In this document: piece after piece, positions 1 through 64,000 of the stretch | How positions within the stretch are numbered: the stretch's first letter is position 1 | How the letters are laid out: each line of letters opens with the position of its first letter | Source: Pirellulales bacterium | GTDB taxonomy: Bacteria; Planctomycetota; Planctomycetia; Pirellulales; JANQPP01 | Assembly: GCA_028289405.1 (NCBI GenBank) | Contig: JANQPP010000206.1 | Coordinates: 1,092 to 65,091, forward strand | Direction: 5' to 3' | Length of the DNA stretch: 64,000 nt | Notes under the pieces: generated by a model | Database searches by the model: none | Seen by the model: only the letters and a program-made list of their open reading frames with translations | What the model was told of the DNA's origin: nothing | Position numbers and translations under genes: made by a program

Positions 1-339
1 CCGTCCCAGTTCCTCCACGGTCGCGTGGTGAAATACGCGGGCAGAAATGATATCCACATATTGGCTTAACACGCGGGCAAAATCCGAGACACTTTCGCGT
101 TTGCCAAATCCGGCTTCCGGTCCGAGAAAAATACTGCCGCCCCCCAAGCTGGCCATACCCGCTTCGAAGCTGACACGTGTCCGCAAAGAGGGCTTTTCGA
201 ACACCAACGCCAGGACGCGCCCCGAAAGCAGCGGAGGGCGCGATTCCCGAGCCAGGTAACCCTTCAATCGCGCGGTTCTTTCGAAGATTTCCGCGACGTC
301 GGCAACTTCCAAATCGGCGAGTGTCAACAAACTCCGCAT
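1..339 (-). CDS. argF: Ornithine carbamoyltransferase, N-terminal part (5' end of gene in window; continues beyond window start)
   Basis: Reverse-strand translation from ATG at 339 gives 'MRSLLTLADLEVADVAEIFERTARLKGYLARESRPPLLSGRVLALVFEKPSLRTRVSFEAGM...'. This matches the OTCase/ATCase carbamoyl-phosphate binding region (STRTR-type motif, here SLRTR). Sits 5 nt downstream of argD on the same strand. Confidence 0.6.
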   Translation of the reverse strand, partial: MRSLLTLADLEVADVAEIFERTARLKGYLARESRPPLLSGRVLALVFEKPSLRTRVSFEAGMASLGGGSIFLGPEAGFGKRESVSDFARVLSQYVDIISARVFHHATVEELGR

Positions 340-344
340 AGGCC

Positions 345-1574
345 CTAATTCCTCGTCTCTTCCAGCGATGGTTTCGCGCCCGCCTCGAGTTGCGCACGGA
401 TGACGCCGCACAGGATATCGAGCCCATCGTGGGCTTGTTGCTCGGTGAGGTTCATGGCCGGCAGCAAACGGATCACGGTATCTTGCGTGCAGTTGACGAG
501 TAGTTGCCGCTCCATGCACTGCTGCACGATTTGGCTTCCGGTGATCGAAAGTTCCAACCCAACCATCACTCCCAGAACGCGGACTTCTTGCACCGCGTCA
601 CATTCGGTTTGAAATTCTTGGAGACGGCTGTCAAACACTTCACCCAACCGTTGGGCATGCTCCAAGAGGTTTTCCTGTTCAATCATTTCCAGCGTGGCAA
701 TGCCTGCCCGGGCTGCCAAAGGATTGCCTCCAAAGGTGGCGGCGTGCATCCCAGGCCGCAGGCTGGGAGCGATTTCCGCGGTGGTCAACATGGCGGCTCC
801 CGCGACGCCCCCGCACAGGCTCTTGGCCAAGGTCATGATGTCCGGCGTGACGCCGAAATGCTGGTACGCGAACCAGTGCCCGGTCCGACCACAGCCCGAC
901 TGCACCTCGTCGAAGATCAAGAGCAGTTCGTGCTCGTCGGCCAAGCGGCGGAGTCCGGCGAGAAAGCCCTCCGGAGGCAGGTTGATACCCCCTTCGCCCT
1001 GAATCGGCTCGACAAGAATCGCGGCCGTTTCGTCGTCAATCAGTTCTTTCACGGCCTCCAAATCACCATAGGGCGCGTATTGAAATCCGGCCATCAGCGG
1101 GCCGAGCCCCTCATGGTACTTGGGCTGCGCCGTCGCCGCCGTCGTGGCGAAGGTACGTCCATGAAAACCGCGCTCGAAGGTGATCAATTTATACCGCTGT
1201 GGTGGCGTGTGCAGACGGGCCAATTTGATGGCCGCTTCATTCGCTTCCGCGCCGGAATTGCAAAAGAATGCCTGGCCACCAAAGCTCCGTTCCGAGAGCA
1301 TCTTGGCCCACTCTCCTTGGGGGCGCATATGCCAGGTATTGGGGACATGGATTAAGGTTTGCACCTGCTCCGTGACAGCCTGCACCACCGGCTCGGGGCA
1401 ATGCCCCAGCAGGTTGCAACCCCAGCCGGGAAAGAGGTCGAGGTACTTACGCCCCTCTTCGTCCCACACGTATGAGCCTTCGCCACGCACCAACGTCAGC
1501 GGATACCGCCGGTAATTGGGCACGACATATTGTTCGAACAGCCGCAGCGTGTCTTCAGACGAACCTTGGGACAT
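345..1574 (-). CDS. argD: Acetylornithine aminotransferase (class III PLP aminotransferase)
   Basis: 409 aa; class-III aminotransferase signature regions '[18 protein letters not shown]', '[15 protein letters not shown]', '[12 protein letters not shown]'. In an operon with argB and argF. Confidence 0.85.
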
Positions 1575-1757
1575 GGAAATACTCCTGAATCTCGATTTTC
1601 TGCCAGCAGGAACCGGCGGTGCAAAAATGGAATGCCCGCAAAGAGACTTTCCGTCTCATGCCGGTTCGCGATGAATGGCAAAATATCATGTTAACTCCTG
1701 TCCGTAACCGGCGGGAGGTGACTGCCTCACGCCCGGCCCGATGAGGACCATGCTTCG

Positions 1758-2687
1758 TCAGGGGGCTACTTTGAGGATCTCTGTGCCGACACCGCGTGTC
1801 GTATAGATTTCCAGCAGGAGTGAATGCCGGATCCGCCCATCAATGATGTGAATCTTGCGGACGCCCTTGTCCAGCGTGTCCAGACATGCCTCCACTTTCG
1901 GAATCATGCCGTGGGCAATGGCGCCACTGGCGATTAATTCCCGGGCTTGCGCCGCGGTGAGGGAATGTAGCAGCGAGTCGGGATCGTCCTTGTCGGCCCG
2001 CACACCATTAACATCGCTGAGGAACACCAATTTTTCCGCGCCCAGTTGCTGCGCGATTTTGGTGGCGGCGGTGTCCGCGTTCACATTCAACTTCTCGCCG
2101 CCAGCATCCAGGCACATGGAAGGGATGACCGGAATGGTATCCGCTTGCCAGAGGTTGGCGATCGTGTCGCGGTCGACCTTGGTGACTTCTCCCACGAACC
2201 CCAGGTCCGTCTCCTGTCCTTGTTCGTCACGAAGCGTGATCCGCTCCCCATGAAGCACATTGGTCGTGCCGAAGTTCAGCGGTTCGGCCCGCCCGCCATA
2301 TTCCTCGATGAGGCTGGCCAGTCGGTGATTCAATTCGCGGGCCAGCACCTTCTCCACGATGTCCCGCACGGCTTCATCGGTGTATCGCCGGCCTTGCACG
2401 AATCGGGGCTGGAGCCCAGCCTCCTCCATGGCACGGCTAATGGCCGCTCCGCCTCCGTGCACGAGCAAGGGCCGCATGCCCACGCTTTCCATGAAGATGA
2501 CATCGATGAGCAAATGCCGCAGAGCGTCCGTATCATGGAGCACGCTGCCGCCAAGCTTAATCACCGTGATCTTGTCGCGAAAACGCCGGATCCACCCCAG
2601 GGCTTCAATGAGGACATCGGCTTTTTCGATGGCATGCTGCAATGCCCAGGCTCCGATAAGAAGCGTATCCGCTGGAAAGCCCACCAA
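1758..2687 (-). CDS. argB: Acetylglutamate kinase
   Basis: 309 aa; amino-acid kinase family motifs '[11 protein letters not shown]', '[18 protein letters not shown]', '[10 protein letters not shown]'. Immediately upstream of argD on the same strand. Confidence 0.85.
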
Positions 2688-2887
2688 GATGGACGAAAAC
2701 TCGAAAGTGTACGCAGCCTGGACAAAAAGTCAATTGGCTAGGTTTGGCCTGCTCGTACCTCTCTGGCCGGTCAAGAATGCGGGCGTTGCTAGACGTGAGA
2801 AGAGTCGAAATGGCCATCCAACGCGGCGAGAGTATCGCATGCCAGAACTTCACGGAAGCATGCGATGGCCAGCGGTCACCGCCGTGC

Positions 2888-3811
2888 CTACCACGGCCAA
2901 TACAACACGGCCACCACGACGGCGATCCACATCACGCCCGTGAGCCAGAAGATGGGGTCCGTGGTGAGGACTTCCACGGGACCATCGTGTTTGGCCTCTT
3001 GCACCTTGAAGAGGTAGCGAAACAGGCCATACGTGACGATGGGCACTGTGTAGATCAGGTTTTCGGTTCCGTGCAGAGCCACCGTGCTGGCGGAAATGGT
3101 AAACAGCATATAGGACAGCAGACAAACGGCGGATGTCACACCCAGCAGCAGGTTCAGCTTGTCCCGTGTGTAATTCAGCAGCACGGGCCGAAAGCCTTGG
3201 CCGATTTCTTGATGGTCGATCTCCAGCCGCCGCTTGCCGAATCCGAGGACCAGGGCCAGCGAAAACCCGCAGACCAGCAGCCACGAAGTGGGCTGGACTC
3301 CGATGGCAAAGCACCCGGCCAGCAGCCGCAGGATGAAGCCGATGGCGATGGCTAGAACGTCGATGATCACCCGGTGCTTCAGCAACAAACAGTAGAGCAA
3401 ACTGTTCAGCAGATAGCCGCCGCCGACCGCCAGCACGCCCCAAGGCAAAAATAAAACCCCGAGTGCTAGCGCGGTGGCCAACAATAGAACGATGCCCGCC
3501 ACCGCCATGACGGGAGATACGCGGCCCGCCGCGATCGGGCGGGACTTCTTGCGGGGATGCAATCGATCGGCGGGGGCGTCAAGCAGGTCATTGAAGGCAT
3601 AAACGGTGCTGGAAAGCAGGCAGAAGCTGGCCAGTGCGATCAATGTGGCGAGCCACGCGGCGGGTCGAAAAAACTCGCCGCTAAAGACCAGCGGAGCGAG
3701 CACGAAGACGTTTTTGATCCACTGGTGGGGCCGGCACAGGCGGATCACGTCCACGACGAGGGACGTCCCAGGCCGGGAAATCGCGGGCTGCTCAGCCAGG
3801 GAAGAATGCAT
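2888..3811 (-). CDS. UbiA-family prenyltransferase (decaprenyl-phosphate phosphoribosyltransferase-like)
   Basis: 307 aa polytopic membrane protein; 'HQWIKNVFVLAPLVFSG' and Asp-rich 'NDLLDAPADRLHPRKKSRPIAAGRVS' motif typical of UbiA/DPPR synthase family. Confidence 0.7.
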   Translation of the reverse strand: MHSSLAEQPAISRPGTSLVVDVIRLCRPHQWIKNVFVLAPLVFSGEFFRPAAWLATLIALASFCLLSSTVYAFNDLLDAPADRLHPRKKSRPIAAGRVSPVMAVAGIVLLLATALALGVLFLPWGVLAVGGGYLLNSLLYCLLLKHRVIIDVLAIAIGFILRLLAGCFAIGVQPTSWLLVCGFSLALVLGFGKRRLEIDHQEIGQGFRPVLLNYTRDKLNLLLGVTSAVCLLSYMLFTISASTVALHGTENLIYTVPIVTYGLFRYLFKVQEAKHDGPVEVLTTDPIFWLTGVMWIAVVVAVLYWPW

Positions 3812-4039
3812 GTCGCTGCAACGCTTCGTGACGGTCGTGCGGATGGTCCCGGTAACGACGACTCATTTCCTCGGGAGCTGATCCCGACGAGTTTCGCCGC
3901 GTATCTATTTTGTCCGGGAAAAGTATAGCCCTCATTCTCCGCGCGATTCGTGCGTTGGCAATTCCGTCGCGACCACCGCCGCAGCCGGCACGACGATTTC
4001 GACGGCGATCCGAAATGGCTGCTCCTGGCCCGTGCCCGA

Positions 4040-5080
4040 TCAATATTTGCCGCTGTCGATGGGGAGTCCGTCGTTGGACGCATTAAGCCGCTGCCAGGTG
4101 AGGTAGTCATCCAAGCTGATGTCCCAGGTGGTTCCCTTTTCCACGTGATCGCTGATGAAACGAGAACTGCCGTCCGCCATGGCGACGTATACTCCGCCAG
4201 GATGACGACTGCGGGTCGTAGCCTGCGTGCTGGAACAACCGCCGCAACACGTCATGCATTCGGCGAACATGGTCGCCTCGCCGACGGCGGAGATGATACC
4301 TTGGCAGCCGAGAATATTGTCCGAAGCGCTTTGGCAGGAATTCGGCCCGATGGCGTCATCGCTGGCGTGCCCCCACAGGCTGCTCGCGCCAGGAGCCCCC
4401 ATGGCCCACACGCCGCGGCGGTCGGCAGCCGCCAAACCGGCACGAACCTCTCCGAGGAGGATGGTATTACTCGTGCCGTCGCCAATGCCGTCGATATTCA
4501 GCGCCACGTTGGAGCCCATGACTCCTTGATATAACTCACCGACCCAGCGCTCCGAGCCGGCGCCGTGACACGGCCGAAAGCCAGTGCTGAGAAAGCCGAG
4601 GCAAGCGTTGGCCCCGTAGTTGCCACGGGCCCAATTGTCTCCCTCGTTGTCGTTGGCATATTTCACGGCGTGATTGGCCGTGTCGGAAGGACAGATCATG
4701 GCGTTGAGCACCGTACCGCGCGGTTCCCGATTGATCGGTGCGGAAATCGCCACGGTCAGGTCAAACGCATCTTGTAGCGGTTGCTGTTCGATGAAGGGGA
4801 GCAGCGCAATCACCCAATTCACGCCGAACTCGGGACTGGTCTCTGGATTCACGCCCTCCGGATAGGTGAGACTGGGGGGAAAAAATTTGTGCACACCATG
4901 ATAGGTATGCAGCGCGAGCCCAAGTTGTTTGACATTGTTCAAGCATTGCGTCCGCCGGGCCGCTTCTCGGGCTGACTGCACCGCCGGCAACAGTAGGGCC
5001 ACCAAGACTCCGATAATGGCGATCACCACCAACAGTTCGACCAAGGTGAAACCCCGTCTTCCGGTGCCACGTGCCAACAT
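4040..5080 (-). CDS. DUF1559 protein with prepilin-type N-terminal cleavage/methylation domain (Planctomycetes H-X9-DG family)
   Basis: 346 aa; N-terminus '[52 protein letters not shown]'. Confidence 0.8.
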
Positions 5081-5092
5081 GAGCCACTCCTT

Positions 5093-5584
5093 TTATCTGC
5101 GAGAATTTGCTGGTTTTTCGACCAGCAGTACACATTCGCTACCGCCGGATTCGACCTCAAATGTCAGATCCGTGGCCTTCGGATCGCTGTACTTTCGATC
5201 GACCGCGCCGTTGGGAATATCGATGCCGTTTGGCGCCTTGCGAAACGTCTCCACCAGCACTTTGTGCTGGCCCACCAACGCACCGTCTTGATACTTGGTG
5301 GTGGTGACGTATTCGAACGTCCCATCCTCTGGATTCACTTCCGCCCTTCCCGCCGAGGGGGCTGCCCGGCCTTTGGCATCAATCCCTTGGGGAATGAACG
5401 TCACCACGATACGGTCGGCCTCGATCAATGATCCATCCGCATAGGTGACTTTCCCTTCCACCGGCGCCATCTCGAAGGGGCTCCCGCCTCCGCAGCCACA
5501 AATGATCAAAAATACCGAAAGTGTTACGCCGGAGATGATTCTTCGAATCACGGTCGTTCCGTCGGCGAGGCTCATGAAATCCAT
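5093..5584 (-). CDS. Putative lipoprotein (carboxypeptidase-regulatory-like partner of DUF1559 proteins)
   Basis: 163 aa; signal peptide with Cys cluster 'LIICGCGGGS'; beta-rich; 12 nt downstream of the DUF1559 gene. Confidence 0.5.
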   Translation of the reverse strand: MDFMSLADGTTVIRRIISGVTLSVFLIICGCGGGSPFEMAPVEGKVTYADGSLIEADRIVVTFIPQGIDAKGRAAPSAGRAEVNPEDGTFEYVTTTKYQDGALVGQHKVLVETFRKAPNGIDIPNGAVDRKYSDPKATDLTFEVESGGSECVLLVEKPANSRR

Positions 5585-5765
5585 CTTGGGACATGAGGAA
5601 TTGACTGGTGGGATGGCCCGAGAGACCTGCGACGAATCGCATGATGACTCAGCGAGCCGAGATAGAAAGCAGAATACCGCATCGCGGCCCAGCGTGGCAA
5701 CTTTTTTTCCACTGTAATGTCTATTGGCGGCTTGCTAGCTCCGACTCGGCAAACCATTCGGCATT

Positions 5766-6503
5766 CTATTGATATTGCACGGTGACGTCGGGCAGGACCT
5801 CATTCAGCCGGCGGATGCCTTCCTCGGTTACCGGCGTTTCGCGGACGTAGAGCCGTTTCAGCTTTTTGAGCGGTGCCAGATGCTGCAAACCGTCGTCGGT
5901 CACTTCAGTGTATCGCAGGTCCAGCCGTTCCAAATTCGTTAGAGGCTGGAGCGCCAGCAAACCCTCATCGGTGATCTTATCTTGATTGAGCCACAATTCG
6001 CGGAGCGAAGAAATGGTCTCCAGATGCGTCAGCCCCACATCAGTCACCTGCGTACTTTGCAGGTTGAGCTGTTCGAGGTTTGGCAGTTTTCCCAGGTGAA
6101 CCAAGCCTGCATCCCCCACGTCGGTGATATCCAAAAACAATGCCCGCAGTTCGGTGAGTTTGGCCACGTGAGCGAGTCCCTCGTCGGTGACGGCGGTGCG
6201 GCTGAGCGTGAGTTTTTGGATTCCCGGCAATTCCGTTAGCTTGGCGAGGTCCGCGTCCGTGATCTTCGCATCGGCCAACGAGATCTCTAAAAAGGTCCCG
6301 CCGGCTCGTTCGTGCGGGATGACCTTCCCCCCCCAATCCTCGATGGCACTGCGGACTTGGTCCTCGGGACCGCTGGCAGAACAGGCGGCACAGCAGATGA
6401 GGCAACCCACGGCCCAATAATTCCAGCGATTTCTCGACCAGATTTTCCGTTGCGCGAAATAGGAATTATCTCGGGATTGTGAAACGTAAAACAATCTTGA
6501 CAC
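5766..6503 (-). CDS. Leucine-rich repeat protein
   Basis: 245 aa; about 24-aa LRR units repeated ('LxLxxTxVTDxGLxHLxxLxxLxxLxL'). Confidence 0.7.
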   Translation of the reverse strand: MSRLFYVSQSRDNSYFAQRKIWSRNRWNYWAVGCLICCAACSASGPEDQVRSAIEDWGGKVIPHERAGGTFLEISLADAKITDADLAKLTELPGIQKLTLSRTAVTDEGLAHVAKLTELRALFLDITDVGDAGLVHLGKLPNLEQLNLQSTQVTDVGLTHLETISSLRELWLNQDKITDEGLLALQPLTNLERLDLRYTEVTDDGLQHLAPLKKLKRLYVRETPVTEEGIRRLNEVLPDVTVQYQ

Positions 6504-6579
6504 TCGCGCCTCGCTATAGTCTTATGAAAGTTGGTCTGATCGTGACCGGAATAGATTGTGGCAATCTTCAGGGTGAACC

Positions 6580-7032
6580 ATGCGACGCAAAGCCTGCGTC
6601 CTACTAATGTTGGTTCAGTATACCGCCCTCACTCTGCTGGGCCACTGGTTTCATGCGCATTGCCATTCCCACGCGCACTGCCCGCTGGCGCGGCACGAAG
6701 CGGTTCGGGCGGCCCATGTTCACGCCGCCGCACCGTCCGCCGAGAGCCAACAAGGACACGCGGGATGTTGCCACCATCGTCATGCAGCGGACTGCACTGA
6801 GCCGCGTGACAGACATGCCATCCTGGTGGATTCGCGAGGTGCCCAAGTAGGCCTGCATGCGGATGGCGATTGCCTGCTCTGCCAGTACTTCTCGCAAGGG
6901 CAAGTGGCCTCGCACAGTTCGGCTTCGTCCACGGCGGCATTGATTTCTGGTGAAGTGGTTCACGTCGCCCCGCCGCCGGTATTCTCGCGGCAAGCTCCCT
7001 CACATCCGGCCCGCGCCCCTCCAGCCGCCTAA
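6580..7032 (+). CDS. Small His/Cys-rich putative secreted metal-binding protein
   Basis: 150 aa; hydrophobic N-terminus '[21 protein letters not shown]' then '[14 protein letters not shown]...HVHAAAP...[11 protein letters not shown]'. No homolog recognised; could be non-coding. Confidence 0.3.
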
Positions 7033-7260
7033 ACGATTCGGCGATGTTTGTCCGGGTGAGTAACCACCGCGCGCGGTCGCGCGCGAGAATTTCGCTTACC
7101 TTGGGTGGACACCCTGGTTTCTCTGTTGAACCTGTATCGGATTCCTCGTGCGCGGCAAGCAAAGTACTCTGTGTCTTGAGAGTTCAGCCGGTTCGAAGTC
7201 TCGCTCACGCGGCGGAAATACAAATCATCATTTTTCGAGCGCCAGAAGGTATTGGCCCGA

Positions 7261-7973
7261 TGAAATATCGACATGCGTTTACTTTAGTGGAACTATTGGT
7301 GGTGATCGCCATCATCGGCGTGTTGGTTGCCCTCTTGCTGCCGGCGGTACAGTCCGCGCGGGCGACGGCCCGACAAACGCATTGCAAGAACAATCTCCGG
7401 CAGATTGGACTGGCGATCCTGATGTTCGTGGACCAGCATAAAGGGGCTTTTCCCAAGTCGACTCATACCACGGGCGGTCGTGATGAAGATGCCTGGGTTT
7501 TCACGCTCGCTCCCTACTTGGAGAACGTCGACCGCATTCGGATTTGCCCCGATGATCCTAAAGCAGAAGAACGGCTCCAAGCCAAGAGCACCAGCTACGT
7601 GCTCAATGGTTACATCGCAGCCTCTACTCCCGTTTCCGTGCTGAATTTCAATGAAGTCGAAGCGACTTCACGGCTGATCACGGTGCTAGAAGGCTCGGAC
7701 GATCGGGAGATCTCCTTTTATGTGGACCACACGCACCCTTGGGCCTGGTACACGAAATTCAACGCGCTACGCGGCACCACTTACGATAGCCTGCGGGAAG
7801 AAGTGCAACCGGACCGTCACGTCACATCCGCCAACTATCTCTACGCGGATGGACACGTGGAAGTAATCTCCGACACGCAGATCCGCCAATGGGCCGCGGA
7901 CGGTTTTGATTTCCTGGTACCGCCCCAGTTCCAGTATTTGCAGCAACAAAATAAAGCGTCGAATTCCGACTAA
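7261..7973 (+). CDS. DUF1559 protein with prepilin-type N-terminal domain (start refined to internal ATG)
   Basis: Track ORF 7044..7973; conserved protein begins '[56 protein letters not shown]'. Confidence 0.8.
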
Positions 7974-8041
7974 CGAAGTTGAGTTCAACTACGTACTCGA
8001 AAACATTCCAGTTAGCACTCAAGAATCAAATTGGCCTACGG

Positions 8042-9037
8042 ATGAATGACACGAAAAGCTTAGCCTCGCATCCGTGGGGATGGTTGGTGGTCTTGCTAAT
8101 GGCCATCCAATCCGTTCCGCCGGCATGGGGACAACATACCGATGTGCGTTTGAGCTTGGACGAAGGGGCTATCACGGTTTCGCCTCGCGCCGAAAGCGGC
8201 TCTTTTGAAGAATTTTTTGGTTCGTTTTTTACCACGTTGCCAGGCCTCCGCGCTGCCGATGGTACGTTCCAAGAAGGCGATCAATTCGGGGTGAATATCG
8301 TCGAACGGCTGTTGCACTGGGATGGCTTCAAGGTGTCCGCTCCGCTTCATGGAGAAACGATCACGCTTTCCACGGGACCGTTCTCCGTGGAAATCTCCGG
8401 CGATCAAGAGTTCGCCGAGGGTTTCATTTTCGGCACCGTTGGCTCGCAAGGCGGCATCCATGAAGATTTGTCTTGGACGTTGCTTCCCGGCGACGAACCT
8501 GAGCCCACCGGAGGCATGTATGGCATCGTCATGGAAGTCTTCTCACCGGCGTATGCGTCTTCGGAACCATTCCTATTCGCGCAAGGCCATTTCGACGAGG
8601 AATTCTCCACGCTGGAACAGTTCGACGAAGGTTTCGCCTATTTACAGGCATACGTGTTTCCCCTCGAGGGAGATGTCAATCGCGACGGATTCGTCCGTCT
8701 CGACGACTTCACGATCCTCAAGGAGCACTTCGGTGAATCGGGGGTCGAGCGGGAACAGGGAGACTTGTCAGGGGATGGCGCGGTCAACTTGACCGACTTC
8801 ACGCTCTTGAAATCGGATTTCGGCGCGACACATCCCGAAATTGCCGCGCTGGGAACCGCCGCCGTACCAGAGCCAAGCACGGCCTGGCTGGGGCTCTGCG
8901 GCATATTTTGCGCGCGGCTGGTAAAGAAACAGCGGCGACGACAGGCATTAACTGGGCGATTGCGGCCCAATGTTGACAGACGTTTTCTTTCTCATTTTTC
9001 ATCTGGAGGACGAGCATCATGCGAAAACTTTTTTTGA
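8042..9037 (+). CDS. PEP-CTERM sorting-domain secreted protein (paralog 1)
   Basis: Start refined to 'MNDTKSLASHPWGWLVVLLMAIQSVPPAWGQHTDV' (signal peptide). Dockerin-like 'GDVNRDGFVRLDDF'/'DLSGDGAVNLTDF'. C-terminal 'VPEPSTAWLGLCGIFCARLVKKQRRR' = PEP-CTERM motif + TM + basic tail. Confidence 0.7.
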   Translation: MNDTKSLASHPWGWLVVLLMAIQSVPPAWGQHTDVRLSLDEGAITVSPRAESGSFEEFFGSFFTTLPGLRAADGTFQEGDQFGVNIVERLLHWDGFKVSAPLHGETITLSTGPFSVEISGDQEFAEGFIFGTVGSQGGIHEDLSWTLLPGDEPEPTGGMYGIVMEVFSPAYASSEPFLFAQGHFDEEFSTLEQFDEGFAYLQAYVFPLEGDVNRDGFVRLDDFTILKEHFGESGVEREQGDLSGDGAVNLTDFTLLKSDFGATHPEIAALGTAAVPEPSTAWLGLCGIFCARLVKKQRRRQALTGRLRPNVDRRFLSHFSSGGRASCENFF

Positions 9038-9729
9038 CTGGCATCATGGGAACCGTGGCATGCCTCTGCGGTTCATGGAACATGGCATTCGCCCAACATA
9101 GTGACGTGGAAATTGTCATTGAGTCTGGTGACTTGCATATCGAGTTGGGCCCAGAAGGGCTGCTGTTCGAAGGGGATTTTCCGCAGCCGCCCGATCCTTT
9201 GGCCTACTTTGGGGACGAGCCAGGGTTTGAAATCGAGGACGGCCTGGCCACGCCTGGTGCGAACGTGGGATTTCGCCTGTTGAGTGACCTGCTGTTTTTT
9301 GATGGGGCGGATACCGCCGCCCCGGCGGATCAAATCGAGATCTCGCTCGGACCGGCCGCGACAATCGTCAGTGCCAGCAGCGGCGCGGTCGACGGATTCC
9401 TGTTTGGGACCGTGGACAGCGAGGGAGGCTTGCACCAAGACTTGGAATTCGCTCTGCAAACCGACGATGGAGCGGGCGGTTATATGTCGGGCGGCGCCAC
9501 GGGAGCGTATGGCTTGCATTTGCAACTCACCTCGCCAGAGTACGGTGACTCTCAGCCGTTTATGATCGCCCTGAATAACGGATTGGATGAAGAGATCTTC
9601 GAGGAAGGTGCCGAAGCGCTGGCCGCCAGCGCCGGCGTATTGGTTCCCGAACCAGCGACACTGTGGCTGCTCGCAATCGGTTTCTGCCTCACCGCCCTCA
9701 CCGCCCGCAGATGCCGTTTCGCAGTGTGA
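9019..9729 (+). CDS. PEP-CTERM sorting-domain secreted protein (paralog 2)
   Basis: 236 aa; signal peptide, 'AQHSDVEI' (compare 'GQHTDVRL' in the upstream paralog). C-terminal 'VPEPATLWLLAIGFCLTALTARRCRF'. Overlaps the upstream paralog by 19 nt. Confidence 0.7.
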   Translation: MRKLFLTGIMGTVACLCGSWNMAFAQHSDVEIVIESGDLHIELGPEGLLFEGDFPQPPDPLAYFGDEPGFEIEDGLATPGANVGFRLLSDLLFFDGADTAAPADQIEISLGPAATIVSASSGAVDGFLFGTVDSEGGLHQDLEFALQTDDGAGGYMSGGATGAYGLHLQLTSPEYGDSQPFMIALNNGLDEEIFEEGAEALAASAGVLVPEPATLWLLAIGFCLTALTARRCRFAV

Positions 9730-9823
9730 TGGTCGGCGTGCTCAGAGAACCGTCAGCCCTGACTCGCACTCGTATCTCGACCGGCAGGACGCTGGTCGAG
9801 GCCAGTGCGTTGAGTGCTCTGCC

Positions 9824-12358
9824 ATGACGTCGCGGCAAACGGCCATTGGCAATTGGAGCGTGTTCACCGTATTGGGGCTTGTGACGTTGAGCGGCGCGGC
9901 CGGCTTGACGCACGAATTGCTGTGGACACGCCGCCTCGTCGATTTGCTGGGCGCGGGACCTTTGGCCACGTCCCGTGTCTTCGCTTGTTTTTTCCTGGGC
10001 CTGTCGCTCGGCGCGGCCTTGGTTTCGCGGATCGTGGATCGCGTGAAGAACCCGTGGCGGGTGGCCGCCATCGCGGAAGGAATGGTGGCTCTCTTCACGC
10101 TTCCTATCTTTTTTCTGTCGCGCTGGGGGGATGTGGTCTGGCCCTGGCTGGGACCAGAAAATCTCGTGGGCTGGCAGGGGAGTTCGATCAAGCTTGTCCT
10201 TTGCTTTGTCACCGTGGTTCCGCCCGCGACAGCGATGGGGACAGTGCTGCCCCTTATCCTGGCGGTCATGCCCCTGGCCAGAGTCGCCAAGATTTCCACT
10301 CGGCTCTATGGCGCGAATACACTCGGCGGCGCCTTGGCCCTGCCTTTATGCTCCTGCCTGCTAGTACCCGCATTGGGCAGCTCCGGCTCACTCGCGGTGG
10401 CGATGACCGGCAATCTTATGTGTGCCCTGGTCTGTTTCGTGATTTCCTTGCGGCCTTTGGGGAGCTTGGATACAAACTCCTCCCGCACGAAAAAATCCCC
10501 TCAGAAAAATCAACCAACTCATGATCCCCAAATTAGCCTCATGGCACTGCTCTTTTGGGCTTTTTGGTCTGGCGCGGGAGTCATCGGTCTGGAAATTTTG
10601 GCCATACACTCGTTGGGACTGGTCGCCGTTTCATCCCTGCCGTCACATAGCGCGCTTCTGGCTCCGATTCTCCTGCTTCTCGCGCTAGCGGCGGTGTGTT
10701 GCCCCTTGATCATCCGACTCATTCCACGGCCTGAAAATCTATTGCGCTGGAGCTTAATCGCTGGAGGGCTTGTCGTGATGGCTACCCCCTTTCTGTTCCA
10801 GCAAGCGACGGACGGGCTACGCTTCCTTGGCACGGCACCCACGCTGTTTCACTACTTCGTCAATGCGGCGGGTTTGGTGTTCCGCTCCATGGCGCTGGCG
10901 TTCTTTCTCGCGGGCTTGGTATTTCCCACATTGCTGTACTTGGTGGGAAATCGATCAAGGGAAAAATCCGCTTCGACGATTTCCCTGCTGTTCGCGGCCA
11001 ACGGTGTCGGCGCCGTCGTGGGAGGAGATGTTACACAATTTGTATTGCTTCCCACGGTAGGATTGTCCGCCTCATACATGGTCTGGGGAATCCTCTACGC
11101 ATGGTCCGGATGCCTATGGGCGGTGAAGAAACCTTTCCGAACGGAACACCGCGGCGCGGGTTATGCGTTGGCCATCGGATTGGTCATCTACTCGGCGATC
11201 ACATGGTGGTTTCGGCCCGACGATTTTAACGCCCGCTATGGTTTCAAGCCCTTGGAAGTCCGCGCTGGTTGGGAAGGCGTGGTCGCGGCGGCTCAGCACG
11301 AAAAATTCGGCCGCGGCATCCTGATGAATAACCAGTATCTCTTGGGCAGCACGGCCGCGCTCGGCGATGAACAGCGGCAAGGATCCCTGCCATTGCTCTT
11401 GCATCAAGATCCACAAGAAGTCTGTTTCATCGGGCTGGCCACCGGGATAACGGCAGGATCCGCATTGCTCGACCCTCGCGTGAAACGAGTGACATCCGTG
11501 GAGATCGCGCCCACGGTGGTCGAATTGGCCGAAAAGCATTTTCCAGCGGAGAACAACGGCCTGCTCGCACATCCCAAATCCCGAATCGTCGTGGAGGATG
11601 GCCGAGCATATATGTTGGCCTGCCAAGGGGCGTTCGACCTGGTCGTGGCGGATTTGTACATGCCCTGGAACTTGGGCGAGGGCCGTCTTTATTCCAGGGA
11701 ACATTTCCTGGCGATCCGGTCCGCGTTAAAGAAGGGTGGGCTTTTTTGCCAATGGCTGCCGATGCACCAGTTGGAACCGCCTCAATTCGAGGTCATTCTC
11801 CGCACAATGCAAGAAGCCTTTCCCAATGTCCACCTGTGGCGCGGAAACCTGAAGCCGGAAAACGCGATCTTGGGCCTCATCGCGTTCAAGGATGGAAGGC
11901 TCGATTGGGACATCGCTTTCGAGAATTGCGCTGCGGCGAGGAAGTTCGACAAGGTAAAAGACCCCGCGCTGCGTCACCCCGAGGGGCTCGCTTTGCTCTA
12001 CTTGGGATCCATGACGGACATCCGCGAAGAGGTCCGAATCAACACCTTGGAAAACAACTGGCTAGAAATCGATGCGGGGAGCCATCGCATCACGGGAAAC
12101 TTAAGGGACAAGTATCTGCGAGATACCCGCTGGCTGGCGTTCGTCGAGAAACTCTTCGTCGACAATCGCTCGCAAAAAGATTCCCTGCCAGACGATTTCC
12201 AACATTGGCCAGAACTTGCACGGGAAATTGAGCGGGGACGCATCGCCCAGCAGTCGGGGCAAAACGTTCGCGACACCCTGAAAAACGTCGCCGAACAACT
12301 CTCGCCCGCGATGAAGCAAGATCTCGGTGCGGACTGGCAACTCTGGCCCGCAAACTGA
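9824..12358 (+). CDS. Fused polytopic membrane domain / spermidine-synthase-like (SAM-MTase fold) protein
   Basis: Start refined to 'MTSRQTAIGNWSVFTVLGL'. About 12 predicted TM helices in the N-terminal 480 aa. C-terminal region 'VCFIGLATGITAGSALLDPRVKRVTSVEIAPTVVELAEKHF...VVEDGRAYM...FDLVVADLYMPW' resembles spermidine synthase / aminopropyltransferase. Confidence 0.7.
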   Translation: MTSRQTAIGNWSVFTVLGLVTLSGAAGLTHELLWTRRLVDLLGAGPLATSRVFACFFLGLSLGAALVSRIVDRVKNPWRVAAIAEGMVALFTLPIFFLSRWGDVVWPWLGPENLVGWQGSSIKLVLCFVTVVPPATAMGTVLPLILAVMPLARVAKISTRLYGANTLGGALALPLCSCLLVPALGSSGSLAVAMTGNLMCALVCFVISLRPLGSLDTNSSRTKKSPQKNQPTHDPQISLMALLFWAFWSGAGVIGLEILAIHSLGLVAVSSLPSHSALLAPILLLLALAAVCCPLIIRLIPRPENLLRWSLIAGGLVVMATPFLFQQATDGLRFLGTAPTLFHYFVNAAGLVFRSMALAFFLAGLVFPTLLYLVGNRSREKSASTISLLFAANGVGAVVGGDVTQFVLLPTVGLSASYMVWGILYAWSGCLWAVKKPFRTEHRGAGYALAIGLVIYSAITWWFRPDDFNARYGFKPLEVRAGWEGVVAAAQHEKFGRGILMNNQYLLGSTAALGDEQRQGSLPLLLHQDPQEVCFIGLATGITAGSALLDPRVKRVTSVEIAPTVVELAEKHFPAENNGLLAHPKSRIVVEDGRAYMLACQGAFDLVVADLYMPWNLGEGRLYSREHFLAIRSALKKGGLFCQWLPMHQLEPPQFEVILRTMQEAFPNVHLWRGNLKPENAILGLIAFKDGRLDWDIAFENCAAARKFDKVKDPALRHPEGLALLYLGSMTDIREEVRINTLENNWLEIDAGSHRITGNLRDKYLRDTRWLAFVEKLFVDNRSQKDSLPDDFQHWPELAREIERGRIAQQSGQNVRDTLKNVAEQLSPAMKQDLGADWQLWPAN

Positions 12359-12395
12359 CGACCCAAAGCAACGGCGATTTTGCCCTTTTCGGCAG

Positions 12396-13850
12396 TTATT
12401 CACCTTGGCCCAGTGAATAGGCCCGCTCACCGTTCAACGTGCAGAGATTTTCGGTCTTGATGAAATCCAAATCCGCCTCGGCAACGCGGCTGAGCAAGGA
12501 AACAATCTGCGTGTGCTGTACGGGTTGTCCCTCCGTTTCCGCGACGAACCGGCACCGCCAATGGTCCGTGCAGAAGGTTTCCGGAAATCCGTCGGGCCAC
12601 ACCTTCACTCCGCGATTGGTGATCATTTTGATCTTGAGACCGTTGCCGCTGACGGCCTGCAATTTGGCCCCCAGGTCCTCAGGAGCAATGCCCAGCTTGT
12701 GAATAAAGACATCCACACCCACGATCGCCTTTTCAGCGGGAGTCGTGGGAGTGATTTGAACCTCGATCGCTCCCGAACCTTCCTTACGATAGGTGACGGA
12801 CTTCAGAGTTTGTGGCTTCTGTCCCACCCGTTCGGAAACCGCGGCAGCGAATTCACTCGTGCCGACTTTTTGCTTGCTGTGCTCTTCGGAAAAGATGTCG
12901 TAGGTGTGAATTCCGTCCTCGATGGTTTTTAGCCAGGCGTTGTGGACGTTTTCCGCCACTTCCGGTTGGCCGAGATGCACGAGCATCATGATGGCTCCCT
13001 GCAACAGCCCGGAAGGGTTGGCCAGGTTTTGGCCCGCCCGGCGGGGAGCCGAACCGTGAATCGCCTCGAACATGGCAATCCCGTCGCCGATGTTCGCCGA
13101 ACCGGCCAGCCCTACCGAACCGGTAATCTGGGCGGCCACATCCGAAAGAATGTCGCCATACAGATTGGGCATCACGATCAAATCGAAGACTTCGGGGGAG
13201 GCGGCCATTTTCGCCGCGCCGATATCCACGATCCAATGCTCGTTTTCGATGTCCGAATATTCGGCGGCCACTTCGTCGAACACCTTGTGAAACAGCCCGT
13301 CGGTGAGCTTCATGATGTTGTCTTTGCTGAAGCAGGTCACCTTGCGGCGGTTGTTCGCCCGAGCGTACTCAAACGCGTAGCGGCAGATCCGCTCGCAACC
13401 GGGGCGGGAAATTAGCTTTAGGCATTGCGTGACTTCGTCCGTTTGCTGGTGCTCGATGCCCGCGTACGTGTCCTCCTCGTTTTCACGGACAATGATCACA
13501 TCCATCACGGGATGCTTCGTGGAAACGAAGGGATGGTAGGAGACACAGGGCCGGACGTTGGCGTACATCCCCAGTGTTTTGCGAACGGTGACGTTGAGGC
13601 TCTTAAACCCACCGCCCTGCGGCGTGGTGATGGGAGCCTTGAGGAATACCTTGGTGCGTCGCAGCGAATCCCAGGCATCCGGCGTAATCCCGGCGGTATG
13701 CCCCTTCTCGTAGACCTTCTCCCCAATCTCGATCTCTTCGATGGCCAGCCTGGCACCGGCGGCTTCGAGAATTTGAAGCGTGGCTTCCATGATTTCCGGA
13801 CCAATGCCGTCGCCACGGGCCACGGTAATGGGAGTCGCTGCTGGGTTCAT
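12396..13850 (-). CDS. icd: Isocitrate dehydrogenase with C-terminal extension of about 130 aa
   Basis: Start refined to internal ATG (M138 of track ORF), 'MNPAATPITVARGDGIGPEIMEA'. Isocitrate/isopropylmalate dehydrogenase motifs 'NLYGDILSDVAAQITGSVGLAGSANIG'. Confidence 0.8.
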   Translation of the reverse strand: MNPAATPITVARGDGIGPEIMEATLQILEAAGARLAIEEIEIGEKVYEKGHTAGITPDAWDSLRRTKVFLKAPITTPQGGGFKSLNVTVRKTLGMYANVRPCVSYHPFVSTKHPVMDVIIVRENEEDTYAGIEHQQTDEVTQCLKLISRPGCERICRYAFEYARANNRRKVTCFSKDNIMKLTDGLFHKVFDEVAAEYSDIENEHWIVDIGAAKMAASPEVFDLIVMPNLYGDILSDVAAQITGSVGLAGSANIGDGIAMFEAIHGSAPRRAGQNLANPSGLLQGAIMMLVHLGQPEVAENVHNAWLKTIEDGIHTYDIFSEEHSKQKVGTSEFAAAVSERVGQKPQTLKSVTYRKEGSGAIEVQITPTTPAEKAIVGVDVFIHKLGIAPEDLGAKLQAVSGNGLKIKMITNRGVKVWPDGFPETFCTDHWRCRFVAETEGQPVQHTQIVSLLSRVAEADLDFIKTENLCTLNGERAYSLGQGE

Positions 13851-14335
13851 GGTATTCCTTTGTTGATCGGAAGCGGATCGTCTGAATCGTGCTGGCTGGA
13901 AAGGATATCCTCGAAACTCTAGGTCATGGGAAACACGCCGGATTCCCGCCAAAAAATCGGCGGTGCCAGTGTAAACCATCCCTTCCGAACCGAGAAGTGC
14001 CGCGCGGGAAAGGCCGGGCAACGGCCACCGAAGTAGGGAACGAGCAGTGCGGCACGGCAACCAATGAGGCTGCCAGGGTTTTCGAAGAAGTCGCAAACGT
14101 TGGCCTGATCCACATTCAAAGGGCCGAGTTTGGCATAAAGTCTCTTTGTTCCCTTGGCTGTCATCCGTATGAATCCCTATTCTCGATCTCCATGTCTTTG
14201 GCCTTGCTGTGATATTGAAGGCCATCCGAGAGGCTGTCCGAGGTTCGGATTGACTCCGCAAGAGACGCTTGTTAGTTACGTCTTAAATCGGTCGGATCCC
14301 ATGTTCAAGGGACGCAAGCGGGAGCAAATATCGAA

Positions 14336-15898
14336 ATGGCTCACCATGGTAAGTTGGCTTGTGCGTGGCGATCCTTCGAACGGCTTGAGCGCCGTGACAT
14401 GATGTCCGTGGGCGGCCCACAGGAGGCTCCGCCATTTTGTCCTCCGGACACTTTCGATGTCGGAAACAGCCAATGGTCTGCGGTTGTCGCATCGCCAGTC
14501 GCAACTCGAGACGATACCTTTATCGTGGCCGAGGATGGAACTGGCGTCATTCTTTCCCGACGGACGGAATTGAAGTTCAACGAGCAAGGGGAAGTGCTTA
14601 CCGCCGGTGGCGGTCGAGTTCTTGGATACCAGACTCTTGATGGACATCTGATGGATGAAACAGCCGGCCCTCTAACTTTGCCCGCAGGATTTGCCTGGCG
14701 AAACAAACCGACTGGAAGAATCCGCTTTGAAGGCCAGTTGAGCGTTCCTGGGAATGCACCTGCGTCATCCAACGTTATCTCATCGGCCCGTCTGATTGAC
14801 TTGGCACATGGTCAGGCTCCCGCCTCATTGCAAACGTTGTTGATCGACGTGGCCCGTGAGAGCCATTCTCTCGAAAGCCACGCGTCAAATGAGCCGTTGT
14901 TCAAGGTCGGGAACCTGGAATTCCACGGCCATGTTGGCGGCAGTAAGCTACGTTCTTCGTCATTCGTGATTTTCGAGCAAACAACTATCCACGATTTGCT
15001 CGGCTTTCTGGAAAAGTCGCTAGGGATTCATAAACCGTCAGGAGACAATACGACTCCCACCGAAGCGCCAACGCCAGGCGCGACGATAGCCGATGGCCAT
15101 ATCCAGATTGTGAGCAACCCAGGAAAATCCAATGCGGTAAAAATTCGTCTAGAAAGCGTTCGACAAACTGTCGATCAAGCAGAGACAATCATTCGCTTGG
15201 ATTTTGGAGAGATCACTGAATCACGGGGCGCGAGTGCTGACTCCGATGCCACCATATTTGACAGGCGCGGAGTGCCCTTTCACGTTCGCGTGAGTGTCGT
15301 TGAAGGACAACACGACGGTCAATCATCATATCGATGGTATCTTCGAGCGTGGCACCCGCTCAATGAATTCCCCGTGGTTCGCTCCGGAGAAATCCGGTTC
15401 GATGAGGACGGCCGCCATGCTCAAACCACGAACGCTTCAATCGAAATCTCCTATGGCACGAGCACGCTGGAGAGCATGCGGATCCATTTGGATTTTCACA
15501 ATCTCACGGTGTTAGGCTCATCGGATTTGTCCATCGCCACCTCGTTTCAGGATGGCGCCCCCTTGGGCACGCCTACATCACTGTTTGTGACGACAACTGG
15601 AGCCGTCGTGCTACGTTATTCCAACGGCTTGTCAAATCGAGTTGGTCAACTGGCAATCGCCACGATCAATGATTGGGCGCAAATTTTGCCCAATGGACCA
15701 GGCCATTTCCGTCCGATCAGCGATGCGGCATTCCGTTTCGAGCCGCCGACCGACCAGCCATTCCTGGATTCGAATTCGGCTAGTGTTTTTGACGTATTTT
15801 TCTCGTCATTCGGCGGTGCCGACAGCCGAGCTGATTTGAATGGAGATGGAAGGATCGACTTAAAGGACTTCATGCTCGCCAAACAAGCATTCCTTTAG
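14336..15898 (+). CDS. Hypothetical secreted protein with C-terminal dockerin-like Ca-binding motif
   Basis: 520 aa; C-terminus 'DLNGDGRIDLKDFMLAKQAFL'. No catalytic motifs recognised; true start may be an internal Met. Confidence 0.45.
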   Translation: MAHHGKLACAWRSFERLERRDMMSVGGPQEAPPFCPPDTFDVGNSQWSAVVASPVATRDDTFIVAEDGTGVILSRRTELKFNEQGEVLTAGGGRVLGYQTLDGHLMDETAGPLTLPAGFAWRNKPTGRIRFEGQLSVPGNAPASSNVISSARLIDLAHGQAPASLQTLLIDVARESHSLESHASNEPLFKVGNLEFHGHVGGSKLRSSSFVIFEQTTIHDLLGFLEKSLGIHKPSGDNTTPTEAPTPGATIADGHIQIVSNPGKSNAVKIRLESVRQTVDQAETIIRLDFGEITESRGASADSDATIFDRRGVPFHVRVSVVEGQHDGQSSYRWYLRAWHPLNEFPVVRSGEIRFDEDGRHAQTTNASIEISYGTSTLESMRIHLDFHNLTVLGSSDLSIATSFQDGAPLGTPTSLFVTTTGAVVLRYSNGLSNRVGQLAIATINDWAQILPNGPGHFRPISDAAFRFEPPTDQPFLDSNSASVFDVFFSSFGGADSRADLNGDGRIDLKDFMLAKQAFL

Positions 15899-15989
15899 CC
15901 CGCTTGCCGTTCTCGGAATGGGCTTTCGTGCCAAGCCATTACTTTTGCGGATAGTTGGTATGTGAGTGCATGCCGATTCCGATCCATCT

Positions 15990-16958
15990 CTATCCCAGCA
16001 CTTGGGGGAGCCATTTCTCCAAATCGGCAGGAAGCGGCGTGTCGAAACGGAGAAACTCTCCGGTGCGGGGATGGTGGAAGCCGAGCATCGCGGCATGCAG
16101 GGCCAGGCGCGGCGCGCGGCTGCGGTCCGGGATGATTTCGCCTTGTCTTGTGCGGCGGTACACTTTGTCGCCACAGAGCGGGTGGCCGCGCTCCGCCAAG
16201 TGAATTCGGATTTGGTGCGTGCGTCCCGTTTCCAGACGGCACTGCACGAGTGTGTGGCTTTCACCTTGCCGAATGGGGCGCACATGCGTGACCGCGTGTT
16301 TGCCTTGCCCCGGTTCGTCGGTTCCACCCCGCCGCCCATCCCCACGGTCGCGGATGAGCCGCGATTCGATCGTGGCAGAGGCGACATGACCGTAGGCCGC
16401 CGCCAAATAAAGCCGCTCGGTGGAGTGTGCCCGAAATTGCGAGCCCAAGTGCCGTTCGGAGGGCACATTCCTGGCGAAAACCATCACGCCGCTCGTCTCG
16501 CGGTCCAGCCGGTGGACGGGCCGGATGACCGCCTGGCGCGGCCGGGTATGGCGAGTTTTTCGCGGAGCATTGCGGGGGCCCAGCCGCTGGGAGAGATACT
16601 CGTCCAAGGTCGGCTGGATCTGCCGCCTCTTGGCAGGCCAGGAATTTTCCTCGCGATGCCTGACCGAGGTAACGCCGGCGGGCTTTTCGACGACGACCAC
16701 ATCTCGGTCCTCGTAGAGGATACGAATGTCCTGGATCCTTGGCGGCGCGGGAGCGGGATGCGGCAGCAATTTCACGACTTCTCCCCCCTTCAGCCGGCGG
16801 CCACCATCGGTGCAAAGATTGCCATCCACCAACACGCGGCGGTTCTTCACAAGCCGTTGAACCTCCGACCAAGCATGTCCAGGCAGGCAGCGTCGTAAGT
16901 TCGCGGCCAGCGTTTGCCGGGCACCACTGGCCCCGATATGGTAAACGTCCTTTGGCAT
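15990..16958 (-). CDS. RluA-family 23S rRNA pseudouridine synthase (RluD-like, with S4 domain)
   Basis: 322 aa; S4-like N-terminus, 'VVVVEKPAGV', catalytic 'VHRLDRETSGVMVFARN'. Confidence 0.8.
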   Translation of the reverse strand: MPKDVYHIGASGARQTLAANLRRCLPGHAWSEVQRLVKNRRVLVDGNLCTDGGRRLKGGEVVKLLPHPAPAPPRIQDIRILYEDRDVVVVEKPAGVTSVRHREENSWPAKRRQIQPTLDEYLSQRLGPRNAPRKTRHTRPRQAVIRPVHRLDRETSGVMVFARNVPSERHLGSQFRAHSTERLYLAAAYGHVASATIESRLIRDRGDGRRGGTDEPGQGKHAVTHVRPIRQGESHTLVQCRLETGRTHQIRIHLAERGHPLCGDKVYRRTRQGEIIPDRSRAPRLALHAAMLGFHHPRTGEFLRFDTPLPADLEKWLPQVLG

Positions 16959-17153
16959 GCCTCGAAGCCGTTGATGTTTCCGGGCTAGGTGGAGCAGGGA
17001 TTTCGATCCGCGCCGAACATGTGCATCGGCAAACCGACGGGCCAGATGCCGCCTCTCCCGAGGATGGATACAATATAATAACTAGCCGCATGTGGCGCGT
17101 CAGGCGTTCCGCCATTGCATGCTTGTTGATTTCCAGCCAGACAGGACAAGACG

Positions 17154-18092
17154 ATGTGGAAACCGCGCGGCGTGGGCTGGCCCATCGCCTTGACCATCGT
17201 AATGATCGTGCTCTTGGCGGCGGTCATGACGGGTTGGATTTTGGGCTTCATTCATCTGGCAGCCCAATCTCCTCTGCGGTCCGGGTGGTACTGGTTCGCC
17301 TTGGCCATGGGCACCACGTTTCTGGCCCTGATCCTAGTCGGCGTGGTGCTCCATATGTCCATTTCCGTGAAGGAGATCCGGCTGAGCCAGCGGCAGGCCA
17401 ATTTCATCGACAGCGTGACGCACGAATTGAAATCCCCCATCGCTTCGCTCAAGTTGTATTTGCAAACTTTGGACCGTCGCGCGCTGACGGACGGAGAACG
17501 CGCGGCGTTTCAGAAATACATGATGGAAGACGTGGAGCGATTGCACACGCTGATTAACCACCTCTTGGACGCGGCTCGGGCGCAACACGCGCCAACCGAA
17601 GAGGAATTGGTAGAAGTGGAAGTCAAGTCGGTCCTGGAACGCTGTGCCGAGGCGATTCGCTCCAAATACCTGCTTCCTCCGGATGCCGTGCGGCTGGAAG
17701 CTACCGCGGCCATCGTGCGCGGGCGGCCCGTCGAAGTCGAGATGATCTTTCGCAATATCATCGATAACGCGGTCAAATACGCGGAAGGGGTCCCGGAAGT
17801 GCGTATCGAGTCTTGCCCGGATGAACAGGGCCAAGTTCGGACGCGGATCCTGGACAACGGTCCCGGCATTCCGGCCCGGTGGCGGCGGAAAATTTTCGGA
17901 CGTTTCGTCCGGCTGGGGAACGAACTAGAACGCTCGAAACAGGGGACCGGACTGGGGCTGTACATCGTGCATACGCTCGTGCGACGGATGAAGGGGCGCG
18001 TGTTCGTGCGGGACCGGGGAGTTCAAACCGGTACTGAATTCGAAGTGCTGCTTCCCAGTGGCGCGGCGGATGCCAAGGAGCGCGCGGCGTGA
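17154..18092 (+). CDS. Sensor histidine kinase (2 TM + HisKA + HATPase_c)
   Basis: 312 aa; H-box 'VTHELKSPIASL', N/G boxes 'IIDNAVKYA', 'DNGPGIP', 'GTGLGLYIV'. Stop overlaps regulator start (ATGA). Confidence 0.8.
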   Translation: MWKPRGVGWPIALTIVMIVLLAAVMTGWILGFIHLAAQSPLRSGWYWFALAMGTTFLALILVGVVLHMSISVKEIRLSQRQANFIDSVTHELKSPIASLKLYLQTLDRRALTDGERAAFQKYMMEDVERLHTLINHLLDAARAQHAPTEEELVEVEVKSVLERCAEAIRSKYLLPPDAVRLEATAAIVRGRPVEVEMIFRNIIDNAVKYAEGVPEVRIESCPDEQGQVRTRILDNGPGIPARWRRKIFGRFVRLGNELERSKQGTGLGLYIVHTLVRRMKGRVFVRDRGVQTGTEFEVLLPSGAADAKERAA

Positions 18093-18838
18093 TGTCTTCT
18101 TCCGCTGGAGAAAACGGGGTTCGTGTCCTCGTGGTGGAGGACGAATCCCATTTGGCCATCGGCATCAAATACAATCTCGAAGCGGAAGGCTACGAGGCCA
18201 TCGTGGCCCCTGATGGTCCCACGGCACTGCGGGAGTTCGAAGAGGCCCAGCGCGCGGAAAAACCGTTCGATTTGGTGGTCCTGGACCTGATGCTACCGGG
18301 GATGAGCGGATACGCGGTGTGCGAAGCGCTGCGTTCGGAGCACGCAGTGCCCATCCTGATCTTAAGCGCGCGGACCTTGGTGGAAGACCGGATCCGTGGC
18401 TACGACTTGGGAGCCGACCATTTCCTGCAAAAGCCTTTCGATCTGGAAGAACTGCTCAGCATCGCGCGGAACCTCTTGCAGCGCCATCGCAATGGTATCT
18501 GGGATGCTTCGCGAGGCTCTTCGGATTGCATCGAGTTTGGCGCGGCGCGGATCAATTTCGAAACCTTTGAAGCTTCGTTCAAGGATGAGCCACGCAAATT
18601 GACCGCCACGCAAATGAAGCTGTTGCGTTATCTGGTGGAGGCGGAGGGGCGTGTCGTGACCCGCAATGAGTTGCTGAAGCATGTCTGGGGGATGGAACAT
18701 CATCCCTCCACGCGGACGGTGGACAACTTTATTCTTGATCTGCGAAAGTCGTTTGAGGAAGACCCTTCTCAGCCACAACACTTCCTCAGCGTCCGGGGCA
18801 TTGGCTACCGCTTCGTGGCAGAAGCGAACCAAGATTAA
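18089..18838 (+). CDS. OmpR-family response regulator
   Basis: 249 aa; receiver 'VLVVEDE...DLVVLDLMLPGMSG'; winged-helix 'LLRYLVEAEGRVVTRNELL...GIGYRF'. Confidence 0.85.
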   Translation: MMSSSAGENGVRVLVVEDESHLAIGIKYNLEAEGYEAIVAPDGPTALREFEEAQRAEKPFDLVVLDLMLPGMSGYAVCEALRSEHAVPILILSARTLVEDRIRGYDLGADHFLQKPFDLEELLSIARNLLQRHRNGIWDASRGSSDCIEFGAARINFETFEASFKDEPRKLTATQMKLLRYLVEAEGRVVTRNELLKHVWGMEHHPSTRTVDNFILDLRKSFEEDPSQPQHFLSVRGIGYRFVAEANQD

Positions 18839-19710
18839 GTACGGTTGGCGTGAATTCTCCCTTGCGGTCTGGGGGATTCCCGGTCCCCCTTCATGGGCCA
18901 GCGCGGCACAATCCCTACAAACGGCGCCAGCGCTGCGGAATCCTCTACTTTATGCAGTGTGTAGCGGTCTCGTGGAAAGAAAGCACCGCGCCAAGCACGA
19001 TCATCATGTTGGATCGCACGGCATTAGGGGTTTTGGGGCAATGACCTTGAAGTCTCGCCGAAAGAAGCATGTAGCACATGCCGCGGCGGTCGAAATTTCC
19101 AGGGCTGTGGATCGGCTGGAAACACGTCAAGAACATCATCTTCGTCGCGCGCAACGAGGAGTCGCTTCCCTCGGGCGTTTGGGTGCCAAAGCGCGAAGAA
19201 GGTGGGGAACCGCTCCCGCTCGACGGATTCCAGCCGACCACGCGCCGGGAAATCTGATCTCCCAAACCTCCACCGCATCGGTCTGACATCGTTTCTTCAC
19301 CGCTAACGGGTTTCTTCCTTAAGCATTCTACTGGCTCGCGCCGCGCCGAGGTCGACATCCGTCGCAGAATGCAAGTCCGTCGAAAGAAACATCTGCCTGG
19401 GTTTTTTTGAAGTTCATGTCCAGGTTGGCTCGCATTGCCATGGCCAAATCACGCGCGGCCGGTGTGGTGTAACAAAGAAAGATTGTCGCGAATTTGAGCA
19501 TCCCTTCCGGTGCCGCGGCAGCCTGCTGCTCACAAGAAGCTCGGGACGATTCGCGTTTCTCGGGTGACACGGGGACCGTGGAGATGGTAGTTTGGTAGAC
19601 CATCGACACTGGTCGTCGGCCGCGAGCACAACTCGTGGCCGATTCACACATCCCACGACCGACCACGCTTGGTTTCTCGCCAGGCTTGGCAAGACCAGCA
19701 GAGAGGAAAC

Positions 19711-21741
19711 ATGAATACTCCTCAGGCCTCCGTCGAAAGAGGAACATTCTCTTCGGTCAAAAGCGATTTTTTGGCCTCGATTGTCGTTTTTTTGGTGGCG
19801 TTGCCGCTGTGCATGGGTATCGCCATCGCTTCAGGCGTGCCCGTGGCCGCTGGGCTGATTACCGGAATCGTGGGCGGTCTCTTGGTGGGCATACTAGCCG
19901 GGAGCCCGCTCCAGGTCAGCGGTCCCGCCGCCGGCTTGACCGTGATTGTATTCGAATTCGTACGGGAAACAGGCTGGGAGATGCTCGGCTTGGCCGTGCT
20001 GATTGGTGGAACCATTCAATTCATTGCGGGCCTGTTTCGCCTGGGGCAGTGGTTCCGCGCCGTTTCCCCTGCTGTGATCCAAGGCATGCTAGCCGGTATT
20101 GGCGTGCTGATTTTCGCCAGTCAATTTCACGTGATGGTGGATGACAAGCCCAAAGGGAGCGGCATCCAAAACTTGATCACGATCCCCCAGGCCGTCATGA
20201 AAGCGTTCAGCTTTGACGGTATGGGCCCGTTGGAAGTGCGAAGATCCAGGATTCGGCTGCTGCGTGAAGTGGGCGAATTGCATCGAAAGCAAACATCCCT
20301 CGCGGAGCGAGTCGCCGAGCAATTACCAGACCACGCTTCTCCGGAAGAGTGGGAAACGCAATCTGCGGCCGAGGAAGCGGCGGAAGTCGCCGCGTTGCAA
20401 AGCCTGGTCCCTCGCCAAGAGGCCATCGTGGAAGAACTGGATGCCCTAATTCTCGAAGTTGAAAAGTTCGAGGCCCAAAGCCCACAAGCCACGAGACGTG
20501 AACGGGTTCTGGCCGCCGCGCACGAAGCCGACGCGATGGCCGAGGTTTGTCTTAATCAATTACGCGCAGGCGAACTCCGCGACGCTGTGGCGAGCCAATA
20601 CCAGGCGGCAACGGCCTTGGAAGACTTCTTGAACGCGAAGAAGAACCACGGCATGGCAGCGCAGCTAGGAATCTTGACCATTGTCACGATCCTGCTGTGG
20701 CAGGGGTTGGCTCCTAAAAAGCTACGGTTCATCCCCGCGCCCCTGGTGGCTATCGTCCTGGCCTCCGCCGTGGCGCTCATCGCCACGATGCCCGTTCTGT
20801 ACGTCGAGGTTCCCGACAACCTGTGGCAAGAGGTTCGTTTCCCCACGCGGGCCATCTTAATGGATGCCCCTTGGCCGGACCTACTTCGCACCGGGGTGGT
20901 GCTTGCTCTGGTCGCCAGCGCAGAAACACTTCTCTGCGCCACGGCGGTCGACAGCATGCATCGTGGGCCAAAAACGAAATACGACAAGGAGTTGCTGGCC
21001 CAAGGCCTGGGCAACATGACGTGCGGTATCTTTGGCGCGCTGCCCATGACCGGCGTGATCGTCCGCAGTAGCGCCAATGTCCAAGCCGGCGCGAAAACCC
21101 GGTTGTCGGCCATCCTGCATGGATTTTGGCTGCTGATCTTTGTCGTGTTTCTCTCGTTTTTGCTCCGGTCGATTCCCACCTCCAGCCTGGCCGCGCTGCT
21201 GGTCTACACTGGTTACAAGCTCGTCAACGTCAAGTCCATGAAGAAGTTGCGTGACTACGGGTGGAGCGAAGTGGCAATTTATGCCGCGACCGTCTCCATG
21301 ATCGTGATCACCGACTTGCTCACCGGCGTCATCGTGGGCGTGCTGCTGACCGCCGCGAAGCTGCTCTACATCTTTTCGCATCTTACGCTCGACTTGCGCG
21401 TGGACGAAAAGGATCGGAAGGCCATGCTGAACATGGAGGGTTCCGCCACTTTTTTGCGGCTTCCGCGTTTGGCGGAAGAACTGGAAAAGGTCCCGGACAA
21501 CGCGGAGTTGCATGTCGATTTGACATACCTGGATTACATCGACCACGCCTGCCTGGACCTCCTGATGAAATGGGCGGAGCAACACAAATCGACAGGAGGC
21601 GATTTGATCATTGACTGGGAATCCCTGCATGGCCGGTTTCAATTGGCGAACCCCAGCGCATCACGTGCCACGGTTCGATCCTCGGCGTCCGCGAACCAGG
21701 AAACCCCGAATCCGGATTCCACTTCGAGCGTCGGCGCGTAG
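19711..21741 (+). CDS. SulP-family anion transporter with STAS domain and an unusual helical insertion of about 140 aa
   Basis: Start refined to 'MNTPQASV'. SulP N-terminal signature 'SDFLASIVVFLVALPLCMGIAIASGVP...GPAAGLTVIV'. C-terminal STAS-like domain. Insert 'RRSRIRLLREV...EEAAEVAALQSL...LEDFLNAKKNHG' lies between TM segments. Confidence 0.8.
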   Translation: MNTPQASVERGTFSSVKSDFLASIVVFLVALPLCMGIAIASGVPVAAGLITGIVGGLLVGILAGSPLQVSGPAAGLTVIVFEFVRETGWEMLGLAVLIGGTIQFIAGLFRLGQWFRAVSPAVIQGMLAGIGVLIFASQFHVMVDDKPKGSGIQNLITIPQAVMKAFSFDGMGPLEVRRSRIRLLREVGELHRKQTSLAERVAEQLPDHASPEEWETQSAAEEAAEVAALQSLVPRQEAIVEELDALILEVEKFEAQSPQATRRERVLAAAHEADAMAEVCLNQLRAGELRDAVASQYQAATALEDFLNAKKNHGMAAQLGILTIVTILLWQGLAPKKLRFIPAPLVAIVLASAVALIATMPVLYVEVPDNLWQEVRFPTRAILMDAPWPDLLRTGVVLALVASAETLLCATAVDSMHRGPKTKYDKELLAQGLGNMTCGIFGALPMTGVIVRSSANVQAGAKTRLSAILHGFWLLIFVVFLSFLLRSIPTSSLAALLVYTGYKLVNVKSMKKLRDYGWSEVAIYAATVSMIVITDLLTGVIVGVLLTAAKLLYIFSHLTLDLRVDEKDRKAMLNMEGSATFLRLPRLAEELEKVPDNAELHVDLTYLDYIDHACLDLLMKWAEQHKSTGGDLIIDWESLHGRFQLANPSASRATVRSSASANQETPNPDSTSSVGA

Positions 21742-21882
21742 ATCACCGGGCACGACCGCCAGAACAATCGATAAAACACTCACCAACAACAGCACGAATG
21801 GCCTTCGATAAAATGAGCACGCGAGTTACCACATACGTGGACCGCTTCTCGACTGGCCGCATTCGTCGCGATTCACGTCCCC

Positions 21883-23049
21883 TTGCAATTCGAGATCTCC
21901 ATGTCCCACATCGACACGGAACAACTGGAATCGATCCTATCCTCCCAAGGTACTGAAGCGGCTTTCTCCGAACTGGCGAAGCAATTGCGGGAACAGCGCC
22001 GGCTGCATGAACTGTTCGAGGTGCGGCTCATGCAGGCCCGCTTGCGGCTCGGGCTGCCCGTGATCCTCGGCAAGTCTCAGGAACTCGCGGCCGCGGATCA
22101 GGAGGCCATCGAGGAGGCGTACATGGAAGCCTGCCGTGAGACGGGCCGGGAGTGGCTGCGGGATGGAGCCGTGCGTGAAGCCTGGATGTATCTGCGGGCC
22201 TCGGGAGATGAATATTTGATGCGCGATCATCTCGCCTCGGCGGAGCCGGACGAATCGCGCGTCGACGCGCTGATCGACGTGGCGCTGCATGAGGGAGTTT
22301 CTCCTCGACAGGGACTGGCCTGGATCTTGGAGCATTACGGCACCTGCAATGCCATCACCAGCTTCGACAATTTCCTGCACGGCAAGGAGGGGCCGGACCG
22401 GGCCCGCTGCGCCGAGCTGCTCGTCACGCACGTGTATGAAGAGTTGTCCCGCAACGTGGCCGCCGACATCGCCCGGCGGGACGAGCGGGATCTGGCCGCC
22501 GCCACCTTGGTGGATATGATCGGGTCCCGGCCGGAACTGCTTGAGGGGCAAAACTACCATCTCGATACCACGCACCTGCACGGCGCCGTACGGATTGCCC
22601 GCTTCGCCGAAGAGCTCAAAGCCATCGAAGCCGCCTGGGAATTGACCGAATATGGCCGCCGCTTGGATCCGCAATACCAATTCGCCGGGGAAGAACCCTT
22701 TGAAGACCTCTACCCCAGCCACGGCCTGTTCTTCGCCGCGCAGCTCGGGCGGGATGTCGACGCGGCGCTCGATTACTTCCGCCAGCAGGCGCGGGACTCT
22801 CACGAGCAGCAAGGCCCCTTTTCCTCGATCGCCGTGTTCCTCACCCTGCTCACCCGCGTGGGCCGCCTGGAGGAAGCGGTGCAGGTCGCCCGCGATTGGG
22901 TCCCCGAAAGCTGGCGTTCGGCGCCCGGCGCGCCGTCGCTGTGGGAACTGTGCGAGCGGCTAGGCAATTTCACCCCGCTGATCGACGTCGCCCGCGAAAA
23001 AAGCGACCCCATCGCCTACCTGGCCGGCCGCGTCGCGCAGCAGGGGTAG
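21883..23049 (+). CDS. Hypothetical alpha-helical protein
   Basis: 388 aa, high GC, no recognised motifs; convergent with the reverse transcriptase gene. Confidence 0.5.
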   Translation: MQFEISMSHIDTEQLESILSSQGTEAAFSELAKQLREQRRLHELFEVRLMQARLRLGLPVILGKSQELAAADQEAIEEAYMEACRETGREWLRDGAVREAWMYLRASGDEYLMRDHLASAEPDESRVDALIDVALHEGVSPRQGLAWILEHYGTCNAITSFDNFLHGKEGPDRARCAELLVTHVYEELSRNVAADIARRDERDLAAATLVDMIGSRPELLEGQNYHLDTTHLHGAVRIARFAEELKAIEAAWELTEYGRRLDPQYQFAGEEPFEDLYPSHGLFFAAQLGRDVDAALDYFRQQARDSHEQQGPFSSIAVFLTLLTRVGRLEEAVQVARDWVPESWRSAPGAPSLWELCERLGNFTPLIDVAREKSDPIAYLAGRVAQQG

Positions 23050-23157
23050 GGAAGTAGGGCTGATACCCAGCCGTGGGCTGGCAAACAAATCCAATTGCTA
23101 CTGCGAAGTTGTCGATGGCAACGAGTTTTCGTTCAAAAAAGCTGACGCATACAGTGC

Positions 23158-24480
23158 TTATGCGCCCTTTTTTTGGTATTTTTCAAGTTCTGCGTGCAGA
23201 TTCGTCCAATGCCGTTTTAGCTGCTTGCGTATTGATTCACTTCTCATCATTTCCTGCGATCGCCGTCCATAACTGACGAAGTTTCGTCGACCGAGATGAC
23301 TAAATCGGCTATATAATTCGTGACGAAATATTTTTGTTGAACCACAGTTTCTGGCGGCTATCGCAGCCGAACGAACGCCGAATTTCATTCGTCGGTAGAA
23401 TCGCGCCAACGTTTGTGATCGGATTAACTTCCGTTCGCCATCAAAGGTAAAACCGAGGTATTGCAAAGGTTGATCAGACACAACAGTCCTAGATCCAGCC
23501 ACAGAAAAAACTGATCGCTCTCTCTTCTCTAAATTGGAATTTAGCAATAGTGCCTTCAGTTCCTTGTCAACTGCCTCAGACACTTGCGATTCGTACTCAC
23601 TTGGACAAATCCAGAGTATGTCATCGCTGTACCGTCGGTATACGCCACCCAACTGCGAAGCCAGATTTGCCATCGTGCGATCAAAGGGCAGCATATATGC
23701 ATTTGACAGCACTGCACTGATCGGAGACCCCTGAGGTATTCCAAAATGATTCGTATTCTGAGAAACAAGACCTTTCCCACGAACTCGAATTCGAAACTCA
23801 GCCGGTTCGCATATCCTACTCATTCTTTCAGTTGATGTGTTTGCTCGTAGTCCAAATTCAGAATAGACGGCGTCACGATCAACGAAGGCAAACTTGGTGA
23901 TTGATTTGTAAACCGCGAAATGGTCGGAGGGGAGTGAATTGACTCCCAGCAAACTACACCAGATCTGTTTCAAAAGACCGTGATCTAGCGTGTCAAAGAA
24001 TGCAGAAACATCGAATGCCAAAGCAGTACACGGTGCCCGTTGAACTGCGTCTCGAAAGGCATCGTTCGCAAAGTCGATATTGCATTTACCGATAGCTCGA
24101 TATGCAAGCACATTGCCGCTCAATTCCTCGTCGGAATAGATCCGTTCGAGTAAAGCAGCCAAGCAAAGCGAGTAACGTGCGTACACTTGAGAATCCAGGT
24201 GCGACGCGTAAGCGATAAGACGGTCTTTGGATTCAACCTTTCGCTCTTCTGGCCTATACCTTGGCGTGCTCTTAGTATATGTGATGAACGGAAAAAACGA
24301 GTGCCTCGCTACGTTGTCAGAGTTATCTAAAAAAGACTTGGCGAATTTGAAAGATACAGGTCTATCAAAATGGAGGTATCCCTTCGGTGAAAACCATCCA
24401 TCAATCTTGTGTTTTCGTTTGTCCATAATTTCGAAATAGCAATGCCGAGAGGGCCGGACCTGAGGCATCCATATGCCCAT
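23158..24480 (-). CDS. Standalone reverse transcriptase (Abi/UG-like or group-II-like; class undetermined), candidate defense-associated RT
   Basis: 440 aa (alternative ATG at 24426). RT motifs in order: motif 2 'RPEERKVESKDRLIAYASHLDSQVYA', motif A 'ALAFDVSAFFDTLDHGLL', motif B 'GIPQGSPISAVLSNAYMLPFD', motif C 'YRRYSDDILWI' (YxDD), motif 7 'LQYLGFTF', then a basic helical C-terminal extension of about 100 aa. No retron-type 'VTG' motif. Gene and flanks are visibly AT-richer than the surrounding DNA. Confidence 0.8.
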   Translation of the reverse strand: MGIWMPQVRPSRHCYFEIMDKRKHKIDGWFSPKGYLHFDRPVSFKFAKSFLDNSDNVARHSFFPFITYTKSTPRYRPEERKVESKDRLIAYASHLDSQVYARYSLCLAALLERIYSDEELSGNVLAYRAIGKCNIDFANDAFRDAVQRAPCTALAFDVSAFFDTLDHGLLKQIWCSLLGVNSLPSDHFAVYKSITKFAFVDRDAVYSEFGLRANTSTERMSRICEPAEFRIRVRGKGLVSQNTNHFGIPQGSPISAVLSNAYMLPFDRTMANLASQLGGVYRRYSDDILWICPSEYESQVSEAVDKELKALLLNSNLEKRERSVFSVAGSRTVVSDQPLQYLGFTFDGERKLIRSQTLARFYRRMKFGVRSAAIAARNCGSTKIFRHELYSRFSHLGRRNFVSYGRRSQEMMRSESIRKQLKRHWTNLHAELEKYQKKGA

Positions 24481-24883
24481 CTCGGCGCAAGCTTAACCTT
24501 CCGATGTAAACGTACATCACACGTCCTACATCGCCCTCAGTTGAAACAATACTCGCTATAATGGAGGTAGCTCATTGCATATCGTCGCCGGAGCAACATC
24601 ATGGCTAATTGCCATTACTGCCGTCTTCCGACTTGACATACTAAACAACCTGTCCCGATGGGCGAATCCCAACGGCAATAACCTAACTGTGCAATTATTG
24701 GGCCAAAGGATTGTTTTGCCAGAATGGCAGCTTCTCCGGGGTCGAGCTGGAGCAAATGCAAAAAATGACTGCCATTCTTGCGGGAATTGTCAGTCGTGAA
24801 GGAACCAACGCAATTGGTACGTTGCAAAGCAGCCACAGGTAACAATCCCGCTGTGGTGGAAAAACAGCATCCGACAGCGGGGC
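24481..24883 (-). ncRNA. Candidate structured non-coding RNA region upstream of the RT (strand and extent uncertain)
   Basis: About 400 nt with no convincing ORF, AT-richer than flanks. Imperfect 13-bp inverted repeat 24717-24729 'GCCAGAATGGCAG' / 24778-24790 'CTGCCATTCTTGC' enclosing a 48-nt loop. Shorter palindromes at 24505-24535. TATAAT-like hexamer at 24556-24561. Confidence 0.25.
24846..24880 (-). terminator. Hairpin immediately after stop of the 144-aa gene (terminator-like)
   Basis: 'CCCGCTGT' (24846-24853) pairs with 'ACAGCGGG' (24873-24880); 8-bp GC-rich stem with 19-nt loop. Begins 4 nt beyond the stop at 24884. Downstream minus-strand sequence 'GAUUGUUACCU' is only moderately U-rich. 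Confidence 0.3.
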
Positions 24884-25318
24884 TTATGCCGCGTCGGACA
24901 ATTCGCCTTCGGTGAGGCTCATCAGGTCGCGGGCGAGGAGCATCCAATCGACCGAATCGAGCGCGGCCCGCAGCATCTGGTGGGCGAACTTGGGGAGGGA
25001 ATCCGCGCCTTGTTCCCAGGAGAATTCCAGCACGTCCCGGGAACTGATCCACTGCCGCAGCGCGTCGGCCAGCAGATTGCGGGCCACGTCCCGAACTTTG
25101 TCCCGCTCGGCGCGGACCTGGCCCAGAGCGAGGATCGCGATCATGGCCTGGCGGGAGGCGGCCCGCGCCAAGGCTTGGGCATGCTGGCGGCGTTCCTTTG
25201 TCTCGGCGATGTATTTGGCCACCGCCTCCGTGGGAAGGGACATCAAGTCCCGCGCGGGGAAGATTTGCAGCGCGTCTTCGGGTGCTGAAGTCATGTCCCG
25301 CCTGCCGATACGGACCAA
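24884..25318 (-). CDS. Small alpha-helical hypothetical protein between giant ATPase and RT
   Basis: 144 aa (possible start at internal 'MTSAPEDAL'). Internal duplicated motif 'PARDLMSLPTEAV' near the N-terminus and 'LARDLMSLTEGEL' at the C-terminus. No known domain recognised. Confidence 0.45.
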   Translation of the reverse strand: MVRIGRRDMTSAPEDALQIFPARDLMSLPTEAVAKYIAETKERRQHAQALARAASRQAMIAILALGQVRAERDKVRDVARNLLADALRQWISSRDVLEFSWEQGADSLPKFAHQMLRAALDSVDWMLLARDLMSLTEGELSDAA

Positions 25319-25426
25319 AATACGACATTTCGGGCCTGTCCTCGCACGGCGCGCGAGGCGACCCTTTCTGGTATCGGCTGGTATCCAGCGCGAACTTCAA
25401 TTTCCGAAAACACCGGAAATCCGACG

Positions 25427-28400
25427 TCAGCCGCCGTCCACCTCGTTCCGGTCCCGCGAACGGGCCAGCGAGGTTTCGAGTTCTTCGATCAATTGCTCGT
25501 ATTTTTGCGTACAGTCGGCCAGGGTTTGACGCAACTCGACCAGTTCGCGGGATTGCGTGTCTCCGGAGGCGAGCAACGGCGAAAGCCAACTTTCCATGAC
25601 CTGGAACTGCTGTTGCATGACCTGCAAAAAAGAACGCGGGATACGGCTCACGACCGTGACCTGCAGGGGCGCTCCGCCGTCCAGCGTGGGACTTGGCGAA
25701 GAATCCTGGATTTCCGCCGTGGTTTTCGCCTCGGAGCCGTAGCCCGGTTGGGCGGGGACGGTAACCTTGACGGGACGCGGAGGCTGCGTGAACCACTTCT
25801 CCAGGTTTTCCGTGAATTGCCCGCCCCATTCCGTAAGCGCCGTTTGCAAATGCCCCAAATGTTCAACCAGCGGGGTCACGACTTGCGAGGAAGCCTGGTC
25901 CTCGCGAGGGGTCAAGAACGAGGCGCCTTGCCGCACGGCTTCGCCGATCTGATCGAGCCCAGCACGAAAATCTTCGAGTTGCACCACGACTTGCCCCAAC
26001 CGATCGTCGCCGCCGGCCCCCTTCAATTTTTGCTGCCGCTGGAAGGTGGCCTTGATGGCCTCCCACCGCTGCGCCTCTTCCGGCGTGAGGTTGCCGAGCA
26101 GTTCATTGAGCTTGAGCAGGTTCGCCTCGGCATCGGAGGTGAGCGTTTGGGCATCGTTCTCGTAGTTGGAAAGGATCAGGGTCTCCAACTCCGCGTCGTT
26201 CATGATCGACACCACCCGTTCGGCGATGCGGTTCATGTTGCGGTAAGAACCTTGCAGTTTGAAAGGTGGTTCCGTGCGGTAAGCATCGGCCTGCGCGGCG
26301 GAGCGGATGTATTCCTGATTCACGGTGAGCACGACGTCCCGCACGCGGAGCAGTTTCCGCATCACGGAGACGAGCTCCTGCATTTCGTCGGCGGAGTAAT
26401 TGCCTTCCCATTCGAACCCGTCGGTTCCTCCCTGCTCCGCGACTTTTAGCAGCGTGTGAACATCCTGGGGATGGCGATGGGCAACTCGATTGAGCACGGT
26501 ATTCGAGGTGGCGCAGTTTTCGATGTAGCTCATCTCGAACACATCCGCCGAATCGCCGATGATATCTCCCAAGTTGTAGATATCGGCGCGGTTGGAAAGC
26601 ATGTCGGGGATCTGGAATTTCTCGCCGCTCTCCGTGTAGGGGTTGCCGGCCATGACCACCGCAACCTTCCGTCCCCGCAGGTCGTAAGTGCGGGGCTGGC
26701 CGTTCCATACGCCCTCGATCTTCCGCTGGGCATCGCAGAGGGAGATGAATTTCTGCAGGAATTCGGGATGGCAATGCTGGATGTCGTCCACGTAGATCAT
26801 GACGTTGTCCCCCATTTCCAGGGAGAGATTCAGCTTGCGAATCTCTTCCCGCGCGCCGGCGTTGGGGGCTTCCGCCGGATCGAGCGACATCACGCGATGG
26901 CCGATGGCGGGGCCGTTGATCTTCATGAAGGTCAGGCCCAGGCGGTTGGCGACGTATTCCATCAAGGTGGTTTTGCCGTAGCCCGGCGGGGAGACGAGCA
27001 GCAGCAATCCCATGCGGTCGGTCCGCTTTTGGTCGCCCGCCGCGCCGCACTGTTTGGCCAGGTTGTCGCCGATGAGCGGCAAATAGACTGTGTCGATGAG
27101 GCGGTTCCGCACGAACGAAGTCAGCACGCGGGGCTTGAATTCGTCGAGCCGCATCCCCTGGCGGTGCTCGGCGACCAGGTTCTTTTTCAGGGCGTGGAAT
27201 TCTTCGTAGCGGGGGACTTCCACTTCCGCGAAGTTTCGCAGCTTGGTGAAAAAAGTGTGGAAGTTCAGCCGATAGTTGCCGCCTTCGAGGACCGGATGCG
27301 TGCCCACCATGTCTTTGAGAACTCGCAGCGGTTCTCCTTCCAGCACGCGCTTGGGCGGCGTGGCAGTGAGCAGACGCAGGGCAACCTCCTCCACGTAGCC
27401 TTCACGTTCGGGATCGGCATGTTCCCGCACGAAAGCCCGTGCCGCGTCGCAAGCCAATTGGAACGCGCTCGCGGGATCTTTTTCCAAGGCGGTGAGTGCA
27501 TTCCGCCAGGTTTCTTCTTGGACTTGGTGATGCAGATGCTCTTGGAAGTTTCGCGCCAATTCCTCCGCCGCATGGCTGACGGCAAAATCGGGCGAACTGC
27601 TGATTTCGTCGTAGAGATATCGCGCGGCTGGTTCGAGGGAATCCGGGGAAAACAAGGGCCGCCGTTCCACGAACTCGGCGAGCCGGTCCTGAAGTTCATG
27701 GACGTAATTTGCTTTCGGCGTGGCGCGAGGAAACCACTGTTCCACGCGTCCTACCCCCTGCAAGCGAGCTGTGAGCAATTCCTTTTCCTGGGGTGGAAGG
27801 AAAAACCGCCAATACAACTGGGCCAGCGACCGGGCCGGAGCCGGGTAACGCAGCAGCCCCAAGTGCTCGTCGAGGTCCCACAAGGCACTCAAGATTCGGG
27901 CTGCGTCTTGGTCGGTGACGCCCTTGACATACCCTTCGGTGTAGCGGGGGGCCATGAATTCGCGAACCCAATCCAGCCGGGCTGGTTCGCTGGTCCGCAA
28001 TTCCTGCCGGCGTTTGAGAGGAATGTCCTCTGGCGACCGTTGCCACAAGAGATACGCCAAGTATTCACCGCGGTAGACGTGTTCGTTCTCGGAGATCGTT
28101 TCCCGGTTCCACAGGTCTTGGGCTTCGGTCAGCCCGGGATCGTCCAATGGCTCGAAAAAGTTCGTGCCGGTGAGGTGCAGGAGCATGTCGCCTTCACGGA
28201 CGACGGTCGTGAGATCTAGCGGCTGCGTGTTGACATGGAAGCGGTGCCGCCCGAATTGCAGCACGTTTTCGCCCTCAACAAACAATTCCTGTTTGTCGCG
28301 CAATTGCCGCAGGGCATCTTCCTGCACGGTCTTGAGCCGGCTTTGAATCTCGTCCAGCTTGACGGTATCGCCGAGGGATTCGAGTTGCCCGCAGATGTCG

Positions 28401-30820
28401 CGGACCTTATCCACCATTAGATCGGCGGCGAAATAGGCGTTGATTTCCTGGACCGTTTCCAGCGAACCGACCCGAGTTTGAATGCCCTTCAAGATGCGGT
28501 CCGCGGCACTGGCCAGCGCGGCAGCGCGTTTGTTGCGGGCTTCGACCAGCTCAACTTTGCGGGCTTCGAAGATGGAGTAAATCTCGTCCCGCTTCTCGGA
28601 AAGCTGGACGACGAACTCATCGAACTCCGCGAAACGGCCCTCCAATTCCTCGATCTGCACCATGAGCTTGGTGAGAAATTCGTCGCACTTTTCCGGAGTG
28701 CGGCACAAATCGAGATAATTGGTGACGCCCTGGTCCAAGAGCCGGAGTTGAGAACTGAACTCCGCCGCCGCCTCCACGGACATCAATTCTTTGGCCCGTT
28801 TTTTTAGCGCTGCCCGGGCCTGATTGATGCGGGTGAAGATCTGCGAAATGGCATCGACGATGGCGGTGCGCTGCGTGGTGTCGTCGATTTTGAGGTTGCT
28901 CACCACGTCGATGAGCATCTCGAGTTCCGCCGCCGTTTGCTTGATTTCCTCTTCGAGTTCCTTGGCCTGCGCGACCTTCGCCACCTCGGCGATTCGCGCA
29001 TGCTGGCCGGTTACTTTTTGTTGGTATGGCTCCAACGCCGCCGGCTTGAGCAGGAATTCCACGCAGCGGCGGGCCAGACGTTCGGACTGCTCGGAGACCT
29101 CCTGTTCCAGCTTTTCGACCAATGGTAGGTCCACGTACCGCAATTCGCGGAGCCCGATGATCCCGCCGCGCAGCAGCCGTAGCTCGCCCAGGGAGGCCAC
29201 ATAATCTTGAATCGTTTCGAACCGCCGGCGATTGACCGTGGCGAGCGTCTCTCGCGTCTTCTCCTGAATGGAACGGGTTTGCTCGGCGGTTTGCCGTTGG
29301 GCTCGGCGGACCTTTTCGTATTCCTCGACCGCCGACGCGGCGGTTTCCCGGATCTGCTTCAAGATTTCGCCAGGCCGAAAGGCCTCTTCGGCATCGATCC
29401 AGAAGTAGGAATCGACGACTTCCGTGGCGATTTTCTCAATGTCCAGGTAGAGGCTCGCGTACGCCTCTTCCCGGCCAATCAGGGCCAAGATCTCATGGCA
29501 TTCGGCCATGCCCCGCACGATGTCGCGGTTTCCCACCTTGTAGAGATACGATTCGGCGTGCGCGGCGGGGACATGCGTATCGCTGGTGAAGGGCGTTTGC
29601 CAGACTTGCAAGGGATGATGCCGTTGGGGTTCTTCATGTGTGCGGAAGCAGAGCAGTTCCCCTTCTTGGAAAATCGTGAAACCGTGGCATATCAGCGGGG
29701 TTTCCACGGCCTGTTCGATGCAATTGTATTGCAACAGGACATATACGCCCTTCAAGCGGTGGTGGAACACAAACAGCGTGTCCTCGCCGTTGGACGCGGT
29801 AACCCGCCGCGCGAAGAGCATGTCCGCCGCGGAGTGGTCGAATGTTTTGAACTCTCCGCTTTGCAAATAGTAGCCGCCGGGAAAGATCAGCCCCTGGTCA
29901 TCCGGCAAGAGCACGCAAGAGGTGGCCAATTCGTCCAGACGGACCACGGATTGCAGTTTTTCGTTGTAAACGAAGTAGCGGTAATCGGGCTCTTGATAAG
30001 GCCGAATTTTCAGCAGAATCAGATGGCCCAGGATGGCATAAAATATCTCCGCGTCATCGAGCGTCTGGTCGGCATTGTCGACCGGTTCGTCGTGGATCCC
30101 CTCGCCGGAATCCGTGTTGTTCTCCACTTTGATGGTCAGGTCACCGCCGATGGTTTCCACGAACAGGCGGTCGGCGATGGAGACATGCGGATGCTTGCCG
30201 AAGAAATGCTCGTCCCGCGTGGTCCGCGTCCATTCAAATTCATGCTGTGGCGGATAACGGACCTCGTGATCGCTGCGGTTGTCGATGTACTGAAGGCCGG
30301 TGTCCGTGAACAGCCACTTGAACGCTTTGATGTCACTAATCTCGCGTCCGGTACGAAACACCATGTAGAGGTGCGGCCCGGAGAGAAAGAACTGCGAGAA
30401 CGTGGCATCCTTGTAATAGCGGTAAATCTCCTCGAAGTCACGCTGGAACTGGGCATCCTCAAGCAGCGTGAGCGGCTGTTCATGGAACGTGCCGTCACGG
30501 AATTCGTGTACGGCGAACACATCCTCTGGCCGCCGCTCCGTTTTCAGGCCGAATTGGACGTTGAATCCGAACAGAAAGAAACGTCCCACGGCCACGATGT
30601 CCCGGGGCACGCAATTGTGTTCCGTGGTGACCCGTTCCGTGGCAAGCAGCTTGGTCTCGATCGAGCCGAAGACCTTTTTTCGCTCCTCGTTGAGCTGCCC
30701 CAGCCGCTGGCGCAGTTCGCCCGCCTGGGTCGAAAGCCGCTGGCTAATGATTTCATAGGTGCCGCTTTCCAGCTCGATGTCCGAACCCTGCGACGTGGCG
30801 GAGGCGGTATCGGCGGCCAT
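25427..30820 (-). CDS. Giant (1797 aa) protein with a single AAA_5/MoxR-type AAA+ ATPase domain and long coiled-coil regions; function unknown
   Basis: Walker A 'LLLLVSPPGYGKTTLMEYV', Walker B 'NVMIYVDDIQ', sensor-1/Arg region 'VAVVMAGNPYTESGEKFQIPDMLSNRADI' (MoxR/dynein-like) at about aa 1180-1400. Extensive heptad-like helical segments at about aa 480-900. Long antisense ORFs on the + strand are considered GC artefacts. Confidence 0.8.
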   Translation of the reverse strand: MAADTASATSQGSDIELESGTYEIISQRLSTQAGELRQRLGQLNEERKKVFGSIETKLLATERVTTEHNCVPRDIVAVGRFFLFGFNVQFGLKTERRPEDVFAVHEFRDGTFHEQPLTLLEDAQFQRDFEEIYRYYKDATFSQFFLSGPHLYMVFRTGREISDIKAFKWLFTDTGLQYIDNRSDHEVRYPPQHEFEWTRTTRDEHFFGKHPHVSIADRLFVETIGGDLTIKVENNTDSGEGIHDEPVDNADQTLDDAEIFYAILGHLILLKIRPYQEPDYRYFVYNEKLQSVVRLDELATSCVLLPDDQGLIFPGGYYLQSGEFKTFDHSAADMLFARRVTASNGEDTLFVFHHRLKGVYVLLQYNCIEQAVETPLICHGFTIFQEGELLCFRTHEEPQRHHPLQVWQTPFTSDTHVPAAHAESYLYKVGNRDIVRGMAECHEILALIGREEAYASLYLDIEKIATEVVDSYFWIDAEEAFRPGEILKQIRETAASAVEEYEKVRRAQRQTAEQTRSIQEKTRETLATVNRRRFETIQDYVASLGELRLLRGGIIGLRELRYVDLPLVEKLEQEVSEQSERLARRCVEFLLKPAALEPYQQKVTGQHARIAEVAKVAQAKELEEEIKQTAAELEMLIDVVSNLKIDDTTQRTAIVDAISQIFTRINQARAALKKRAKELMSVEAAAEFSSQLRLLDQGVTNYLDLCRTPEKCDEFLTKLMVQIEELEGRFAEFDEFVVQLSEKRDEIYSIFEARKVELVEARNKRAAALASAADRILKGIQTRVGSLETVQEINAYFAADLMVDKVRDICGQLESLGDTVKLDEIQSRLKTVQEDALRQLRDKQELFVEGENVLQFGRHRFHVNTQPLDLTTVVREGDMLLHLTGTNFFEPLDDPGLTEAQDLWNRETISENEHVYRGEYLAYLLWQRSPEDIPLKRRQELRTSEPARLDWVREFMAPRYTEGYVKGVTDQDAARILSALWDLDEHLGLLRYPAPARSLAQLYWRFFLPPQEKELLTARLQGVGRVEQWFPRATPKANYVHELQDRLAEFVERRPLFSPDSLEPAARYLYDEISSSPDFAVSHAAEELARNFQEHLHHQVQEETWRNALTALEKDPASAFQLACDAARAFVREHADPEREGYVEEVALRLLTATPPKRVLEGEPLRVLKDMVGTHPVLEGGNYRLNFHTFFTKLRNFAEVEVPRYEEFHALKKNLVAEHRQGMRLDEFKPRVLTSFVRNRLIDTVYLPLIGDNLAKQCGAAGDQKRTDRMGLLLLVSPPGYGKTTLMEYVANRLGLTFMKINGPAIGHRVMSLDPAEAPNAGAREEIRKLNLSLEMGDNVMIYVDDIQHCHPEFLQKFISLCDAQRKIEGVWNGQPRTYDLRGRKVAVVMAGNPYTESGEKFQIPDMLSNRADIYNLGDIIGDSADVFEMSYIENCATSNTVLNRVAHRHPQDVHTLLKVAEQGGTDGFEWEGNYSADEMQELVSVMRKLLRVRDVVLTVNQEYIRSAAQADAYRTEPPFKLQGSYRNMNRIAERVVSIMNDAELETLILSNYENDAQTLTSDAEANLLKLNELLGNLTPEEAQRWEAIKATFQRQQKLKGAGGDDRLGQVVVQLEDFRAGLDQIGEAVRQGASFLTPREDQASSQVVTPLVEHLGHLQTALTEWGGQFTENLEKWFTQPPRPVKVTVPAQPGYGSEAKTTAEIQDSSPSPTLDGGAPLQVTVVSRIPRSFLQVMQQQFQVMESWLSPLLASGDTQSRELVELRQTLADCTQKYEQLIEELETSLARSRDRNEVDGG

Positions 30821-30986
30821 CGGAAAAACCTCGTGCTCGAAGGACTAAGCGGAAACCGGGAAGCGGATCATGTTTCGACGACGATGTGACATGGCCGGAG
30901 TCGGGAGCCATCTAAAGTCCAGGAGAGGGAGTGGACCTCGAAGTCCGACCTCCCTCTCGATGCCTGTGTGCCGGCCATGAGGGCGC

Positions 30987-33014
30987 TCAACTGGTGGACC
31001 GCTTGCGTGCCGAGTTGCCTCCTCGGCCTGGTTTCCGCAGCAAACTGTCCGCCCGCTGTTCGGAGATGCCGGAATCGCTGGCCAGGCCCAACAGTCGTTG
31101 CAGGTCGAAACGGCTTTCCTGCGTCGAGGCCAGGGAAAGCATCTTGCCGATCAAGGCCGCGATGGAGAGGTCCTTCACGTCGTCGGTGCTGAGGTGGAAT
31201 TCTTCCACGAGCTGCTTCAGCTTGTCCCGGAAGTAGTTGGGATCTCCGTTGAAGAAGGTGTTTTTCACATCGGACAAGACCTGGCTGTTGTTCACGAAGC
31301 GGTCCACGGACTTGCCCGCCTTGATCGAATCGATGATGCGGTCGAAAAATTCGGTCTCGCCGCCGACGATATCGATGCGGGCCGACTTGAGGGCCGAACC
31401 GACGATTTCCGCCTGCTCCTCGGCGATGCGGTATTGGGCATCGATGGCGGCCAGTTCGATATCCTTCTCCTTGTTCAAGCGGAGCTTGAATTCCTCGTGG
31501 TCTCGGCCCACGCCATCGAAGAGTTTCATGGCGTTGGCCTTGTCCTCGATGCCGGTGGCTTCGGAGTTGTACTTCAGCTTCATGACTTCGGCTTCCGCCG
31601 TGCCATGTTTTTCCAGCGCGGTCGCCTTGGCCTCGGTGACTTGGGCCTCGGCCAGGCCCACGGCAGCCTCGTCGGCCGTTTTGGCTTCGGCCAACATCTT
31701 GCGGGCTTGGGTATCCTTTTCCGCCGCGACCCGGCTGGCTTCCGCTTCGACCACTTTTTGTTCCGCGTAAAGTTCCGCGGCCTGTTTGGAGGCTTCGGCC
31801 TGTTTGACGTCCTTGACGAGAGATTCCTGGGCCTGCATCTCCGCCTTGGTCACGGTGACCTGTTTGAGACGGTCGGCGCCGGCGAATTCTTGTGTGTCCT
31901 TGATGCGTTCTTGCTCTTCCACGACGGAGCGTTCCACCACGACGCGCTCGCGGATGACTTCCTGGATGTTCCGCTGCTCGACTTCGACCGCCTTATCCTT
32001 ATCGATCACGGCCAGCTCGACTACGCGTTCCCGCTCGGTGGCTTCCAATTGCCGGTCTTTCTCCACTCGCTCGGTTTCCACCGCGTCGGTCCGTTCCTTG
32101 TTTTTGCGGGCAACGATAATCTGCCGCTCCTTGTTTTCTTCACCGACGAAGATCTGCTCGTCGGAGGCGATGCGGGCCTGCTCCGCGCGGAGCCGCTGCT
32201 CTTCTTGAATCTTTTTGGTTTCCGCATCTTCCCTCGCGGCGATCACGGCGACCTCGCGTTTCTGCTTTTCTTGCGCCTCCACCCGCTGCCGTTCCAATTC
32301 CAAGATCGCTTCGGCGGCCTCGACATCCTGCTTCTTGATCGTCTTTTCCTTTTCCCGCGTGATGCCGTTGGCGAGCACGAATTCGCGGGCGGTCAGGTCA
32401 GTGATCTTTTTGATGCCTTCGGCATCGAGGATGTTTTGTGGGTTGAGGTTTTCGACGGTGGTCTGTTCCAAGTAATCGATCGCGCAGTCATCCAGGACAT
32501 AGCCATTGAGGTCCGTGCCGATGACTTTCAGGATTTCCGCCTTGAAGCTGTCCCGCTCGTTGTACAGCTCCACGAAGTCGAAGTGCCGCCCGACGGTCTT
32601 CAAACCTTCGGAAAATTTGGCGTCGAAAAGCTCGATCAGCGCCTGCTGCTCGGAAGCCCGCTGGCAACCCAAGGATTGGGCAACCTGCAGGATATCGCCA
32701 CGCGTATTATTCACGCGGACGAAGAAAGCGACCTCGATATCCGCGCGGATGTTGTCTTTACAGATCAAACCAGCAACTCCACGCCGGGCGATTTCGATCC
32801 TTTTGACGGAGATATCCATCCGTTCCGCGCGGTGAGCGATGGGGATCACCCAGATCCCGGAACCGGTGGCCACGCTGAGCCCGCCCACGCCGGAACGCAC
32901 GATTGCCTCTTCCGGGCCGACCTTGCGATAGAAGCGGGAAAAACCGACTCCCAGGCCGACCAAGAATAAGGCCAGCACGAAGATAATCGATAGAACAGTC
33001 AATATTTCATTCAT
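30987..33014 (-). CDS. Flotillin / SPFH (band-7) domain protein, YqiK-like, with long E/A/K/R-rich coiled coil
   Basis: 675 aa; N-terminal TM 'ILTVLSIIFVLALFLVGLGV'; SPFH region 'IPIAHRAERMDISVKRIEIARRGVAGLICKDNIRADIEVAFFVRV...'; about 350 aa of charged coiled coil. Confidence 0.85.
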   Translation of the reverse strand: MNEILTVLSIIFVLALFLVGLGVGFSRFYRKVGPEEAIVRSGVGGLSVATGSGIWVIPIAHRAERMDISVKRIEIARRGVAGLICKDNIRADIEVAFFVRVNNTRGDILQVAQSLGCQRASEQQALIELFDAKFSEGLKTVGRHFDFVELYNERDSFKAEILKVIGTDLNGYVLDDCAIDYLEQTTVENLNPQNILDAEGIKKITDLTAREFVLANGITREKEKTIKKQDVEAAEAILELERQRVEAQEKQKREVAVIAAREDAETKKIQEEQRLRAEQARIASDEQIFVGEENKERQIIVARKNKERTDAVETERVEKDRQLEATERERVVELAVIDKDKAVEVEQRNIQEVIRERVVVERSVVEEQERIKDTQEFAGADRLKQVTVTKAEMQAQESLVKDVKQAEASKQAAELYAEQKVVEAEASRVAAEKDTQARKMLAEAKTADEAAVGLAEAQVTEAKATALEKHGTAEAEVMKLKYNSEATGIEDKANAMKLFDGVGRDHEEFKLRLNKEKDIELAAIDAQYRIAEEQAEIVGSALKSARIDIVGGETEFFDRIIDSIKAGKSVDRFVNNSQVLSDVKNTFFNGDPNYFRDKLKQLVEEFHLSTDDVKDLSIAALIGKMLSLASTQESRFDLQRLLGLASDSGISEQRADSLLRKPGRGGNSARKRSTS

Positions 33015-33631
33015 GATGGTTCCTCGGTTTCGGCGGGTTGGATCCAGAAGATATGGGCTTGGGGATCATGGTCCACGAGGGTAGCCAAGTCCCCTTTGTG
33101 CATGGTGCCAGTGGTGGTGCGGACTTGCAGCCGCAACGGCGCTCCGTCGGAAGCGACTTCCACTTGTCCGGACGATTCATCCGCTTGGAGCGAAACGACG
33201 GTGCAAGACCTACCCAGCAGATCCCGCACGCGATTGGGTTCGATGGGATCAAATTTCCCCGACAGCGGATTCGTGACGAGCTTCGCCACAATCACCGCCA
33301 GCCCGCCGTTGCGGAGCATGATGGCGGCCAATGAAGCGTAATCCGTGGCGGGGATTTCGCTCCGCCACAGCATGGAAATACCCCAGTAGGCTAGGGAAAA
33401 CACACTCAGCCAGAGCATGAATGGCACGCGGCCAATATTCAAAAACTTCAGCACGACGAAGCCCGCGCCCATCACGCCATGTGCCTCGGCGTCGAAGTCG
33501 ACTTCGACATCCAGAAAATCGAGATCGAAGGCGCCCAGGATGATCAATAGCCAATAGGCGCAGATCAACATCAGAAGGATTGTCGCAGGGAACGCAGGCC
33601 CCGAGAGCGCGGTCTGAATAAACTCTGTCAT
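33011..33631 (-). CDS. NfeD/YqiJ-like membrane protein (flotillin-associated, OB-fold C-terminus)
   Basis: Start refined to 'MTEFIQTALSGPAFPATILLMLICAYWLLIILG'. TM helices plus C-terminal beta-rich 'VVSLQADESSGQVEVASDGAPLRLQVRT'. 4-nt overlap with flotillin start. Confidence 0.6.
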   Translation of the reverse strand: MTEFIQTALSGPAFPATILLMLICAYWLLIILGAFDLDFLDVEVDFDAEAHGVMGAGFVVLKFLNIGRVPFMLWLSVFSLAYWGISMLWRSEIPATDYASLAAIMLRNGGLAVIVAKLVTNPLSGKFDPIEPNRVRDLLGRSCTVVSLQADESSGQVEVASDGAPLRLQVRTTTGTMHKGDLATLVDHDPQAHIFWIQPAETEEPS

Positions 33632-33969
33632 GACATCATCCCTGGATTCGCCAACGATGCCCCAACGGCGCGCGGGTCCCGTCCATGGCGGCAACCGGAA
33701 CAACCCGTATGATCGGGACGGTCCGGCGGCACGCGTGGGGCTTCCACAATATATGTCACAAAACCCTCGGAGGAATCATCTCCCGATGATTCGCCTGAAT
33801 CACGCCAGCAGCGTGAGGCGCGGACCGGTACCTTCGGCCCATGCTATCCCCTAAGGGCGAAACAGCAGGGCATTTGGGGCGCGGCTTCCACCAAATTTCC
33901 CGATTTTTTCGATGGACCAGGATGCGGCTGCGACAGGAAGGCCCTCGTTGCCACTCGTCGGAGGGGAAG

Positions 33970-36153
33970 TTATTCAGGCGTCGTGATTTTTCGTTGAAAG
34001 AATTCCCGGGCTGCCGGGTGCATTCCGGGCCCAACCCAGTGCGAGGCCTCGACGAAGGAGACGAATTCCGGAGCAAAGGGCTCGTGCGGAGTCTCGAAGA
34101 AGCCTTCCAATAGGAGCCGCACCATCTTCGGCGAGGCGTTGGGACGAGTCGCCAAAAAAGCCGCCGTGGAAACGGTGGAAATCCCCGTGTCGGGGATATC
34201 GTCGCATTCTGGATAGACGTCGGCGGGAATCGTAAAGACTTTGAACGCCAAATGTTGCCGGTGGAGGATTTCCACTTCTTCGCGGCTAAATGGAACGAGG
34301 CGATACTCTCCGCTTGCGAGCAGTCCATGCAGGGCCGAATTATGTAGCCCCGTGGTCACAATCGCTCCATCAAGATCTGGATAAACCTTCAACTTGAGGA
34401 AACTAACGCCGGGGGTCCGCAAGTCCGGCAAACGTTTGCGAAAGTGTTGCACGATCAGTTCCGCGCTGGTCCGCATGCCGGAATCCGGCTCCCCAATGGC
34501 CAACGACACCTTGCCGAGGTCGGCGAAGGAGCTTCCTGGCGTATTTCGACGAACGACGACATGTACTGCCTCTTGATAGAGAGGCGATATCCACATTTGC
34601 CCACTGGGAAACATCGTCGTTCCCTGCAGGATCGCGACATCGACTTCGCCTTGACCGAGGAGACGCAAATTGGCGGCAGAGCCGGGCGAAGCCACCACGG
34701 ACATGCCATGCCCCATCGTCTCTTCAAAATGCGTCCGCATGCGGTGGCCCACGTCATGGTACATGCCATCCTCGATCCCCGTGGCCAGACGGATCGGATC
34801 GGGAACATGATCCGCGCGTGGCCACCACTGCCACGCCACCAGGGCGACGGCCACGATCACCACCGCGACGAGCGTGATCCGCTGTGCACGATGATGATGC
34901 GGCGTGGCCACCGCGACGGGCCGCCCCAACAGAGCCGCCACCAATGGCACGTCCCGCAGCCAATTCCAAGTCCGCTCCGCGAACCCGGCTGGACGAGCTT
35001 CGATCGGCCGGTCTTCTAGGAATCGTGTCAGATCATCGGCAACGGCGGCAGCGGATGCATACCGTTCTCGTGGTTCGCTCCGCATGCATTTGAGGCAAAT
35101 GGTTTCCAAATCTCCCTGTACTTCCGGCCGCCATTGGCTGGGAGGGACCGGCTCCTGATGCACGACCTGGAGCAGCGTATCCACGGCGGTTTCCGAAAGA
35201 AACGGAGGCCGGCCCGTGAGGGCGTAGTACATCACGGCTCCCAAGGCATAGACATCCGTGGCGGAGCCGACCTCCTCGGTGCATCCCGCCGCCTGCTCGG
35301 GCGACATGTAACTGGGCGTGCCCACGATTTCGCCGGTGCGCGTTAGTCCCGGTTCGTCTTCGACGCGCTTGGCCAGGCCGAAATCCGTGATATGCGGCAC
35401 ATCCTCCGACGTCAGCAAAACGTTGGAGGGTTTCAAGTCCCGGTGCAGGATGCCGTGTTCATGAGCGAATTGCACCGCCTCGGCCACGGATTTCATGAGC
35501 TGGGCCACTGTCGTCAGCGGCATCTGGCCGTCCGCCGCCCGTTCACGGAGCGTGATGCCCTCGATATAGGGCATCGAATAGTAATGTTGGCCCTCGAGTT
35601 GGTCCGCTTCGTGGATGCCCACGATATGCGGATGCCGCAACCTTCCCGCGACTTGGACTTCGTGATGGAATCTCCGCACGTCCGCTTCGGAGGCGAGCCG
35701 GCCAGACAAGATCATTTTGACCGCCACGATGCGGTCCATGGGCCGTTGCCGCGCCTTGTAGACAACCCCCATGCCGCCACGTCCTACTTCCTCCAGCAGT
35801 TCATATTGGCCGAATTGTCGCTGGGCGAATTCGGGCTGGAATGTGTCCGCCCGGTTGTCTCTTGTCGACGGTTCTCCTCCGAGGCAAATGGTCTCCTCCA
35901 GCCCCGAAACCTGCTCCTCGGAGACGACACGTGCCGTGTCGCTGGGCGGTTCGTCGGCAATCGGCCCGGCCATGCCGTCCACCATTTCGGCGGTACGCAG
36001 CAGCTCTCGCAATGTATCCGCCAGGTCCTCATGCTCGCGGAGCCACTGCTCCCGGTCGAGGCGCTCCCCTTCATCCCGACGACGCAAGTACTCCGCCCAG
36101 GCCGCGTCTAGACGTTGTTCCTCGTCATCGGGCGAGTGTTCAGTTTCATTCAT
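33970..36153 (-). CDS. Ser/Thr protein kinase with C-terminal periplasmic solute-binding-protein-like (TAXI/phosphonate SBP-like) domain
   Basis: Start refined to 'MNETEHSPDDEEQRL' (directly after sigma-factor stop). Kinase motifs 'VGRGGMGVVYKARQ', 'AVKMI', 'HRDLKPSNVLL', 'DFGLAKR', 'GTPSYMSPE'. TM segment, then SBP-like region of about 300 aa. Confidence 0.75.
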   Translation of the reverse strand: MNETEHSPDDEEQRLDAAWAEYLRRRDEGERLDREQWLREHEDLADTLRELLRTAEMVDGMAGPIADEPPSDTARVVSEEQVSGLEETICLGGEPSTRDNRADTFQPEFAQRQFGQYELLEEVGRGGMGVVYKARQRPMDRIVAVKMILSGRLASEADVRRFHHEVQVAGRLRHPHIVGIHEADQLEGQHYYSMPYIEGITLRERAADGQMPLTTVAQLMKSVAEAVQFAHEHGILHRDLKPSNVLLTSEDVPHITDFGLAKRVEDEPGLTRTGEIVGTPSYMSPEQAAGCTEEVGSATDVYALGAVMYYALTGRPPFLSETAVDTLLQVVHQEPVPPSQWRPEVQGDLETICLKCMRSEPRERYASAAAVADDLTRFLEDRPIEARPAGFAERTWNWLRDVPLVAALLGRPVAVATPHHHRAQRITLVAVVIVAVALVAWQWWPRADHVPDPIRLATGIEDGMYHDVGHRMRTHFEETMGHGMSVVASPGSAANLRLLGQGEVDVAILQGTTMFPSGQMWISPLYQEAVHVVVRRNTPGSSFADLGKVSLAIGEPDSGMRTSAELIVQHFRKRLPDLRTPGVSFLKLKVYPDLDGAIVTTGLHNSALHGLLASGEYRLVPFSREEVEILHRQHLAFKVFTIPADVYPECDDIPDTGISTVSTAAFLATRPNASPKMVRLLLEGFFETPHEPFAPEFVSFVEASHWVGPGMHPAAREFFQRKITTPE

Positions 36154-36773
36154 GGCACGACCGTCCGTGAGGAACAGGCGAACTTGTCCCGCAGGCCACG
36201 CAACCCTCGTTTGAGCAGTCCCGCCACGGCGACCTCCGAGCGTTCGAAGTGTGCCGCCAATTGTGCCAGCGTCCAGCCCTCCAAATGCCGCAAGCGGACC
36301 GCTTCGGACTGATCGGCTGGCAATTGGTCGATCGCCTGGGCCAGCCGGATGGCCGCTTCGCCCCGCATGAGCCGTCGGCTGGGAGAGGACGTTTCCGCTG
36401 GCGGTTCCCACGAGGGAGCCTCTTCCGATCGATCGACCGCCTCCCGCCGTACTTCCTGGTCCACGCTGCGTTTCGCGGCGCGAATGTGCGCGCGAAACGC
36501 TTCCAGAATATTGTGGTCCAAGATGGTGTGCAGCCACGTGACGAATTCGCCGGGCTGTTGGCCCGAGAATTTCGCCAGATCCCGGTGGGCTTCCAAATAC
36601 GTCTGCTGGACGATGTCGGAAGCTTCCACGCGAGCCTGCAAACGGCTTCCCAACTTTCGCCGCGCGTGGATGCGAAAATAGGCGCGGAACGATTCCAACA
36701 GCCGGCCAAGGGCTTCCTCGTCACCCTCGCGGGCCCGCTCCAAGAGCAGTTGATGATCGGAAAAATCGCTCAC
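36150..36773 (-). CDS. ECF-type RNA polymerase sigma-70 factor
   Basis: Region 2 'DIVQQTYLEAHRDLAKF', region 4 'VRLRHLEGWTLAQLAAHFERSEVAVAGLLKRGLRGLR'. Track ORF extends to 36926; likely GTG start near 36773 (approximate). Confidence 0.7.
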   Translation of the reverse strand: MSDFSDHQLLLERAREGDEEALGRLLESFRAYFRIHARRKLGSRLQARVEASDIVQQTYLEAHRDLAKFSGQQPGEFVTWLHTILDHNILEAFRAHIRAAKRSVDQEVRREAVDRSEEAPSWEPPAETSSPSRRLMRGEAAIRLAQAIDQLPADQSEAVRLRHLEGWTLAQLAAHFERSEVAVAGLLKRGLRGLRDKFACSSRTVVP

Positions 36774-37677
36774 TAGTTCGGCAGCGCCGTGATGTGAAGG
36801 GAAGCCATCGGCACTGCCGCGCCAATACGCCGTGCCATCCCTCCAATATATCACGCCGCATGGCGGCTCACATGATCGCGACACCGTGCCGGCAAGAAGC
36901 GAGCGGGCCGGGAAACACCGCACCAAAAAGCGGGAACGGAATGACGAAATGTTTACAATGAGTTGGACTGATGAGTCACCGCAAACTTCGCGTCAAAATT
37001 CCGTGCCATGATTGGTCACCAAAGGAAGGATGCCATGTCGAACCGCATGCTGTTTTCGGGAATTGTCTGCATTTGCTCCAGTTGGAGCAACATCGCGCTA
37101 GGTACGACGATCGTCGAAAATGACAATATGGAATTTTATTTTGGAGAAAGCTTCGATGGCGATTACGAACTTTCGGCGAGGATCTATCAGGACGTAGGTG
37201 CAGGGAACCCCACCGGGGTTGTGTTCAAATATGACCGTGGGTTCTTGGAACCCTACGTGACGAACGTCGACGAAGGTTCCGATTGGTTTCTCGTGGAACC
37301 GGGGAACGCGTTTAGCCGCGAATCCATCGAACGGGAAGAATTTCCTGTCTTCTTTAACGTGCCGGGACCGACCGGAGGCGAGCCGATTTTCGTGGGCACG
37401 GGGGAGTTTTACTTGGGAGTCCGCACTAGCGACAAAGGGATTCGCCCGGAGGAAAGAGACATCTTCGGCTGGGCACGGATTCGCCACACGGAAGAAAACA
37501 TGTTGGAAATGGTGGAAAATGTGGTCTCGTACGATAGCCCTGGTATTATTGTGGGCACGACGCGGATCGTACCAGAGCCGAATACGCTCACTCTGGCTGC
37601 GATGGCGGGAATGCTATGGTTGAATTTCCGCCGCCGTGCTCGGAAACACCAGACCGTATTAGACTCACTCCTCCTGG

Positions 37678-39174
<1,497 letters not shown>

Positions 39175-39192
39175 CCCACAGAGGCAAATCGA

Positions 39193-40779
39193 TCAGCCGC
39201 CGACGTCGGCTGTCGTCCATGTGCCGTCAATGCACCGCCACGTTTGTCTAGTGGGGTTTTTGTCCCGCAATAGCAGAGGCAGGCGGTCAGAGCGGACGTT
39301 GTCGTAGCATTGCAGCATGGCGAAACGCCGCAGCGTGGCAGGAATCCCCACGGCGGTAAACCCCGGATGGCCCGTGGCCGGATAGGGTCCACCATGATTC
39401 ATGGCAGGGCTGACCGCCACACCGGTGGGCATCTTATCGTTAAGCAACCGGCCTACACGGAGGCGCAGTTCCGGTTCCAGCCGGGCATAGGCGTCGTCAT
39501 CCTCGCCAGCGGCATGCGAATAAATACAGCCGGTGAGATTCCCTTCTAGAGATGCCAACACCTGGCCGGCTTCATCCAGGTTCTTCGCCACCACGCACAA
39601 CGAACAATTGCCGAATGCCTCGGTTTGCAGGGCAGCAGGATTGGTCAGAAAACCTGTTCCAGTGACGCGAAGGAGCGTGTTCTGATAACGAAAGCCGGGG
39701 CCATCCTGCGGTTCGCCGCCAGTGACGAGTTCCGCGCCCGCCTCGCGCAACGTCGTAATACCCTGGGCCAAGTTTTGGGCGACCCCTTGGGAAAGCAGCG
39801 TGCCGACGGGAGCCTGTTGCAAGCGAGTTGCCATCGTCTCGATCCAGGCATCCGTCTCGGGACCAGCGATCAATACAATCAGGCCCGGCTGTGTGCAGAA
39901 TTGTCCGGTGCCCATCAGGCAACTGGTGGTGAATTCCTCGGCGATTTGGTCGAGCCGTTCTCGCAAGGCGCCGGGCAGAATGACCACGGGATTAATGCTC
40001 GATAGCTCCAAGTAAATGGGCTTCCCGGCCGCGTCCGCCGCCGCCTTGAGTTTCAGACCCGCATGGCGGCTGCCGGTGTAGCCCGTGGCTCCCACGCGGG
40101 GATCGGCCACCAAGCGTTCTCCGTCCGCGTGACTCGTGCGATAGAGAAGTTGCACGGTCCCGGGCGGCAAACCGGCTTCTTCCGCGGCGGCGTGAGCCGC
40201 TTCCGCGAACAGCCGTGTGGTGCCGGGATGCGAACTGTTGGCCTTGGCGATCACCGGGTTTCCAGCGGCCACTGCTGCGGCGAAGTCCCCTCCCGCGATG
40301 CTGTTGAACGCGAAAGGAAAATTGTTGGGACCGAACACGCACACCGGCCCGATCGCGGCCAAAGCGGAACGAATGCCGGTTTGGGTATCCACCGAGGGTA
40401 AGGCCCAACTCCCTTCCCGAGCGGCCGCTGCGGCTTGGCGGAGTTGTCCCGTCGTGCGGGGCAATTCGACGTCTCCCAACCGAGGAGAGGCCGGTAACCC
40501 TGTCTCCTGATGGGCCATGCTCACCAGCGCTTCGGCATTTTGCTCAATGCACACCGCGTATTTTTCTAGGAAGTCCGACATCGCGCCGGCGGGCAAGCCC
40601 CGCAACGCGGCAAACGCCTTGGCTGCCGCGTCCAGCGCCGCGTCGCAATCTTCCCAGGAGCTTACGGGATACGTTTCAGGCAGTGCTTCACCGGTTTGCG
40701 GGTTCGTCGCGTGAAATTCCCCGCTGGCTTGGGCGGTTTTCCATTCTCCCGCGATGTACACCGGTTGCATGGACATCAA
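39193..40779 (-). CDS. Aldehyde dehydrogenase family (alpha-ketoglutaric semialdehyde dehydrogenase-like)
   Basis: 528 aa; 'CVFGPNNFPFAF', 'GYTGSRHAG', 'ELSSINPVVI', catalytic Cys region 'SCLMGTGQFCTQPG'. Confidence 0.85.
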   Translation of the reverse strand: MMSMQPVYIAGEWKTAQASGEFHATNPQTGEALPETYPVSSWEDCDAALDAAAKAFAALRGLPAGAMSDFLEKYAVCIEQNAEALVSMAHQETGLPASPRLGDVELPRTTGQLRQAAAAAREGSWALPSVDTQTGIRSALAAIGPVCVFGPNNFPFAFNSIAGGDFAAAVAAGNPVIAKANSSHPGTTRLFAEAAHAAAEEAGLPPGTVQLLYRTSHADGERLVADPRVGATGYTGSRHAGLKLKAAADAAGKPIYLELSSINPVVILPGALRERLDQIAEEFTTSCLMGTGQFCTQPGLIVLIAGPETDAWIETMATRLQQAPVGTLLSQGVAQNLAQGITTLREAGAELVTGGEPQDGPGFRYQNTLLRVTGTGFLTNPAALQTEAFGNCSLCVVAKNLDEAGQVLASLEGNLTGCIYSHAAGEDDDAYARLEPELRLRVGRLLNDKMPTGVAVSPAMNHGGPYPATGHPGFTAVGIPATLRRFAMLQCYDNVRSDRLPLLLRDKNPTRQTWRCIDGTWTTADVGG

Positions 40780-40898
40780 AGCTCCTCGTTCAGGTTGAAT
40801 GATTTTTTGCAGTGAACTTCGAATTCGCTACGACAGCCGAGAATTCGGTCAATTCACCACGATTCGCCGGCATGGCAAAACCGCCCATCACCGCGCTG

Positions 40899-41756
40899 TC
40901 AGGATTGGATGACACGATTCACCAGTGTGCCGATGCCATTAATGGAGATTTCGATGCGGTCGCTTGGAAGCAACGTGAAGTTGCTGTCCGGCACGATGCC
41001 GGTCCCGGTCAATAGGATCACGCCATCCGGAAACGTATTGTCTCTTCCCAGATAATCAATGAGGTTGTCGAATGACCGCGCCATTTGGCCCACGCTGGTC
41101 TTTCCCTCGAAGGCGACATCGCCATTCCGATGCACGGTAAGTTCGATTTCCAGGCTGCCGACGTCGGACAACGCGGATTCCAGCGTGATGCACGGCCCCA
41201 AGGAGCAGCAGGCGTCGTAGACCTTGGCCTGCGGGAGATAGAGCGGGTTTTCTCCTTCGATGTCCCGGGAACTCATATCGTTGCCGATGGTGTAGCCGAC
41301 CAAATCGAGGCGCGAGTTCAGCACCAAGGCCAGTTCAGGTTCGGGGACATTCCAAGTCGCGTCGTGACGAATCCGCACCGGCTCGTCGGGGCCCGAGGTA
41401 CGGTGGGGCGTGGCCTTGAAAAACAACTCCGGACGGTCGGATTGATACACCTTGTCATAAAAATCTTCCGCGTCCTGGGATTCCTCCATTCGCGCGCTGC
41501 GGCTGCGGCGGTAGGTCACTCCCGCCGCCCAGATTTCCTGGCGGTCCACGGGAGCGAGCAGGCGCACGGCTTCGACCGGAATAAAGGTGGCCGAAGGGTC
41601 CAAGAGAAACTTCGCCGTCCCTGCCGGATCCTCGCTTTCCAAAATGTCGGTCAAGGATCGGAATTGCCCGCTAGGCAAGAGCGGGCGGATCCCCGGATCA
41701 TCCCAGACTCCAATCCCTTCTTGGCCCGAACCCAAACGATATTTTACCAGCCGCAT
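40899..41756 (-). CDS. Fumarylacetoacetate hydrolase (FAH) family protein
   Basis: 285 aa; FAH-fold motifs 'IWAAGVTY', 'ELFFKATPHR', 'DATWNVPEPELALVL', 'IGNDMSSRDIEGENPLYLPQAK'. Confidence 0.8.
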   Translation of the reverse strand: MRLVKYRLGSGQEGIGVWDDPGIRPLLPSGQFRSLTDILESEDPAGTAKFLLDPSATFIPVEAVRLLAPVDRQEIWAAGVTYRRSRSARMEESQDAEDFYDKVYQSDRPELFFKATPHRTSGPDEPVRIRHDATWNVPEPELALVLNSRLDLVGYTIGNDMSSRDIEGENPLYLPQAKVYDACCSLGPCITLESALSDVGSLEIELTVHRNGDVAFEGKTSVGQMARSFDNLIDYLGRDNTFPDGVILLTGTGIVPDSNFTLLPSDRIEISINGIGTLVNRVIQS

Positions 41757-42230
41757 GCGATTGATTCGTGAAAAAGTGTCTTGGATTCAAGCAAGCACGC
41801 CATTAAAGCGTGAGGACCAATCATTCAGGGGTTCGCAAAGTCTCACGTCCAACCGGAGCTGAACGTAGTGTTAATAGGCCAGCGGAGCGCGGAGTTCAGT
41901 GCGTGGCTCTCCAGTGCGGGGGACGGGAATGGCGACGGCTACTGAAACGCGGGTGTCCTTGTGATGCCCGAACAAGTCTTTGTAGCCGGTCCATTTGCGG
42001 ATGACAACGGCCAGCATTCTCGTCGAAAATGCACGAGATGGATATACTGCACAATCGTCAAACTGGTCACGACACCCCAAGGGAACCCCTGGGAGACTTC
42101 GCACAGGTTCAACCGGCTTCGGGTTTCCGACGGAGCGGTCCGATAGGCATAAACAGGAAGCCTTTCGTTGTGTTGCCCTACGAATTTTATGAGTTGACTA
42201 ATATTTCCGTCGCCAAGAGGGAATTCTGCC

Positions 42231-43058
42231 GTGGACAAGTGGCTCGATAAGCTGGAACGCCGCTGGAGGCATTTGGCCATCGCCAATCTGACAATCCCGC
42301 TGATTGCCGGGCAAGTCGCCTTCTACATCATCGTGGCCATGGACCAACAGTTTTACGCGCGACTGGTCTTGATCCCCCAGCGTGTCTTCGCGGGAGAACT
42401 TTGGCGAGTTTTCACCTTCGCTTTCGAACCGCCGACGATGAGCCCGATCTTCGTGATCTTCGGCTGGTACATATTGTGGCTGATGGGGTCCGGGCTGGAG
42501 TCCCACTGGGGGACTTTTCGCTACAACCTGTATGTAATGATCGCATATGCGGCCATGCTGTTCGCGGCGTTCATTTCACCACCCGGTATGCCGACGAGCC
42601 TCTACCTCGGAAGCTCGATCTTCCTGGCATTTGCCTATCTCTATCCGAATTTCGAACTGTGCATTTTCTTCCTATTGCCAATCAAGATTAAATATTTGGC
42701 GTTGCTGACTTGGTTCTTTCTTTTTCTGTCCGTCGCACAAGGCTCCTGGCTGATGCCGTTGGCGTCGGTGGCCAACTTTTTGATTTTCTTCGGGCGGGAT
42801 CTTTTTTGGCGGGCCAAAGCGGGAAACCGCCGGATAGTGGAACAACGACGGCGAATCCGTAACGAACAGTTGCCCTTCCACGAGTGTGCCATCTGCGGCA
42901 TCACGGAAAAAACACATCCGAATACCGATTTCCGCTACTGCTCAAAATGTGATGGGGACTACGAATATTGCGAGGAGCATTTGCGGACCCATGAACACGT
43001 CGTCGCGCAACCGCCGGAAGAAGTGGAAAGCTCCGCGACGGCTCCACCTACCGTTTAA
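42231..43058 (+). CDS. Polytopic membrane protein with C-terminal C4 zinc-ribbon
   Basis: 275 aa; 6-7 TM helices; C-terminal 'CAICGITEKTHPNTDFRYCSKCDGDYEYCEEHLRTHEH'. Rhomboid-like GSG motif, but no clear catalytic His. Confidence 0.55.
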   Translation: MDKWLDKLERRWRHLAIANLTIPLIAGQVAFYIIVAMDQQFYARLVLIPQRVFAGELWRVFTFAFEPPTMSPIFVIFGWYILWLMGSGLESHWGTFRYNLYVMIAYAAMLFAAFISPPGMPTSLYLGSSIFLAFAYLYPNFELCIFFLLPIKIKYLALLTWFFLFLSVAQGSWLMPLASVANFLIFFGRDLFWRAKAGNRRIVEQRRRIRNEQLPFHECAICGITEKTHPNTDFRYCSKCDGDYEYCEEHLRTHEHVVAQPPEEVESSATAPPTV

Positions 43059-43061
43059 CGC

Positions 43062-44327
43062 CTATTCGGCGGCGGTGATGACGGTTGCTACCGATTGTCC
43101 CATGAGCGTTTGGTTCAAGAGCAGGGCCACGGGCGGTCGGCCCGTCAGTGGAGTGTCCCGGACCACTCGCACATCGCAGGCGGGATCCGGTGTTTGATAA
43201 TTGAGCGTCACGGGAACGCTGCCCGACTCCAACGCCAAGAGGCTCCAGACGAGCTCCACGGCGCCTGTGGCGGCGCCCAGATTGCCCATATAACTCTTGG
43301 GAGCGGTAACCGGGACATCGCCTAGCATTGTGCGAATCGCGGTCGCTTCTTGAGCGTCTTCCGCCGGCATGCTAATGCCATGGGCGTTCACATGTCCAAC
43401 ATCCTTGGCTGAAACGCCAGACTGTGCGAGGGCTTGCTCGATGGAACGTCCGATGGCGCTCGACATGGAACCGTCGGAAGTGGGATTGGCGAAGTGGCTC
43501 GCGTGGCTAGCAACCCGCGCCAAGGGAGTCCCGCCACGCTTCTTGGCATGCTCGGCACTCTCCAAAACAAATGCGGCCGCGCCTTCTCCGTAGACCATGC
43601 CGTCCCGGTCCGCGTCGAACGGACGCATGGCTTGCTCTGGTGTGTCGATCCGCCCGGTGAGATGCGGCCCAAACCGGAATGAAAGCGTATTGGGATTGAT
43701 GCGACAACTCGTGGCTCCGCTAATTACGACGTCGGCTTGGCCGCGTTCGATGAGACGGGATGCTTCAGCCAGCGCCAGGAGAAAGGAGACTTCCCCGAGC
43801 ACAATGGAGTTGTTCGCGGCCCGGGCATCATGGCCGATGGCGATGTGGCAGGCCGTCATGTTCGGCAGGTATTTGAGCATCCAAAGAGGGAATAAATCAC
43901 CCATGGCGTGCTCTCCCCAGCGGGCGAATTCGAACCAGCCGTCCACGAGGCACCGCCGGTAGGCTTCGGTGATTTCCACCGGATCGAAATAGATCATGTC
44001 CGCCCCGAAGACGACTCCCATCCGGTCGGGATCGGCCTGGCCTTCCGGGATGCCGGCGTGTTCCAGCGCCATGTTGGCGGCGGCGAAGCCGAGTTGGATA
44101 TCCCGCGACATGACCTTCAGGCTTTTACGCGGCCGGACATAATTCTTGGGTTCGAAATCTGAAATCTCCCCGGCGATGGGAACCGGCAGGCAACTCGAGT
44201 CGAAAGAGCGAATGACACCGACCCCGCTTTGCTGCTGCCAGACACCCTCAGCCACGGCTTCACGCCCCACGCCTAATGGGCTGATGACGCCGTAACCAGT
44301 AATGACAACTTGGGGAATTCGGGCCAT
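43062..44327 (-). CDS. Beta-ketoacyl-ACP synthase I/II-like condensing enzyme (apparent Cys-His-Asn triad)
   Basis: 421 aa; 'NMTACHIAIGH' (active Cys), 'HVNAHGISMPAEDAQE' (His), 'KSYMGNLGAATG' where FabF has 'KSMTGHLLGAAG' (His to Asn). Confidence 0.75.
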   Translation of the reverse strand: MARIPQVVITGYGVISPLGVGREAVAEGVWQQQSGVGVIRSFDSSCLPVPIAGEISDFEPKNYVRPRKSLKVMSRDIQLGFAAANMALEHAGIPEGQADPDRMGVVFGADMIYFDPVEITEAYRRCLVDGWFEFARWGEHAMGDLFPLWMLKYLPNMTACHIAIGHDARAANNSIVLGEVSFLLALAEASRLIERGQADVVISGATSCRINPNTLSFRFGPHLTGRIDTPEQAMRPFDADRDGMVYGEGAAAFVLESAEHAKKRGGTPLARVASHASHFANPTSDGSMSSAIGRSIEQALAQSGVSAKDVGHVNAHGISMPAEDAQEATAIRTMLGDVPVTAPKSYMGNLGAATGAVELVWSLLALESGSVPVTLNYQTPDPACDVRVVRDTPLTGRPPVALLLNQTLMGQSVATVITAAE

Positions 44328-44734
44328 GATCGCGTGATACCATCGTGGCGGCCCGGCGGAATTCTTTCCCGCGCTCGACCGATCTCAGAGAATTCTCAAA
44401 TGCATGAATTGAACGCGTGTGGACAAGGTCGATTTTTGCCGTGTCTACGGGCGTCGACCGGGAATGCTGCCCGTCTGGCCCGTGGTTCTTTTCGTTTTGG
44501 GTGCGATCAAGACTGCCATGTCCCACTTATCATCGCGCCGACCGTTGTATCAATATCTTCGGCAATCAAAAAGAACTCTCCAGGCTCGCGTGGCCGATAC
44601 GCCAGATGCACCGGTGCTGATCAAGCTAAGGATAATGGAGCATTTTCCGGCTTCACGGTGCTTGCACGGCTTGCAGTGAACGGGGCATATGGGAGAATTA
44701 TACTGTACAGACTGGCTGTAATGAGGGGCAAACC

Positions 44735-45931
44735 ATGGCAATCAATGGTACCACCCAAACAACGACGGACGCGTCGTCAGGCACCGCGCCGTTTTCGATC
44801 GGCGAGGCCCGCGCGATCGTGAAAGACCTGTTTCGGCCCAACATGTCCATCTATTGGGCCGATTTTCTCGGCACGATGACCGTGGGATTCATCTGCTTTT
44901 CCCTGGTCCGAAACATCCATCGCTTGGTTTCCCTGCCCGCACTCGCCTACGCGCTTTCCGGATTGTTCTTTCTCGTGGCGTCCCTGGCGTACTATCGTGC
45001 CGCGATATTCAACCACGAGCTCGTCCATTTGCGTGGCGACCGCTATCGCGCCTTCCGCGTGGCTTGGAACCTGCTGTGCGGGATTCCCTTTTTGATGCCG
45101 TCGTTCACGTACTATACCCACGTGCGACATCATATGCGGAAGATGTATGCCACTCCTCTCGACGGGGAATACTTGAGCCTACGCCGTGGGCCGCGCTGGA
45201 AGATTTTACTGTTTCTCGGTGAAAGTTTCGTCGTGCCTTTTCTCGCGGTGTTTCGCTTCCTCGTTCTCGCCCCCCTGTCCTTGATCAGCCAGCGGATCCG
45301 TAAATTTGCACAGCAGCGAGCTTCCTCCATGGTCATCGATCCCCTGTTCGTGCGGCCACTGCCCACGCGGACTGAATGGCGGATTTGGAAAATCCAGGAA
45401 CTCGCGACCTCCTTATACGTCTGGGCCGTGGCCATTTTGGTCGCCACGGGGCTCGTGCCGTGGCAATTGCTGGTTCTCGCCTACTGCACGGGCGTTACAG
45501 TCCTGTTGATCAATTCGCTGCGCACGTTGGGAGCCCACAATTACTACCACGAGCGGGAAGAAGTCAGCTTTCTCGACCAACTCTTGGATTCCGTGAATTA
45601 TCCCCGCAACTTGTGGCTGGCGGAGCTTTGGGCCCCCTTGGGACTCCGGTACCATGCCTTGCATCACCTATTTCCCTCGATGCCTTACCACCATCTGGGC
45701 ACAGCACATGAACGCCTGATGGAAAGGCTGCCCGCGAATTCCGCCTACCGGCAAACGGTCCGGCCCACCTTGACCAGCGCGCTGTGGGAGTTGTGGCGGG
45801 ACGCCTCGTCTCCGGAAGCTTCCACACCCACAACGGAGGCCGCTTCGGCGAAGCCATCGCCGGCTTACCCTTTAAAAGGCCCCAAAAGGCCGTCCCGGAA
45901 GGACCGCCGGCCCATGGCAACGGGTCATTGA
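44735..45931 (+). CDS. Membrane fatty-acid desaturase family protein
   Basis: 398 aa; His boxes 'HELVHLRGDR', 'HVRHHMRKMY', 'HNYYHE', 'HALHHLFP'. Confidence 0.8.
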   Translation: MAINGTTQTTTDASSGTAPFSIGEARAIVKDLFRPNMSIYWADFLGTMTVGFICFSLVRNIHRLVSLPALAYALSGLFFLVASLAYYRAAIFNHELVHLRGDRYRAFRVAWNLLCGIPFLMPSFTYYTHVRHHMRKMYATPLDGEYLSLRRGPRWKILLFLGESFVVPFLAVFRFLVLAPLSLISQRIRKFAQQRASSMVIDPLFVRPLPTRTEWRIWKIQELATSLYVWAVAILVATGLVPWQLLVLAYCTGVTVLLINSLRTLGAHNYYHEREEVSFLDQLLDSVNYPRNLWLAELWAPLGLRYHALHHLFPSMPYHHLGTAHERLMERLPANSAYRQTVRPTLTSALWELWRDASSPEASTPTTEAASAKPSPAYPLKGPKRPSRKDRRPMATGH

Positions 45932-46002
45932 GGATAACGCTCGTTCTGTCTCGCGATGGATATCTGCTCGCGATATTCCCTGACCATTACGAACGCTGTT
46001 CC

Positions 46003-47157
46003 TCAATTGTCGGCGGTCCAATCATAGAGCCGGTAGGTGCGCGTGCGGTGGGCGCCGCCCCGCTCCAGGCTACCCCGTGAAAGGTGATTGGACTCCAACA
46101 CCCAGGAGAACTCCGCTTCCTGAATCGCAGACTCCATGACATGAGGCACGAGCCCATTCAAGAGGACAATGCCGACGCCCCAGCGTTGATATTCGGGGAC
46201 GACATTCGTGGCGATCAGCCGGATTCGCTCGATCTTCCGTTTGCCGGAAATGAGTTTCCAAAAGCCGAAGGGGAACAATTTTCCGTCGATGTCCTTGATG
46301 CGAGGATTGAAATCCGGGAGCGTGAATACGACCCCAATCGGCTCGCCTTTGACTTCGCCCACGATGGCCAACTCGGGAATGATGAGGTGCTTCATCTGCT
46401 TGGCCATGTGTCGAATCTCTTCGCCGGAAAGGGGTACGAATCCCCACGTCCCTCCCATGGAGCGGTTGTAGATATCCAGGAACAGTTCGACTTCCTCTTG
46501 AAATCGATCGGTTCGCATGCGGCGCAATTCGATCTCGAAGCGTTCCGTGGCCGAATGCACGATGAATTCGAGCTTCTTGTCAAGCGTGGCGAGCATGTCC
46601 ACATGTCCTTCGTAGGCATACATGTCTTGCTCTTTTTTGAACCCAGCCCCCTCCACGAGCGCGGGATAGTAATCGGGATTGTAGGTCATCATGAACGTGG
46701 GAGATTTGTCGAAACCTTCGACGAGCAGCCCGCATTCATAATTCATCGAGGGATTCATCGGGCCTCGCACATGGAGGATATCGCGTTTCGCGAACCAATC
46801 TTTCACGGCTTGAAACAACTTGTCGGCGACTTCGGCATCATTCACGGACTCGAAAAAACCGAAAAAACCGATTTGTTCGTTATGCCGGCGATTGTGGGCA
46901 TGGTTGAGAATCGCCGCCGCGCGGCCAACCGTTTCGCCACTCCGTTGGGCCAGAAACGTTTGGATTTCGGCGTCCCGGTAGAACGGATGTTCCGCGTAGC
47001 CGACGAGCTCCTTTTGATTGCGCCTAAGCGGCGGGATCCACAGAGGATCCTGGCGGTGAAGCTTCCAAGGCAGTTCGAGGAACGCCTTCTTTTCGTCCCG
47101 CGTCTGGACGGACTTGACAATGCATTCGGGCATGGAGGGCAGCTCCGCGAACGGCAT
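46003..47157 (-). CDS. GNAT/FemAB-like N-acyltransferase family protein (hypothetical)
   Basis: 384 aa; C-terminal acyl-CoA N-acyltransferase-like region 'GVVFTLPDF...RLIATNVVPEYQRWGVGIVLL'. Next to KAS and desaturase genes. Confidence 0.5.
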   Translation of the reverse strand: MPFAELPSMPECIVKSVQTRDEKKAFLELPWKLHRQDPLWIPPLRRNQKELVGYAEHPFYRDAEIQTFLAQRSGETVGRAAAILNHAHNRRHNEQIGFFGFFESVNDAEVADKLFQAVKDWFAKRDILHVRGPMNPSMNYECGLLVEGFDKSPTFMMTYNPDYYPALVEGAGFKKEQDMYAYEGHVDMLATLDKKLEFIVHSATERFEIELRRMRTDRFQEEVELFLDIYNRSMGGTWGFVPLSGEEIRHMAKQMKHLIIPELAIVGEVKGEPIGVVFTLPDFNPRIKDIDGKLFPFGFWKLISGKRKIERIRLIATNVVPEYQRWGVGIVLLNGLVPHVMESAIQEAEFSWVLESNHLSRGSLERGGAHRTRTYRLYDWTADN

Positions 47158-47391
47158 GTGTGGGCTATGCGGTGCCGAACTCTAGTGTTCGCCTCGGATC
47201 GGGTCAAGCAGAACCATGGCGGCGGCGGAGAGCGATTCTCCCGGAATTTTCGCTATGAAAGCTCAAATTGACACTTTTTCCCCGGCCTGTTAGGTTGAAA
47301 GCTAGAAACGAATACTGGCAATACGTATACCGACCGAGATAAGAGGTGGCCAGCTCTCTCGGTCTTGTGACACCATGTTGGAAGGCAGGCC

Positions 47392-48750
47392 GTGTTGAAG
47401 AGGACTGCCGTGGGCCACGAAATATTCAAAGAAAGCGAATACGAAAAACGAGTGATTACGACCATCGAACGTGAGGAAGCGACATTTACCGAAGGCAATT
47501 CAAACTTTGACGAGCTGGGACTCTCGGACAAAATCCTTTCCGCCCTGGCTGGAGCGGACTATTTGCAGCCGACTCCCGTCCAAGCCGGCGTCATCCCCTC
47601 CGCCCTATCAGGACGAGATGTACTAGGACAGGCCCGCACAGGAACGGGAAAGACTGCGGCCTACGCCTTGCCGATCTTGGAAAAGCTGGTGCCCGCCCGG
47701 CGTGGCAAACGGTCTAAACAGCGGAAAGTTCAAGCGCTGGTCTTGGTGCCCACGCGGGAATTGGCCGTGCAGGTCAGCCAGGAATTTCTCAAACTGGCCA
47801 AGGGATCTTCGCTGAAGATGACCCCTATTTATGGGGGCACTCCCCTCCGCCGTCAGGTCACGCAACTCCGCGAAGGAACCGATGTCGTGATCGGCACTCC
47901 GGGCCGGGTGATCGACCATTTGGAACGAGGCACGCTCTGGCTGGACGGCTTGAAAATCGTCGTCCTGGACGAAGCCGATCGTATGTTGGACATCGGCTTT
48001 CGCCCGGCCATCGAAAAGATCCTGCGGCGGTGTCCGCAATCCCGGCAAACCTTGCTGCTGAGCGCCACGGTGTCTTCTTCGGTGCGACGCCTGGCGGCCC
48101 GGTACATGCAGGATCCGGAATTTCTGAACTTTTCGCCGGATGACATTTCTTGCGATTCGATCGAGCAGTTCTATTTCACGGTGGACAACGATCGAAAGCT
48201 CGATTTGCTGGAGCAGCTCTTCGAACGAGAATCACCCAAACAAGCCATTATCTTTTGCCGCACCAAACGAGGCACCGATAGGGTGCATCGTGAGCTGAGC
48301 CGTCGCCTGGATGACGTGGCCTGCATTCACGGGGACTTGCAGCAGCGGGTCCGCGACCGGGTGATGCGGCAGTTCCGCGAAGGCTCCATTCGTTACCTCG
48401 TCGCGACGGACGTCGTCGGCCGTGGAATCGATGTGAGTGGCATCTCGCACATCATCAATTACGACATCCCCCAGGACTGCGATGACTACGTCCATCGCGT
48501 GGGCCGCACGGGCCGCATGGGCCGAGACGGGGTGGCATATACCTTTGTCGGTCCCGATCAGGGGAATGAGTTGACCCGCATTGAAATGCGGATCGACCGG
48601 TTGCTCACTCGATCGGAAATGCCTGGCTTCGATGCCTCCCGCGTGGCCGAAGCCGTGAAAAACGATGGTGGCGAGGCGGGAGAACCAGAACCCGCCGAGG
48701 AACCCAAGCCGCGCCGGCCTGCTCGACGCAAGTACCGTCGCGCGCTGTAG
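47392..48750 (+). CDS. DEAD-box ATP-dependent RNA helicase
   Basis: 452 aa; Q motif, 'AQARTGTGKTAAY', 'PTRELAVQ', 'TPGRV', 'LDEADRMLDIGF', 'SAT', 'VATDVVGRGID', 'HRVGRTGR'; basic C-terminal tail. Confidence 0.85.
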   Translation: MLKRTAVGHEIFKESEYEKRVITTIEREEATFTEGNSNFDELGLSDKILSALAGADYLQPTPVQAGVIPSALSGRDVLGQARTGTGKTAAYALPILEKLVPARRGKRSKQRKVQALVLVPTRELAVQVSQEFLKLAKGSSLKMTPIYGGTPLRRQVTQLREGTDVVIGTPGRVIDHLERGTLWLDGLKIVVLDEADRMLDIGFRPAIEKILRRCPQSRQTLLLSATVSSSVRRLAARYMQDPEFLNFSPDDISCDSIEQFYFTVDNDRKLDLLEQLFERESPKQAIIFCRTKRGTDRVHRELSRRLDDVACIHGDLQQRVRDRVMRQFREGSIRYLVATDVVGRGIDVSGISHIINYDIPQDCDDYVHRVGRTGRMGRDGVAYTFVGPDQGNELTRIEMRIDRLLTRSEMPGFDASRVAEAVKNDGGEAGEPEPAEEPKPRRPARRKYRRAL

Positions 48751-48844
48751 CGCTTGGCGGGACCGATTTTCGCCAAGCACCGATGTCATGGGCCTGCATT
48801 CCCTCGCCGAAACGCGAATCCTAACTGTCAATCGCAGGTTCGGG

Positions 48845-50158
48845 ATGCGGCTAAGCCCATTCATTTCGTATTGGGCGGCCAAATCTCACGCAGTTGTGTT
48901 GTGGGCCTGTTTCCTGGCATTCTGCCCATCCCTCCGCGTCTGCGGCGCGGAGGGGCTGGAAGCCCGTGACGCGGCCGGTTTTTATCATGTGTTCGGCGAT
49001 CACCTTGCGTTGCAAACGGACATACCCCCGGATCAAAGCATCGAGTCCCTGGTTCGCACTTTCGATGCCGCCTTTCCCGCATGGTGTGATTGGTTTGAAA
49101 TTTCGCCGGAAGCCCACCAGCGCTGGCGGATGAACGGCTATCTGATGCGGGACAAGGAACGCTTCTTGCGATCGGGCGACCTTCCGGCAAGCCTGCCCGA
49201 CTTCGCGAATGGCTATTCACGTGGCCACGAACTATGGTGCCATGACCAGACGAGTGAAGAATATCGCCGGCACCTTTTGCTGCACGAAGGGGTGCATGGT
49301 TTCATGGAAACCGTGGCAAAAAGCCATGGCCCTCCCTGGTATTTGGAGGGACTCGCGGAACTGCTCGCGCTGCACCGTTGGAACGGGAAGTCACTGGAAG
49401 TCGGTACCATTCCCAAGAGTCCGGCGGAAGTACCGAGGTGGGGCCGAATCGAGATGATTCAAGATGCGGTGCGCCGCCAGGCCGCGCTGACCAGCCGGCA
49501 AGTGTTTCACCTGGGCCCCAACGCGCATCTGCAAGTGGAAGCGTACGCCTGGTCTTGGGCCATGGCCGCGTTCCTCGAAGCGGATCCCAATTTCCGTGAG
49601 CGCTTTCGTGAGCTTCCCCGGCAGACCCGTCGCGAAGATTGGCGGAAAAGCTTCGAGGCATTCCAGCAAGAACTGCAACCCCTGCTGGAACCGGCCTGGA
49701 ACGTCTTCATCCATGACCTGGACTACGGCTACGATTTTCAGCGGAACGCCTTGGAGTTCGCTCCGGGCACGCCAATAAAGCCGAACCAAACCGCCTCTTT
49801 CGAGATTTCGGTGGAACGTGGTTGGCAGAATTCCGGCGTCCAAGTCCGCAAGGGAGAAACATACCAACTTCAAGCCCGAGGACGCTTTCAAATCGCCCAA
49901 GAACCCACGACCTGGTGGTGCGAACCGCCAGGCGTCACGATCCATTACTATCGCGGTCGGCCTCTTGGCCAACTCCTAGCGGCAGTACTCCCGGACCATA
50001 AGGCGACTCCCTCTTGGGCCCCCTTCGCCGTCGGTGAGCAGCATGAATGGCGGGTCAAAACAACCGGCACGCTGTACCTGCGGATCAATGAATCTCCGGG
50101 AAAACTGGCCGACAATCGCGGAAGCATCGAAGTTACGCTGCGAACTCTCGCGAGGTGA
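48845..50158 (+). CDS. Secreted HExxH protein (putative zinc metallopeptidase, DUF1570-like)
   Basis: Start refined to 'MRLSPFISYWAAKSHAVVLWACFLAF' (signal peptide); 'LLLHEGVHGFMETV' HExxH motif. Confidence 0.5.
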   Translation: MRLSPFISYWAAKSHAVVLWACFLAFCPSLRVCGAEGLEARDAAGFYHVFGDHLALQTDIPPDQSIESLVRTFDAAFPAWCDWFEISPEAHQRWRMNGYLMRDKERFLRSGDLPASLPDFANGYSRGHELWCHDQTSEEYRRHLLLHEGVHGFMETVAKSHGPPWYLEGLAELLALHRWNGKSLEVGTIPKSPAEVPRWGRIEMIQDAVRRQAALTSRQVFHLGPNAHLQVEAYAWSWAMAAFLEADPNFRERFRELPRQTRREDWRKSFEAFQQELQPLLEPAWNVFIHDLDYGYDFQRNALEFAPGTPIKPNQTASFEISVERGWQNSGVQVRKGETYQLQARGRFQIAQEPTTWWCEPPGVTIHYYRGRPLGQLLAAVLPDHKATPSWAPFAVGEQHEWRVKTTGTLYLRINESPGKLADNRGSIEVTLRTLAR

Positions 50159-50374
50159 ATTCCGCGCCACGCCTTGGCAGCCGTGTGGCGAACGGTGACA
50201 ATACTTAGACCCTAGAGACATAACATCGCAGCATCCGTGATTTTGGGCGTCCGGCGGCCGTGAAACGCCGACGGACGAAACAAACGGGGGGTTTTGTCCG
50301 TTGGCTTTTGGAATACGTCACCTGAATTGACTTCCGCGACTACCTTGTGGGATTCCGCCAGAAAGGAACTTTTC

Positions 50375-51697
50375 ATGAAGCGGCTACTCGTCGTTCATCT
50401 TTGCTGGACCGTATGGGCATGCCTGGCTGGCAACTCCGCGGGCGATGATTGGCCACAATGGCTGGGCCCCCAAAGGGACAGCGTCTGGCGTGAAACGGGC
50501 ATCGTGGAAAAATTTCCCGAGGAAGGGCTGCCTATCAAATGGCGCGCACCATTGGCGGGCGGTTATGGCGGACCCGCCGTGGCGAATCAGCGGGTCTACG
50601 TCATGGATTATCTTCGCACCGACGGGGACGCCTCGAACAACCCTGGCACGCGCAACGAGCTCACGGGGCAGGAACGCGTGCATTGCCTGGACGTGGAAAC
50701 CGGCGACAAGCTTTGGATGCACGCCTACGACCGCCCCTACCAAATCTCGTACCCGGCGGGCCCGCGGGCCACTCCAACGGTCAATGACGGTAAAGTGTAC
50801 ACGCTCGGAGCGGAGGGCGATCTGTATTGCCTTGATGCGGAAACCGGTGAAGTAGCCTGGTCGAAGCAACTCCGCGACGAATATCAAGCCGAAACGCCGA
50901 TTTGGGGTTTCTGCGGCCACCCGCTCGTGGTCGGAGACAAGTTATTTTGCATCGTGGGCGGTGAAGGAAGCGTGGCGGTCGCCTTCAACAAACATACCGG
51001 CGAAGAGATTTGGCGGGCTCTCACCGCACGAGAACCGGGATACGCCCCCCCCACCCTGATCGAGGCAGCCGGTGTCCCCCAGTTGCTTATCTGGCATGCC
51101 GAGTCGCTGAATAGCCTCAATCCCGATACCGGCGAGGTTTATTGGTCGATTCCCTTGGAGCCGGATTACGGCATGTCCATCATGGCCCCGCGCCGTGACG
51201 GCGATTACCTGTTTGCCAGCGGGATTGGAAACGTTGGTGCATTGATTGAACTCGGCAGTGATGAACCTTCCGCCGAAATCGTCTGGCGAGGAGACAGCAG
51301 CAACGCGGTCTACTGCGCGAATAGTACACCCTTCATCGAGGAGGGAACCATCTACGGCTGCTGCTGCCGCCAAGGACAGTTCCGCGCCGTGAACTTGGAA
51401 ACGGCGGAGCGGTTGTGGGAAACCTTCGAGCCCACGACCGGTGACCGCCGGGCGGGACATGGAACCGCGTTCATCGTCAAACATGAGAATGAATTTTTCC
51501 TCTTCAGTGAAACGGGCGACCTGATTCGGGCTCGCTTGTCACCGGATGGCTACGAAGAATTGGATCGCTTCCATGTGCTGGAACCGACCGGTGAAGCCTT
51601 TGGCCGCAAGGTGTTGTGGAGCCATCCCGCCTTCGCCAACAAGTGCATGTATGCTCGAAATGACCAGGAAATCGTCTGCGTTTCGCTAGCCCAATAG
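50375..51697 (+). CDS. PQQ-like beta-propeller repeat protein
   Basis: Start refined to 'MKRLLVVHLCWTVWACLAG' (signal peptide). Repeated 'G.VY...DG.LYCLDAETGE..W' propeller blades. Confidence 0.7.
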   Translation: MKRLLVVHLCWTVWACLAGNSAGDDWPQWLGPQRDSVWRETGIVEKFPEEGLPIKWRAPLAGGYGGPAVANQRVYVMDYLRTDGDASNNPGTRNELTGQERVHCLDVETGDKLWMHAYDRPYQISYPAGPRATPTVNDGKVYTLGAEGDLYCLDAETGEVAWSKQLRDEYQAETPIWGFCGHPLVVGDKLFCIVGGEGSVAVAFNKHTGEEIWRALTAREPGYAPPTLIEAAGVPQLLIWHAESLNSLNPDTGEVYWSIPLEPDYGMSIMAPRRDGDYLFASGIGNVGALIELGSDEPSAEIVWRGDSSNAVYCANSTPFIEEGTIYGCCCRQGQFRAVNLETAERLWETFEPTTGDRRAGHGTAFIVKHENEFFLFSETGDLIRARLSPDGYEELDRFHVLEPTGEAFGRKVLWSHPAFANKCMYARNDQEIVCVSLAQ

Positions 51698-51917
51698 ATT
51701 CGCGTGCCGCCAGCTGGAGTTGCTGCGGGGAGATTACCTCGACTTAAATGCCGCATTCCATCAATGGTGACCAGCGAGAGAAGCGCCTCCCTTCCACCAA
51801 GATTACGCGTGGCTTAGAATACGTTGCGAAAGAGCGTTTCCGAATGAAGGTAGCGCTTGAGGAGAATTGCGACAGCACTAGGCTAAGCTGCGCGCGATAA
51901 GCTCAGTGCCGCACTTC

Positions 51918-51990
51918 GCCCCCTTAGCTCAACTGGCAGAGCATCTGACTCTTAATCAGAGGGTTGAAGGTTCGAGTCCTTCAGGGGGCA
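51918..51990 (+). tRNA. tRNA-Lys (anticodon CTT)
   Basis: 73-nt cloverleaf: acceptor GCCCCCT/AGGGGGC, D-arm GCTC..GAGC, anticodon stem TCTGA/TCAGA with loop CTCTTAA (anticodon CTT), T-arm GAAGG TTCGAGT CCTTC, discriminator A. CCA not encoded. Confidence 0.8.
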
Positions 51991-52100
51991 CTTCCTAAGT
52001 CTAGCCGATGCCTTAACTTAGGCTCCTGCTCTATCGGCGGTGCGGCATATTCCTAAAGCGAAAATGGTATCACTGATACCTTTTCGGAGGAGCGAGCCGC

Positions 52101-53318
52101 ATGCGAATCCCCAAGTACCGCCGCAATCCAGACGGTCGCGCGTTCGCGGAAATTCCGGGAAGCGGACGGAAACGCGTGTACTTTGGTCGTCACGGAGACC
52201 CCGAGTCCAAACGGAAATACGAACTCTGGGTATCCCGGCTTCTGGCGGCAGATGGCCCGATACTTGATGCCGACACCACTGAAAACGCGTCGATTGCAGA
52301 GCTAGTCGAACGGTACATGCGGCACGTCGAACGGATGTCGAGGAACCCAAAGGAACGTTCTTCAATCACCGGCGTAATGCGGCGGTTTTACTCGCAATTC
52401 GCTAGGGTGCCGGCGAAGAACTTCGGGCCTCGAATGCTTGTGCAGTTCCAAGATGAGCTAGCACGAGCCGGATACGCCCGAAAGACCATCAACCAAATGG
52501 TCGGAAGGGTGAAACGCTTTTTCAAATGGTGCACTCAACAAGAACTGCTGCCTCCGTCCATTTACCATGGACTCGCCACCATAGACGGAGTCCGACGAGG
52601 GCAACCCGGAGTGAAGGAATCGCATCCAGTCAAGCCTGTACCATGGGACGACGTTCAAGCGACCCTCCCGCACGTCAGCCCAACGGTGGCCGCACTGATC
52701 CAGGTGCAATACTTTTGTGGTCTTCGGCCAGGAGAAGCTACCATCATGCGTCGAAAGGACATCGACGCGTCAGGTGACATCTGGATCTACTCGCCGGCTA
52801 AACACAAAAACCTATGGCGCGGACACCACCTCGTGAAAGCCATACCGCGTGTGGCGCAAGAATTGATTAAGCCGCTTTTTCTCGCCGACGCAGACGCGTA
52901 TCTGTTTCGACCGGAGGATTCTGTTCGTTGGTGGGGGACGATGCGAGGTGCTGACACTCACGAACGAAAAACAAAAGTCTACCCGTCGGAAATCCGTTCC
53001 AGGGAAAGGCGGAAATCCGAGCGGGAAACCAACTATGGCGCTGGCAAGCTTCGACCTTGCTACGACACCCATTCTTACCGGCAGGCGGTGCGGCATGGAA
53101 TCCGCCGTGCCAGGAAGATGGGCGAGAATTTGGAATTCTGGACTCCACACCAGCTTCGCCACGGTGTCGCCACGGAGATATCCAAGTCGCTTGGGCAGCA
53201 AGCCGCACAGCGTTGGCTGGGGCACGCAAAACTCGATACAACAAGCATCTACGCTGAAAAACAACTGTCGGAACTCTTGGACATTGCCCGCGAACTCGAC
53301 AAACGCTGGGCAAGCTGA
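52101..53318 (+). CDS. int: Tyrosine-type site-specific integrase (phage integrase family)
   Basis: 405 aa; catalytic region 'TPHQLRHGVATEI...LGHAKLDTTSIYAE' (R..HxxR..Y); SAM-like N-domain. 110 nt downstream of tRNA-Lys. Confidence 0.85.
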   Translation: MRIPKYRRNPDGRAFAEIPGSGRKRVYFGRHGDPESKRKYELWVSRLLAADGPILDADTTENASIAELVERYMRHVERMSRNPKERSSITGVMRRFYSQFARVPAKNFGPRMLVQFQDELARAGYARKTINQMVGRVKRFFKWCTQQELLPPSIYHGLATIDGVRRGQPGVKESHPVKPVPWDDVQATLPHVSPTVAALIQVQYFCGLRPGEATIMRRKDIDASGDIWIYSPAKHKNLWRGHHLVKAIPRVAQELIKPLFLADADAYLFRPEDSVRWWGTMRGADTHERKTKVYPSEIRSRERRKSERETNYGAGKLRPCYDTHSYRQAVRHGIRRARKMGENLEFWTPHQLRHGVATEISKSLGQQAAQRWLGHAKLDTTSIYAEKQLSELLDIARELDKRWAS

Positions 53319-53466
53319 TCCTGGAATTGCCTCTCGCGTGCAAATTCCACGGCATGCCTGACGGAATCCTCCGCGAACTGACGTAGGTTTTCCTCTGCGA
53401 TCCATTCGACGAGTGCTCTGCTTTGGACTCCTTTCGTTTTCGATTTCCGTTTCCCCTTCTTCCCCA

Positions 53467-53835
53467 TCACTGCACCTCCCTCCACTCAACCTTCCCCCCT
53501 TCCAAAATCTCTCCCACGATCGGTAGCTCAGGCAGCCGGTCACGCGGCACCACGGCCACGGGGACCACGTTGCTCTTCGGGTCCGGCTTGGGGATGTCCT
53601 TCTTCAAGACGACCGCCGTGGCGGGGCTCATGCGGCCCTCGGCGTCCGGCGTCTTGTGATGCGTCCTGACAAAGAGGTGCTTGCGGGTTTTCATCACGAT
53701 CTGACCAGGGCGGATCGGCATGGGGATGTCAATCCATGTGTCTTGGCCAATGCGACCGCGTACGCTCAGCGCGGAACGAGAAGACATTGCATCTTCCTCC
53801 TTCATGGGGGGTCCGTCAGACAACGTGGCAAACAT
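53467..53835 (-). CDS. Hypothetical small protein next to integrase
   Basis: 122 aa, no recognised motif; position suggests an excisionase/regulator candidate, but this is unsupported. Confidence 0.3.
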   Translation of the reverse strand: MFATLSDGPPMKEEDAMSSRSALSVRGRIGQDTWIDIPMPIRPGQIVMKTRKHLFVRTHHKTPDAEGRMSPATAVVLKKDIPKPDPKSNVVPVAVVPRDRLPELPIVGEILEGGKVEWREVQ

Positions 53836-54142
53836 CGTGCCACGCAGGTTGATGGAAAGAGGCGACGATCGGCGTCGCGCCGGCTGCCAAGTCCGGCAGG
53901 GTTACGCTTCCGCGAATCCTCCTGAATTTCTCACGGGCAGCAGAGAGTGTACATAAATACACCGAAGTGTCAATCAGCGAATTTGCATTTTTTGCAGAGG
54001 TGGGAGGCGAGCGCTGCCTGGCCTCACTTCCAAATTCTCTTTGGCGGCATAGAGTGACAATAGTTGCACATGTCGGCGAGGCTGTTGAGGCATGACGCAA
54101 ATTCTGATATGTTTCCGCTGAACGCTGGGAAATGTACGGAGT

Positions 54143-54577
54143 TTGGACATGAATCCAACAGCTACGGAAGCGGCTCTTTGGGAATTCCCTGGAAAGAGTC
54201 CATCGGGCGTTGTCAACAAGTTGTTCACAATCAAGCCGCAGTCGTTGCTTGACCACCTACAAGCAACAGGCAATCATTCCAAGCTCAACGAAGCTTGGCA
54301 TATTCCTGACATCTGCTCCAATCCAAATGGAATTTGGCGAGGCTTGGATCGCGTTGGGCAGGAAGAAGCGTACTGTTATGTAGGCTTTCCCACGGGGGAA
54401 TTCGCCAAAAAGCATGGTGTAAATGTGGAAATCCATTCTGGATTGGTCATGCTGGTATTTACCGACCCTGAGCTTGTAGTTACAAAATGGCGGCTTTGCC
54501 AACCCGACAAGGTCAATCAATCTTGGCCAGAGGGCCACGATACTAGATTTGGAGAGCGAATATGGCCCAAGGACTAG
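54143..54577 (+). CDS. Hypothetical protein, possible DUF4258/RelE-like toxin component
   Basis: 144 aa in an AT-rich segment. 'GVNVEIHSGLVMLVFTDPELVVTKW' resembles the DUF4258 core. 16-nt overlap with the downstream gene (translational coupling). Confidence 0.4.
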   Translation: MDMNPTATEAALWEFPGKSPSGVVNKLFTIKPQSLLDHLQATGNHSKLNEAWHIPDICSNPNGIWRGLDRVGQEEAYCYVGFPTGEFAKKHGVNVEIHSGLVMLVFTDPELVVTKWRLCQPDKVNQSWPEGHDTRFGERIWPKD

Positions 54578-54996
54578 ATGCATTTGCGGCACATCTAAAA
54601 CGCTCCACGGATGTCATGGGAGAGTTCCGGTCGGAACCGTTTTATCAAACGGAAACTGACACTTTGATCTTTTACTTCCGCGATACTCCATCGTACGAGA
54701 AGCGTATTACAAAATACTTGACAATATTCCTTGCGGTCGAAGACGACAGTCTTGTCGGAATCGAAATCAAGGGGATCAAAGTCATCATGATGGCCATCCA
54801 AAACCTTGGAGATGTTCCCATCTCTGAGCCGATCGAAGTGAAAGATGAAGATGGGGAACTAATTCACATGAGCTTCGTGATGCATTTCGCCTTGGGCTTT
54901 GAGCAGCTAGAGGCCATCTCGGGTACGCAATACGAGCAGCTTCGCGATCAAGTGAAAGAATTTAGGGTCAGACGCAGTGATGTGTGTCCCGCCTGA
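54562..54996 (+). CDS. DUF2283-like protein (putative antitoxin-type partner) with extra C-terminal domain
   Basis: 144 aa; 'ETDTLIFYFRDTPSYEKRITKYLTIFLAVEDDSLVGIEIKG' follows the DUF2283 pattern (D.LYI....VD.DG.LVGIEI). Confidence 0.45.
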   Translation: MAQGLDAFAAHLKRSTDVMGEFRSEPFYQTETDTLIFYFRDTPSYEKRITKYLTIFLAVEDDSLVGIEIKGIKVIMMAIQNLGDVPISEPIEVKDEDGELIHMSFVMHFALGFEQLEAISGTQYEQLRDQVKEFRVRRSDVCPA

Positions 54997-55032
54997 ACGA
55001 TCGTAAGCAGTTCTATCACAAATGTTTACTCA

Positions 55033-55062
55033 CCCCGACGCCCACCCGTCGGGGTTTTTTAT
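55033..55062 (+). terminator. Rho-independent terminator
   Basis: 'CCCCGACG' - loop 'CCCACC' - 'CGTCGGGG' followed by 'TTTTTTAT'; 37 nt after the stop of the 54562..54996 gene. Confidence 0.6.
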
Positions 55063-55096
55063 TGCCCCCGCCCCACGCCCCAGTCAGAATGGGTGC

Positions 55097-55249
55097 ATGT
55101 CCACTCGCCTCCGCTCTTTTTTCATCGTCTGCATCCTCGCGGCCAGCATCGTGACGATGGTGGTCTACTGGAAGCCGTCGCTCGCGCAGACGAACTGGCT
55201 GCTGGCGTTTCTGGTCTGGCTCAAGGTGCTGGAGATGTGCCGGGAGTGA
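55097..55249 (+). CDS. Small membrane protein (hypothetical)
   Basis: 50 aa from internal ATG after the terminator: 'MSTRLRSFFIVCILAASIVTMVVYWKPSLAQTNWLLAFLVWLKVLEMCRE', two hydrophobic helices. Confidence 0.3.
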   Translation: MSTRLRSFFIVCILAASIVTMVVYWKPSLAQTNWLLAFLVWLKVLEMCRE

Positions 55250-55326
55250 GTTTTTGCTTGCCCCTCACGCCGCAAACAGACAGAATGGAGGTTGCCTAGT
55301 TTGACACAAGGGGGGGGCAGGGGCAC

Positions 55327-56154
55327 ATGAGCAAAGCTGTTTTGGGTTTTCTTTTGGGCTGCGGATTTGCTGCGGTTTGTTTTGGGATAGCCATCTTCTT
55401 CGCTCTCCCGAAGGAAAAGCACTCTGAACCGGCAATCGCTGATCTCCGAGATCGGGCTGCACCAGAGCCTGAAGTCGATTCAAGTGAGCCTGGCGATCGT
55501 AAGGCTGCCACAATTGAATCGCCAACGGAAAGCGACCACAAAGATGACCCCGACTATCTTCCGGTTGGTGATGATTCAGTTGACGTCGTCGGTGATCCCA
55601 TCGAACCGTGGTTTCGTGAGGCGCTCGAAAAGGTTTTCGATGAAATTGAAGAGAAATATCCAGAGGATGCGAAGAAACTTCGAAACGCATCCATTGGGTA
55701 CGAAACGGCGGGCGATCTCCTTAGAGATTTACAAAGCGGCGAGCTTTATCGGAAGGCAGGGTTTGAGCCTAAGTTCATGATCACAACGCCCCAAAGCGAC
55801 GCAACGCCTATCGGTGATGGCCCTGAGCACCCGAACCACTTCCGTGCCGTGAACAACACCAAAGACAAGTGCATGAATTTGCTCGCGCCCATCAGTGTTG
55901 GTAGCTTCCCGTGGTCGATGTTCTGGGGTTGGGTGAAGACTGATGACGGATATTGGTCTACAAAACAGCACGTGAACACGAAAAACGCTTTTGGTACGGA
56001 CGTCCGGTATCCATTCTTGGCCACGGTCAACGATGCTGGCGAAGTGATCGAATTTTACTTCTACGGTCGTGGCTCAGGGCACCTGCCGGATTTTGAAAAA
56101 TCCAAGCTGTACGAAATTCCCCAGAGCGTCATCGACTCCGTAAAAACAAAGTAG
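55327..56154 (+). CDS. Membrane-anchored hypothetical protein (prophage cargo)
   Basis: 275 aa; N-terminal TM 'AVLGFLLGCGFAAVCFGIAIFFAL', acidic linker, C-terminal globular region with W/Y-rich segment. Confidence 0.5.
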   Translation: MSKAVLGFLLGCGFAAVCFGIAIFFALPKEKHSEPAIADLRDRAAPEPEVDSSEPGDRKAATIESPTESDHKDDPDYLPVGDDSVDVVGDPIEPWFREALEKVFDEIEEKYPEDAKKLRNASIGYETAGDLLRDLQSGELYRKAGFEPKFMITTPQSDATPIGDGPEHPNHFRAVNNTKDKCMNLLAPISVGSFPWSMFWGWVKTDDGYWSTKQHVNTKNAFGTDVRYPFLATVNDAGEVIEFYFYGRGSGHLPDFEKSKLYEIPQSVIDSVKTK

Positions 56155-56163
56155 GCGTTTCAA

Positions 56164-56664
56164 GTGATGGCGGAGTGGTACGTACGCCAGGGAGGAAAAG
56201 AGCATGGCCCGATGGATGCGGCACGATTGAAATCCCTGGCCCAGCAGGGGCGGCTGAAGCCTGACAGCCACGTCCGCAAGGGAGCACAAACCAAGTGGTC
56301 GTCGGCATCCAATGTGAAGGGCCTGTTCGAAGAGCTCCAGCATTCCGTACCCGTGGTGGTGGAAGCCGAGATCGTGGAGCCGCCCGAACCGCCGCCCATG
56401 GCCGAGCCCGCCGCCCAGCCGGTTCACGTCCACGTGACGCAACAGACCGTGGTGGCGGCCCCGCAAGCCAAATGGAATCGCTTGTTGGCCATGTTGCTGA
56501 GCCTGATCATTCCTGGCTTGGGGCAGTGCTACAAAGGCCAGATCATCAACGGCGCGGTCTGGTTTTTCTTGACGATCATCGGCTATGTTACGTTCATCTT
56601 TCCGGGCGCCATCCTGCACATCTGTTGCGTGCTGGGGGCCGGGATGGGGGACCCGTATCGGTAG
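56164..56664 (+). CDS. DUF4339 (GYF-like) domain plus TM2-like membrane domain protein
   Basis: 'WYVRQGGKEHGPMDAARLKSLAQQGRLKPDSHV' matches the DUF4339 pattern. C-terminal 'LSLIIPGLGQCYKGQIINGAVWFFLTIIGYV' resembles the TM2/NINE domain. Confidence 0.5.
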   Translation: MMAEWYVRQGGKEHGPMDAARLKSLAQQGRLKPDSHVRKGAQTKWSSASNVKGLFEELQHSVPVVVEAEIVEPPEPPPMAEPAAQPVHVHVTQQTVVAAPQAKWNRLLAMLLSLIIPGLGQCYKGQIINGAVWFFLTIIGYVTFIFPGAILHICCVLGAGMGDPYR

Positions 56665-56671
56665 ACGTCCA

Positions 56672-57091
56672 ATGGATCTTTTTGATTGGTTTCGACGTGA
56701 ATCACGGTGCCCGGCGCAACACGACGTGGAGACGGGGTCTGCTGAAAGCATCGAATTCCCTGCATCGCCCCAGATGTGGCGGTACGTGGCCAAAGTTCGG
56801 AACGAGGATCATGGCGTCTATCTGATCTGCGAAGCCAAGGGCCCTGACGATGCCATCGATGCTGCCATGAAAGAAGCCACAAACCGATACGGTGTCGAAT
56901 GCACCACGGTTTGCTACGTCGCTCCCCTGACCAAGGATGAGATGCTTTTCTATGACACGTTCGGTGCAACCGCTGGTGTGACGCGGGTGTTTTATCGTCT
57001 CGGCGCGAACGACGATGACTTGGCCGAAGATCGTGAGCGGTTGGCCGCAGCCACAAGAGCAATTGTTCCTACGATGATTTGGGGGCCGTGA
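56672..57091 (+). CDS. Hypothetical protein
   Basis: Start refined to 'MDLFDWFRRESRCPAQHD'; 139 aa; no motif recognised. Confidence 0.4.
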   Translation: MDLFDWFRRESRCPAQHDVETGSAESIEFPASPQMWRYVAKVRNEDHGVYLICEAKGPDDAIDAAMKEATNRYGVECTTVCYVAPLTKDEMLFYDTFGATAGVTRVFYRLGANDDDLAEDRERLAAATRAIVPTMIWGP

Positions 57092-57455
57092 TCTCCGCTT
57101 CCCACCTCGGCGGATCGTCCGGGCAGCTCTCCGTAGCCCAGGCCAGCTTGTTCCGCAGCACGCCGCTCCGCCTGACTGGACAGCCGCACAGCGTGCAAGC
57201 GTGATCATGAAACCTGGGACATGCCTCGCAGATGGCATGAAGTTCCCGCATGCGTTCCTTGCTCCGCACGGGCCGCCCTGCCGCGATCCATTTGGCTGCC
57301 GCCTTGGAAAACGTCCGCGCGCGATCGGCCAGGGGGGGGCTTTCGGGAGGCGAAGCTGGGCACATGCGGCGAGGCTTTTCCTTGCCCTTGCGCACGTCGC
57401 CGCAGCGCAGGCAACGCATCGTCTCCCTGCCGGTCCAACGGTAGTCACAGTCCAC
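57069..57455 (-). CDS. Cys-rich putative zinc-finger protein downstream of tail fiber
   Basis: 128 aa; 'CLRCGD', 'CEACPRFHDHACTLCGC'. Competing overlapping ORFs make this call uncertain. Confidence 0.35.
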   Translation of the reverse strand: MDCDYRWTGRETMRCLRCGDVRKGKEKPRRMCPASPPESPPLADRARTFSKAAAKWIAAGRPVRSKERMRELHAICEACPRFHDHACTLCGCPVRRSGVLRNKLAWATESCPDDPPRWEAEITAPKSS

Positions 57456-57463
57456 GGTTCACC

Positions 57464-60454
57464 TTACGAACAATCGGGCTGATCCATGTTCAGTAGCAGC
57501 GGATCGGTATCCCGGAAGTTCACGTTCACGCAGGGCCAAGAGTTGGTTTCGATGCTGCCGAAGCGAAGAAACTCCGGACCCACCAGCGTGCCGCAATTCA
57601 CTTCGTTGTTACCGTCGGTGTCGTACGTCAGGCGGAAGGCCATGTGCTCCACGCCCACGGGGTGGTTGAGCAGACTATTTAGCGTCTCGGTCGTCGAAGC
57701 GGCCCCCCAAAAGATGTGGATCGTGGCTTGGTTTCCCTCGATGGTCATGATGATCGTGTAGAACTTTCCCGGATAGCAGATATCCGCCGCCGAGTAACGC
57801 CACTCGCAATCGCCGGTCGGCCCTTCGTGAAAGTCGAGGATGTACGTCGTGTTCAGCGTCTCGCAATCGCCGCCGTTCTGTTCGCAGGTGCCAATCGGGT
57901 TTACCGCGTTGGCCAGCGTCCCCTCTTGCTGGCCGCTCTCCGCCGCGGTGAAGAACTTGAGCGTGATTTCCTGGGGCACGCTGGAAGCCGTGCAGTCCTG
58001 AAAACAGGTCTCCACGAACGTGCAAAATTCCAGCGTGACCGACAGTACGCCGTTGGCCGTGACGAAGATACTGGACTGCCCCGACAAAGACCGAGCGAGA
58101 AAGTTGGACAGGTCACCTGTCGCCGATACATTGATCTGGCTCGTCCCCGTGAGGGTCTTCAGGGCGAAGATGTCCATTCGGGATCGCGCCGTGCTGCCGA
58201 GTGTACTGGTTCCCTGCAAGCTGCGGGTGACGTGCGATTGGGCACTGCTGGAGATGGTGGCCGCCGCGAAGCCTTGCAGCCCGCGTGTGAAACTGAAACT
58301 CCCACTGGCACTGGTGGTGATGCTGCTCGTCCCGGTGAGGTTTCGCGTGAGATTGGCCTGCCCCGTGGCGGTGACGCTGAAGGAACTGCTGCCCACAAGT
58401 GAAAGCTGATTCCCGAGCGAAGCCGACGAGCTGAAGGAGATAACGGCATCGCCGGACAAGTTTTTCTGTGCCGCGCTGTCCACCGTCAAAGTGGCCGAGG
58501 AAGAGAACGTAATCGAACTGCTGGCCATCAGCTCGAAATCCACGGCCAATGTGGCACTCGTGGTGATCTGAATCGTGGATGAGCCGATCAGGCCGAATTG
58601 CTGGCTGAGGCTGGCGTTGGTGAAGCTGGTGATGTGTGAACTGCCGGCCAGGCCGACCGTGCGGGAGAGCTTGCCCGTGCCCCGCGTGAGGATCGTGGAT
58701 GTCCCCGCCCGGCCCACCGTGGAGGCCATCTGGCTGACCGCGTTCGTCAGCATGTTGGCCGTGCCGTGCAGACCGATTTGCTTGGAGAAAACCGCCGTGG
58801 CACTGGTGTCAATCACGGAAGTTCCGGTGAGAAACGTGGTTAGCGGCGGATCGATGTTCAGCAACCGGCCAGTGACGAAGAACAAGCGCGTCACCGTTTC
58901 GCCGGTGAGGTTGATCTCCAGGTGCGAGGGTCGGGCGTTGCCGCTGAAGGTGATCAGACTGGAGCCCTGCAGGCCATTGACCAATGCCTTGGCTTGTAAG
59001 CCAAGCTGGGCCGTGGCGGTGCCTTGCAGGTTGATCTTCGTGTGCAACCCGCCCGTGGCACCGAGTCCAAGCTGAGCCGTGCCGGCTGCCTGCAAGAGCA
59101 CCTGTGATCCGATCGTGGCTTCGGCCCCCAGGCCCAGTTGTGCCGTGGAGATTCCTGCCAGCGTGACCGTGTCGAAGGTCGTACCATCGGCCCCGAGTCC
59201 AAGCTGCCCGGTCGAAACCGCACTGATCGATTTCGCGTTCACGGCCAACCGGCCTTGGCCGGTGACGCTGATCGTGCTGGTACCTTTGGGACTGATCGAG
59301 AGGCGGCCAGCCGCGGAGAAGCTGATCGGCTGGGCAACAAAAAACCGCTTCGTAAAAAACCGGTCAAGGGAGCCGGACGCACTGCAGGAAATACTGGACG
59401 AGCCTTCGAGGCTGACTTGCCGCAACGCATCCAGGCTTCCACTGGCAGACGTGGAGAAGCTAGCGCTGCCGGTAAGGCCAAGTTGCTCGCCCACCGTCAG
59501 ACTGCCGGAACCGCTCACGGTGATGGTGCTGGACCCGGAGACATCGTGCGTGATACTCAGTGGGGCCACGCTGCTGGAAGGATCGTTGAAGAAGAATGCG
59601 ATCTGGCTGCTGCCGGTGAGCGAGACGATCCGCGTCAGCTGTGCGTTGCTGGAGATTTGAATGCTGGAACTGGCCAGGAACTGGCCCGTCTTGGTGAGCA
59701 TGCCGCTGGCGGACGTGGAGATGTTGCTCGTCCCGGTGAGCGTCTCTTGCGTGGCCACGCTCAGCGTACCCGTGGCACTCAAGCTAAAGCTGCTGGAACC
59801 TTCCAGGCTGGTGTTCGGCCCCACGGAGAGCGTGCCGAAGGCCGTGCTGGTGATCGTGATCGGCTCCGTGCGGAAGCCGCAGACCGTATGCCGGCCTGGC
59901 ACGCTGAAATAGATATGGGCCGTGCTCGGCTCTTGATGCGCGCACTGCGGGGAACTGTTTTGAGCCAGCCCAATATCGACTTCGATGCAAATGCAGTCGT
60001 CGAACTGGACCGTGAAACTGGTGTTGACCGCACTACTCCGCCATCGCAGAACGTGCGGAAGCGTGTCAAGGTTTTCCAGATTGAAACCCGCCGGCACGTC
60101 GAAAAAGATTTCGTACACGAGGCGAAAGAGCGTGGGGTCCAAGTCGCTTCGCGTGAGCAGCAAGCGGGCGTAGGTGCCGTCCGGAAAAGAGCAGTTGGCG
60201 ACGTCGGCGTTGATCGCGTTCGTAATGAAGACGCAGGCCCCGTCGTCGCGTGCCTCGGTCAACTCCTGGTCCAATGCCAAGCGGTAAGTGTTGCCGTTGA
60301 TGTTTGTGCACTGCGAGCAGCCCAGATTGACGACGTTCGTGACCGAGACGAACGCCTCGAAGGGCGTGGGAAATTCACTCAGCGGAGGCGGGCAAATGCC
60401 GCACGGAGATGTGTCGCAACATTCACACCCAGGGGAATGCCGGACCATGGGCAC
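57464..60454 (-). CDS. Phage tail fiber / host-specificity protein with long internal tandem repeat array
   Basis: 996 aa; about 580 aa of roughly 16-aa repeats 'L.G.S.I..SA.G.L' (e.g. 'LTGTSNISTSASGMLTK', 'LTGSASFSTSASGSLDA', 'LEGSSSISCSASGSLDR', 'AQLGLGA' sub-repeats). Non-repetitive N- and C-terminal domains. Confidence 0.7.
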   Translation of the reverse strand: MPMVRHSPGCECCDTSPCGICPPPLSEFPTPFEAFVSVTNVVNLGCSQCTNINGNTYRLALDQELTEARDDGACVFITNAINADVANCSFPDGTYARLLLTRSDLDPTLFRLVYEIFFDVPAGFNLENLDTLPHVLRWRSSAVNTSFTVQFDDCICIEVDIGLAQNSSPQCAHQEPSTAHIYFSVPGRHTVCGFRTEPITITSTAFGTLSVGPNTSLEGSSSFSLSATGTLSVATQETLTGTSNISTSASGMLTKTGQFLASSSIQISSNAQLTRIVSLTGSSQIAFFFNDPSSSVAPLSITHDVSGSSTITVSGSGSLTVGEQLGLTGSASFSTSASGSLDALRQVSLEGSSSISCSASGSLDRFFTKRFFVAQPISFSAAGRLSISPKGTSTISVTGQGRLAVNAKSISAVSTGQLGLGADGTTFDTVTLAGISTAQLGLGAEATIGSQVLLQAAGTAQLGLGATGGLHTKINLQGTATAQLGLQAKALVNGLQGSSLITFSGNARPSHLEINLTGETVTRLFFVTGRLLNIDPPLTTFLTGTSVIDTSATAVFSKQIGLHGTANMLTNAVSQMASTVGRAGTSTILTRGTGKLSRTVGLAGSSHITSFTNASLSQQFGLIGSSTIQITTSATLAVDFELMASSSITFSSSATLTVDSAAQKNLSGDAVISFSSSASLGNQLSLVGSSSFSVTATGQANLTRNLTGTSSITTSASGSFSFTRGLQGFAAATISSSAQSHVTRSLQGTSTLGSTARSRMDIFALKTLTGTSQINVSATGDLSNFLARSLSGQSSIFVTANGVLSVTLEFCTFVETCFQDCTASSVPQEITLKFFTAAESGQQEGTLANAVNPIGTCEQNGGDCETLNTTYILDFHEGPTGDCEWRYSAADICYPGKFYTIIMTIEGNQATIHIFWGAASTTETLNSLLNHPVGVEHMAFRLTYDTDGNNEVNCGTLVGPEFLRFGSIETNSWPCVNVNFRDTDPLLLNMDQPDCS
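58087..59827. repeat. Intragenic imperfect tandem repeats (about 48 nt unit) within tail fiber gene
   Basis: Periodic S/T/G-rich protein repeats imply DNA-level degenerate tandem repeats across about 1.7 kb. Confidence 0.55.
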
Positions 60455-60460
60455 CCCCGA

Positions 60461-61102
60461 TCATGGGCAAGCGGCAGCGATGATGATCCACAAGCGGCTT
60501 TGCGGATGCTGGGCGATGGCGACGGTGGTCCCCGCAGTGAGGGACTGCCCGGAGACCAACAGATAGCCCCAGGCCGTGACCGTGATGCCGGTGGCGGTGC
60601 GCACCCCGGAGACGTCGTCGATCGTGTCCAGGTTGACCAGCCCCGAGCTTCCGGCGGTGATGGTTTCCCCCGTGTGAACCTTGCCAAGGTGCCAGTTCAT
60701 GAAGGGAAAAAACACCCGCTGCCCTGCGTTGGGCATCCACCACGTGAAGCCGTCCGTGCCGTCCAGGTGGACCGTGCCAACCGGATCGAAGATGTGCTCC
60801 AGTGGATCACTCTGATTGTCGTTGACCTGGCGCTGGCTCACCCCGGCGTTGTAGTCCCGTTGTAGCACGAAGCCGTCAGCATTCACTTCGTGCTCGGTAA
60901 TGGCCTGGTTCAGCCGGCAGAGATGCAGGCGTGGAACCGGAAACTCCAGTGAGATCGTCGTGCCGCCGGCGTGCTGGTTGATCTTCACGCCATTGGCGCC
61001 CGTGAGCTTCCGCAAGGTGCGCACCTGACCCACCAGCGTGTTCCATTCACTGGCCCGCAACGGGTCGCCGCGCGAAACGTCATTCAGGGGGACGGTGCTC
61101 AT
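60461..61102 (-). CDS. Phage tail protein (hypothetical, baseplate/tail-tip region)
   Basis: 213 aa, beta-rich; operonic between tail genes and the tail fiber. No enzymatic motif. Confidence 0.5.
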   Translation of the reverse strand: MSTVPLNDVSRGDPLRASEWNTLVGQVRTLRKLTGANGVKINQHAGGTTISLEFPVPRLHLCRLNQAITEHEVNADGFVLQRDYNAGVSQRQVNDNQSDPLEHIFDPVGTVHLDGTDGFTWWMPNAGQRVFFPFMNWHLGKVHTGETITAGSSGLVNLDTIDDVSGVRTATGITVTAWGYLLVSGQSLTAGTTVAIAQHPQSRLWIIIAAACP

Positions 61103-61228
61103 CTGTTTTTTCTTTGGATTCCGGATCTTCGTATTCGATCTTAAACCCGACGATCTTACCCCAGCGGATCTCCTCGCCTGGTTTGTGCTTGGGAAACTTG
61201 ATCTTGAGTTCGTTGTTGTCGCTCATGC

Positions 61229-62158
61229 TCATGCCTGCGATGGGAACAATGTCGTGAAATCGCCCAATTGATAGGGCGGGTTGTTGTCTTCGTCGGTGAC
61301 ATTCACCCAATGCTCCGTGCCGCTGGGCAAATCGTTGCGGTAAAAATGGTTCCAACCGAAGATGGTTCCGCTGGCGGTGCCGTGGACCGTTTTGGCGGAG
61401 AAGTCGTATTGCACGGTGGAAATCTCCGTGCCGTCCGGCTGTGTGTCCGTCGTGATCGTGGCCCCCAGAAACAAGACTGTCTCAGAGACATGTGACCGAC
61501 CACCGACCGGCGGTGTCCAGGCAGCGTTGTTCACCTTGCCGCGCAGGCTCTCGATGGTGTCGAAAGGCGGCGTAACGACGCGTGACCAGGTAAACGTCAA
61601 CTGTTCCGTGGGAATCAAGATTCCCGGGGCGATATCGTCATCGAGCCGCGGGCCGGTGTTGTTCTGCCAATGCCACGTGCGGCCCGGCACGGTCAGGTAT
61701 TCGGCACCAGTCGTCGTGCGCAGACTAATGACAGTGCCGTCGTCTTGCTGTTGCTGGGGGCCTCCGCCTCCGGACGTCACGGACTCATAGGTAACGGTGA
61801 CCTTGGCTCCGGCACCCGGAGGGTCAGGGTAGTCAACGTGCCTGTCTTCAAGTGACTCCATGCCTTCGGCGGGCAGCTTGGGCGCGTCACCGTTCATGGG
61901 CTGCACCGAGACCTCGGTGACCAGGAGCCCGCTCTCGGCTAGGCCCTCCGGCAAGGCGGGGAATTGCGCCACGGTGGCTCGCTGCTTGACGGCACCCACC
62001 AAAAGGATGCCCCCCCAGAGATCCGCCGCAAGTTTGTAGCCGTCTTCCAGGCTGGGAACTCGGAAGATCCTTTGCGCGCGCTGCCCTTGGAGGGTCTGCT
62101 GCCACTCGGGCGACCCCTCCAGTTCCTCCCAAACAACGCCTCTCGGTGAGGTGGGCAT
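61229..62158 (-). CDS. Phage tail protein (hypothetical, distal-tail-like)
   Basis: 309 aa, beta-rich; start codon abuts the stop of the tape-measure gene. Confidence 0.5.
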   Translation of the reverse strand: MPTSPRGVVWEELEGSPEWQQTLQGQRAQRIFRVPSLEDGYKLAADLWGGILLVGAVKQRATVAQFPALPEGLAESGLLVTEVSVQPMNGDAPKLPAEGMESLEDRHVDYPDPPGAGAKVTVTYESVTSGGGGPQQQQDDGTVISLRTTTGAEYLTVPGRTWHWQNNTGPRLDDDIAPGILIPTEQLTFTWSRVVTPPFDTIESLRGKVNNAAWTPPVGGRSHVSETVLFLGATITTDTQPDGTEISTVQYDFSAKTVHGTASGTIFGWNHFYRNDLPSGTEHWVNVTDEDNNPPYQLGDFTTLFPSQA

Positions 62159-63741
62159 CAGGAAAACACCCCCACCACATTCCCGATCTTGTCCTCGATT
62201 TTTTTCAGCAAATCGATCTTTTGCTTGTCCCGCTGCTCAACTCGCCGCTGGAACTGCTCTTCCTTGTTGAGTGCAGCCGTCTGGATCTGACGAGATAACT
62301 CTTGTAGTCCCGTGAACTGCGCCCGTGCCTGTGTCTGTTGCTGGCCACCAAACAGGGCACCCGCGATTTGGCTTACCGCCGGTCCGGCCAGTGCCACACC
62401 AGCACGCGACGCGATAATGCTGCCAAGTGTTCCTAGTGGTCCGAGGGCGCCGCTGTTTCGCAGTCCAACATCGGGTGCTTGGTCAGGTGCCTCCTGTGGC
62501 GCACCTCCAAAGCGTCGGCCTATGGCAGCGGTGGCGGCAGCAAATACTTGCAAGACAGCTAGTGCCTGCCTCGTTGCCTGGAATTGCTGTGCATCCCTCT
62601 TGAGTCGCTCGACTCGGTTGGTCAAAGCAGCGCGCTGAACGGCATTGGCAGCCAAAACAGGATTGAGTGACCGAAAAACATCCTCGATTTGTGCAAGCCC
62701 CAGACGGATTGCTGATGTTATTTGTAGCGCCAGTTCGCTTCCCAAGTCTCTGATGACATCCAAGAACGCTGCCTTAAGTAGATCCAGCCCTGCCTTTAGT
62801 GTCTCGAAGAACAATCCCGGCTGAGCAATCGCTCCACGGAAGAAATCAGTCAAGAACTCCACTGCTTCCCGCATTTGTTTGACAATACCCTTTAGTGCGT
62901 CCAACGCAGGCTTAAAAACGCCCTCGCCGAAGCGGCTTAGCTCTCGAAATGCTCGTAACATATCCATCAGAAGTCCAACGAACTCCTTTGCGATGGGCAT
63001 CAGTGCTCTGCCGAGGGCTTCCTGCATGTCTCTAAACATGGCGGACAACCTGCGCGTCATATTTGCCAAACTTCCAGACGTGCGTAGCACGTCTCCCTCA
63101 GCATCGCGTGTAGCACCTAAAATGATGGCCAATCTTGCTTGCACTTTTTGCAGTTCCGTGGCCTCTTGGTTGTTTCTAGCAAGGCCCATGGCCATGAGTT
63201 GAGAACTTAGAACGTTCTCCTTGATAACCACCCCGAATCGCTGCAACGCTTCGTGGTTGCCGATCAGACCGCTCGTGAGGCGGTCCACCGCTTCGGAGGC
63301 TGGCATATTGTTGAAACTCGAAAGATCAAACGCCAACGCCGTAAGCTGCTCAGAAAGCCTTCGAGACTCGTCGCGGGCTAAACCCATCGGAACAAAAGTG
63401 TCCTGGAATTGTGCCATAAATCTCTGGATATCAGTTTGCGAGCGACCCAGGGCGAGTGCCAACTGTCGGCTAAACCTTGTTGCGGCATCAGTTTGATCCT
63501 TGAAAACCGCCTGGAACTTGTTGCGAATCTCCTCCGCATCGCTAGCTGCTCTTACCGCAAAAACAGAAAAAGCGCCACCAATCGCAGCGAAAGCACTGCC
63601 GACACGAACTGCGGCTGACGCAAGAGATGCCATTGACCGGACAGTCCGGGCAATACTAGTGCGGACGCCACGCATCGCACGACGGAACGCGCCGTCATTG
63701 ACACGCAGTTCGACAAACGCTTCAGCCAGTTTGAATCCCAT
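62158..63741 (-). CDS. Phage tail tape measure protein
   Basis: 527 aa, highly alpha-helical, A/L/R/Q-rich with 'FKDQTDAATRFSRQLALALG'-type TMP core region; position upstream of tail proteins. Confidence 0.65.
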   Translation of the reverse strand: MGFKLAEAFVELRVNDGAFRRAMRGVRTSIARTVRSMASLASAAVRVGSAFAAIGGAFSVFAVRAASDAEEIRNKFQAVFKDQTDAATRFSRQLALALGRSQTDIQRFMAQFQDTFVPMGLARDESRRLSEQLTALAFDLSSFNNMPASEAVDRLTSGLIGNHEALQRFGVVIKENVLSSQLMAMGLARNNQEATELQKVQARLAIILGATRDAEGDVLRTSGSLANMTRRLSAMFRDMQEALGRALMPIAKEFVGLLMDMLRAFRELSRFGEGVFKPALDALKGIVKQMREAVEFLTDFFRGAIAQPGLFFETLKAGLDLLKAAFLDVIRDLGSELALQITSAIRLGLAQIEDVFRSLNPVLAANAVQRAALTNRVERLKRDAQQFQATRQALAVLQVFAAATAAIGRRFGGAPQEAPDQAPDVGLRNSGALGPLGTLGSIIASRAGVALAGPAVSQIAGALFGGQQQTQARAQFTGLQELSRQIQTAALNKEEQFQRRVEQRDKQKIDLLKKIEDKIGNVVGVFS

Positions 63742-63932
63742 TAGAGCATCCTTTGCACTGCCAGTTCTCGTTCAAGCTGCTTCCGCTGCCGGAAAGCCAT
63801 GGCCTGGCCAGGCGTCATTTGCTTCTGAACGCCCAGATCATCCTTGGGCGTGAGGTAGGTCAAGATTTGAGCCAACGTCATCTCCATGATGTCATCAGGG
63901 CGCCAGCCGTATTGCTCGCTGAGCATGACCAC
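63741..63932 (-). CDS. Small phage protein (possible tail assembly chaperone)
   Basis: 63 aa; immediately upstream of and overlapping the tape measure start; a typical chaperone position. Confidence 0.35.
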   Translation of the reverse strand: MVMLSEQYGWRPDDIMEMTLAQILTYLTPKDDLGVQKQMTPGQAMAFRQRKQLERELAVQRML

Positions 63933-64000
63933 GATCCGTCGCCATTCGATGGGCCGGGAGCTATCGGCCGGCTTGGCGTCCGGATCTACGTGGTAGGGTC

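Follow-up and report, generated by a model that had tools for sequence, protein, structure and literature searches.

The locus examined here raises the question of what an apparently solitary reverse transcriptase (RT) gene, lying in an AT-rich patch of a probable Planctomycetota genome, is there to make. We analyzed it within a window of 64 kb, meaning the whole stretch of DNA studied, and all coordinates below are positions in that window. A first-pass annotation, made from the letters, had described a complete orphan RT in a foreign island, suggested a poorly sampled or new lineage, and likened its architecture to that of the defense-type enzymes. The island and its gene are as follows.

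About 23050-24880 (~1.8 kb): AT-rich DRT2 island, seen in the GC and GC3 contrast
23158..24426, minus strand: coding sequence of the DRT2 reverse transcriptase, 422 aa from Met19 of a 440-aa ORF (NCBIfam, PADLOC, PDB 9c0i)
23631->23620, minus strand: YSDD motif, the RT catalytic motif
23160-23158, minus strand: RT stop codon TAA
23134..23166, minus strand: intrinsic terminator immediately past the RT stop, an 8-bp stem GGCGCATA...TATGCGTC and then AGCTTTTTTG

The ORF (23158..24480, minus strand, 440 aa) holds GIPQGSPISAVLSNAYMLPFD, YRRYSDDILWI, and LQYLGFTF, and the RT is complete with these motifs, as had been proposed. On its sequence, the locus is a member of the known DRT2 family (type 2 of the defense-associated RTs), which protects against phage. 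The NCBIfam Drt2 equivalog model (NF041746) matched residues 29-432 with 505.7 bits against a cutoff of 390. In the search against RT family profiles, Drt2 was the clear best in PADLOC (E=1.5e-151, 503.9 bits), with the next family at E=1.4e-20 and 71.6 bits and weaker matches to Drt3a (E=4e-17) and Drt9 (E=2.5e-11). The solved Klebsiella DRT2 RT (PDB 9c0i) was matched with E=1.7e-105, residues 28-431 of the query aligning to residues 7-422 of the 425-residue chain. The reading as a stand-alone RT of the defense type holds; both NCBIfam and PADLOC place the protein in Drt2. The claim of a new lineage does not, given the passed Drt2 cutoff, the match to a solved structure, and 3915 homologues at E<=1e-30, none of which exceeds 68% identity. 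Nor is the YSDD motif unusual, as YRRYSDD is the consensus of the 13 members of the clade, with Y266, D268, and D269 invariant. Pfam found RVT_1 alone and no additional or fused effector domain, and with the neighbors screened against defense models the gene is a single-domain RT with an intact YxDD motif and no accessory gene. The basic helical tail noted earlier is present as a C-terminal stretch, but in the alignment it corresponds to the C-terminal region of the solved DRT2 enzyme. The Klebsiella enzyme has an unusually long alpha-helical thumb that grips its non-coding RNA (ncRNA; Wilkinson et al., 2024, PMC12039810).

The 440-aa protein of the annotation is correct as an ORF, but its start probably is not. 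The first 54 nt of this ORF belong to a conserved RNA scaffold, and translation most likely begins at Met19 (24426) and yields 422 aa; this methionine is invariant in the 13-protein alignment. The public gene call of the RT is 436 aa long (P0001), and the public calls for it and for its two nearest relatives begin inside the ncRNA, a systematic annotation error.

That the gene is a remnant of a different retroelement (group II intron, retron, DGR, Abi, or another UG RT) is extremely improbable. Weak matches to group II, retron, and other UG profiles do occur, through the common RT core, but their scores are far under the cutoffs, including retron St85 (46.8 against 235) and Drt3a (57.5 against 200). 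We rejected a group II intron-encoded protein, as had the annotation, with 54.8 bits against a cutoff of 300 for group_II_RT_mat (TIGR04416) and no intron RNA. A retron was likewise set aside, with model scores of 30-47 bits against cutoffs of 235-450 and an upstream RNA that has the DRT2 layout. Rfam searches of 22500-25500 at E<=10 found no DRT2, intron, or retron RNA, and returned only two matches, a miRNA and a snoRNA, both at chance level. The absence of a DGR was also borne out, in that no long repeat pair of the TR/VR type, and no repeat longer than 23 nt, was found in the 2.4 kb searched (22800-25200).

The patch that carries the gene is compositionally foreign, as first described. In 400-nt windows, GC falls to 0.45-0.50 at ~23100-24800 against 0.58-0.66 outside, and the island (23060-24880) has a GC content of 0.469 against 0.584 for the remaining window. 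Among all 1.8-kb stretches of the 64 kb it is the lowest in GC (0.470; mean 0.581, sd 0.025; next elsewhere 0.509), and GC3 of the RT gene is 0.437 against 0.665-0.814 for six neighboring genes. The composition clearly differs from the window average. The flanks, on the other hand, do not have 65-70% GC as a general value, since the window averages 58% and only the first ~150 nt reach 64-70%. The genes adjoining the RT are host-like in composition and had no matches to defense models. Every homologue of the flanking 388-aa protein that carries a name comes from Pirellulales or Planctomycetota, in agreement with the host suggested before, and the host probably belongs to Planctomycetota. The DRT2 cassette arrived horizontally between ordinary chromosomal genes of this probable Planctomycetota genome and, as its composition is strongly foreign, did so recently. 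There is no tRNA near the island (the single tRNA of the window is at 51918), no convincing target-site duplication was found around it, and the imperfect 15-nt inverted repeat that brackets the module is of chance-level quality. An empty-site comparison drew on the best homologue of the flanking gene on a long contig (47% identity), but the genes around it are different. A Ser/Thr kinase at 33970-36537 was dismissed as evidence for a defense island, its PD-T4-6 matches being to the generic kinase domain.

In Klebsiella and a few homologues, DRT2 (UG2) makes concatemeric cDNA that becomes double-stranded on infection and encodes Neo, a protein that arrests growth (PMC11100668, PMC12039810). 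The gene-only picture of the annotation had overlooked the 5' leader, which holds an ncRNA and the template of an effector gene, the part by which the system is defined; together with the Drt2 score above its cutoff, this makes "orphan" the wrong word for the RT. The parts of the leader are listed here.

About 24679->24427, minus strand: DRT2 ncRNA, ~253 nt, its 5' end inferred from a promoter motif and its 3' limit set at the RT start codon
24654..24675, minus strand: 5' handle hairpin CCGUUGGG-AUUCG-CCCAUCGG, 8 pairs
24535..24540, minus strand: 5' strand of the pseudoknot, CUGAGG, pairing with the loop CCUCAG
24460..24465, minus strand: 3' strand of the pseudoknot, CCUCAG, in the loop of the inner hairpin 24470->24456
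24503..24532, minus strand: hairpin of variable length GAUGUA...UACAUC, seen in the minimum free energy (MFE) fold and in length variation of the alignment
24438..24493, minus strand: long helix of the 3' domain GCGCCGAGAUGG...CCCUCUCGGC, with the inner hairpin inside it, and an outer stem of 4 bp

The leader folds with an MFE of -96.7 kcal/mol (z=-3.5), and its DNA is conserved to a degree well above that of the protein, while the relative L064 has a frame-breaking indel there. Among ten homologous leaders, 15 of 26 consensus pairs were compensatory and 96% of cells were paired, against 42-53% when the partners were slid; none of 500 shuffles matched this. The same holds for the individual elements: both sides were changed in seven of the eight pairs of the 5' hairpin (95.7% paired), in six of ten pairs of the main 3' helix (96% of cells paired), and in four of the six pseudoknot pairs (86% of cells paired). 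The variable hairpin has a long form in the window, L063, and L064 and a short one in L147, L149, and L150, and it may be the equivalent of the Klebsiella "tower." At ~253 nt, compared with about 250-280 nt for a DRT2 ncRNA, the RNA has the order of the DRT2 layout: a hairpin at the 5' end, the template in the middle, and a 3' scaffold with a pseudoknot, in the same orientation as the RT. A covariance model of the 3' domain had a single match in the window (108.7 bits), and its four weaker matches all lie directly upstream of RTs in other DRT2 loci. This model, built from the clade only, did not reach the Klebsiella ncRNA, and homology to the characterized RNA therefore rests on the common architecture together with the weak matches at intermediate loci.

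The central part of the ncRNA is bracketed by a short direct repeat and, read on the plus strand, has the following elements of a gene.

24643..24648, minus strand: 5' jump repeat UUGUUU (ACA-1 equivalent), AAACAA on the plus strand
24544..24549, minus strand: 3' jump repeat UUGUUU (ACA-2 equivalent), exactly 99 nt away from its 5' counterpart
24546..24644, plus strand: predicted neo repeat unit, 99 nt or 33 codons, antisense to the ncRNA, translating as LHIVAGATSWLIAITAVFRLDILNNTRYNGGSS
24633..24638, plus strand: -35 box TTGACA, the only copy in 24400-24950, downstream of the -10 box in the genome
24557..24562, plus strand: -10 box TATAAT, the only copy in 24400-24950
24563..24567, plus strand: Shine-Dalgarno (SD) sequence GGAGG of neo, the only copy in 24400-24950
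24575..24577, plus strand: TTG start codon of neo, in the stop-free frame and 12 nt past the -10 box

Any register inside the 6-nt repeat yields an identical concatemer, and with a unit divisible by 3, one of the three frames of the concatemer is open. Across the predicted junction, which reads ...CTTGACATACTAAACAATACTCGCTATAATGGAGG..., the two boxes come together as TTGACA-17 bp-TATAAT. The single genomic copy is without a promoter, the partners of its -35 and -10 boxes matching at 0-2 of 6 positions. We located the unit with a detector that looks for a direct repeat whose period is a multiple of 3, for promoter elements that are split, and for an antisense frame free of stops. The 99-nt unit was the top candidate at 12 of 12, a score reached by none of 1000 dinucleotide shuffles, and as a control the detector also picked out the 117-nt ACA unit known from the literature, both in Klebsiella and in prophage loci. 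TATAAT (ATTATA in the sense of the ncRNA) occurs in seven of the ten leaders aligned and does not vary among the window, L063, and L064. The 12-nt distance from -10 box to start is found as well in L063, L064, L148, and the Klebsiella control, with 15 nt in L150, and the neo layout recurs in L064, L063, L148, and L150 with related Neo units. The junction promoter has the sigma-70 consensus of E. coli type, and we assume that it is used in the Planctomycetota host.

The ACA-1/ACA-2 repeat was described for the clade related to Klebsiella (PMC11100668, PMC12039810). When the ACA...ACA rule (Wilkinson et al.) was applied here, none of the nine pairs tested gave a stop-free antisense unit, and ACA was dropped as the jump repeat in favor of the general detector. 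Other DRT2 branches have AGAT, CGTT, GTAC, or (T)ATAC in this position, and judged from these repeats ACA looks like a trait of its clade and not of the family. The TTG start in place of ATG and the lack of an ACA pair fitting the Klebsiella-clade rule are among the points that count against the DRT2 reading.

A DRT2-family RT could also copy its RNA otherwise, with different template boundaries or into non-coding cDNA, as proposed for divergent clades, and Neo annotation does fail in divergent clades (Tang et al., 2024, PMC11100668). The plus-strand frame is open far beyond the unit (24545-24796), a 189-nt alternative unit scores 10 of 12, and the detector found no clean unit in L147, L149, L151, L152, and L067. 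However, such alternative units lie inside the shuffle noise of 9-11, and the 99-nt solution is the sole one at 12 of 12, has the longest repeat, and places its SD sequence and start at the same distance from the -10 box as in Klebsiella. We hold copying of this other kind to be very unlikely. Genome and metagenome scans brought up mostly relatives of the Bacteroidota type (~30% identity), which were left out of the evidence for the junction promoter because their junction scores of 9-11 were within shuffle noise.

The Neo unit is hydrophobic, and the DNA of the promoter and SD sequence codes for its conserved residues YNGG and LDI. AlphaFold gave a confident all-beta prediction for the repeat, but the model had no structural match in the PDB (TM <= 0.17), and we therefore rejected any fold assignment. 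As a secondary and weaker reading from the model, the 33-residue repeat may form a beta-rich polymer instead of an alpha-helical one; an alpha-helical repeat has been proposed for the Klebsiella Neo.

Upstream of the ncRNA we found one further element, in the promoter slot of the ncRNA-RT operon.

24690..24705, minus strand: candidate sigma-54-type -24/-12 motif TGGCCCAATAATTGCA

The motif matches 10 of 11 consensus positions with GG-N10-GC (TGGCCC-N5-TTGCA, 24705->24690), against a background of 12 motifs scoring >=9 per 128 kb. It is kept in six relatives; in L063, L064, L150, L147, and L149 it lies at -268..-293 from the RT start, and it ends 11-13 nt ahead of the 5' hairpin. Two other relatives, L151 and L152, have sigma-70 promoters in this slot. 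Farther upstream, at 24775-24769 and 24730-24724, are candidate activator sites of the type TGGCAG/CTGCCA. A possible but doubtful interpretation is that the ncRNA-RT operon of this DRT2 subclade is driven by a sigma-54 promoter, with TGGCAG/CTGCCA as sites for an enhancer-binding activator. A sigma-54-type motif in the promoter slot of a DRT2 ncRNA is a candidate feature that was unreported in the literature we searched. If it does act as the promoter, the operon would be expressed only with the help of a host activator, and no rpoN or enhancer-binding-protein signatures were found in the 64-kb window. The system would then be off until a stress-sensing ATPase of the host switched it on, a transcriptional checkpoint ahead of the phage-triggered step known from Klebsiella. 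Confirmation would link RT-based defense to enhancer-dependent transcription and give a handle on how such systems stay silent.

The absence of an activator from the window bears also on whether the transferred cassette works at all. It could be silent or non-functional in this host, for lack of the activator or because the junction promoter or the TTG start goes unused. The strongly foreign composition and recent arrival, the absence of activator and rpoN signatures in the 64 kb, the TTG start, and the lack of any RT homologue above 68% identity are all compatible with this. We nevertheless consider it unlikely. Decay would be expected to strike such small elements first, yet the catalytic motifs of the RT are intact, the promoter hexamers are perfect at a 17-bp spacing, the frame is stop-free, the 6-nt jump repeat is exact, and in the window copy every pair of the covarying helices is formed. 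L063 likewise starts with TTG.

With its observed RT family, RNA structure, repeat geometry, split promoter, open frame, and foreign composition, the locus is very probably a complete and recently acquired DRT2 cassette, in which an RT is predicted to copy an upstream ncRNA round and round into a neo gene of 99-bp repeats. By this proposal, a single transcript would carry the ncRNA (about 24679->24427) followed by the RT (24426->23158) and end at the intrinsic terminator. The RT would bind the ncRNA through its 5' hairpin and pseudoknotted 3' domain, by analogy with Klebsiella, and copy the 99-nt template. At each pass, the nascent cDNA end AAACAA would re-anneal to the second UUGUUU and copying would restart, a form of rolling-circle reverse transcription. 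The tandem-repeat cDNA would become double-stranded upon phage infection, and TTGACA and TATAAT, 17 bp apart solely in the concatemer, would then drive an mRNA antisense to the ncRNA. This mRNA would present GGAGG, the TTG start, and an endless 33-codon frame, and the resulting hydrophobic repeat protein Neo would arrest the infected cell. That cDNA concatemers are made, that phage triggers the response, and that Neo is toxic we infer by analogy with the Klebsiella system.

Among known systems, that of Klebsiella pneumoniae is the prototype, and the likenesses run through the whole locus. Both have a single-domain RT of the Drt2 family (that of the window is ~45% identical to a Drt2 of Klebsiella oxytoca, P0076, and can be aligned with the solved K. 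pneumoniae RT along its entire length) and a co-oriented upstream ncRNA with the same arrangement of 5' hairpin, central template, and pseudoknotted 3' scaffold. In both, a short direct repeat brackets a template whose length is divisible by 3, TTGACA and TATAAT meet at a 17-bp spacer only across the junction, and the SD sequence and a start 12 nt past the -10 box open the single stop-free antisense frame. The Neo units are alike in being hydrophobic and in encoding YNGG and LDI through promoter and SD sequences. The differences from the prototype are modest. The jump repeat is UUGUUU (6 nt) instead of ACA (3 nt), and at 99 nt (33 aa) the unit is shorter than the reported 111-129 nt of close Klebsiella relatives. 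The neo start is TTG and not ATG, and the catalytic motif is YSDD and not YCDD. The operon has a sigma-54-type candidate where Klebsiella has a constitutive native promoter, and its repeat is predicted by AlphaFold to be all-beta where the Klebsiella repeat is proposed to be alpha-helical. Finally, the setting is chromosomal in a probable member of Planctomycetota, whereas L065, the relative from K. oxytoca, is flanked on both sides by tail genes of a P2-type phage.

Closer relatives are uncharacterized loci from metagenomes. The RTs of L063 and L064 are 68% and 65% identical to that of the window, and these loci share the ncRNA, its 3' scaffold almost unchanged at the DNA level, as well as the sigma-54-type motif, jump repeats of the GUU(U) type, and related Neo sequences, with the TTG start shared by L063. 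Their units are 102 nt, the window unit being one codon shorter, and L063 has a weaker -35 box (TTGAAG). They lie in DNA of ~49% GC that matches their own RT genes, whereas the island of the window is unlike its surroundings. DRT9, DRT10, and DRT3, other class 2 UG/DRT systems, are more distant cases, in which an ncRNA is described as templating homopolymer or short tandem-repeat DNA, protein-primed in DRT9 and DRT10 and with a separate SLATT effector in DRT10. They are similar in combining an RT with an adjacent ncRNA that templates repetitive DNA, but the best profile here is Drt2 (1.5e-151) and the predicted product is a coding repeat. The gene-synthesis architecture of DRT2, shown so far for Klebsiella and a few homologues, is fully recognizable by sequence in a distant phylum, and the detector provides a simple and validated sequence test for it. 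The parts that determine the product vary in nature, here with UUGUUU, a 99-nt unit, and TTG, and knowing this variation helps both engineering and annotation of these systems.

In the first-pass annotation, the AT-rich island at 23050-24900 was read as carrying an orphan reverse transcriptase (RT). The 440-aa open reading frame (23158..24480, reverse strand) was present with all of the quoted motifs in it, but the RT is not an orphan, scoring 505.7 bits against the NCBIfam Drt2 equivalog model (cutoff 390). The NCBIfam models for Drt3a, group II intron RT, and retron St85 were rejected (57.5, 54.8, and 46.8 bits against cutoffs of 200, 300, and 235, respectively). The PADLOC profile search also returned Drt2 (E=1.5e-151), with UG17 next at 1.4e-20, and RVT_1 was the only Pfam domain in the RT. 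Residues 28-431 of the query aligned to chain residues 7-422 of 425 in the K. pneumoniae DRT2 RT (PDB 9c0i and related entries, E=1.7e-105). Homologues numbered 3915 database proteins at E<=1e-30; the nearest two are metagenomic (68% and 65% identical), followed by others at about 50%; identity is 48% for two Calothrix plasmid proteins and about 45% for Klebsiella Drt2. The YSDD motif, earlier called unusual, is the consensus of the clade (YRRYSDD in a 13-protein alignment). Because of the register of the PDB alignment and a first-position methionine that is invariant in the 13-protein alignment, we take Met19 (24426) as the true start, for a protein of 422 aa.

DRT2 systems are defined by more than their RT. 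A co-oriented upstream ncRNA of about 280 nt carries a template between ACA-1 and ACA-2, rolling-circle reverse transcription produces tandem repeats with a sigma-70 promoter only across the repeat junction, and the neo gene is a stop-free frame, read antisense to the ncRNA, whose repeat unit is a multiple of 3 nt long (Tang et al., PMC11100668; Wilkinson et al., PMC12039810). The first description of the island had missed the ncRNA; the AT-rich leader carries an upstream, co-oriented structured RNA. The elements of the locus used below are as follows.

Elements of the DRT2 locus in the window
24544 and 24643, forward strand: AAACAA (UUGUUU in the RNA), two copies exactly 99 nt apart
24557, forward strand: TATAAT, sole copy in 24400-24950
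24563, forward strand: GGAGG, sole copy in 24400-24950
24633, forward strand: TTGACA, sole copy in 24400-24950
24540->24535 with 24465->24460, reverse strand: pseudoknot of CUGAGG with the inner-hairpin loop CCUCAG, both-side changes in 4/6 pairs
23166->23144, reverse strand: intrinsic terminator, 3' of the RT stop

Consensus folding of ten leaders (RNAalifold) gave a 5' hairpin and a long 3' helix enclosing an inner hairpin. Paired cells made up 96% of this alignment, compared with 42-53% when partners were slid by 1-3 columns, and both sides had changed in 15 of the 26 pairs (6.7 +/- 1.6 in shuffles, with 0/500 reaching 15, and 2-5 in slid pairings). The window RNA alone folded at -96.7 kcal/mol (z=-3.5). 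When a covariance model was built for the 3' domain from the clade of the window only, it matched the window once (108.7 bits) and gave four weaker matches: one at an annotated Photobacterium drt2 locus (E=0.012), one in a Leptospirales MAG, and one on each of two Calothrix plasmids. Each of the four lies on the same strand as an RT and just 5' of it. This clade-only model did not reach the Klebsiella ncRNA, and Rfam gave nothing above chance level at the locus. On the Calothrix plasmids (L153, L154), the 3' domain lies about 160 nt 5' of the RT start, with an AT-rich extra spacer between them.

Among the leaders of the window and its two closest relatives, DNA conservation in the roughly 140 nt 5' of Met19 was far above the protein level, and the relative L064 has a 1-nt indel within this stretch. 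Codons 1-18 of the 440-aa frame are therefore noncoding RNA scaffold, as are the N-terminal extensions of the public calls (436, 460, and 456 aa). The public gene calls for the window RT and its two nearest relatives (P0001, P0002, and P0003) begin within the conserved ncRNA 3' scaffold (window 24427-24480), and an annotated Rhizobium drt2 CDS (L156) also appears over-extended. Over-long CDS starts seem to be a systematic annotation error at DRT2 loci.

Bracketing of the template by ACA...ACA was tried, and no working pair was found in the window leader. Joining the 99-nt unit between the AAACAA copies head to tail created TTGACA-17 bp-TATAAT, followed by GGAGG and then a TTG codon 12 nt past the -10 box. 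Exactly one frame of the concatemer is stop-free, with 33 codons (LHIVAGATSWLIAITAVFRLDILNNTRYNGGSS). In genomic order both hexamers are without a partner at promoter spacing (0-2/6 matches), and thus the promoter exists only in the concatemer. The predicted neo frame stays open for 84 codons (24545-24796, forward strand), running about 150 nt past the unit to reach the 5' handle and the promoter region, and this stretch was called as a 74-aa ORF (24575..24799, forward strand).

We scored this architecture with a detector built on four conditions: a direct repeat (>=3 nt), a period between 60 and 210 nt, an antisense concatemer free of stops, and a promoter that spans the junction. The 99-nt solution ranked first with 12/12; of 1000 dinucleotide-shuffled leaders, 990 had a top score of 8-10, 10 reached 11, and none reached 12. 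As a control, the published architecture was recovered at a K. oxytoca DRT2 locus (117 nt, ACA, 12/12, 17 bp) and likewise in five prophage loci. Results for loci from the clade of the window are listed below.

Detector solutions in relatives
L064: unit 102 nt, jump repeat UGUUU, 12/12
L063: unit 102 nt, jump repeat GUU, promoter TTGAAG/TATAAT
L148: unit 108 nt, jump repeat GUAC, 12/12
L150: unit 93 nt, jump repeat GUA, 11/12

The start codon lies 12 nt past the -10 box in Klebsiella, in the window, and in L063, L064, and L148; in L150 the distance is 15 nt. The predicted Neo units are related: they share YNGG and LDI, for which TATAATGGAGG and the -35 box provide the coding sequence, a pattern also described by Wilkinson et al. 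(PMC12039810) in their clade. Elsewhere, Photobacterium has the jump repeat AGAT and a 111-nt unit, L166 has CGTT and a 129-nt unit, and Psychrobacter has (T)ATAC. Across L009, L014, L148, L150, L155, L157, and L166, units were 138 and 108 nt long for (T)ATAC, 108 nt for GTAC, 93 nt for GTA, 144 nt for TTGA (16-bp spacer), 111 nt for AGAT, and 129 nt for CGTT. Apart from L150 (11/12), junction promoters in this set were perfect. The jump repeats thus vary across branches: ACA is a trait of its clade, and UUGUUU with a 99-nt unit adds a further variant. Bacteroidota-type DRT2-like loci (L002-L060, L068-L146; about 30% identity) gave only noise-level junction-promoter scores against a sigma-70 consensus, echoing the published failure of Neo annotation in divergent clades.

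The compositional contrast was borne out, with GC dipping to 0.45-0.50 across about 23100-24800 against 0.58-0.66 around it (400-nt windows). Flanks of about 65-70% GC had been claimed; this fits the immediate flanks (64-70%) but not the window average of 58%. The island (23060-24880) has a GC of 0.469 against 0.584 in the remaining window and is the lowest-GC 1.8-kb stretch of the 64 kb (mean 0.581, sd 0.025), and GC3 is 0.437 in the RT compared with 0.665-0.814 in six neighbouring genes. DNA surrounding the two nearest relatives is about 49% GC, matching their own RT genes, which is consistent with a lower-GC donor of the cassette.

Neighbouring genes encode a sulfate permease, isocitrate dehydrogenase, histidine kinase, 1797-aa DUF3686/AAA ATPase, and Ser/Thr kinase. 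Defence models matched none of the neighbours except for generic kinase matches, and the cassette is therefore a minimal insertion between host genes and not part of a defence island. No tRNA was found near the island. The adjoining 1797-aa protein (25427-30820, reverse strand) contains DUF3686 ('ATPase involved in DNA repair'), DUF7902, and an AAA domain, has a host-like composition, and has no PADLOC match. The best named match of the isocitrate dehydrogenase was from a Planctomycetaceae MAG (77%), with Acidobacteria nearly as close. Named homologues of a lineage-restricted 388-aa neighbour were all from Pirellulales or Planctomycetota. The host is likely a planctomycete (Planctomycetota). 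An empty-site comparison found synteny lost in the single long relative compared. An imperfect 15-nt inverted repeat (13/15; CTGGCAAACAAATCC / GGATTGTTTTGCCAG, 23078-23092 and 24708-24722) flanks the terminator-to-promoter module, its quality similar to that of regional chance pairs.

The promoter slot of the ncRNA, immediately 5' of the hairpin, holds a sigma-54-type -24/-12 motif, TGGCCCAATAATTGCA (24705->24690, reverse strand; 10/11 consensus positions, GG-N10-GC). Five relatives of the subclade (L063, L064, L147, L149, and L150) have the same motif 268-293 nt 5' of the RT start, and 11-13 nt separate its end from the hairpin; its spacer and flanks are not conserved among these loci. Motifs of equal quality numbered 12 per 128 kb of window sequence. 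The same slot holds sigma-70 promoters in L151 (TTGCCA-N18-TATATT) and L152 (TTGACA-N17-TACTGT), and the sigma-54-type motif was not found at the Calothrix, Klebsiella, Photobacterium, or prophage DRT2 loci. Few cyanobacteria have rpoN; in Planctomycetota, a sigma-54 regulon has been documented (PMC12316311). Upstream, TGGCAG or its complement occurs in 11 copies in the six sigma-54-type loci against 1 in four others. The window (24769-24775 and 24724-24730, reverse strand) and L063 share a matching ATGGCAG-N37/38-CTGCCAT pair upstream of the motif, the sequence between being not conserved; these TGGCAG/CTGCCA hexamers may be activator sites. Neither rpoN nor an activator signature was found within the 64-kb window, and the literature searched held no link between DRT2 and sigma-54. 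A sigma-54 promoter for the ncRNA is a lead, predicted from conservation alone.

AlphaFold2 modeled four repeats of the predicted 33-aa Neo unit (24546-24644) from single sequence as all-beta with long strands (pLDDT 92.4, pTM 0.84), with pLDDT ranging over 46.7-92.4 among the five models, and Foldseek found no meaningful match in the PDB (TM <= 0.17). Perfect repeats are prone to over-confident beta models, and we draw no conclusion on a Neo beta fold.

The locus is a complete DRT2 system; its variations are modest, and it offers one regulatory lead. All sequence-level defining features tested were found except the clade-specific ACA sequence, and we infer the mechanism of the window system by analogy. 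The Klebsiella DRT2 system is described as constitutively expressed. Its RT has YCDD where the clade of the window has YSDD, and published structure predictions for the Klebsiella Neo differ from the all-beta model obtained here.

Follow-up and report, generated by a model that had tools for sequence, protein, structure and literature searches.

When a reverse transcriptase (RT) gene closes a run of co-directional genes that encode membrane proteins and a giant ATPase, do all of these genes act together, or has the RT simply landed beside an operon that was already there? The question is raised by a cluster at positions 23158-33703 of a 64,000-nt stretch of DNA from a Pirellulales bacterium (the window), for which a sequence-only reading had offered both answers. 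We favor the second one and put its probability at roughly 0.85. According to this reading, the cluster consists of two independent neighboring modules, namely a host operon (25427-33631) of the kind associated with the phage-shock-protein (PSP) envelope-stress response and a horizontally acquired DRT2 cassette (~23140-24800) that would work by the mechanism proposed below.

Layout and base composition of the cluster

ORF calls place all elements on the minus strand, in the order and with the gaps that had been proposed beforehand. The first two genes overlap by 4 nt, 166 nt separate the flotillin-like gene from the DUF3686/AAA+ gene, and a further 108 nt (counted to a TTG start at 25318) or 132 nt (to the likelier ATG at 25294) lead to a small ORF. 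From the end of the latter (24884) to the longest RT ORF (from 24480) there are 403 nt, earlier given as about 400. Five co-directional genes are by themselves nothing unusual. The proposed labels of RT and giant AAA ATPase hold and that of flotillin does so via profile comparison, whereas NfeD stands weakly.

It had also been claimed that only the RT end is compositionally foreign, and base composition agrees. GC content lies at 0.40-0.50 just in 23100-24850, a patch of 1.75 kb, compared with 0.57-0.70 in the flanks, and both GC and codon usage break sharply at ~24850. The RT has a GC3 of 0.44 (0.70-0.81 in the neighboring genes) and a negative codon log-likelihood; its neighbors, the small ORF among them, all look host-like.

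This small ORF (24884..25294, minus strand, 136 aa) has GC1/2/3 values of 0.70/0.45/0.81 and a codon log-likelihood of +0.59 in frame vs -0.63 and -0.47 out of frame. Searches of 5.8e9 clusters and, exhaustively with phmmer, of 1.84e9 representatives returned only the self-match, and Pfam, NCBIfam, PADLOC, and PHROG gave no match. The ORF is a lineage-specific orphan and a conserved partner of neither module.

Three hairpins lie near the ends of the patch. The first (CCCGCUGU...ACAGCGGG, 24847..24881, minus strand), read from the sequence and paired in the MFE fold, begins 3 nt past the stop codon of the orphan ORF and is a possible terminator of host transcription; it lacks a U-tract and was not called by the terminator scan. 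The second (24718..24781, minus strand; inverted repeat I7), with 13-nt arms and a 38-nt loop, is conserved and lies at the edge where the acquired patch begins upstream. Its arms (AAUGGCAG/CUGCCAUU) are shared with the closest relative (L005), and similarity to that locus starts there. At the other end, the scan called a bidirectional intrinsic-terminator-like hairpin with T-runs (23144..23166, both strands), which overlaps the RT stop codon.

The host operon

The operon starts with a gene for a small membrane protein of the YqiJ/YuaF type (NfeD2-like, DUF1449; 206 aa, 33011..33631, minus strand). Its longest ORF covers 33011..33703, with the likely start at 33631, as in the gene call of locus L004. 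Here, the match to PF21001 YqiJ_N reaches 24.8 bits (cutoff 23), hence the weak standing of the NfeD label, and hhalign against Escherichia coli YqiJ yields a weak match over a 19-column motif only. The protein is 41-44% identical to the products of 203-206 aa genes at the equivalent position in Symmachiella, Gimesia, and a planctomycete MAG (L001-L003). Its stop codon overlaps the start of the next gene (ATGA), which encodes a flotillin-family membrane protein (YqiK-like, SPFH2; 675 aa, 30987..33014, minus strand). A four-sequence profile of this protein aligns with E. coli YqiK over 381 columns (hhalign probability 99.9, E 4.4e-32); the match to FloT NF058507 is weak (E 2.7e-4), and a Pfam search gave no match. 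Orthologues in L001-L003 are 71-74% identical.

The last gene of the trio (25427..30820, minus strand) codes for an AAA+ ATPase of 1797 aa, composed of DUF3686, a coiled coil/DUF7902, and an AAA domain (PF12458, E 8.3e-193; PF25472, E 1.6e-28; PF00004/PF07728). It has more than 5000 homologues, the best of which are 56-59% identical and come from Planctomycetes. Elsewhere, homologues carry the label 'DNA repair ATPase', an annotation name only.

The flotillin-like gene precedes the DUF3686 gene, with the trio order kept, in all six other loci examined (L001-L003 and plasmids of Hymenobacter, Pseudomonas, and Streptomyces, L172-L174). Within Planctomycetes the trio has been conserved by vertical descent, and it occurs across phyla. 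In the window its neighbors are a Ser/Thr kinase gene upstream and the orphan ORF downstream; no PspA or CesT/Tir gene adjoins it, which corresponds to the abbreviated operon form. YqiJ-flotillin-AAA+ trios have been described as PSP-associated, the abbreviated three-gene form being common and widely distributed (Ravi et al. 2024, PMC11237479), and YqiJ and YuaF have been described as the NfeD2 proteins that partner SPFH2 flotillins (Hinderhofer et al. 2009, PMC2636767). Since the literature places the trio with the PspA envelope-stress machinery, its most likely role, as gene context suggests, is to organise or repair the inner membrane in an ATP-dependent manner.

The reverse transcriptase, its RNA, and a predicted repeat gene

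The RT (23158..24426, minus strand) is probably 422 aa long and would start with MDKRKHKIDGW; both the longest ORF, which begins at 24480, and the public gene call, which begins at 24468, extend back into an ncRNA hairpin. It matches the NCBIfam equivalog Drt2 (NF041746) over the full profile (1-416 of 416) with 505.7 bits (cutoff 390), and PADLOC Drt2 with E 1.5e-151. The active site reads YSDD (in YRRYSDDILWI), the Y, D, and D columns being invariant in 21 Drt2 proteins. Judged by these matches, the enzyme is a bona fide member of the Drt2 (DRT2/UG2) family. Its closest relatives are 64-68% identical and lie on contigs of GC 0.48-0.49. Closer RT relatives adjoin methyltransferase/Mrr, helicase, and CBASS-type genes.

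Around 250 nt of the non-coding stretch upstream of the RT correspond to a DRT2 ncRNA. The proposal that these ~400 nt are structured is borne out. The fold z-score of the single sequence is -2.54, and in an eight-sequence alignment 91% of the cells are paired, with 19 compensatory base pairs against 8.5 +/- 1.8 in shuffles (0/500 reach 19) and 2-6 in slid controls. The sequence is conserved with L005 and two further relatives, L006 and L067 (nhmmer, MAFFT). Transcription may start from a candidate ncRNA/RT promoter, CTGGCA-17-AATAAT (24694..24722, minus strand), the only promoter-like site in 22900-25500. It matches at only 9/12 positions and is weak by the E. coli consensus. TTGGCC at 24701-24706 is an alternative -35, and alignment shows TTGGCA to be conserved in the relatives. 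The transcript's start and ends are, like this promoter, putative.

Just upstream of the template lies helix 1 of the consensus structure (24655..24675, minus strand), in which 7 of the 8 pairs show compensatory changes and 93% of the cells are paired; the Klebsiella ncRNA has its 5' handle at the same position (PMC12039810). The 3' scaffold element (24428..24500, minus strand; helices 4-6) comprises a tower-like hairpin with arms at 24486-24476 and 24454-24444 and a conserved loop, GGAUGCCUCAGGUCC, followed by UUGCUA. Helices 4-6 show compensatory changes, and all scaffold helices are intact. A covariance model of this 3' hairpin (R1) has a single match in the window (24428..24500, 83 bits) and also matches 12 loci outside its eight-sequence training set, each time immediately upstream of an RT. 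By eye, Klebsiella L026 and further canonical loci show a similar stem and loop, which is non-coding there.

Between handle and scaffold, a combined scan located a template region of 99 nt, or 33 codons (24550..24648, minus strand). The motif UUGUUU occurs at 24643..24648 and, identical in all 6 nt, exactly 99 nt downstream at 24544..24549 (both minus strand), immediately 3' of the template, where it corresponds to ACA-2 and is predicted to be the place at which the cDNA re-anneals in template jumping. At 15.0 the scan score is as high as it can be, and among 624 control tiles of the window the top value is 12.5. The same scan recovers the published ACA-flanked templates of 111-132 nt in most other DRT2 loci and reproduces the published ACA/TTGACA/TATAAT features in canonical ones such as Klebsiella L026. 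In the window the ACA-1/ACA-2 bracket is absent, and an ACA-based search gave no valid unit. The two flanking copies co-vary among relatives (TGTCTTT/TGTCTTT in L067, ATGTTCAG/ATGTTCAG in L170, TGTTT/TGTTT in L006), and the unit length is divisible by 3 with a stop-free frame in 8/8 subclade members (99, 102, 102, 99, 93, 78, 108, and 81 nt).

Read as cDNA, i.e., antisense to the template, the predicted neo repeat unit (24550..24648, plus strand) carries a -10 TATAAT at 24557-24562, GGAGG at 24563-24567, a predicted TTG start at 24575-24577, 7 nt past the GGAGG, and a -35 TTGACA at 24633-24638 (all plus strand). When units are joined head-to-tail, with ...CTAAACAA|TACTCGCTATAAT... as the predicted junction, a perfect TTGACA-17 nt-TATAAT arises across it. 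A promoter scan found no plus-strand promoter in the un-concatenated genomic arrangement. The concatenated antisense template forms a single open frame, a stop-free, 33-codon repeat (NNTRYNGGSSLHIVAGATSWLIAITAVFRLDIL) that is largely hydrophobic. It contains no ATG, and the start would therefore be TTG or a rarer codon; the aligned position holds ATG in L006 and L067 and TTG in L005.

These elements point to a complete system of promoter, structured ncRNA of ~250 nt, Drt2 RT, and terminator. In Klebsiella pneumoniae DRT2 (UG2), rolling-circle reverse transcription templated by the ncRNA creates a neo gene (Tang et al. 2024, PMC11100668; Wilkinson et al. 2024, PMC12039810), and from the sequence we infer an analogous mechanism here. 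The RT would bind the ncRNA via the 5' handle and 3' scaffold and copy the 99-nt template, upon which the 3' end of the cDNA (AAACAA) would melt off the first UUGUUU and re-anneal to the second, leading to rolling-circle reverse transcription. Upon phage infection the concatemer would become double-stranded, each junction would provide the consensus promoter TTGACA-17-TATAAT, and the repeat would supply GGAGG, TTG, and an endless 33-codon frame. The resulting repetitive, largely hydrophobic Neo polypeptide may then arrest the cell (abortive infection).

Weighing the alternatives

That all six elements form one defense system, with a flotillin/YqiJ-like membrane scaffold, a sensor or motor role for the giant AAA+ protein, and the RT/ncRNA supplying the effector arm, is suggested by their shared direction and short gaps, by the hairpin that separates the orphan ORF from the DRT2 patch and is no clear terminator, and by the predicted Neo repeat, which is hydrophobic and could therefore target the membrane. 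We nonetheless consider it highly improbable. The trio is found without an RT in L001-L003, where unrelated genes lie downstream, and on plasmids of Bacteroidota, Pseudomonadota, and Actinomycetota (L172-L174). None of the six other DUF3686 loci has an RT, and a flotillin, DUF3686, YqiJ-like, or small-ORF homologue occurs at 0/166 other related RT loci, 95 of which have at least 3 kb and 66 at least 5 kb of upstream sequence. A composite of RT, NTPase, and membrane scaffold was rejected as a candidate on this lack of recurrent linkage. The break in GC and codon usage at the patch edge tells against a single system as well, and PADLOC found nothing significant among the genes upstream of the RT (sole match mad8, E 0.0038). 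Moreover, DRT2 consists of RT and ncRNA alone and works in E. coli with no need for an NTPase or membrane partner (PMC11100668, PMC12039810). The sequence-only reading had held that the trio with unrelated genes in place of the RT, and vice versa, would mark the linkage as accidental, and this is what synteny shows; its idea of a membrane-associated unit is thus contradicted, and its alternative, an RT module inserted beside a pre-existing host operon, is supported. We infer the insertion from composition and distant synteny only, as the genomes compared include no close relative in which the site is empty. A milder form of coupling, in which the cassette is wired locally to the envelope-stress operon, strikes us as very unlikely too. 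Since the hairpin that follows the orphan ORF lacks a U-tract, transcription could read through from the host operon; under membrane stress this could raise ncRNA and RT levels, and the hydrophobic Neo repeat might act at the flotillin-organised membrane. Such wiring, if true, would be local and newly evolved rather than a conserved system. Better supported than this coupling is another novelty, a DRT2 subclade with shorter repeats of 78-108 nt, in which the template jump would use a motif with a GU core (UUGUUU in the window) rather than ACA.

Two further alternatives concern the nature or state of the cassette. RVT_1 is the sole Pfam domain of the RT, and its weak matches to models of group II, retron, and Drt3a RTs might hint at another retroelement class, be it a group II intron, retron, or other UG/Abi RT; in that case, the RNA upstream would be that of an intron or an msr/msd. 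We give this next to no credence, since those matches stay far below their cutoffs (TIGR04416 54.8 vs 300, retron at most 46.8 vs 235, Drt3a 57.6 vs 200), whereas the Drt2 cutoff is passed. In addition, Rfam, which holds no family for comparison, gave no group II intron, retron, or other match in 22800-26000 at E up to 1, and the upstream RNA has the template, promoter, and tower features specific to DRT2. A relic or silent cassette, with a neo frame lacking ATG or a sigma-70-type junction promoter poorly used in a planctomycete, is unlikely rather than far-fetched. It would fit the TTG-only frame, a composition not ameliorated towards the host, and the weak ncRNA promoter; on the other hand, the RT ORF is intact with its catalytic motif, as is every scaffold helix, the closest relative also has TTG at the aligned position, and decay would quickly erode a perfect junction promoter, an intact SD, and a stop-free frame.

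Among known systems, the host trio shares its three protein types, their order, and the translationally coupled YqiJ-like/flotillin pair with the PSP-associated operon of a band-7/flotillin protein, a 3TM protein of the YqiJ/YuaF type, and a novel AAA+ ATPase (PMC11237479), and E. coli yqiJK and Bacillus subtilis yuaFG (PMC2636767) represent its two-gene core. Unlike the window, the Hymenobacter plasmid has CesT/Tir and PspA genes directly adjoining the trio, and Pseudomonas pQBR103 a PspA gene ~4 kb upstream. With DRT9, DRT10/UG17, and retrons, the cassette shares an RT next to a structured ncRNA and DNA synthesis as the immune output. The products of those systems, however, are homopolymers, short telomere-like repeats, or msDNA, and several of them depend on effector proteins encoded separately; the window RT scores far below their models, and its template, unlike theirs, carries a promoter and an ORF.

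The closest counterpart is Klebsiella DRT2. Enterobacterial Drt2 is only ~44-45% identical to the window RT, the host of which is a planctomycete. The two differ in the motif (UUGUUU with a GU core co-varying in relatives, instead of the canonical ACA), in unit length (99 nt, 33 codons, vs 111-132 nt), in the start codon (TTG, not ATG), and in the Neo repeat, which is unrelated save for the parts dictated by promoter and SD. Both have a single Drt2-family RT with no separate effector gene and, immediately upstream, a co-oriented ncRNA in which the template lies between a 5' handle hairpin and a 3' scaffold that contains a long hairpin. In both, two copies of a short motif bracket a template whose unit length is divisible by 3; TATAAT and TTGACA lie near opposite ends, so that only the repeat junction brings them together as a promoter, spaced by 17 nt, and an SD and a start codon just past the -10 open a stop-free frame antisense to the ncRNA.

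Layout and composition of the cluster

The sequence-only reading had described a co-directional run of NfeD, flotillin and ATPase genes, a small protein, non-coding DNA and a reverse transcriptase (RT). This description was accurate, as the ORF map confirms the layout with every gene on the minus strand. The run opens with the gene of a small membrane protein. Its longest ORF spans 33011..33703; a start at 33631 (206 aa) is likelier from the alignment of orthologues and the public gene call. This gene shares a 4-nt overlap with a 675-aa flotillin-like gene (30987..33014), which is followed after 166 nt by the 1797-aa gene of a DUF3686 ATPase (25427..30820). Next come a small ORF ending at 24884, starting with TTG at 25318 or more plausibly with ATG at 25294 (136 aa), about 400 nt in which no credible ORF was found, and finally the RT ORF, ending at 23158. 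A 404-aa ORF at 24615..25829, which in another frame runs from the ATPase 3' end across the small ORF into the non-coding stretch, covering its upstream portion, was rejected as a high-GC artefact. Directly upstream of the membrane-protein gene, on the same strand, lies an 855-aa fusion of a Ser/Thr protein kinase and an NMT1_3 (periplasmic-binding-like) domain (33970-36537).

The low GC noticed at the RT end also held up. The RT region is foreign in composition, with a GC of 0.40-0.50 only at about 23100-24850, versus 0.57-0.70 on both flanks, and a GC3 of 0.44 in the RT versus 0.70-0.81 in the neighbouring genes.

The 136-aa ORF (24884-25294) shows host-type codon statistics (GC1/2/3 0.70/0.45/0.81; in-frame codon log-likelihood +0.59). 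A word-indexed search and an exhaustive phmmer search over 1.84 billion representatives returned only the self-match, and a proposed counterpart, the 163-aa gene downstream of the Gimesia DUF3686 gene, was rejected for want of similarity. It is an orphan, probably a real lineage-specific gene, and is conserved beside neither the upstream genes nor the RT. A hairpin directly follows its stop codon, within the remaining 150-200 nt upstream of the ncRNA. A second hairpin with 13-bp arms (AAUGGCAG/CUGCCAUU) lies at 24718-24781 (minus strand), upstream of the putative ncRNA promoter, and is kept in L005, the locus of the closest RT relative (about 1105-1170). It may serve as an insulator or terminator, or may extend the ncRNA at its 5' end.

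The YqiJ-flotillin-DUF3686 trio

The three upstream genes form a known envelope-stress-associated module, whose biochemical role is putative. The giant protein carries PF12458 DUF3686 (E 8e-193), DUF7902 and AAA domains, and its homologues abound in Planctomycetes. As neither Pfam nor a PDB sequence search gave anything significant for the 675-aa protein, a profile comparison was needed, and here a four-orthologue planctomycete profile matched E. coli YqiK, of the flotillin family (probability 99.9, E 4e-32). The 206-aa protein matches Pfam YqiJ_N (24.8 bits versus a threshold of 23), and its gene sits relative to the flotillin-like gene as yqiJ does to yqiK. YqiJ/YuaF proteins are divergent NfeD partners of the SPFH2 flotillins (Hinderhofer et al., PMC2636767).

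An operon that combines a band-7/flotillin protein and a YqiJ/YuaF protein with three transmembrane segments has already been described, the remaining product being a novel AAA+ ATPase that has coiled-coil and beta-propeller regions. The operon is sometimes extended with CesT/Tir and PspA, and its abbreviated form is widely distributed (Ravi et al., PMC11237479). The trio is exactly this operon, and the window thus adds one instance of a cross-phylum module. PspA/IM30 genes directly adjoin the trio on a Hymenobacter plasmid; on pQBR103 they lie about 4 kb away on the upstream side. These neighbours fit an envelope-stress role. In these two loci (L172, 2598-11911, and L173, 1-12190, respectively), CesT/Tir, rhomboid and glutathionylspermidine-synthase genes are likewise found beside or near it. 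The product name "DNA repair ATPase" for the DUF3686 protein appears to be a putative annotation. The PADLOC defence models gave no significant match to the trio.

The Drt2 RT, its ncRNA and their boundaries

The RT is a member of the Drt2 family. PADLOC assigns it to Drt2 (E 1.5e-151), and it scores 505.7 bits against the NCBIfam equivalog NF041746 (cutoff 390), covering all 416 profile positions. Its catalytic motif is YSDD, whose Y and both D residues do not vary among 21 aligned Drt2 proteins. The nearest relatives (64-68% identical) come from short metagenomic contigs with a GC of 0.48-0.49, and the next (about 50%) from metagenomic contigs and cyanobacteria. Relatives recovered by a metagenome scan with the RT as query were for the most part 28-36% identical and helped little with the ncRNA subclade.

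Klebsiella DRT2 has its ncRNA directly ahead of the RT, with a template of about 120 nt set between ACA motifs. Through template jumping the RT copies this template repeatedly; once infection has turned the concatemer double-stranded, a promoter forms at the junction and a stop-free ORF antisense to the ncRNA, neo, is expressed (PMC11100668, PMC12039810).

The non-coding stretch in the window is a DRT2 ncRNA. An Rfam search of 22800-26000 (E up to 1) gave no matches and hence no curated family for comparison. The sequence upstream of the RT is conserved with the matching regions of the related RT loci L005, L006 and L067, and in an alignment of eight sequences 91% of cells are paired in the RNAalifold structure. 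Compensatory changes occur at 19 pairs, versus 8.5 +/- 1.8 in column shuffles (0/500 reach 19); in a control that shifts partners by 1-3 columns the count is 2-6. In the consensus, a hairpin at 24675-24655 forms the 5' handle, there are internal stems, and a long hairpin at 24486-24444, whose loop GGAUGCCNCAGNUCC is conserved, makes up the 3' element. When this 3' element alone was used to build a covariance model, the model had a single match in the window (24428-24500, 83 bits) and recognized 12 DRT2 loci beyond the eight training sequences, always just upstream of the RT. A similar stem and loop, clearly non-coding, is seen in Klebsiella and other canonical loci. A pairing of 24555-24559 with 24436-24440 (minus strand), supported in the eight sequences and compensatory at two of five pairs, would enclose the entire 3' scaffold.

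We place the RT start at ATG 24426 (MDKRKHKIDGW, 422 aa), because the family-consensus Trp lies about 11 residues past it and relatives that cannot be extended begin after the hairpin. An in-frame AUG in the loop of the 3' hairpin lets the longer versions (longest ORF from 24480, public call from 24468) run into the ncRNA; the start at 24468, within that loop, was rejected since this hairpin does not code for protein in canonical loci. The loop of the 24426-24486 region, GGAUGCCNCAGNUCC, has its in-frame AUG in the Drt2 proteins P0001, P0002 and P0003 as well. Gene callers consequently add 14-38 codons from the ncRNA to Drt2 ORFs (436, 460 and 456 aa versus typically about 420), which calls for caution in annotation.

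With the RT starting at 24426, the ncRNA extends from about 24690 to about 24433 (about 250 nt, versus 281 nt in Klebsiella). Its putative promoter is CTGGCA-17-AATAAT (24722-24694) or the conserved TTGGCC (24706-24701). The stop codon of the RT is overlapped by a hairpin that resembles a terminator in both directions. Flanking repeats were considered as insertion scars and rejected, as only short matches at chance level were found. An imperfect 15-nt inverted repeat (13/15 positions; 23078-23092 and 24708-24722) brackets the RT and ncRNA; it was not taken as evidence of a mobile element because, by our own estimate, about three such pairs are expected by chance in 2.5 kb. No mobile-element gene turned up. 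The closest ORFs scanned downstream have housekeeping functions and the sole tRNA lies some 27 kb off, so the cassette is not within a visible defence island.

A predicted 99-nt template and the relation to known systems

An ACA-bracketed template was sought without yielding a valid unit. A motif-agnostic scan, validated by its recovery of the published features (ACA, 111-132 nt, TTGACA/TATAAT) in most other DRT2 loci, Klebsiella included, gave a single outstanding solution: UUGUUU at 24648-24643 recurs at 24549-24544, exactly 99 nt apart. Its composite score of 15.0 is the maximum possible; the highest score among 624 control tiles of the window was 12.5. In the reverse complement, TATAAT (24557-24562) is directly followed by GGAGG, with a TTG after a further 7 nt; TTGACA is at 24633-24638. 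Head-to-tail copies of the unit bring TTGACA and TATAAT to a spacing of 17 nt across a predicted junction, ...GACATACTAAACAA|TACTCGCTATAATGGAGG..., and leave one stop-free frame (...NNTRYNGGSSLHIVAGATSWLIAITAVFRLDIL...). In the unjoined genomic order, the -10 lies about 70 nt ahead of the -35 and no plus-strand promoter was detected, which is what a gene existing only after reverse transcription would require.

The aligned units of relatives (102, 102, 99, 93, 78, 108 and 81 nt) are all divisible by 3 and open-framed, and in most of them the TTG of the window and L005 corresponds to ATG. Their flank copies co-vary (TGTTT/TGTTT, TGTCTTT/TGTCTTT, ATGTTCAG/ATGTTCAG). By analogy with Klebsiella, the RT would jump at UUGUUU, phage would trigger second-strand synthesis, and neo would be transcribed and translated, with growth arrest following. 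The chief uncertainties come from the TTG start and from a motif other than ACA.

The cluster had also been proposed as a membrane-associated RT system acting as one unit, a proposal that does not survive the synteny comparison: the outcome is the one that the sequence-only reading itself had given as showing an accidental linkage. Symmachiella dynata, Gimesia panareensis and one metagenome-assembled genome carry the trio (203-206 aa, about 700 aa and an ATPase of about 1800 aa) with unrelated downstream genes and no RT, and it also occurs RT-free on Hymenobacter, Pseudomonas fluorescens (pQBR103) and Streptomyces plasmids. Conversely, homologues of the YqiJ-like, flotillin-like, DUF3686 and small proteins were found at none of the 166 other related-RT loci from genomes and metagenomes (upstream sequence of at least 3 kb in 95 and at least 5 kb in 66). 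Closer RT relatives adjoin genes typical of defence islands (methyltransferase-Mrr, DEAD helicase, CBASS-type ThiF/JAB/SAVED). DRT2 is independent of the upstream genes; an integrated system is very improbable and unsuitable to pursue as one. That the RT belongs to another retroelement class is scarcely credible, its scores against group II intron, retron and Drt3a models being far under their cutoffs. We consider two independent modules, with a functional-looking DRT2 whose 99-nt template is flanked by UUGUUU, to be about 85% probable; a cassette reduced to a silent relic seems unlikely.

Both modules are of known kinds. The DRT2 is a planctomycete copy from a subclade whose units are short and whose jump motif departs from the canonical one; this is a useful refinement and no surprise. 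It offers a clean case of predicted gene synthesis beyond the well-studied gammaproteobacterial clade. It suggests that the jump motif is not fixed as ACA and that any short motif present in duplicate may serve, here UUGUUU, with co-variation of the copies in relatives. As Neo was reportedly hard to annotate in divergent DRT2 clades of this type (Tang et al., PMC11100668), a simple rule may help: look for a flank present in two copies, a unit length that is a multiple of 3, a promoter formed at the junction and an open frame. Very short predicted units occur in L170 (4796-4873, 78 nt), L088 (157-237, 81 nt) and L168 (2610-2702, 93 nt), three further RT-relative loci; they span 26-31 codons, each with a hydrophobic core, and are shorter than the 111-132 nt of the Klebsiella clade.

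What the first reader, a model, noticed from the sequence alone, without database searches (positions are those of the whole stretch)
24481..24883. Structured ~400-nt non-coding region immediately upstream of the RT (candidate ncRNA partner/template)
Between the RT start (24480) and the previous gene's stop (24884) lie about 400 nt with no credible ORF. The only long ORF here, on the minus strand, is an Arg/Gly/Pro-rich frame artefact; the plus-strand 74-aa ORF 24575..24799 is unconvincing on protein quality. The region contains a long imperfect inverted repeat, 24717-24729 / 24778-24790 (13 bp, 1 mismatch, 48-nt loop), plus shorter palindromes near 24505-24535 just before the RT start. The layout ncRNA then RT on one strand is the hallmark of retrons and of DRT2/DRT9/DRT3-type systems, in which the RT reverse-transcribes its own upstream ncRNA. 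A TATAAT-like hexamer (24556-24561) and a GGAGG (24562-24566) sit on the opposite strand, so transcript direction is unresolved.
Basis: partly seen in the sequence, partly recalled or inferred. Interest (0 to 1): 0.65.

Follow-up and report, generated by a model that had tools for sequence, protein, structure and literature searches.

The report
DRT2 template RNA hiding neo gene
The spacer holds the non-coding RNA of a DRT2 anti-phage reverse transcriptase: its 99-base template, copied head-to-tail into DNA, would assemble a promoter and an endless toxic gene, a mechanism already known, though this copy uses a different jump signal from the published one.

Summary
The reverse transcriptase (RT) is a clear Drt2 (NCBIfam equivalog 505.7 bits, cutoff 390; 1.5e-105 to the solved Klebsiella DRT2 structure). 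The spacer carries its ncRNA on the minus strand, about 24679..24437. A covariance model built only from 15 other loci hits the 64-kb window once (24562..24436, E 2.4e-16). The 5' handle hairpin, the 3' stem and a pseudoknot all covary.

TATAAT, GGAGG, an in-frame TTG and TTGACA sit in a 99-nt unit flanked by a 6-nt direct repeat exactly 99 nt apart. Head-to-tail copying gives TTGACA-17 nt-TATAAT and a stop-free 33-codon repeat: the "neo" design of DRT2 (Tang 2024, Wilkinson 2024).

- The RNA runs 44 nt into the ORF read as the RT's 5' end; the RT probably starts at 24426.
- The inverted repeat is at 24718-30/24769-81 and lies outside the RNA.

New here: the published ACA jump motif is replaced by UUGUUU. 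About 20 relatives use GU(U/A), always with units divisible by three.

This is a known kind of system in a variant form. Nothing has been tested experimentally.

The parts
23158..24426 (-). Drt2 reverse transcriptase, 422 aa counted from the probable start MDKRKHKIDGW. The ORF itself is open up to 24480.
   Evidence: NCBIfam NF041746 Drt2 equivalog scores 505.7 bits against a cutoff of 390. PADLOC Drt2 scores 1.5e-151. PDB 9c0i (Klebsiella DRT2) scores 1.5e-105, with query residue 10 aligned to chain residue 7 when this start is used. The YSDD catalytic motif is present. The homologous start codons are ATG in L001 and L002.
24437..24679 (-). Predicted DRT2 ncRNA, about 243 nt. The 5' end is inferred to within about 10 nt. 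The 3' end is placed by homology to the GCUA end of the Klebsiella ncRNA.
   Evidence: Supported by the covariance-model hit, the handle hairpin, the fold z-score of -4.05, and the conserved UUGCUA tail across 44 loci. The paper reports G277, C278 and A280 at the 3' end of the Klebsiella ncRNA.
24655..24675 (-). 5' handle hairpin: CCGUUGGG, loop AUUCG, CCCAUCGG.
   Evidence: In 15 loci, 7 of the 8 predicted pairs show compensatory changes. The window has one U-U mismatch.
24643..24648 (-). [quoted passage not shown] It plays the role of ACA-1.
   Evidence: A 6-nt direct repeat with 24544-24549, exactly 99 nt apart. GU(U/A) sits 7-8 nt after the handle in all 15 relatives aligned.
24550..24648 (-). 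Template region. One 99-nt unit equals 33 codons of neo when read on the plus strand. Any register within the 6-nt repeat gives the same product.
   Evidence: Concatenation gives one stop-free frame with the repeat (L/M)HIVAGATSWLIAITAVFRLDILNNTRYNGGSS.
24544..24549 (-). UUGUUU-2, the acceptor site for the template jump. It plays the role of ACA-2.
   Evidence: G16 and T17 after ATTATA are invariant in the 18-locus alignment.
24557..24562 (+). TATAAT, the -10 element of the neo promoter. It works only once a unit is joined upstream of it.
   Evidence: Across the junction it reads TTGACA-17 nt-TATAAT. The same out-of-order layout appears in 150 of 159 Drt2 loci, at 120-215 nt upstream of RT residue 29; the window's sits at 161 nt.
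24563..24567 (+). GGAGG ribosome-binding site of neo.
   Evidence: CCUCCAUUAUAGC is conserved in the window, L001 and L002. A purine-rich leader is present in all relatives examined.
24575..24577 (+). TTG start codon of neo, 7 nt after GGAGG and in the only stop-free frame.
   Evidence: The same position holds TTG in L001 and L168, and ATG in L002, L163, L165, L164 and L167 (-10 +12 nt); L083 has its ATG 3 nt further downstream (-10 +15 nt).
24633..24638 (+). TTGACA, the -35 element of the neo promoter. In the genome it lies downstream of the -10.
   Evidence: A perfect out-of-order pair arises in only 7 of 3000 dinucleotide-preserving shuffles.
24535..24540 (-). Pseudoknot strand 1, CUGAGG.
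   Evidence: It pairs with CCUCAG at 24465..24460. Relatives have UUGCGG:CCGCAA, CGCGG:CCGCG, UGGCGGC:GCUGCCA and GCAGC:GCUGC. A permutation test of own-partner against other-locus duplex energy gives p = 0.004 for 18 loci and 0.0014 for 42 loci.
24502..24533 (-). Scaffold hairpin ('tower'-like): CGAUGU-A-GGACGU, loop GUGAUGU, ACGUUU-ACAUCG.
   Evidence: Seen in the minimum-energy fold. A hairpin of variable length, followed by GGAAG, is predicted here in all 18 relatives. It contains G-U pairs, which form only on this strand.
24444..24486 (-). 3' stem-loop: GCCGAGA(U)GGGC ... GCCCUCUCGGC. Its loop carries pseudoknot strand 2, CCUCAG, at 24465..24460.
   Evidence: Over 44 loci, 98.6% of cells are paired and all 10 pairs show compensatory changes. 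None of 500 shuffles reach this, and slid controls pair at most 62%. It spans the ATG at 24480.
24691..24705 (-). Hypothetical promoter of the ncRNA/RT transcript: a sigma-54-like element, TGGCCCAATAATTGC. Weak evidence.
   Evidence: TGGC-N8-TGC occurs at the same distance from the handle in L001 and L002, and as CGGT-N8-TGC in L163. The loose motif occurs 26 times in the window, so only its conservation counts. A sigma-70-like match, 24722..24694, is no better than chance.

Best explanation
The region is the ncRNA of a type 2 defence-associated reverse transcriptase (DRT2), transcribed on the minus strand together with the RT.

Shown here by computation:
- The RNA has a 5' handle hairpin (24675..24655).
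- It has a 99-nt template (24648..24550) bracketed by two copies of UUGUUU.
- It has a 3' scaffold made of a hairpin, a long stem-loop and a pseudoknot, ending in UUGCUA near 24437.
- Read on the plus strand, the template carries TATAAT, GGAGG and an in-frame TTG near its start and TTGACA near its end.
- The unit is 33 codons long with one stop-free frame.

Inferred from the published Klebsiella DRT2 work:
1. The RT binds the handle and the scaffold.
2. It primes from the RNA's own 3' end and copies the template.
3. When the cDNA 3' end (...AAACAA) has been made against UUGUUU-1, it re-pairs with UUGUUU-2 and copying starts again. This yields head-to-tail 99-nt cDNA repeats.
4. After phage infection the repeats become double-stranded.
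5. Each junction then forms TTGACA-17 nt-TATAAT.
6. Transcripts antisense to the ncRNA are translated from GGAGG/TTG into an endless hydrophobic 33-aa repeat protein (Neo) that arrests growth. This is abortive infection.
For: RT identity:
- Drt2 equivalog 505.7 bits against a cutoff of 390.
- PADLOC Drt2 1.5e-151.
- 1.5e-105 to the solved Klebsiella DRT2.

ncRNA:
- Model R1, built from 15 loci that exclude the window and its two closest relatives, gives a single full-length hit in the 64 kb on both strands: 24562..24436 (-), 65.9 bits, E 2.4e-16.
- The 3' stem has 10 of 10 pairs covarying, 98.6% of cells paired, and 0 of 500 shuffles as good.
- The handle has 7 of 8 pairs covarying.
- The pseudoknot test gives p = 0.004 and 0.0014. 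The window's lineage carries a compensatory double change, UGCGG:CCGCA to UGAGG:CCUCA.
- The fold z-score is -4.05.

Neo design:
- The 6-nt repeat is 99 nt apart, both hexamers are perfect, the reconstituted spacer is 17 nt, and there is one open frame.
- Among 3000 shuffles, 7 give a perfect hexamer pair. Three give a pair with at most one mismatch plus divisibility by three, an open frame and a repeat of at least 4 nt.
- With ranking by promoter quality alone, 121 of 150 Drt2 loci have units divisible by three and 117 have an open frame.
- One fixed rule was applied to 15 relatives: the unit starts 9 nt before TATAAT and ends in (A/T)AC. It gives AAC or TAC at both ends, lengths of 78-141 nt all divisible by three, an open frame, a 17-nt spacer and a start codon 12-24 nt after the -10.

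Published mechanism.
Against: - No RNA, cDNA or phenotype data exist for this locus.
- The published ACA-1/ACA-2 motif is absent and is replaced by UUGUUU.
- Tang et al. note that Neo annotation was difficult in divergent DRT2 clades and raise the possibility of other mechanisms there.
- The start codon is TTG.
- GGAGG abuts the -10, so a transcript starting at one junction would carry its first ribosome-binding site only in the next repeat.
- The hexamers match the E. coli sigma-70 consensus, while the host looks like a planctomycete.
- I did not establish a basal stem (SL2) around the template by covariation.
- The 5' end and the promoter of the ncRNA are unresolved.
- Rfam has no family for this RNA.
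Confidence: 0.82

Rival explanations
1. The RNA is a genuine DRT2-type scaffold, but in this divergent lineage the RT makes a different product and no Neo protein is made. The product might be single-copy or differently joined cDNA, or repeats that act as DNA or RNA.
For: Tang et al. state that Neo annotation was difficult in divergent clades and suggest alternative mechanisms. The ACA motif is absent. The start codon is TTG, and the ribosome-binding site overlaps the expected transcription start.
Against: [quoted passage not shown] Their joint occurrence is rare in shuffles.
Confidence: 0.1
2. The locus is an inactive relic: a horizontally acquired DRT2 cassette that is no longer expressed or functional in this host.
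For: It is a low-GC island in a housekeeping neighbourhood. No convincing ncRNA promoter was found.
Against: The RT ORF is intact and aligns end to end with the solved enzyme, with YSDD present. All RNA helices pair, both promoter hexamers are perfect and the frame is open. An identical RT (P0001) next to the same DUF3686 ATPase gene occurs in a second sequencing sample (L169, Logan SRR20820731; its upstream DNA was not compared).
Confidence: 0.05
3. The spacer is only a 5' leader of the RT mRNA or a retron-type msr/msd, or the plus-strand 74-aa ORF is an ordinary gene.
For: An ORF of 74 codons with GGAGG 7 nt upstream exists. The region is structured.
Against: Retron RT models score far below their cutoffs (46.8 against 235). 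The genomic ORF is not conserved beyond the template: it runs 26 to 111 codons in relatives and stops one codon past the template in L002. It has no Pfam hit. In the genome its -35 lies downstream of its -10. Covariation of a stem that spans the supposed RT start codon argues for RNA-level rather than protein-level constraint.
Confidence: 0.03

Closest known systems
Klebsiella pneumoniae DRT2 (ncRNA, RT and neo; Tang et al. 2024, bioRxiv 10.1101/2024.05.08.593200; Wilkinson et al. 2024, PMC12039810; PDB 9c0i)
   Same: - A single RT gene of about 425 aa, preceded on the same strand by an ncRNA of about 250-280 nt.
- A 5' handle hairpin.
- A template bracketed by a repeated short motif.
- A 3' scaffold with hairpins and a pseudoknot, and a GCUA 3' end.
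- TATAAT near the start and TTGACA near the end of the cDNA unit, giving a 17-bp spacer only across a junction.
[quoted passage not shown]
- A unit divisible by three with one stop-free frame.
- A hydrophobic repeat peptide whose conserved residues (LDI, YNG) come from the promoter hexamers.
   Different: - RT identity is only about 44% (to related Klebsiella loci L026 and P0066; the KpnDRT2 structure itself matches at E 1.5e-105).
- The jump motif is UUGUUU (GU(U/A) in relatives) instead of ACA.
- The unit is 99 nt (33 aa) instead of 120 nt.
- GGAGG abuts the -10, rather than an RBS and start codon found 13 nt downstream of the -10.
- The start codon is TTG.
- The pseudoknot sequence is CUGAGG:CCUCAG instead of the family's GCGG:CCGC.
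- The host is probably a planctomycete.
- Nothing has been tested experimentally.
Retrons (msr/msd plus RT)
   Same: The ncRNA and RT lie on one strand, and the RT copies part of its own ncRNA. The function is in defence.
   Different: The RT is not of retron type: scores are far below cutoff. There are no flanking a1/a2 repeats, no accessory effector gene, and the expected product is a tandem-repeat cDNA rather than a branched msDNA.
DRT9, DRT3 and DRT10 (other class 2 UG reverse transcriptases with ncRNAs)
   Same: An ncRNA-guided defence RT making repetitive DNA.
   Different: These systems make homopolymer, poly(GT/AC) or short telomere-like repeats, some protein-primed and some with extra proteins. 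The window's RT scores 1e-11 to 1e-17 against those models, compared with 1e-151 against Drt2.

Membership tests
DRT2 (UG2) defence system | The RT belongs to the Drt2 family by a curated model. | tested here: met
   NF041746 scores 505.7 bits against a cutoff of 390. PADLOC Drt2 scores 1.5e-151. The solved Drt2 chains score 1.5e-105 over residues 10-413.
DRT2 (UG2) defence system | An intact RT active site (YxDD). | tested here: met
   YSDD is present. Y284, D286 and D287 are invariant in 23 homologs.
DRT2 (UG2) defence system | A conserved structured ncRNA directly upstream on the RT strand, with a 5' handle and a 3' scaffold. | tested here: met
   A model built without the window hits 24562..24436 (-) at E 2.4e-16. 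The 3' stem has 10 of 10 covarying pairs. The handle has 7 of 8.
DRT2 (UG2) defence system | A pseudoknot in the 3' scaffold. | tested here: met
   CUGAGG (24540..24535) pairs with CCUCAG (24465..24460). The alignment-free test of own-partner against other-locus pairing gives p = 0.004 and 0.0014, with compensatory variants among loci. This was not tested with R-scape.
DRT2 (UG2) defence system | A template flanked by two conserved ACA trinucleotides (ACA-1 and ACA-2). | tested here: not met
   No ACA pair lies at the boundaries. Instead UUGUUU occurs twice, exactly 99 nt apart. Sixty-six other loci do have the ACA pair, and about 20 have GU(U/A). The role is met; the sequence is not.
DRT2 (UG2) defence system | A repeat unit divisible by three, with one stop-free frame across junctions. 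| tested here: met
   99 nt with a single open frame.
DRT2 (UG2) defence system | -10 and -35 hexamers out of order in the genome, giving a 17-bp spacer across the junction. | tested here: met
   TTGACA, then TACTAAACAATACTCGC (17 nt), then TATAAT. This is rare in shuffles.
DRT2 (UG2) defence system | [quoted passage not shown] | tested here: met
   GGAGG, 7 nt, then TTG at 24575. The position is shared with relatives, which have ATG or TTG there.
DRT2 (UG2) defence system | A basal stem (SL2) enclosing the template, with the acceptor motif in its 3' half. | not tested
   Only a single-sequence fold was examined. No covariation analysis of this stem was made.
DRT2 (UG2) defence system | Phage-induced concatemeric cDNA, junction-spanning antisense RNA, and a toxic Neo protein. 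| not testable with these tools
   This needs experiments.
Retron | An RT of the retron clade. | tested here: not met
   The best retron model, NF038233, scores 46.8 bits against a cutoff of 235.
Retron | An msr/msd bounded by a1/a2 inverted repeats. | tested here: not met
   No inverted repeat brackets the conserved RNA. The only strong one, 24718-30/24769-81, lies upstream of it.
DRT3 / DRT9 | An RT of that family. | tested here: not met
   Drt3a scores 57.5 bits against a cutoff of 200. PADLOC Drt9 scores 2.5e-11.
Any Rfam 15 family | A match to a curated covariance model. | tested here: not met
   Only chance-level hits with E of 1 or more in 22800..25600.

The most novel reading that the evidence does not exclude
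The window belongs to a set of DRT2 systems (about 20 of the roughly 160 loci examined; hosts named in the loci fetched include Planctomycetota, Geobacter, Geomonas, Armatimonadota and Alphaproteobacteria) in which rolling-circle reverse transcription is programmed by a GU(U/A) repeat instead of the published ACA-1/ACA-2. The rest of the neo design is kept, with units as short as 78 nt.

This would explain why ACA-based pipelines struggled to annotate Neo in 'divergent clades'. It would show that the jump signal is any short repeat at two fixed positions, 7-8 nt after the handle and 9 nt after the -10 complement.

A further, weaker possibility: in the window's closest relatives the ncRNA/RT transcript is driven by a sigma-54-type promoter with a conserved upstream inverted repeat. 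That would make the system inducible rather than constitutive.
Probability: 0.6. Interest if true: 0.5.

Novelty: new variant of a known kind. Interest (0 to 1): 0.4.

Why it matters
DRT2 is one of the most unusual information flows known in bacteria: a gene that exists only after an RNA has been reverse-transcribed into tandem repeats. This locus adds no new principle, but it is useful in three ways.
1. It shows that the whole design can be read from sequence alone in a distant, probably planctomycete, host.
2. It indicates that the template-jump signal is not tied to ACA. A GU(U/A) or UUGUUU repeat at the same two positions gives units that are always divisible by three. That offers a simple rule for annotating Neo in clades where published pipelines had difficulty, and a natural test of the re-annealing model of template jumping.
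3. It corrects the gene model. The annotated RT start lies inside the ncRNA, an error that is probably common in DRT2 annotations.

Tried and rejected
- **Rfam scan of 22800..25600:** only chance hits.
- **MAFFT and covariance-model alignments:** they place pseudoknot strand 1 in two different registers. I therefore used an alignment-free test of own-partner against other-locus duplex energy rather than column counts.
- **Upstream part of the spacer (24701..24900) as a degenerate second copy of the template:** this idea came from three short direct repeats about 159 nt apart. Local alignment scores fall within the shuffle range, so I rejected it.
- **Target-site duplication around the low-GC island:** only a 9-nt repeat (23027 / 24888), which is at chance level.
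- **Sigma-70 promoter for the ncRNA:** one 9-of-12 match, no better than shuffles.
- **Intrinsic terminator in the spacer:** none by the scan.
- **RT neighbour-joining tree to test whether GU-type loci form one clade:** my automatic motif typing left 67 loci unclassified, so the result is inconclusive.
- **First version of the Neo translation:** it used a wrong rotation across the junction and was corrected.
rejected because it lies upstream of the handle, where relatives carry promoter-like sequence. The one arm position that differs between the window and L001 is not compensated.

Full report
**What is at the coordinates**

The minus-strand ORF 23158..24480 (440 aa) is a reverse transcriptase (RT). 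The next gene upstream on that strand ends at 24884. RT and spacer together form a low-GC island of about 46%, set in flanks of about 60%, spanning roughly 23050..24880. No ORF in the spacer has a Pfam hit.

It sits at 24718-24730 / 24769-24781, with 12 of 13 positions complementary and 38 nt between the arms. It is better than any of 200 shuffles.

**Identity of the RT**

- The NCBIfam Drt2 equivalog scores 505.7 bits against a cutoff of 390.
- PADLOC Drt2 scores 1.5e-151.
- Retron, Drt3a, Drt9 and group II models are far below their cutoffs.
- The solved Klebsiella DRT2 enzyme (9c0i and related entries) matches at 1.5e-105 along its whole length.
- Closest relatives in the public data are 68% (P0002, locus L001) and 64% (P0003, locus L002) identical. 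The rest are 53% or less, and Klebsiella-type Drt2 is about 44%.

**What the literature says to look for**

In DRT2 the ncRNA lies upstream of the RT on the same strand. A central template is copied again and again because the cDNA end, made on a short motif at the template's 5' end (ACA-1), re-pairs with the same motif just past the template's 3' end (ACA-2).

The repeat unit is divisible by three and has one stop-free frame. TATAAT near the start and TTGACA near the end of the cDNA unit become a 17-bp-spaced promoter only across a junction. [quoted passage not shown] The resulting gene, neo, is antisense to the ncRNA. The RNA has a 5' handle hairpin and a pseudoknotted 3' scaffold. Its own 3' end (G277, C278, A280) primes synthesis.

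**The neo design in the window**

On the plus strand, AAACAA occurs at 24544-49 and again at 24643-48, exactly 99 nt apart. Concatenating the 99-nt unit between them gives TTGACA-TACTAAACAATACTCGC-TATAAT, a 17-nt spacer. GGAGG follows directly, and a TTG 7 nt later lies in the only stop-free frame. The repeat reads (L/M)HIVAGATSWLIAITAVFRLDILNNTRYNGGSS, 33 aa and hydrophobic.

In 3000 dinucleotide-preserving shuffles of the region:
- 7 gave a perfect out-of-order hexamer pair.
- 3 gave a pair with at most one mismatch that also had divisibility by three, an open frame and a flanking repeat of at least 4 nt.

The genomic ORF beyond the template is not conserved. It runs 26 to 111 codons in relatives, and L002 stops one codon after the template.

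**The family context**

I collected 168 Drt2 loci from genomes, metagenomes and the contigs of the closest proteins. Of these, 158 plus the window had enough upstream sequence to analyse. Candidates were ranked by promoter quality alone, within the positional range used by the family.
- 150 of 159 loci have the out-of-order pair.
- 121 of these have units divisible by three, where chance would give about 50.
- 117 have an open frame.
- The window's -10 lies 161 nt upstream of RT residue 29, in the middle of the family range.

**A different jump motif**

Most loci have ACA at both boundaries: 66 by a strict rule. The window does not. Nor do L002 (UGUUU, 102 nt), L059 (UGUUA, 102), L164 and L167 (8-nt repeats containing GUUCA, 78), L067 (GUUC, 81), L072, L143 and L147 (CGUUG, 117), L148 (129), L005 (132), L007 (141), L069 (123), or the GUA/GU group L083, L163, L165 and L168.

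The motif sits at two fixed places. One is 7-8 nt after the handle. The other is 9 nt after the complement of the -10, where G16 and T17 are invariant.

One fixed rule was applied to 15 of these loci: the unit starts 9 nt before TATAAT and ends in (A/T)AC. It gives in every case:
- the same trinucleotide at both ends,
- a length divisible by three,
- an open frame,
- a 17-nt spacer after a TTG-type -35,
- a purine-rich leader with ATG, TTG or GTG.

The conserved peptide residues (LDI, YNG) are simply the promoter hexamers read in frame, as Wilkinson et al. noted for the Klebsiella group.

**The RNA itself**

The RT-proximal 230 nt or so of the spacer aligns among the window, L001 and L002. The distal 170 nt mostly does not. 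A covariance model of the 3' scaffold was built from 15 loci that exclude these three. It gives one hit in the whole window on either strand: 24562..24436 (-), full length, 65.9 bits, E 2.4e-16. It also finds 44 of the 93 sources searched (the window plus 92 loci), including ACA-type ones, so the scaffold is shared across the family.

- **3' stem (24486..24475 with 24454..24444):** 98.6% of cells paired over 44 loci, compensatory changes at all 10 pairs, 0 of 500 shuffles as good, and at most 62% paired in slid controls.
- **5' handle (24675..24655):** 7 of 8 pairs covarying in 15 loci.
- **Pseudoknot:** the stem's loop (CCUCAG, 24465..24460) can pair with CUGAGG (24540..24535), just after UUGUUU-2. 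Relatives pair UUGCGG:CCGCAA, CGCGG:CCGCG, UGGCGGC:GCUGCCA and GCAGC:GCUGC. Each locus's own partner pairs better than partners from other loci (p = 0.004 for 18 loci, 0.0014 for 42).
- **Middle hairpin:** a hairpin of variable length followed by GGAAG lies between these elements in all 18 relatives.
- **3' tail:** the conserved UUGCUA (24442..24437) matches the GCUA priming end reported for Klebsiella.
- **Overall fold:** the 251-nt RNA folds with z = -4.05.
- **Strand:** G-U pairs and the strand-specific model hit settle the direction. The RNA is on the minus strand.

**Consequence for the gene model**

The 3' stem spans the ATG at 24480, so that codon is inside the ncRNA. The start shared with L001 (MKKSKHKLNSW) and L002 (MAERKQKIDGW) is the ATG at 24426 (MDKRKHKIDGW). 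With that start, the N-terminus lines up with residue 7 of the 425-aa Klebsiella enzyme. The public annotation (P0001, 436 aa) also starts too early.

**What remains unexplained**

The inverted repeat lies 40-100 nt upstream of the handle. Its core, TGGCAG...CTGCCA, with similar spacing, recurs in L001 and L163 and partly in L002. Between it and the handle, all three closest loci have TGGC-N8-TGC, and L163 has CGGT-N8-TGC. This is the sigma-54 -24/-12 spacing, at a constant distance from the handle. The loose motif is common in the window (26 copies), so only its conservation counts. I treat both as leads about regulation, not findings. I did not test the basal stem around the template.

**Verdict**

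This is a DRT2 ncRNA with its cryptic neo gene: a known kind of system in a variant form with a non-ACA jump motif. It sits in a genome that looks planctomycete (DUF1559 with an N-terminal methylation motif) and in a housekeeping neighbourhood. The anatomy is shown by computation. Each step of the mechanism is inferred from the Klebsiella work.

Noticed in passing
window 24718-24730 / 24769-24781: A 13-nt inverted repeat (GCCAGAATGGCAG / CTGCCATTCTTGC, 12 of 13 complementary, 38 nt apart) lies upstream of the ncRNA. It is better than 200 shuffles. Its core, TGGCAG..CTGCCA, recurs with similar spacing in L001 and L163 and partly in L002. It may be an operator or activator site; its function is unknown.
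   Followed up: partly
window 24691-24705 (-): A sigma-54-like -24/-12 element (TGGCCCAATAATTGC) would place the transcription start at the 5' handle. The same TGGC-N8-TGC occurs at the same distance in L001 and L002, and CGGT-N8-TGC in L163. The loose motif occurs 26 times in the window, so the case rests on conservation only.
   Followed up: partly
window 24427-24480 (-): The first 18 codons of the RT ORF (and the first 14 of the public 436-aa annotation) overlap the covarying 3' stem-loop of the ncRNA. The real start is probably the ATG at 24426. Several relatives are annotated with similar over-long N-termini (P0002 at 460 aa, P0005 at 491 aa).
   Followed up: yes
window 25427-30820 (-) and 24884-25294 (-): Directly upstream lie a 1797-aa protein with DUF3686 ('ATPase involved in DNA repair'), DUF7902 and an AAA domain, and a 136-aa protein with no family hit. 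The ATPase gene and a 136-aa gene in the same position upstream of the RT are also called in a second sample (L169). I could not tell whether they relate to defence.
   Followed up: no
window 4040-5080 (-): A DUF1559 protein with an N-terminal methylation motif. This family is greatly expanded in Planctomycetota and suggests the host phylum. The other genes scanned are housekeeping: isocitrate dehydrogenase, an aminotransferase, a ketoacyl synthase and a Ser/Thr kinase.
   Followed up: partly
window 23027-23035 and 24888-24896: A 9-nt direct repeat, GCCGCGTCG, flanks the low-GC RT/ncRNA island, inside the 3' ends of the two convergent flanking genes. About 0.25 such matches are expected by chance, so it is probably not a target-site duplication.
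   Followed up: yes
window about 23135-23166 (-): Directly at the RT stop codon lies a hairpin (GCGCAUA..UAUGCGU) followed by CAGC and a run of six U. It looks like an intrinsic terminator for the RT.
   Followed up: no
window 24845-24881 (-): A hairpin, CCCGCUGU...ACAGCGGG, lies directly after the stop codon of the upstream 136-aa gene, without a clear U-run. It may terminate or stabilise that gene's transcript. The terminator scan does not call it.
   Followed up: no
L003, L004 (Calothrix, Chroococcidiopsis) and L058, L063, L071, L073, L075, L078, L079: These Drt2 loci showed no out-of-order -10/-35 pair in the expected range. They may use other promoter types or a different product, and would be the place to look for truly divergent DRT2 mechanisms.
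   Followed up: no

Follow-up and report, generated by a model that had tools for sequence, protein, structure and literature searches.

A DUF3686-DUF7902-AAA+ ATPase in a conserved operon with flotillin and NfeD-like genes

Genes at the locus

The window (the whole 64-kb stretch of DNA analysed here) contains genes for an NfeD-like membrane protein, a flotillin and a large AAA+ ATPase, which form a conserved three-gene operon on one strand and in that order. The first gene (33011..33631, minus strand) encodes an NfeD2/YqiJ-like membrane protein of 206 aa from the ATG at 33631, with a longer form possible from a TTG start at 33703. The protein has N-terminal hydrophobic helices, with two to three TM-like segments by hydropathy, and a C-terminal soluble domain. 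It matches the Pfam YqiJ_N profile just above the cutoff (24.8 bits against 23), one of six members of its family matches the NfeD C-terminal domain, and its alignment to E. coli YqiJ is weak (hhalign E=6.7e-5, probability 64%). A search of the NfeD-like profile against the PDB gave no match.

The second gene (30987..33014, minus strand), whose ATG start overlaps in ATGA with the stop of the NfeD-like gene, encodes a 675-aa protein of the SPFH2/YqiK type. Its N-terminal residues 1-29 form a membrane anchor, to which an SPFH domain and then a long, charged coiled-coil/flotillin region are joined. With the single sequence, Pfam returned no match even at E=10 and NCBIfam FloT matched weakly (E=2.7e-4). 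Among ten homologs, one matched Pfam Band_7 (9.3e-11), and the family profile found in the PDB only a marginal match to the coiled coil of QmcA. The family alignment, set against E. coli YqiK, gave a probability of 99.95% (hhalign E=1.4e-37, 398 columns), and PGAP names the homologs 'flotillin family protein' or 'SPFH domain-containing protein'. Judged by this profile comparison, the protein encoded upstream of the ATPase is a true flotillin homolog. Its single N-terminal TM anchor is followed by positive charges, which put the SPFH and coiled-coil regions on the cytoplasmic side.

The ATPase gene (25427..30820, minus strand) is the third cistron and is separated from the flotillin gene by 166 nt. 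An earlier note, made by a model from the letters and a list of open reading frames, had described it as a single uninterrupted 5.4-kb ORF, and it does run from ATG to stop through 1797 codons. According to the same note it is flanked on one side by a flotillin/NfeD pair and on the other by a reverse transcriptase (RT), and this is correct. The RT gene lies 946 nt downstream on the same strand and is assigned to DRT2 both by NCBIfam, with 505.7 bits where the cutoff is 390, and by PADLOC (E=1.5e-151). Between the ATPase and RT genes lie a separate ORF of 136 aa and about 400 nt of non-coding sequence, and Rfam found no match in this intergenic region. The stretch 24481..24883 is a possible source of the DRT2 template RNA. 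Consensus scans for promoters and terminators gave counts at or below those expected from shuffled sequence and were not used.

Domain architecture of the ATPase

Profile annotation and structure prediction of segments, both of which the earlier note had proposed, were applied: Pfam gave DUF3686, DUF7902 and AAA+, and AlphaFold2 (AF2) models show a propeller, a middle region and the AAA+ core. The DUF3686 region (aa 35-473; 29402..30718, minus strand) matches PF12458 at E=8.3e-193 over profile positions 1-448 of 448. In the AF2 model of the N-terminal part (pLDDT 87.4, pTM 0.86), a helix (aa 20-51) precedes a beta-propeller (aa 57-408, pLDDT about 90), which is followed by further helices. A Foldseek search of the PDB with this model returned beta-propellers only, among them the Elp1 WD40 domain, CyRPA, prolyl oligopeptidase and PON1, at 8-10% identity. 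A long helical region follows (aa ~425-850; 28271..29548, minus strand) and includes DUF7902 (PF25472, E=1.6e-28; aa 595-678; 28787..29038, minus strand). With these two families covering parts of the protein, the description of its flanking domains as unknown does not stand. In windows of 56 aa the helical region has 0-7% proline plus glycine and 29-41% E/K/R/Q, and it is probably a coiled coil; AF2 helices cover aa 425-499 only, and for aa 500-849 the assignment is drawn from composition. This reading agrees with the coiled-coil description of this ATPase type by Ravi et al. (2024, mSystems, PMC11237479).

In the model, the middle region (aa 853-1223; 27152..28264, minus strand) starts with a small beta domain (aa 853-892). 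A domain made up entirely of helices (aa ~915-1150) and a small beta element (aa 1158-1186) follow, and a long helix then leads into the AAA+ core. The homolog alignment shows conserved positions here at F861, V863, N864, Q866 and T884-G885-T886. The roughly 1150 aa of heptad-like helix that had been described upstream of the core thus hold for aa ~425-850 only, the remainder being the beta-propeller of aa 57-408 and the small beta and helical domains of aa 853-1223.

The protein has one AAA+ module, in its C-terminal third, as had been claimed. Its alpha/beta core (aa ~1263-1420; 26561..27034, minus strand) carries a Walker A motif SPPGYGKTT (aa 1277-1285; 26966..26992), a Walker B motif MIYVDDIQH (26774..26800; IYVDDIQ at aa 1342-1348), a pre-sensor-1 beta-hairpin (aa 1367-1380; 26681..26722) and the block VVMAGNPYTESGEKFQIPDMLSNRADI (aa 1388-1414; 26579..26659), all on the minus strand; the block includes the sensor-1 residue N1393 and a candidate arginine finger, R1411. 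SPPGYGKTT, IYVDDIQ and VVMAGNPYTESGEKFQIPDMLSNRADI, the three motifs quoted beforehand, are present exactly, and all are invariant or nearly so among seven homologs from five phyla. The lid and a conserved C-terminal helical domain (aa 1421-1635; 25916..26560, minus strand), recognised from the alignment and from AF2 helices, contain the invariant block RTEPPFKLQGSYRNMN; its R1527 may be the sensor-2 arginine, judging by motif resemblance alone. The last part of the protein (aa 1636-1797; 25430..25915, minus strand; alignment columns 1640-1857) is a tail of about 160 aa that varies by lineage: homologs from Bacteroidota and Streptomyces lack it, and in Planctomycetota it closes with a conserved helix; the last modelled residues have low pLDDT. 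Hydropathy shows no TM-like segment anywhere in the ATPase, which is predicted to be soluble and cytoplasmic.

The core is of the MoxR/dynein/midasin structural type, so that its earlier designation as MoxR/AAA_5-type holds at the level of the fold, but the protein is not a MoxR member. Its hhalign comparison with RavA is insignificant (probability 5.5%, E=0.007), and no partner with a VWA domain was found in the scanned neighbouring ORFs, among the Pfam matches of the source contig and of the Symmachiella locus, or at the annotated plasmid loci. It is also six times larger than the MoxR chaperones CbbQ, NorQ and RavA, from which it differs by its propeller and coiled coil and, as far as the motif and the predicted fold indicate, by a DD Walker B and the lack of a helix-2 hairpin. 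The Walker B has the form hhhhDD (D1345 and D1346), in place of the usual DE of AAA+ proteins, and this could make hydrolysis slow and switch-like instead of that of a processive motor. In the AF2 model of aa 850-1650 (pLDDT 88.0, pTM 0.76), a predicted structure only, aa 1303-1320 form a conserved loop with a short helix and no helix-2 beta-hairpin, and an aromatic pore loop is not evident; substrate threading is therefore not indicated. The classical AAA clade (PF00004; Cdc48/FtsH/Vps4) matches only 38 of 131 profile positions, and the AF2 model includes the hairpin before sensor 1, which is not a feature of that clade. By sequence, the PDB yields only P-loop matches of about 40 residues around Walker A, to VCP/Cdc48.

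Family distribution and conservation of the operon

The earlier note had called giant proteins of this kind rare and uncharacterised. Homologs of the ATPase fall into 5,509 clusters at 90% identity (candidates scored) and 776 clusters at 50%, and a search of GTDB with one genome per species, using the signatures YGKT(T/P)LME and (I/L)Y(V/L)DDIQH, both of which occur in the 1797-aa protein, found them in at least 594 species. Identity to the nearest homologs is 55-59% along the full length, and across phyla it is 39-59% over 1600 aa; full-length relatives measure 1600-1930 aa, all with DUF3686 at the N-terminus. By its domain content, then, the protein is one more member of the catalogued DUF3686/DUF7902 family, neither rare nor an orphan. 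The word uncharacterised is right for experiments only, as an operon of flotillin, YqiJ and AAA+ ATPase has already been described computationally in the context of PspA (Ravi et al., 2024, PMC11237479). That study includes an 'abbreviated operon' of a flotillin-domain protein, a YqiJ/YuaF-type TM protein and an AAA+ ATPase, without PspA. The operon in the window has the same domain architecture and partners and corresponds to this abbreviated form; compared with the full-length operon it is missing the CesT/Tir-PspA pair, and HMM searches for PspA and CesT found no match in the 64-kb window at E<=1e-3. Apart from the extra C-terminal tail of about 160 aa, the Planctomycetota ATPases show no essential difference from the family of that study. 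The ATPase is not mentioned in two papers on SPFH proteins (PMC13086221, PMC2636767), and literature searches for DUF3686, PF12458 or 'DNA repair ATPase' together with flotillin found no paper.

Conservation of the gene order was assessed on the best 80 of the at least 594 species loci, and the counts cover those related loci whose upstream sequence reaches 4.5 kb or more, 61 in all; a flotillin was called when a gene directly upstream and on the same strand matched the HMM at E<1e-20. In this sample a flotillin-like gene lies directly upstream of the ATPase in 58 of 61 loci (about 95%), and in 55 of 61 an NfeD/YqiJ-like gene in turn lies directly upstream of the flotillin gene; the three loci with no flotillin gene upstream are L029, L032 and L042. 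The loci come from Planctomycetota, Bacteroidota, Verrucomicrobiota, Desulfobacterota, Kiritimatiellota, Omnitrophota and Clostridia. The same trio is found in Symmachiella and at all four annotated plasmid loci (Hymenobacter, Pseudomonas pQBR103, Streptomyces and Deinococcus). Orthologs scattered through unrelated contexts would have argued for a coincidental adjacency to the flotillin/NfeD pair in the window; these counts speak for a genuine association. In the same sample (best 80 of at least 594), 16 of the 58 linked loci have CesT/Tir and PspA genes upstream of the trio, and so do two of the plasmid loci, where these genes are directly upstream.

Two further features of the loci were considered and set aside. 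Identities of the flotillin and the ATPase are correlated across loci (Pearson 0.56, Spearman 0.29), a value confounded by shared ancestry, too much so for co-evolution to be concluded from it. A fourth operon component, suggested by the extra genes that some Bacteroidota carry between flotillin and ATPase, was rejected because these genes are not the same at each locus.

Function of the ATPase

The function of bacterial flotillins is still debated, and we know of no energy-consuming partner for FloA/FloT or YqiK. We favour, with somewhat better than even confidence, a role for the ATPase as an ATP-driven remodeller of a flotillin-NfeD scaffold. Its single MoxR/dynein-like AAA+ module would drive assembly into a ring, while the N-terminal beta-propeller and the long helical arm would dock on the flotillin-NfeD oligomer. 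Hydrolysis of ATP would then remodel the scaffold by assembling, opening or disassembling it, or, as an alternative outcome, would load or extract membrane proteins that the scaffold holds. In this way the ATPase would be the partner that consumes energy on behalf of a scaffold otherwise independent of ATP, and the trio would be part of the machinery of membrane stress and maintenance, a setting that would account for the CesT/Tir chaperone and PspA encoded at a quarter of the loci. Of the two functions first suggested for the protein, a membrane-remodelling machine and the NTPase of a defence system, the former is strongly supported by gene linkage (58 and 55 of the 61 loci, the four plasmid loci and Symmachiella). 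Linkage of this kind neither demonstrates physical contact nor names the partner that is acted upon.

The closest precedent for the scaffold is FloA-NfeD of Staphylococcus aureus, encoded by the same pair of flotillin and NfeD genes, which acts as an ATP-independent holdase and stabilises unfolded proteins in membrane microdomains (PMC11222466). The S. aureus pair has no associated ATPase gene; the operon described here adds one. Functional analogies, and only functional ones, can be drawn with HflK/C-FtsH and Vps4-ESCRT-III, in each of which a membrane-scaffolding oligomer is served by a dedicated AAA+ machine. In HflK/C-FtsH, SPFH cages enclose the AAA+ machine. The ATPase differs from FtsH in having neither a protease domain nor a membrane anchor, and from both FtsH and Vps4 in its AAA+ clade, and the flotillin here faces the cytoplasm, whereas the HflK/C scaffold faces the periplasm. 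The likeness to Vps4-ESCRT-III extends to the frequent presence in the operon of a gene for PspA, a member of the ESCRT-III superfamily.

A bolder form of the proposal, which we put forward tentatively and regard as somewhat more apt to fail than to hold, is that the family provides the energy source which has long been missing for bacterial flotillin scaffolds. It would be a ring ATPase dedicated to opening, disassembling or loading flotillin-NfeD cages, in a role like that of Vps4 or FtsH, with the hhhhDD Walker B making it a slow, switch-like regulator. If this were true, one ATPase-dead point mutant, made in any of hundreds of species, could dissect the function of 'lipid-raft' flotillins. 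An ATPase gene that adjoins a flotillin gene in about 95% of the sampled loci with enough upstream sequence, in ten or more bacterial phyla or classes, is in any case a genetically tractable handle on flotillin function.

The frequent PspA neighbour allows another assignment of the substrate, in which the ATPase, as the bacterial equivalent of Vps4, works chiefly on PspA/ESCRT-III-like polymers and the flotillin is a membrane platform only. This would fit the CesT/Tir and PspA genes found immediately ahead of the trio at 16 of 58 loci and two plasmid loci, the placing of the operon within PspA biology (PMC11237479) and the remark in a review (PMC7619361) that bacterial PspA has no known Vps4-like ATPase. 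We nevertheless consider it unlikely, as about three quarters of the loci, the window included, have no nearby PspA while flotillin is present in 95%, the core is nearer to MoxR/dynein modules than to the classical Vps4 clade, and no MIT-like domain was detected in the protein.

The plasmid loci raise the thought that the trio may be an anti-phage or abortive-infection system in its own right, acting at the membrane. Homologs reside on large plasmids (pQBR103 and those of Streptomyces and Deinococcus), the operon abuts a DRT2 gene in the window, and ORFs that appear by eye to be mobile or toxin-like lie inside the operon at loci L037 and L026. Yet the best PADLOC match to the ATPase is mad8 at E=0.0038, confined to the P-loop, and the flotillin and NfeD-like proteins have no PADLOC match. 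A tblastn search of 50,697 phage records found no homolog of the ATPase, neighbouring genes are mostly ordinary metabolic ones (in Symmachiella and at the four plasmid loci), and the conservation of the protein across phyla (39-59% identity over 1600 aa) is unlike that of fast-evolving defence genes. A defence role for the trio is thus improbable.

The NCBI product name of the relatives, 'DNA repair ATPase', and the Pfam description of DUF3686 suggest a function in DNA repair, to which a weak RuvB_N match (24 bits) and an hhalign probability of 94% to RuvB over 72 columns might be added. The RuvB_N score lies below the Pfam cutoff of 27, that of NCBIfam RuvB is 23.9 against 282, and the 72 columns span Walker A to Walker B only. 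Pfam finds no DNA-binding or nuclease domain in the protein, no repair genes are conserved nearby in Symmachiella or at the four plasmid loci, neither ruvA nor ruvC is in the vicinity, the conserved partners are membrane proteins, and the literature search found no paper naming DUF3686 or PF12458. We therefore hold repair to be very improbable, and the database name to be without support.

That the ATPase is the NTPase component of the adjacent RT system, the defence function first suggested for it, has as its sole support the adjacency in the window (946 nt, same strand) and can be given hardly any credence, being refuted for practical purposes, since an RT HMM match adjoins the ATPase in none of 85 other loci, a separate ORF and a non-coding stretch part the two genes, and DRT2 works with its own ncRNA and is complete as RT plus ncRNA (PMC12039810). 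The DRT2 RT downstream of the operon is an unrelated, self-contained defence gene.

Domain architecture of the ATPase

The ATPase gene (25427..30820, minus strand) runs from ATG to stop without interruption and encodes 1797 aa, as had been read from the sequence alone; the product is a DUF3686-DUF7902-AAA+ protein. The three motifs quoted in that reading are all present in exact form: SPPGYGKTT (aa 1277-1285), IYVDDIQ (aa 1342-1348), and VVMAGNPYTESGEKFQIPDMLSNRADI (aa 1388-1414). The GC content over the gene (0.58-0.60) resembles that of the remainder of the window, and a 27.8-kb contig from the assembly of run SRR20820731 carries a called protein identical to the ATPase. In Pfam, DUF3686 (PF12458) matches aa 35-473 (E=8.3e-193) and DUF7902 (PF25472) matches aa 595-678 (E=1.6e-28). 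The P-loop matches at aa 1263-1398 are all weak: AAA scores 29.7 bits over just 38 profile positions, AAA_5 25.3 bits (cutoff 22) over 126 positions, and RuvB_N 24 bits, under its cutoff of 27. No specific match was found in NCBIfam or PADLOC.

Two segments were modeled with AlphaFold2 from an alignment of 100 homologs. The model of aa 1-500 (pLDDT 87.4, pTM 0.86) has a helix (aa 20-51) and is all-beta over aa 57-408, with helices thereafter. Its Foldseek matches in the PDB are exclusively beta-propellers (Elp1 WD40, CyRPA, prolyl oligopeptidase, and paraoxonase), at 8-10% identity and with low TM-scores; the N-terminal region is thus predicted to be a propeller of generic type that has no informative relative. 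The model of aa 850-1650 (pLDDT 88.0, pTM 0.76) begins with a small beta domain (aa 853-892) and a helical domain (about aa 915-1150). After a beta element, a long helix leads on to the AAA+ alpha/beta core (about aa 1263-1420), in which a beta-hairpin (aa 1367-1380) separates Walker B from sensor 1; the lid and another conserved helical domain follow, up to about aa 1635. The composition of aa 500-849 (0-7% proline plus glycine, 29-41% charged residues) fits the long coiled coil of the literature description. The C-terminal tail (aa 1636-1797; 25430..25915, minus strand) varies by lineage; it is an extra feature of Planctomycetota and some other members, in which a low-complexity stretch is accompanied by a terminal helix that is conserved (ITVV.K.PRS...QF..M..W..PLL), and is lacking in the Bacteroidota and Streptomyces homologs. 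There is no TM-like segment, and the ATPase is a soluble AAA+ protein with its motifs complete, bearing a propeller and a long helical arm.

The Walker B motif of the whole family is hhhhDD (here IYVDDIQH, with D1345 and D1346; aa 1341-1349, 26774..26800, minus strand) and is invariant over five phyla. AAA+ proteins typically carry DE at this position, and hhhhDD is commoner in STAND-type switch NTPases; judging by the motif, hydrolysis may be slow. Foldseek did not separate the AAA+ clades (RuvB, Lon, ClpA, NorQ, CbbQ, and MCM all at E ~1e-5), and in hhalign the ATPase profile matched E. coli RuvB at 94% probability over only 72 columns, the stretch bounded by Walker A and Walker B. The module had been called MoxR/AAA_5-type, and the likeness of fold is retained. 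Membership of the MoxR family is rejected, since the hhalign comparison with E. coli RavA was insignificant (5.5% probability), no VWA partner gene was found among the ORFs around the ATPase, on the source contig, at the Symmachiella locus, or at four annotated plasmid loci, and the whole architecture differs.

A widespread family

The observation in the earlier note was real and in part mis-described; the family is not rare. A word-indexed search, in which 8,000 candidates were scored, gave at least 5,509 clusters of homologs at 90% identity; among the matches listed, the best are full-length and 55-59% identical, from Planctomycetota (Symmachiella, Gimesia, Pirellulales). With one genome per species, both family signatures matched at least 600 stretches, with at least 594 confirmed. 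An exhaustive phmmer search of 1.84 billion representatives with aa 1-500 returned 776 clusters at 50% identity, 268 of them at E<=1e-30; in this survey full-length members span 1600-1930 aa and the domain is N-terminal in all. Plasmid tblastn added 13 full-length homologs (39-53% identity) from Hymenobacter, Streptomyces, Nonomuraea, Deinococcus, Pseudomonas, Proteus, Vibrio, Photobacterium, and Halomonas, and none was found in 50,697 phage records. The family is widespread and slow to evolve.

Both the family and its context have been reported before: Ravi et al. 2024 describe four-component operons that include CesT/Tir-PspA and a 3TM YqiJ/YuaF protein, together with widely distributed 'abbreviated operons' without PspA (PMC11237479). 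The window operon is one of the latter, sharing the abbreviated version and lacking PspA. Literature searches found no paper naming DUF3686 or PF12458 and no experimental work on the ATPase, which adds a member to a catalogued family described by computation only.

The flotillin operon and its conservation

Directly upstream of the ATPase gene, on the same strand, lies a flotillin gene (30987..33014, minus strand, 675 aa), whose start codon overlaps (ATGA) the stop codon of the gene for a 206-aa NfeD-like membrane protein (33011..33631, minus strand). The flotillin has a single N-terminal membrane segment, no match at all in Pfam, and in NCBIfam reaches only FloT (E=2.7e-4). A profile of ten homologs aligned with E. 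coli YqiK at 99.95% probability (E=1.4e-37, 398 columns), spanning the anchor, SPFH domain, and coiled coil; one homolog matches Band_7 (9.3e-11), and the PGAP names for the homologs in Streptomyces and Pseudomonas are 'flotillin family protein' and 'SPFH domain-containing protein'. The NfeD-like protein is barely over threshold for Pfam YqiJ_N and matches YqiJ weakly in hhalign. Just upstream of the operon sit a gene that joins a Ser/Thr protein kinase to a C-terminal solute-binding domain of the NMT1_3/TAXI type (33970..36537, minus strand) and, before it on the same strand of the source contig, a gene for an ECF sigma factor.

HMMs for five neighbors (flotillin-like, NfeD-like, PspA, CesT/Tir, and RT) were run on all six-frame ORFs of 86 fetched loci, including the best 80 of at least 594 genome loci. 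Among these best 80, the flotillin gene is directly upstream on the same strand in 58 of the 61 with at least 4.5 kb of upstream sequence, joined by the NfeD-like gene in 55 of the 61, and its 3' part is still visible in 11 of 19 with short upstream sequence; the orthologs are not scattered, and the flotillin/NfeD linkage proposed earlier holds. The Symmachiella chromosome shares this arrangement, as do the four annotated plasmid loci without exception. Several loci of Bacteroidota and Desulfobacterota fetched from other genomes (including L026, 5662..6186; L037, 8085..9383; L019; and L033) carry 0.6-1.6 kb of unrelated small genes at the flotillin-ATPase junction, by eye transposase-like, nucleotidyltransferase-toxin-like, or lipoproteins, so that the operon seems tolerant of insertion there; in some Bacteroidota the inserted genes vary from one locus to the next, and there is therefore no fourth conserved component. 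At loci L029, L032, and L042, neither a flotillin nor an NfeD gene lies in the 6-10 kb upstream of the ATPase gene; the surroundings look rearranged, and L032 has an ORF resembling a DNA methyltransferase by eye.

Proposed function

The ATPase, a cytoplasm-facing flotillin, and an NfeD partner share one operon, and this arrangement is kept across many phyla, often with PspA added. The ATPase is probably a functional partner of flotillin-NfeD. It would form a ring, its propeller and arm would dock it onto the flotillin-NfeD oligomer, and ATP would drive either remodeling of the scaffold or the loading or extraction of its clients, an action that we propose tentatively, at slightly below an even chance. 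As an overall reading, an ATP-driven remodeler of the flotillin-NfeD scaffold is moderately favored. SPFH cages enclose FtsH, and MoxR ATPases are partner-specific remodelers. By analogy with these, and with FloA-NfeD as an ATP-independent holdase (PMC11222466), the proposal seems reasonable, and the family offers a good entry point to flotillin function.

The ATPase might instead act chiefly on PspA polymers: CesT/Tir and PspA lie further upstream in 16 of the 58 flotillin-linked loci, mostly Bacteroidota, and the Hymenobacter and pQBR103 loci have the long version with PspA. With PspA missing from the window operon, we consider this unlikely. That the trio is a membrane-based defense system is less probable still; of the two interpretations in the earlier note, membrane remodeling with flotillin/NfeD is supported and the defense NTPase linked to the RT is not. 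A genuine role in DNA repair, echoing the Pfam description of PF12458 ('ATPase involved in DNA repair') and the NCBI name of many listed homologs ('DNA repair ATPase'), is very improbable.

The neighboring reverse transcriptase

Downstream of the ATPase gene, the 440-aa RT (23158..24480, minus strand) belongs to DRT2, with 505.7 bits for NCBIfam NF041746 (cutoff 390) and E=1.5e-151 in PADLOC. The ATPase is hardly conceivable as its accessory, as the HMM search of six-frame ORFs found an RT near the ATPase in none of 85 other loci, an unshared adjacency that the earlier note itself had said would count against the link, and DRT2 is self-contained, consisting of the RT and an adjacent ncRNA (PMC12039810). 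Directly upstream of the RT, on the same strand, an AT-richer non-coding stretch of about 400 nt (24481..24883) is predicted to fold somewhat better than shuffled sequence (z=-2.5) and is without an Rfam match; in this Planctomycete-like genome, it is the natural candidate for a template ncRNA of the DRT2. Between it and the ATPase gene, a 136-aa ORF (24884..25294, minus strand) that is among the called genes of the source contig looks helical in sequence and has no significant match in Pfam or PADLOC. At gathering threshold, Rfam matches the 64-kb window once only, at a tRNA gene (51918..51990, plus strand).
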